Source of the DNA: a virus
Taxonomy: Duplodnaviria; Heunggongvirae; Uroviricota; Caudoviricetes
DNA length: 10,859 nucleotides
IMG/VR virus record: IMGVR_UViG_3300003267_000376
Direction: 5' to 3' (one strand)
Positions 1 to 10,859 of the stretch are shown piece by piece (within the stretch, counting starts at the first letter, position 1; each line of letters opens with the position of its first letter). A program made the translations under genes and the position numbers. Below the pieces are notes generated by a model, which saw only the letters and a program-made list of their open reading frames with translations, was not told where the DNA came from and ran no database searches.

Positions 1-102
1 GGTGAGAGAGGCACACAAGAATTCCCCGCACAGCCACCATGCCTTGCAGCAGGGTGGCATGCTCTGCTACGCTAGGCGGCACAGGCCTGTCTGCTCGCTC
101 CG

Positions 103-147
103 CCGGCCCCCTCGTTACGTGACGGTCGCGAGGGGGTCCGGTTTTTT
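103..147 (+). terminator. Intrinsic terminator
   Basis: CCGGCCCCCTCG (103-114) pairs with CGAGGGGG(T)CCGG (129-141), 12 bp with one bulge, followed by T6 (142-147). Confidence 0.8.
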
Positions 148-158
148 CTCAAAAATGC

Positions 159-186
159 TTGCCAGCTGTGCGGGGTGTGCTATACT
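159..186 (+). promoter_or_regulatory. Sigma70-type promoter with extended -10 (P1)
   Basis: TTGCCA (159-164), 16-bp spacer, TG-C-TATACT (-10 at 181-186), just after a terminator and an A-tract. Confidence 0.75.
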
Positions 187-196
187 GTCAGACAGT
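184..196. promoter_or_regulatory. Palindromic operator copy 1 (ACTGTC-A-GACAGT)
   Basis: Perfect 6+1+6 palindrome overlapping the -10 box and predicted start of P1; the core recurs at four other promoters. Confidence 0.7.
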
Positions 197-375
197 TGGT
201 GGGTCGATGGCAGCCGGTCGCAAGGCCGTTCGCGTAAGCTAGCGGATCCCTCGTTCGGTCAGCCTTCCCTCGCTGATCGAGTGGACTCTGAAGGTCACCG
301 CTAGGCCCACCAACCATTGCACAGGGTCCTCCTCTGACCATGATGCCGGGTGGTCCTCCGTTCCACCCGGCATTG
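194..375 (+). ncRNA. Candidate structured non-coding RNA with pyrimidine-rich anti-SD-like loops
   Basis: Starts at the predicted P1 start site. 11-bp closing stem 195-205/304-314; GCAA-capped hairpin 215-228; stem 240-245/298-303; 9-bp hairpin 255-280 (loop CUUCCCUC); hairpin 325-339 (loop CUCCUCU); 11-bp hairpin 343-373 (loop UCCUCCGUU). No convincing CDS. Confidence 0.6.
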
Positions 376-384
376 TGGTAGAAT
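376..384 (+). promoter_or_regulatory. Extended -10 promoter for a leaderless operon
   Basis: TG-G-TAGAAT (376-384); the ATG at 391 sits at the expected start site and has no SD. Confidence 0.6.
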
Positions 385-390
385 CAAGTC

Positions 391-699
391 ATGGCACATC
401 TGAAGGACCTCCTGGTGCATGGCACCATTAGCAGCTACACCAATGGCCGCTGTCGCTGTGACGACTGTCGCCGCGCCATGCGCACCTACACCGCCGCCCG
501 CCGGGCGCGCTTCAAGAACGACCCCTCCCGCATCCCGAGCTGGGCCCATGGCACCGAGGGGGGCTACGTCAACTACTCCTGTCGCTGTGACCGCTGCCGG
601 GCCGAGCACACCCGCTACACCCGCGTTGCCAACCATCTCAAGGGCATCCATATTCCTGGTCGACGTGCCTATTGGCGCCAGCGCGAGGAGCAGCGATGA
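391..699 (+). CDS. Small basic protein with two HG-x-Y-x-CRCxxCR putative zinc-binding repeats
   Basis: HGTISSYTNGRCRCDDCR and HGTEGGYVNYSCRCDRCR; 102 aa; stop overlaps the next ATG (ATGA). Confidence 0.85.
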   Translation: MAHLKDLLVHGTISSYTNGRCRCDDCRRAMRTYTAARRARFKNDPSRIPSWAHGTEGGYVNYSCRCDRCRAEHTRYTRVANHLKGIHIPGRRAYWRQREEQR

Positions 700-896
700 C
701 CCGACACAATCTGTTGACCGATAAGATCGAGCGGATTCGGCTGGACCGCTGGGACCGCCTAATGCGCGAGGGCGGCAAGTTCCCTTGCGGCGATTGCGGC
801 CAGATGGTCACGGCCACCGAACTCCATACATGGGACGACTGCCGGAAGTGGGAGGCCGCCGAGTACGCCCGCCTGATGCGCGAGCGGCAGCCATGA
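696..896 (+). CDS. Small putative zinc-finger protein (CxxC...H...C), 66 aa
   Basis: ATGA overlaps at both ends, GAGGAG upstream, motif CGDC...HTWDDC. Start placed at ATG 696. Confidence 0.7.
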   Translation: MTRHNLLTDKIERIRLDRWDRLMREGGKFPCGDCGQMVTATELHTWDDCRKWEAAEYARLMRERQP

Positions 897-1180
897 CCAA
901 TCGTGAAGTCTGGCACGGTCGCTATTCGACCTACATCCAGTACCACTGTCGCTGTGAGGCGTGCTGTCGCGATGCGGCGCGCTATCGTCGTGAGCTGCGT
1001 GCCAAGCGCGCGCAGCTGGGGGTGGTCATGGTCGGTCCGCGCAAGGGCCAGGAGCCAGAGCATGGCATCTACCGCTACCAGCGCTATGGATGTCGCTGTG
1101 AGATCTGTCGCACCGCCCAGCGCGATGTCTCCCGCGCCTATCGGGCGCGCCGGCGTGAACGCACCGGCAAGGATCGCTAG
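893..1180 (+). CDS. Paralogue of 391..699 with two HG..CRCxxC repeats, 95 aa
   Basis: HGRYSTYIQYHCRCEACCR and HGIYRYQRYGCRCEICR; ATG 893 overlaps the upstream stop. Confidence 0.85.
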   Translation: MTNREVWHGRYSTYIQYHCRCEACCRDAARYRRELRAKRAQLGVVMVGPRKGQEPEHGIYRYQRYGCRCEICRTAQRDVSRAYRARRRERTGKDR

Positions 1181-1190
1181 GCACGCGGCC

Positions 1191-1209
1191 TGCTATAGTA
1201 GTCAGACAT
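1191..1209 (+). promoter_or_regulatory. Extended -10 promoter (P2) with operator copy 2 (AGTC-A-GACA)
   Basis: TG-C-TATAGT (1191-1199) immediately followed by AGTCAGACAT (1200-1209), which overlaps the ATG at 1208. Confidence 0.65.
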
Positions 1210-1381
1210 GGATGAGCATCGCGCGCACGTGGAGCAGGGCGTCGAGCAGCCGCAGCTGACCTTCCCCGAGAATGACCCGGCCTACATCGAGATCCTGCGC
1301 ACCACCTTCCAGTGGCAGGATATCCATGATGACACCCGGGCCCAGATGGTGACCCAGCTCCTCGGTGAAGACTGGGAGTAG
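1208..1381 (+). CDS. Hypothetical acidic protein, 57 aa, probably leaderless (not in ORF track)
   Basis: My translation: MDEHRAHVEQGVEQPQLTFPENDPAYIEILRTTFQWQDIHDDTRAQMVTQLLGEDWE; fills the gap directly after P2. Confidence 0.6.
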   Translation: MDEHRAHVEQGVEQPQLTFPENDPAYIEILRTTFQWQDIHDDTRAQMVTQLLGEDWE

Positions 1382-1382
1382 G

Positions 1383-1583
1383 GTGCCGTATTACGAAGTC
1401 ATCCTGACCATCGCTGATCAGCAGGTGGCCCACCTCAACGTGCCGGTGGGGGAGACGCGTGGCGGCGCGAACCTGTGGGGGGATGACTTGATGGTGATCT
1501 ACCACCCTGAGGAGCTGCCCGATGAAACTGGTCGACGCGACGACCTTCCGCAAGGAATTCAGCCAGATCCTGAAAGCCGGTGA
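1383..1583 (+). CDS. Hypothetical protein, 66 aa
   Basis: In-frame GTG right after the upstream stop, with GGGAG upstream; the last 62 nt overlap the next gene, so the 3' part is uncertain. Confidence 0.5.
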   Translation: MPYYEVILTIADQQVAHLNVPVGETRGGANLWGDDLMVIYHPEELPDETGRRDDLPQGIQPDPESR

Positions 1584-1803
1584 GCCGGTCGGGATCACCA
1601 AGAACGGCAAGGTTGTAGCGCGTCTCGAATTCCCGGCGGAACCGAGTGAATGGGACAAGGTGCGGGCCTGGCCGGGCGAAAACGGGTATCCCTACACCGC
1701 CAGCGACCTGAAAATGAGCCGGGCCAGCGTGCAGGCGGCCCAAAAACGCCGCGATGACCTCCTCCGGGGCATCAATTCGACGAAATCCCGAAATAAGGGC
1801 TGA
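1522..1803 (+). CDS. Phd/YefM-family antitoxin-like DNA-binding protein (orphan)
   Basis: MKLVDATTFRKEFSQILKAGEPVGITKNGKVVARL fits the Phd/YefM N-terminal pattern (..FR..fS..L..GEpV.IT+.G+.vA.L); GGAG upstream. Confidence 0.75.
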   Translation: MKLVDATTFRKEFSQILKAGEPVGITKNGKVVARLEFPAEPSEWDKVRAWPGENGYPYTASDLKMSRASVQAAQKRRDDLLRGINSTKSRNKG

Positions 1804-1807
1804 AAAC

Positions 1808-1837
1808 CCGAAAATACGGCGAAATTTGCCTTTTCGG
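1808..1837. terminator. Possible bidirectional terminator between convergent genes
   Basis: CCGAAAA-tac-GGCGA-aat-TTGCC-TTTTCGG nested inverted repeat with T-runs on both strands, between two convergent stops. Confidence 0.45.
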
Positions 1838-1838
1838 C

Positions 1839-2378
1839 CTACACGGGCCAAATATGAGCCAACACGAAGTGATCGGTGTGGCCATCGATGAACATATCGT
1901 CACACAGCTCAGCCCGAAAGAAGACGCGCGTCTTGCGTCCCCACTTGGTGGGGATATCCGTCTCTTCCTGAACCACTTTGTCAGCTGTTAAGCGCTCCAT
2001 GAAGGCTTCCACCCGGGTGTCGGGCAAGTTCATGATCTGCCACCCGACTTCGCCGGTCATTTCGGTGCTTGACCAGCCACAGATGTGTTCCATGTTCGGT
2101 CCCCAGGCCACCACCCGCCCCGTCTCAGCACGCAGCAAGATGACGCCCCCCACCTCGCGGGGCATATATTCATCGGTGCCGGGTGCATCGCGGATGCGGT
2201 GCATCAGCCCTCGCAGATTGGCCAGCTCTTGCATGCGATCGGTGATGATCGGGGTGGTGACCGGCAAGAATTCGGAGGTCAACTCGAGCATCTCGAGGGT
2301 GGTCTTCAGACAACGGTTGATGAGTTCGGCTTCGCGCGGCCTCAATTGCACGACCACATCGCGGTTCGCGAGTGTCAT
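1839..2378 (-). CDS. PAS-domain protein with a helical N-terminal region, 179 aa
   Basis: GVILLRAETGRVVAWGPNMEHICGWSSTEMTG fits the PAS N-core; EETDIPTKWGRKTRVFFRAE and FVLAHIW fit the PAC strands; SD GGGAG upstream. Confidence 0.7.
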   Translation of the reverse strand: MTLANRDVVVQLRPREAELINRCLKTTLEMLELTSEFLPVTTPIITDRMQELANLRGLMHRIRDAPGTDEYMPREVGGVILLRAETGRVVAWGPNMEHICGWSSTEMTGEVGWQIMNLPDTRVEAFMERLTADKVVQEETDIPTKWGRKTRVFFRAELCDDMFIDGHTDHFVLAHIWPV

Positions 2379-2427
2379 GCAAGCGCTCCCTTCTCCCCCG
2401 ACCTGGCATCAAGCCGCCGGATAGCGT

Positions 2428-2472
2428 AAACCGGCTGTCAACTTGAGGTGTCCCGTTGTCGACAGCCGGTTT
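2428..2472. repeat. Inverted repeat / hairpin (terminator, processing site or binding site)
   Basis: AAACCGGCTGTC (2428-2439) and GACAGCCGGTTT (2461-2472), perfect 12-bp arms, intergenic. Confidence 0.65.
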
Positions 2473-2497
2473 GGAACTCTGTCGCGGCGCGAATGCC

Positions 2498-2725
2498 TTA
2501 GCCCTTGCTGATGCCTCCCGTCACGCCCCCCACGCTGGACAGGTTCTCGAACTGATTCGAGGCCTGGTGCCACTGGGACGCGAACTTATTGAGCTCGGTC
2601 TGGCTGGTCGGGAGCTCGAACTGGTACTGACCAATGGTCAGGACGGGATTGGAGCCCATCTTGTTGACGCTGATGGTCTCGTTACCAGTGAGCTTGTAGC
2701 GCTGGACCTGTCCCTGGGTAGCCAT
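2498..2725 (-). CDS. Hypothetical protein, 75 aa
   Basis: Strong SD AGGAGG before the ATG at 2725 (MATQGQVQRYKL...GISKG); the longer track ORF would run through the divergent promoter. Confidence 0.75.
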   Translation of the reverse strand: MATQGQVQRYKLTGNETISVNKMGSNPVLTIGQYQFELPTSQTELNKFASQWHQASNQFENLSSVGGVTGGISKG

Positions 2726-2753
2726 AGCACCTCCTGTGCGCGCCGGATGCCCA

Positions 2754-2782
2754 TTGCATCGCGGTCTGACAGCGACTATCGT
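2754..2782 (+). promoter_or_regulatory. Sigma70-type promoter (P3) with operator copy 3 (GGTC-T-GACAG) in the spacer
   Basis: TTGCAT (2754-2759), 17 bp, TATCGT (2777-2782); GTCTGACAG at 2764-2772; ATG at 2790; lies between divergent genes. Confidence 0.65.
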
Positions 2783-2789
2783 ACACCGT

Positions 2790-2999
2790 ATGGCAATCTC
2801 TGATAGCTCGGAATCGACACGGCTGCCGGAAATGGGTGTCCGCGAGTTTCTCCGCGGGGGATACCAGTCCATTCGCCAACCGGTGCAGATCACGAAGTTT
2901 GGCAAGGTAATTGGTGTGTATACGCCGGTCAGCAATTTTGAACCGACTACAGAGAGGACGATCCGTGGACCCTTCTACTTTTCGACCAGACGCCGATGA
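2790..2999 (+). CDS. Second Phd/YefM-like protein (divergent, orphan), 69 aa
   Basis: EMGVREFLRGGYQSIRQPVQITKFGKVIGVYTP resembles the GvRE...pV.IT+.G+.v...P pattern of Phd-type antitoxins; apparently leaderless start. Confidence 0.6.
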   Translation: MAISDSSESTRLPEMGVREFLRGGYQSIRQPVQITKFGKVIGVYTPVSNFEPTTERTIRGPFYFSTRRR

Positions 3000-3186
3000 G
3001 GTGCAGACCCTCGCGGAGGTGATTCGCGAGGAGTTCGGGGTAGACGGCGAACCGCTGTCCGAACGTGAAGCGCAGCGGGCGGCCACCATCATGATGGACA
3101 AGCTCCACGGCGCCGGCTACGACGTGGTGGAGCTCTACGGCGGAGAGCCATGGACCACCGAAGCCGTCAGCGACTCGGACGACTGA
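2965..3186 (+). CDS. Hypothetical acidic protein, 73 aa
   Basis: GTG 2965 with GAGG upstream; open frame to 3186. Confidence 0.65.
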   Translation: MDPSTFRPDADEVQTLAEVIREEFGVDGEPLSEREAQRAATIMMDKLHGAGYDVVELYGGEPWTTEAVSDSDD

Positions 3187-3410
3187 TCGTCGCCTTCCTC
3201 GTCGCCCTTGGCAGCGTTGGGGCTGCCAGTCTGGCCATTGTGCTAGGCTGGATAGCCCCAGTCGCGATCCGGCTGGATCCCGTCACCAGTCTGGGCGCGC
3301 TCTGCCTCTTCATCGCGCTCGTCGCCCAGCTGTATCTGCTGCTTGGAGGACGCGATGTTGAACCTGGTCCTGGCATTGGTCATGGCCCTCGCGCCGGGGA
3401 CCACCCATGA
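3150..3410 (+). CDS. Small two-TM membrane protein (holin-like)
   Basis: Basic N-terminus, two hydrophobic segments ([24 protein letters not shown]; [19 protein letters not shown]), GGAG SD; precedes a cell-wall-enzyme-like gene. Confidence 0.6.
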
Positions 3411-3777
3411 GATACCGGCGACCGCCGGCCGACTTCCTGCATTTCGCATTTCGGGTACGGCCTCGCACTACCATGGGACTCGTGGTTTCATTGGACAAGC
3501 TACGGTTGCCTTGCCTGGTGTCCTGGGCGGTGCATATACGGGGCGAGCCCATGGATATGTGGTGGTATGCGCGGATCGGTGCGCTACGTTGCCTGTGGTG
3601 GATTTCTGCCAGTGCTACTGGGGGACGGCCCAGCAACGTGTGGTGGATCTCTCGGATGCCGCCTGGCAGGCGGTGACCGATGCGCCGTTCAGCACCGGCC
3701 TCATCCACGTCACGATGCATTCGGTACTAGGACCATCGTCTCAGCCGCCAGCTATTCCCAATACTGCGATGCGGTGA
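3355..3777 (+). CDS. Signal-peptide protein with RlpA-like double-psi beta-barrel (lytic transglycosylase / expansin-like), 140 aa
   Basis: SD GGAGG; hydrophobic N-terminus [13 protein letters not shown]; DPBB motifs [31 protein letters not shown]. Confidence 0.75.
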
Positions 3778-3792
3778 TATACTGTCTGACAG
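3755..3792 (+). promoter_or_regulatory. Promoter of the tRNA operon (P4) with operator copy 4 (CTGTC-T-GACAG)
   Basis: TTCCCA (3755-3760), 17 bp, TG-A-TATACT (-10 at 3778-3783); palindrome at 3782-3792. Confidence 0.75.
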
Positions 3793-3843
3793 GTGGGATC
3801 GTCACCTTCGTACCAGCCCGGGCGGAGTGTTTCGATCTCACCT
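3791..3843 (+). other. Long 5' hairpin leading the tRNA operon transcript
   Basis: AGGTGGGATCG (3791-3801) pairs with CGATCTCACCT (3833-3843), 11 bp with one G-U; inner stem CAC(C)TTCG/CGGAGTG; begins at the predicted start site. Confidence 0.55.
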
Positions 3844-3849
3844 TTGCAA

Positions 3850-3921
3850 TCCGGCGAGCCTGGGTGGCGCGGTGGTCTCCAAAACCATTAGCCGTGGGTT
3901 CGACTCCCACCGCCGGTGCCA
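3850..3921 (+). tRNA. trnW: tRNA-Trp (CCA), atypical short D-arm
   Basis: Anticodon arm GTGGT-CTCCAAA-ACCAT, T-arm GTGGG-TTCGACT-CCCAC, G73 plus encoded CCA; acceptor CCGGCG/CGCCGG with U.U at 1:72. Confidence 0.85.
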
Positions 3922-3925
3922 TTCT

Positions 3926-4001
3926 TGCGGCGTAGCTCAGCTGGTAGAGCGGGGGACTCATAAGCCCTGTGTCGTCGGTTCGAATCCGACCGCCGCAACC
4001 A
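3926..4001 (+). tRNA. tRNA with CAT anticodon (elongator Met or lysidine Ile2; not a canonical initiator)
   Basis: Full cloverleaf: TGCGGCG/CGCCGCA, GCTC/GAGC D-stem, loop CTCATAA, GTCGG-TTCGAAT-CCGAC, A73, CCA. Lacks the three G-C pairs at 29-31 and the C1:A72 mismatch of fMet. Confidence 0.92.
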
Positions 4002-4002
4002 T

Positions 4003-4077
4003 GGGCCAGTAGCTCAACGGCAGAGCAAGGGACCCTTAACCCCTTGGTTGGAGGTTCGAATCCTCCCTGGCTCACCA
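4003..4077 (+). tRNA. trnK: tRNA-Lys (CTT) with C33
   Basis: GGGCCAG/CTGGCTC, GCTC/GAGC, anticodon loop CC-CTT-AA, GGAGG-TTCGAAT-CCTCC, A73, CCA. Confidence 0.88.
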
Positions 4078-4078
4078 C

Positions 4079-4107
4079 TTGACCTAATGTCTGACATCTG
4101 CTATACT
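4079..4107 (+). promoter_or_regulatory. Near-consensus sigma70 promoter (P5) with operator copy 5 (ATGTC-T-GACAT) in the spacer
   Basis: TTGACC (4079-4084), 17 bp, TG-C-TATACT (-10 at 4102-4107); palindrome at 4088-4098. Confidence 0.8.
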
Positions 4108-4115
4108 AGGTGCAG

Positions 4116-4592
4116 ATGATTGCGTTAGGACCATTTCAGGCTCATTACCAGAAGACCGGTGTGCCAGTAGGCATGAAGATCATGGTAGTGGGGTATGTAC
4201 CTGAAACCGATAAGTTTATGGCTGCCCATGCGGACGGCACGATCGGTATGTTCGATCGGCTGGACGTGACCATGGATTGGCGCTATGACCCCGAGCTCGA
4301 CACCTGGATCTCACCCAATGATCAGGTCGACCTGACCCGGGAGGTGGCCTTTGCCACTGGGGCGCTCGCTTCGATCGCTGCCTATAACCATACGCCAGAA
4401 TGCCCGAATAAGGACGACTTCAGCGTCTGGGATTGCAACTGCCAGACGACCAAGCCCGACGCCATTGCGCGCTGGGCGCTCGAGCGGTTAGAGGAGATGC
4501 ACGATGCCACTGGCCTGGAGGGACCAACCAGCGAAGCACCCGACCCTGCGCTGGTTGGAGCAATGGCTGAAGGAACGGGAGCAGAAGCGTGA
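4116..4592 (+). CDS. Hypothetical protein with an H-x3-C-x9-C-x-C putative metal site, 158 aa
   Basis: Long open frame directly after P5 (start ATG 4116 or GTG 4110); motif HTPECPNKDDFSVWDCNC. Confidence 0.75.
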   Translation: MIALGPFQAHYQKTGVPVGMKIMVVGYVPETDKFMAAHADGTIGMFDRLDVTMDWRYDPELDTWISPNDQVDLTREVAFATGALASIAAYNHTPECPNKDDFSVWDCNCQTTKPDAIARWALERLEEMHDATGLEGPTSEAPDPALVGAMAEGTGAEA

Positions 4593-4726
4593 GAGGGCGA
4601 CTCAAGAAGTGTCCGTGCCCGCACCCGTGCAGCGCAAGGATCCCTGAAGGCCAGTGGCTGTGCTGGCTCTGTCATAAGGAGCATCAGGAGCTAGTGACCT
4701 ATGGTGGCCGACCCCGAAGACGGTGA
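4589..4726 (+). CDS. Small Cys/His-rich zinc-finger-like protein, 45 aa (not in ORF track)
   Basis: GTGA overlap with the upstream stop; my translation MRGRLKKCPCPHPCSARIPEGQWLCWLCHKEHQELVTYGGRPRRR. Confidence 0.6.
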   Translation: MRGRLKKCPCPHPCSARIPEGQWLCWLCHKEHQELVTYGGRPRRR

Positions 4727-4949
4727 TGTGCTCATTGTCACCGTACCGCGTACCGGTAAGGTGTGGGGCGTATTTTCATCTCGTGAGCGCATGCAGGCGG
4801 CGATCGATCACCACGGAGACCGTAATACCATCTATCACATCCAAACCTTTCAAGTGGATTACCGATGGAGACACCGTCGCCGTATCGCGCGCGCCCTGGC
4901 GAGCGCTGGGTCTGTCACCCAGACGGCACGCGATGGACACGCTTCGTAG
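4701..4949 (+). CDS. Hypothetical protein, 82 aa
   Basis: GGAG upstream of the ATG; plausible globular N-terminus (VLIVTV...VWGVFSS). Confidence 0.6.
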   Translation: MVADPEDGDVLIVTVPRTGKVWGVFSSRERMQAAIDHHGDRNTIYHIQTFQVDYRWRHRRRIARALASAGSVTQTARDGHAS

Positions 4950-5080
4950 CGTGGCCGTATTGGGCTGAGAACTACTACTGGCCCGTTGAAGACGGATGTC
5001 GCTGCGGATCGCACCCACGCCGTTTGACTCGTGAGCAGTTTGTTCTGATTTGGTCGCAAAAAAGGCTTCACAAGCGTTGA
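4865..5080 (+). CDS. Possible hypothetical protein (Trp/Cys-rich), start uncertain
   Basis: Fills the gap up to the next promoter and carries CH...CRC..H, but overlaps the upstream gene by 85 nt. Confidence 0.3.
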   Translation: METPSPYRARPGERWVCHPDGTRWTRFVAWPYWAENYYWPVEDGCRCGSHPRRLTREQFVLIWSQKRLHKR

Positions 5081-5095
5081 ATGATCAGGTATAGT
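5067..5095 (+). promoter_or_regulatory. Sigma70-type promoter (P6) of the packaging operon; no operator palindrome
   Basis: A6 tract (5058-5063), TTCACA (5067-5072), 17 bp, TATAGT (5090-5095). Confidence 0.75.
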
Positions 5096-5159
5096 GCGCT
5101 AGCGACGGAATCGCCAATTCGATACTGAACCGCAGCCACCTCCACCGGCGCGGTGCCCC

Positions 5160-5202
5160 GACAGGCGGGTAGATGTGAAAACGTCTACCCGCCTGTCTAT
5201 TT
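5160..5202 (+). terminator. 17-bp GAAA-capped hairpin followed by TATTT (attenuator/terminator-like)
   Basis: GACAGGCGGGTAGATGT-GAAA-ACGTCTACCCGCCTGTC (one U-G pair), ending about 12 nt before the SD of the QueD-like gene. Confidence 0.65.
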
Positions 5203-5218
5203 GTAGTTGGAGCTGGGT

Positions 5219-5584
5219 GTGTTCTTCACGATCACAGCGCGTCACGCGTTTGATGCGAGCCATCGACTGGATGAATCCCACAAGGGCTGCGGCCATCGCT
5301 GGGAAGTGACGGTCACCGCGCGGCAGCACTTCAACGCTTCCAAGCAGCGGTTGCCCGATGACGACCTGCAGGAGGCATTGGTCGAGCTGCTGACGCCGCT
5401 CTATAACCGCATGCTGAACGATATGTTGCCGGCGACGTCTGCCTCGCCGGAAGGTCTGGCGAGTTGGCTCGCCGAAATTTTGGCGTTGAAGTTCCCCGAT
5501 ATCACCGAGGTCACTGTGGCGGCCAGCTACGGTAAGACGGTGACCTACCACCGGGAACTGCGTCGGGTCGGAGGTCTCTTGTGA
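5219..5584 (+). CDS. QueD / 6-pyruvoyl-tetrahydropterin-synthase-like T-fold protein (divergent)
   Basis: FDASHRL, GCGHRWEVTV, LYNRMLNDML and SPEGLASWL align with FxAAH, HGH, LDHxxLND and TxExlAxW of QueD; GTG 5219 with GGAG SD. Confidence 0.8.
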   Translation: MFFTITARHAFDASHRLDESHKGCGHRWEVTVTARQHFNASKQRLPDDDLQEALVELLTPLYNRMLNDMLPATSASPEGLASWLAEILALKFPDITEVTVAASYGKTVTYHRELRRVGGLL

Positions 5585-5799
5585 GCGCTCGCGTGTTTTA
5601 TTGCACGAGCTGCCAATCCCCAACGATTGAACCGTTTGTCCTCAACGGCATCCGCTTGTGCGAGATTTGTGCTGAGGATGTCACGCCCCGCCGCGGAGGC
5701 GGGTTGGCGGGTGACTGGGCCGGGTTCCAGCAGCCGCGGATTGAACGTCGACAGCGCCGCCATCGTCATGGAGACCGCCCTGGCTACTATGAAGACTAA
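5581..5799 (+). CDS. CxxC...CxxC zinc-ribbon protein, 72 aa
   Basis: CTSC and CEIC; GTGA overlap with the QueD-like stop. Confidence 0.65.
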   Translation: MSARVFYCTSCQSPTIEPFVLNGIRLCEICAEDVTPRRGGGLAGDWAGFQQPRIERRQRRHRHGDRPGYYED

Positions 5800-6457
5800 G
5801 GGCCGGATTGAGTATCGACCGGTGACCCGTCGCGAGAGCTGGGTAGCACCCAGTGCGCTACGGCCCAATGCCTGGAATCCGAACCGCATGGACGACTTCA
5901 TGTACCAGAAGGAACTGGAGTCGATCAAGCGGTTCGGCTTTGCCGTACCTATTGTGGTGCGCTCCACCGGCACCGGGCTGGAGATCATCGATGGGGAGCA
6001 TCGCTGGCGTGCCGCCCAGGAGCTCGGTCTTGATCAAGTCCCGATCTGGGATCTGGGGCTAATCAGTGATATTGACGCCAAACAGCTGACCATCGTCCTC
6101 AATGAAACCCGGGGCGCAGCCGACCGCGACAAGCTCTCCGCCCTCATCCAGGACCTGCTCATCAGTGAGCCCACCCCGTCCCTGCAAGCGGTACTGCCGT
6201 TTAGCGAGGAGGCATTCGCGGAACTCGCCAACCTGCCGGCGTTCGATTGGCAGGAGCTCGAATCGCAGGTGCAGCGCACCAGCGATGAACGATCGCAATG
6301 GGTCGAGCGGCTGTATCGGCTACCAGCCGATGTGGCTGAAGTCCTTGATCAGGCGGTCAGCAAAGTGAAGGACAACGTCAAGCGAGAGCTTGGTGACGAT
6401 CTCGTCGACTGGCAGGCGCTCGAAGTACTCGCTGCGGATTACCTTGCAGGTGGATAG
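5789..6457 (+). CDS. ParB/Sulfiredoxin N-terminal-domain protein, 222 aa
   Basis: PNAWNPNRM, SIKRFGFAVPIVV and IIDGEHRWRAA are ParB-N motifs; start placed at ATG 5789. Confidence 0.88.
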   Translation: MKTKGRIEYRPVTRRESWVAPSALRPNAWNPNRMDDFMYQKELESIKRFGFAVPIVVRSTGTGLEIIDGEHRWRAAQELGLDQVPIWDLGLISDIDAKQLTIVLNETRGAADRDKLSALIQDLLISEPTPSLQAVLPFSEEAFAELANLPAFDWQELESQVQRTSDERSQWVERLYRLPADVAEVLDQAVSKVKDNVKRELGDDLVDWQALEVLAADYLAGG

Positions 6458-6459
6458 CC

Positions 6460-6645
6460 ATGGCCTCTTCGTATCGACCCATGCGCCTATACCGGGGAAC
6501 CACCTACGTCGTCAGCGTGGCGCCTCCGGTCAAGCTCGAACAACCAGTGATTTACGACCACGAGGGCTTCCCCGTGCGTTGGGCGCCGGCTCCCGGCAAG
6601 CCCAAGGCACCGATGGGATTCGTGATGCGGCGTGACGAAAGTTGA
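6460..6645 (+). CDS. Hypothetical protein, 61 aa
   Basis: Fills the gap between the ParB-like gene and TerS; 2-nt spacing from the upstream stop. Confidence 0.55.
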   Translation: MASSYRPMRLYRGTTYVVSVAPPVKLEQPVIYDHEGFPVRWAPAPGKPKAPMGFVMRRDES

Positions 6646-7153
6646 TTACGACCAGCTCGAGCGCGAATTCGTAACCGGCAACGTCTCCATTCGCTCGCTC
6701 GCAGCCAAGCACAACATGAGCTTCAGTGCGGTGGCGGATCAGTCGCGCAAGCGCAAGTGGGTCGAGAAGCGTGAAGACTACCGCGGTTCGCGGGCCATCA
6801 AGGTCTACGAGCGGAACACCGAGAAGTTCGCCAACGATGAGGCGCAGCTGCGCCAGGAGATGATCACGCTGTTGCGGGCCACCATGGCGCGCTGGGCCCA
6901 GCAGCTAGCCGATCCCAACAAGCCGCCGATGCTCAATGCCAAGGAGTTCGTAGAGGTCATCAAGCAGATGACGCTCATGCTCGGTGGCGTCACCGAGCGG
7001 CGAGAGGAGAAGCACCTTGGCCTTAACCTCAACGTCGGGGGACCAGGCGGATTGGAACCCGACTTCCTCAAACGACTTCTGGAAGAGTCTCGGCGGCATG
7101 TCTCCGGAGAACTGGAAAGCTCTGCAGGAGATGGCTCTGAGGGGTCTAGCTAA
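6632..7153 (+). CDS. terS: Terminase small subunit
   Basis: N-terminal HTH pattern (DYDQLEREFVTGNVSIRSLAAKHNMS..V...SRKRKW), helical middle, directly upstream of and overlapping TerL. Confidence 0.8.
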   Translation: MTKVDYDQLEREFVTGNVSIRSLAAKHNMSFSAVADQSRKRKWVEKREDYRGSRAIKVYERNTEKFANDEAQLRQEMITLLRATMARWAQQLADPNKPPMLNAKEFVEVIKQMTLMLGGVTERREEKHLGLNLNVGGPGGLEPDFLKRLLEESRRHVSGELESSAGDGSEGSS

Positions 7154-8489
7154 GGACGACATCTTCGCCTTTGGCGAGTATGTCTTCGGTCATGTCCCGG
7201 CTCCGCATCATCGCGAGATGGTGGAGTTCCTCCTCCAGGCGATCGAGTCGAAGGAAAGCGTGGTCGTCCTTGAACCGCGCGGACACGCCAAGACGACCTG
7301 GGCCAACACCATCCTAATGACCTGGCTCATTGCCCGGAACCCGCATCTGCGGGTAGGGATGATCAGTAACACCTATAAGCAGGCAGCCGACTTCAGTCGC
7401 GCCATTCGCTGGACGATGGAGGCCAATGAGCGCTTCCGCGAGGTGTTCGGTGATCTGACCGCGGGCTCGCCGAAGATGACCGATGCCGCCTGGATTCTGC
7501 CCGGCTCGAAGATGGCGGGCACCAACAACACCACCATGTACGCCCAGGGGGCGGGTGGCGCGATCATTTCAAAGCGATTCGATCTGATCCTGTGCGACGA
7601 CATCCTCGACGAAGAGAACACGGTCAACATCGAGCAACGCGAGAAGGTCGACGGTTGGTTCTGGAAGACGCTGCGGCCCTGTCTGGTGCCGGGTGGCACG
7701 ATGCTGGTCATTGGAACTCGGTGGGCTGAAGGTGACCTGTACGAACAGCTTATCAACCCACCCGAAAAAGAAGGCCGCGGCTGGACCCATTTGATTCGGG
7801 GTGCTCTAACGGAGAGCGAGGACGGGGAGCTATCCGCCTTGTGGCCAGAGGTCTGGCCCGTCCCCAAACTCCTCGAAGAGCGGGCGAACATGGGATCGGA
7901 CCTGTTTGCCTGTTCTTATCTCAATGACATTTCGGGCCTGATGCGGGGCAACGTCTTCCAGCGGGAATCGTTTCAGTACTTCGACCAGCTCGATCCCAAT
8001 AAGCGTTACACCATTCGGATGGGAGTCGACCTCGCCAGCTCTGAGAAGGAGCGAGCCGACTACACCGCCCGGGTCACGACTGCAGAAGATGAGGAGGGGA
8101 ACTTCTACGTCTTAAGCGTTTACCGCGATAAGCGCGAGACCCATCATGCGGAGTTTGTAGTAGATGGTTGGTTGGCGTACCCACACATGGACCTGGTCAT
8201 CGTCGAGAACCAGCAATTCCAGTCGACCCTCGTCCAACAACTCATGGCCGATTACGCCCGCATTCCAGTCCTCGGCAAAAAGTCCGACGTGGACAAGACG
8301 ACGCGTGCTCGAGCGGCAGCCGCGCGTTATGAGGGGCACAAGGTTTTCCACCACCGCTCGCTCGCTGGGTCCGAATTCGAGACGGAGCTGCTTAGCTTCC
8401 CGAAGGGCCACGATGACATGGTGGACGCTCTTGGATTCAGCATGGATTTGGGAGCCTCCACCTTTGTATTTGGAAAGTTGCGTCGATGA
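7098..8489 (+). CDS. terL: Terminase large subunit
   Basis: Walker A PRGHAKTT, Walker B LILCDD, motif III IGTRW, nuclease motifs GVDLA and HDDMVDA; start uncertain (7098 or 7131). Confidence 0.96.
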   Translation: MSPENWKALQEMALRGLAKDDIFAFGEYVFGHVPAPHHREMVEFLLQAIESKESVVVLEPRGHAKTTWANTILMTWLIARNPHLRVGMISNTYKQAADFSRAIRWTMEANERFREVFGDLTAGSPKMTDAAWILPGSKMAGTNNTTMYAQGAGGAIISKRFDLILCDDILDEENTVNIEQREKVDGWFWKTLRPCLVPGGTMLVIGTRWAEGDLYEQLINPPEKEGRGWTHLIRGALTESEDGELSALWPEVWPVPKLLEERANMGSDLFACSYLNDISGLMRGNVFQRESFQYFDQLDPNKRYTIRMGVDLASSEKERADYTARVTTAEDEEGNFYVLSVYRDKRETHHAEFVVDGWLAYPHMDLVIVENQQFQSTLVQQLMADYARIPVLGKKSDVDKTTRARAAAARYEGHKVFHHRSLAGSEFETELLSFPKGHDDMVDALGFSMDLGASTFVFGKLRR

Positions 8490-8695
8490 GCAGAATCCGT
8501 CAATGGCAATCGATCGAATTCCGGGACGGTACGCGGGAGGTCCCCGATCATTTGGCGATCTTGATGCGTGGTCTGGAGACTTTCCGACTTACCTATCGTG
8601 AGGCGCTCGAACAGGTCAATGGCGGGTTTTTGCGCGATTGGCTTAACGGCAAGCAGGATGATCTCCTGCGCCGCCATTTCCGTGAGAATAGCTAA
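8486..8695 (+). CDS. Hypothetical protein between TerL and portal, 69 aa
   Basis: ATGA overlap with TerL and TAATG overlap with portal. Confidence 0.75.
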   Translation: MSRIRQWQSIEFRDGTREVPDHLAILMRGLETFRLTYREALEQVNGGFLRDWLNGKQDDLLRRHFRENS

Positions 8696-10038
8696 TGGCT
8701 GGTATTTGGGATTTCATTCTGCGGCGTGACCGTCAGGCCACGCCCAAACGGCTGCCGAGCGCGCAGGCCACGGTGTTGACCACCCAAGGCCGGGTCCATA
8801 AGGCGCATGCCGCACTGTTCCGCAACTGGGCCGAGCATTCGGAGTGGATCCGCGCCGCGATCGACCTGCGTCGGAAGCAGGTCTCATCGGCCGAATGGGA
8901 CATCGTGGCCTTCGATCCCGATGTGAAGGTCGACAACCGTCGCCTGCAGCGTCGGATCAAGGAGCTATTCGATCGGCCCAATCCGGCGCTCGATTCATTC
9001 CGCTCCTTTATTGAGCCGGTGGTGGAGGATCTGCTCGTCCTTGACGCAGGGGTGATTGAAAAGGTCCGCAACCTCAAGAACGAGCCGCGTCAGCTATGGA
9101 CCGTGGACGGCGCCCAGGTGCGGGTGAGTGCAACCTGGGATGGCTCGGACCCCAACGAGGCGCGCTACTTCTGGTACCCCGATGGCTTCGAGCGTGCACG
9201 CTGGACCAATGATGAGATCGTGTACGTCATGGAGAACCCACGTAGCTACCTGCCGGTGGGGTTGTCCAAGATGGAAACGCTGAAGATGACGATCGATGCC
9301 GAGCTGGCGGGACATGAGTACAACCGCCGCCAGGTGCTGCAAGCGGCGCCGGATGGCATCTTCGACATGGGCGAAGGCGTGCGTCCCGAACAGGTTGACG
9401 AATTCGAGAATTACTGGAACACCGAGGTGGCCGGTCGCGGGGCGATCGCCTTTATCGGTGGCAGCAAGAACGCCAAGTTTATTCCCTTCCGCGCCAATAA
9501 CCGCGATATGCAGTTCTTGGAGTGGCAGATCTACCTTGTTCGCAAGGTCGCCGCAGTCTTCGGGGTGTCTCCCCAGGACTTAGGGTTGACGATGGACGTC
9601 AACCGCGCCAACGCCGAGCAGCAAGCGGAGAATACCGAAGACCGAGGACTGCGGCCACTGCTCGCCCTTATTCAAGACTATCTCACCCGTGAAATCGTGT
9701 GGGATGACGCCTTTGGCGGTCCCGCCAATAATCTCGCCTTCCGCTTTACCCGTCTGAACCTGAAGGAGACCCTCTCCAAGGCGCAGATCAATGAATTGGC
9801 CCTCGCCAAGGTGCCGTGGAAGACGATCAACGAAGCCCGCAAGGAAGACGGCCGCGAGCCGATCGGTCCTGACGGCGACGTGCTGATGTTTAACACCTCC
9901 ACCGGCGTAGTGAAGCTCGAAGACGTGCCCACTGCCCGAGAGGTGCTCGAAGCGAAGAAGCCTGCTCCTCGACCAGGCGGAGCGCCGGGATCCAACTCGG
10001 CTTCCTCAAAGTCTGGCGATCCGAGCGTCAAGGAGTAA
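8695..10038 (+). CDS. Phage portal protein
   Basis: 447 aa after TerL; portal-like segments (LLVLDAGVIEK, GLSKMETL, QFLEWQIYLVRKVAAVFGVSPQDLG, TINEARKEDGREPI). Confidence 0.93.
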   Translation: MAGIWDFILRRDRQATPKRLPSAQATVLTTQGRVHKAHAALFRNWAEHSEWIRAAIDLRRKQVSSAEWDIVAFDPDVKVDNRRLQRRIKELFDRPNPALDSFRSFIEPVVEDLLVLDAGVIEKVRNLKNEPRQLWTVDGAQVRVSATWDGSDPNEARYFWYPDGFERARWTNDEIVYVMENPRSYLPVGLSKMETLKMTIDAELAGHEYNRRQVLQAAPDGIFDMGEGVRPEQVDEFENYWNTEVAGRGAIAFIGGSKNAKFIPFRANNRDMQFLEWQIYLVRKVAAVFGVSPQDLGLTMDVNRANAEQQAENTEDRGLRPLLALIQDYLTREIVWDDAFGGPANNLAFRFTRLNLKETLSKAQINELALAKVPWKTINEARKEDGREPIGPDGDVLMFNTSTGVVKLEDVPTAREVLEAKKPAPRPGGAPGSNSASSKSGDPSVKE

Positions 10039-10041
10039 CGC

Positions 10042-10530
10042 ATGGTTGCCTCTCTCTCAGTCCGGGTCTATACCGGCACCAACGCTGGCACCGAGTCCAG
10101 TGCCGTGACCGGCATCGACTTCATCAGCGCCGATAACGCGACCAACTCGCTGGCCAACCGCCAGGCGAACCCGATCACGGTCGGCACCAACAGCTATGAG
10201 AAGTGGCTGAAGCTCAAGATCGACACGGCCCCGGCCAATGCCGTGACCAACTTCAAGCTGTGGGGCGATGGCGCGGTCCAGAGCTCGACCACGCTGATGT
10301 TCACCGCGGCCTACGTGACTGGCACTACGCCGGTGTCGTCGGCCTCGTCGATCGCGAACACCACCTTCACCAACTTCACGGCTGGCAACAAGGCCACCTG
10401 GGACTCCGCGTCCTATTCGGCCACCAACGCCACCACCAAGTACGCCGTCTTCCAGCTGCAGGTGGGTGCCACCGCGTCGCCAGGAAACTGGACGCAGGAA
10501 ACCATCAACTACAGCTACGACGAGACCTAG
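10042..10530 (+). CDS. Ser/Thr/Ala/Asn-rich beta-strand protein, probably a virion surface or structural protein
   Basis: 162 aa, about 28% Ser+Thr by my count, alternating beta-strand patterns, strongly C-ending codons, 3 nt after portal. Confidence 0.75.
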   Translation: MVASLSVRVYTGTNAGTESSAVTGIDFISADNATNSLANRQANPITVGTNSYEKWLKLKIDTAPANAVTNFKLWGDGAVQSSTTLMFTAAYVTGTTPVSSASSIANTTFTNFTAGNKATWDSASYSATNATTKYAVFQLQVGATASPGNWTQETINYSYDET

Positions 10531-10549
10531 ACCGCCGAGGGCGCAGGCC

Positions 10550-10714
10550 ATGGATCAGCTAATGGTGTGCTCCGATCCAATCCAGATGGAGATGCTGCGC
10601 ATCTTCATCGGGGTGGGCATCGTGTTCCTGATCGTGGCCTATGCATTGGGGAAGCCGGCCTGCGCCCAACACGGCATCCATCCAGATCAGTGTAAGTCTC
10701 AACACCGCGACTAA
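10550..10714 (+). CDS. Small single-TM membrane protein, 54 aa
   Basis: Hydrophobic stretch IFIGVGIVFLIVAYALG; GAGG upstream of ATG 10550. Confidence 0.5.
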   Translation: MDQLMVCSDPIQMEMLRIFIGVGIVFLIVAYALGKPACAQHGIHPDQCKSQHRD

Positions 10715-10734
10715 ACCCCTATTAGGAGTGAGGC

Positions 10735-10859
10735 GTGAGCCTAGTCGTCTTGTGCCCGTCGCGGAACCGACCGTGGCGTGCACTCGAAGCCTTCCAGTCG
10801 TATGAGCAAACCGCGGCCGATCCGCGGACGGAGATGCTCTTCGTCGTTGACGAAGACGA
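10735..10859 (+). CDS. Glycosyltransferase family 2 (GT-A) N-terminus, truncated by the window end (not in ORF track)
   Basis: SD AGGAGTGAGG then GTG; my translation MSLVVLCPSRNRPWRALEAFQSYEQTAADPRTEMLFVVDED fits the GT2 pattern vsv.iP.+NR....l.S......E.ivVDD. Confidence 0.75.
   Translation, partial: MSLVVLCPSRNRPWRALEAFQSYEQTAADPRTEMLFVVDED

Follow-up and report, generated by a model that had tools for sequence, protein, structure and literature searches.

Phages P1 and P4 encode structured immunity RNAs, c4 and CI, within early-operon leaders; processing releases these RNAs, and their loops pair around a downstream ribosome-binding site (RBS) of the same transcript. In phages L5, D29 and StarStuff the repressor-controlled early promoter Pleft makes an abundant, stable and toxic non-coding RNA (PMC5712189). 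Several hundred bases without a credible open reading frame (ORF) follow Pleft in L5 before the first early genes are reached, and the RNA of ~500 nt is processed to species of 100-400 nt; ~90% of the transcripts stop without an obvious classical terminator, the rest enter the genes, and the function of the RNA is unexplained (PMC5712189). The 6C sRNA (RF01066) needs no chaperone to bind G-rich RBSs, which it does through C-rich loops (Mai et al. 2019, PMC6486639). Here we describe a predicted non-coding transcript at positions 192-379 (plus strand) of a phage sequence, with its start placed at A192-A194 from the -10 box and its 3' boundary at the base of a hairpin (H6). Its anatomy is real and unusual, and it is a credible candidate for an early non-coding RNA of a phage. 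We consider it probably a functional RNA element of some sort; it is also an orphan, a prediction from a single genome.

The window, meaning the whole stretch of 10,859 nt that was analysed, came from an uncultured soil phage and contained genes for a large terminase (6984-8489), a portal (8695-10038) and a ParB-N protein (5627-6457), together with three tRNAs (3850-4077). Related portal and terminase proteins were encoded on ~100 IMG/VR contigs. Left of ~5200 the window had no counterpart in these contigs, which places the candidate RNA in a fast-evolving accessory region. Within these unconserved left 5 kb, sequence that is recent or neutral would be plausible, and this counts against a function for the RNA. 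A Logan contig (L082, run SRR1926130) was 100% identical to window positions 1-897 and reached 3970 nt further left, supplying context and no sequence variation relative to the window; besides this run, JGI samples 3300003319 and 3300003321 are sources of the DNA. The candidate RNA was found to lie within a 510-nt divergent intergenic region, with a leftward operon of small genes led by Shine-Dalgarno (SD) sequences on its left (promoter on the minus strand, L082 3949-3920) and rightward genes from 391 on its right.

Several further features of the surroundings were observed. Two independent assemblies broke ~95 nt apart just left of the first base of the window (L082 3876-3971), a 58-kb JGI contig ending at L082 3876 and the window starting at L082 3971, with the gap spanned by the Logan contig; such adjacent breaks could mean that the genome ends, or has a terminal repeat, close to the intergenic region. 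The window encodes two paralogous small proteins (391-699 and 893-1180), each with two copies of HGT..GY....CRC..C (direct repeat family D1). These gave weak PHROG matches to families annotated as HTH, HNH or integrase, and among 5.8 billion proteins they had no relatives except the identical sequence. The leftward operon contained a 412-nt gene-free gap (L083 373-784, equal to L082 3093-3504, on the minus strand of the window genome) that begins with a terminator-like hairpin and ends, before the next gene, with a (CT)n run and a very strong SD, GGAGGAGGA; the gap gave weak, sub-threshold Rfam ar35 matches and may hold another non-coding element. Cassette repeats were also observed in this operon (L083 1409-1671, 3044-3312, 6362-6489 and 9928-10181), in the order hairpin, ATTGCCAAT...GCAACGCA...CACACGTAAGGAG, start codon, which have the TTGCCA hexamer in common with the -35 box of the candidate promoter and carry no sigma-70-like -10 box. 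At 5091-5219, ~115 nt of leader lie behind a promoter-like TATAGT (5091-5096) and hold a 17-bp GAAA-capped hairpin (5160-5197) and then UAUUU, just upstream of the start of a GGAG-led QueD-like gene; the arrangement resembles a structured leader serving the packaging operon.

The sequence-only reading of this DNA had described a terminator followed by a strong promoter with an operator, and both were confirmed. The intrinsic terminator (102-148, plus strand) consists of a stem at 102-142 and a U6 tail at 142-147 (-31.1 kcal/mol, z -4.0) and is predicted to insulate the RNA unit from rightward transcription upstream. The promoter, P_RNA (159-186, plus strand), combines a -35 box TTGCCA (159-164), a 16-nt spacer, an upstream TG (178-179) and a -10 box TATACT (181-186). 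It agrees with the consensus at 10 of 12 positions and was the best sigma-70-like site of the region; the promoter scan returned 2 promoter-like sites against 0.3 expected. The palindromic operator ACTGTCAGACAGT (184-196, no strand assigned) lies over the predicted start site with its core GTCAGAC at 187-193. The motif GTCWGAC occurred at 5 sites in the window against 1.6 expected, and all five were within promoters.

No gene was observed upstream of the terminator at 102-148. An extended -10-like TGcTACGCT at 65-73 (window 65-148 corresponds to L082 4035-4118) could direct a start near 81 and a transcript of ~67 nt ending at this terminator. The putative transcript would begin ACAGG like the other two non-coding transcripts and would carry a C/U-rich single strand with CUCC, which makes window 65-148 a candidate for a second small RNA. 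A proposed sister RNA at L082 3926-4120 was rejected, its fold not being significant (z -1.6).

The only other promoter with the -10 box and operator of P_RNA was located at 3774-3796, where it drives the tRNA cluster. The two promoters have TGnTATACTGTCWGACAGkTGG in common, and both transcripts start with ACAG and continue into an 11-bp long-range stem formed with their own complementary 3' strand. Over its first ~20 bases the tRNA-cluster transcript resembles the candidate RNA, and its 61-nt leader (3789-3849; -28.9 kcal/mol, z -4.2) forms an 11-bp-closed hairpin from +3. This suggests that the promoter and 5' stem are a duplicated module. Neither of the twin units has a classical terminator ahead of the next promoter, with tRNA-Lys ending at 4077 and the next -35 box beginning at 4080, and with H6 ending at 379, where the next -10 box starts.

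A different arrangement was seen at four promoters of the accessory region, each with its -10 box 6-8 nt upstream of an ATG: P_391 (376-393, plus strand; an extended -10 with TG at 376-377 and TAGAAT at 379-384, 6 nt before ATG 391), P_1208 (TATAGT, ATG 1208), P_2791 (TTGCAT-17-TATCGT, ATG 2791) and P_4116 (TTGACC-17-TATACT, ATG 4116). Because of this spacing their mRNAs are probably leaderless, which supports the earlier proposal that the first genes behind the neighbouring promoters are of this kind. No start codon lies where transcription from P_RNA is predicted to begin. The common design suggested by the twin units is an operator-controlled promoter, a stable RNA, and then a leaderless gene with its own promoter, and this layout is the strongest internal argument supporting a non-coding product.

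The ~180 nt downstream of P_RNA had been described as lacking a credible coding sequence, and we found the same: no frame within 190-380 showed the signature of high GC3 and low GC2 that marks the real genes of this phage. ORFs of 11-53 codons are present at 207-242 on the plus strand and at 180-341 and 239-373 on the minus strand, and the small ORFs were rejected on codon-position GC. That a small protein is encoded on either strand is very improbable, as the coding GC3/GC2 pattern is absent in all frames, the start codons of the plus-strand mini-ORFs would be buried within the stems P1 or H6, the predicted transcript start lacks a start codon, and a promoter was not found on the minus strand.

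The predicted fold of 190-378 on the plus strand reached -89.5 kcal/mol (z -4.29), with none of 200 shuffles as good, and it was better than that of the minus strand because of G-U pairs in the stems. An 11-bp closing stem and a GCAA tetraloop, both noted previously, were recovered with probabilities of 0.98 and 0.76. The closing stem P1 (195-205/304-314) encloses a 5' multi-branch domain (195-314, plus strand) that holds the GCAA hairpin H1 (215-228) and the hairpin H3 (252-283, 12-13 bp, probability 0.86); segment 192-316 had a z of -3.2, and the inner helices H2, H4 and P1b were uncertain (0.28-0.42). The 3' part contains a weak hairpin, H5 (322-336, plus strand), with the tract UCCUCCUCU at 327-335, and the hairpin H6 (337-379, plus strand; inverted repeat I14), with 17 bp including two G-U pairs and a 9-nt loop, UCCUCCGUU, at 354-362. 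H6 alone folded at -32.3 kcal/mol (z -6.1) and had a probability of 1.00 (338-378).

The sequence-only reading had counted three anti-SD-like loops, and two of these were robust: loop L3, CUUCCCUC (264-271, plus strand; unpaired probability 0.99), on H3, and UCCUCCGUU on H6, with hairpin probabilities of 0.86 and 1.00. The middle CCUCC hairpin, H5, did not hold up in the same way. It has 5 bp and presents, depending on context, either UCCUC (327-331) or CUCCUCU in its loop, with a probability of 0.73 in the short RNA versus 0.0 in the read-through transcript. The GC-normalised fold energy of the candidate ranked 5 of 2136 windows of its own genome (-2.8 SD, top 0.25%). Some coding windows of the phage fold as stably as the candidate RNA, and stability alone is thus not decisive.

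The loop pattern was rarer. Three pyrimidine-rich hairpin loops with CUCC or CCUC were observed in 0 of 1000 dinucleotide shuffles and two such loops in 2 of 1000, and among 712 windows covering both strands of the 10.9-kb sequence only those overlapping the candidate region had at least two. In ~0.75 Mb of related phage DNA, both strands, the three-loop pattern occurred at no other place, and the two places with two loops that were checked fell within long ORFs, the terminase gene being one of these. CCTCC was modestly enriched (P about 0.03), as were pyrimidine runs of at least 9 (P about 0.008); these loop-pattern and enrichment statistics were designed post hoc, after the feature had been seen.

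Homologues were sought among cultured phages, IMG/VR, JGI metagenomes, GTDB genomes and 151 Actinomycetota genomes, in collections that may leave out records very close to the window. Megablast and blastn, including its distant mode, found no homologue in 50,697 phage records, and the two flanking proteins, searched by tblastn and by a word-indexed protein search, matched just the same sequence from one soil sample. A covariance model built from the single sequence of the candidate RNA (R1) was applied with blastn and nhmmer to 80 portal-relative loci, and by itself to five full records of related phages (96-100% complete in three cases), five bacterial genomes and the 151 sampled Actinomycetota genomes, and found nothing in any of them. 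The strict form of the promoter-operator pattern gave 0 matches in IMG/VR. A promoter-operator 15-mer gave 57 matches there, all in unrelated DNA of 33-54% GC, and the three-loop pattern gave 182 loci in metagenome and GTDB contigs, all of them chance by blastn, nhmmer and R1; both sets were rejected. The sequence-only reading had not recognised a named family, and weak microRNA/lncRNA noise was all that cmscan gave for 1-600 against the full set of 4227 Rfam models (E<=10); nothing relevant came from scanning the window at gathering thresholds or L082 at E<=1. Identity as a tRNA, a tmRNA or a YrlA-like RNA was rejected, none being called by ARAGORN or the Rfam models.

An orphan sequence next to structural genes with ~100 relatives could simply be spacer DNA of a fast-evolving accessory region, with no dedicated RNA function and with incidental pyrimidine loops. 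The hairpins would then be punctuation of DNA or transcription, with H6, centred near -33 of P_391, possibly binding a protein as an inverted repeat or forming a partial roadblock that separates the two promoters. At the DNA level H6 is a perfect palindrome of 11 bp around a 9-bp spacer and overlaps the -35 region of P_391, which fits such a role, as do the fold energy, which is not unique within the genome, and the hairpin-plus-promoter cassettes that are also present in L083. However, a near-consensus, operator-controlled promoter firing onto 185 nt of non-coding sequence would be costly if useless, and P1 joins sequences 100 nt apart beginning at the 5' end of the transcript, as in the tRNA leader. 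G-U pairs lengthen the stems on the plus strand only, and the three-loop pattern is unique in the related phage DNA surveyed. We consider the absence of a dedicated RNA function unlikely.

Where the transcript ends bears on what it would do. As an intrinsic terminator H6 has the stem and lacks the U-tract, its tail being UAGAAUCAAGUC, and it was not called in the terminator scan. Read-through into gene 391 is likely because H6 lacks a U-tract, with the clear terminator of this phage having U6, and the discrete transcript of 120-180 nt that had been foreseen is unsupported for the same reason. Downstream, an SD-like AAGGA (403-407) precedes an alternative start, GTG 415 (403-417, plus strand), and AGGACCU at 404-410 is complementary to 324-330. 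In transcripts ending at 430, 460 and 520, GGGUCCU (324-330) paired with AGGACCU (404-410) with pair probabilities up to 0.99, replacing H5; this helix of 7 bp disappeared when 192-600 was folded.

Since this pairing covers the SD-like AAGGA before GTG 415, a role in cis, as a structured leader at the 5' end of the rightward operon (genes 391-1180), is a serious rival explanation. Transcripts from P_RNA would pass H6, and pairing of 324-330 with 404-410 would cover AAGGA and the first codons, leaving the long transcript translationally silent or attenuated while the short leaderless transcript from P_391 is translated; by analogy with P1 c4 and P4 CI, a processed piece could feed back on its own message. 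This explanation would account for the missing U-tract after H6 where the clear terminator has one, and for the strongly predicted helix that displaces H5. It also agrees with the choice of the gene caller, which starts the gene at GTG 415 with AAGGA upstream, and with the presence of a second structured leader in the phage, at 5091-5219, where the 17-bp hairpin precedes an SD-led gene. Against it, the helix is just 7 bp and is gone in the 192-600 fold, gene 391 has no need of P_RNA since an extended -10 promoter is well placed in front of it, a single loop of the three is employed and the 120-nt domain closed by P1 goes unexplained, and no riboswitch or leader family in Rfam was matched. We judge the cis leader rather unlikely.

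The explanation we tentatively favour is that of a phage RNA unit under repressor control that pairs with G-rich RBSs. Starting from the promoter, operator and terminator sequences, the predicted fold, the rare loop pattern and the lack of a coding signal, we infer how transcription, 3' end formation, stabilisation and each step of pairing would proceed. When the repressor that binds GTCWGAC is absent, the strong promoter at 159-186 would initiate at ~192-194. The transcript would fold at once, with the 11-bp-closed 5' domain leaving 1-3 free 5' nucleotides and the very stable 17-bp hairpin forming the 3' end, and both end structures would shield the ~185-nt RNA from decay. The RNA could reach this length if some transcripts stopped at the hairpin, or if read-through transcripts were trimmed in the manner of the tRNA cluster behind the twin promoter. 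Its two robust pyrimidine loops (CUUCCCUC and UCCUCCGUU) and the labile one (UCCUCCUCU) resemble the anti-SD of 16S rRNA and most likely would pair with G-rich RBSs, by analogy with the 6C sRNA in actinobacteria. The candidate targets are SD-led mRNAs of the phage or the host, or the RNA's own downstream message, and the leaderless genes of the phage would escape it.

SD sequences that could serve as targets are abundant around the locus. The leftward operon is filled with genes having AAGGAG or GGAGG as SD, and the GGAGGA reported previously was found at 3345-3350, before ATG 3355. In a duplex scan of the three loops against the window and the 10-kb leftward operon, each on both strands, no translation-start region rose above the coding background of -18 to -21 kcal/mol. 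The best duplex at a start region, a 9-bp match to GGAGGAGGAC before the gene at 785 of L083, was at chance level. Translational repression in trans, as proposed from the sequence, is thereby left unsupported by a standout start region; a trans model is possible through generic SD complementarity alone. Anti-SD repression in trans and a cis role on the read-through transcript appear to us about equally likely.

The most far-reaching form of the pairing explanation is a multi-loop anti-SD mimic that acts early in infection and silences SD-dependent host mRNAs and the SD-led leftward operon of the phage while the leaderless early genes are still translated. We regard this form as improbable. If true, a translation-mode switch would be encoded in one small RNA. 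Since leaderless genes surround the RNA and strongly SD-led genes make up the opposite operon, the idea of an RNA that acts on one mode of translation and spares the other is directly testable with reporters.

Among the known systems, the nearest architectural analogue is the Pleft RNA of L5 and D29, as the candidate RNA likewise lies directly downstream of an early promoter under predicted repressor control and has no credible ORF. The likeness does not extend to sequence: there was no blastn match to the L5 Pleft region, R1 found nothing on the right end of L5, and CCUCC is absent from the L5 Pleft RNA. The two also differ in that the L5 RNA is abundant and stable, whereas the candidate RNA is a prediction from sequence. 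We also observed that the published Pleft transcript region of mycobacteriophage L5 (L324; 51140-51672, minus strand) has GGGUUCGAUUCCCGAC at its 3' end, which is tRNA T-arm-like.

The shared layout raises the prospect of a stable, abundant early RNA that does not mask SD sequences and acts instead as a protein sponge or as a decoy that diverts a host nuclease or a defence system. The Pleft RNA with the same layout is toxic to its host (PMC5712189), and the 5' multi-branch domain with its GNRA loop goes beyond what an sRNA would require for base pairing. This prospect is weakened by the lack of sequence or model similarity to the L5 RNA, which has no CCUCC, and by the fact that Y RNA-like, 6S, tRNA-like and other Rfam models were unmatched, and we think such a role quite improbable.

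For an RNA that leads its own operon, P1 c4 and P4 CI provide the model. Their covariance model (C4, RF01695) gave no match at E<=10, and the candidate RNA has with its downstream start region one complementarity of 7 bp (324-330/404-410), which is strongly predicted in transcripts ending at 430-520 and lost in the longer fold. The cuckoo/alpha-r14 RNAs, with their CCUCCUCCC loops, and RNAIII of S. aureus resemble the candidate in placing several loops with an anti-SD-like motif in one RNA. They belong to another host phylum, and unlike them the candidate has no U-tailed terminator; it has no Rfam match. The exact cuckoo motif CCUCCUCCC is absent from the candidate RNA, in which the nearest tract is UCCUCCUCU at 327-335.

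For the favoured pairing with RBSs, the nearest mechanistic analogue is the 6C sRNA, which is likewise small and highly structured, is linked to the same proposed pairing mechanism and occurs in Actinobacteria, also the likely host phylum of this phage. The RF01066 model was not matched by the candidate RNA, and R1 found nothing in the 151 sampled Actinomycetota genomes. The loops also differ in composition, those of the candidate being mixed C/U with a CCUCC core rather than runs of C. The 6C sRNA consists of two conserved hairpins with C-rich loops, whereas the candidate has three loops and a 120-nt multi-branch domain, is encoded by a phage and is controlled by an operator. If the RNA is real, it would be a phage counterpart to chaperone-independent sRNAs with C-rich loops such as 6C, and its phage would be, after L5/D29 with Pleft, a second and unrelated actinobacteriophage in which the strongest early promoter under repressor control is devoted to a stable non-coding RNA.
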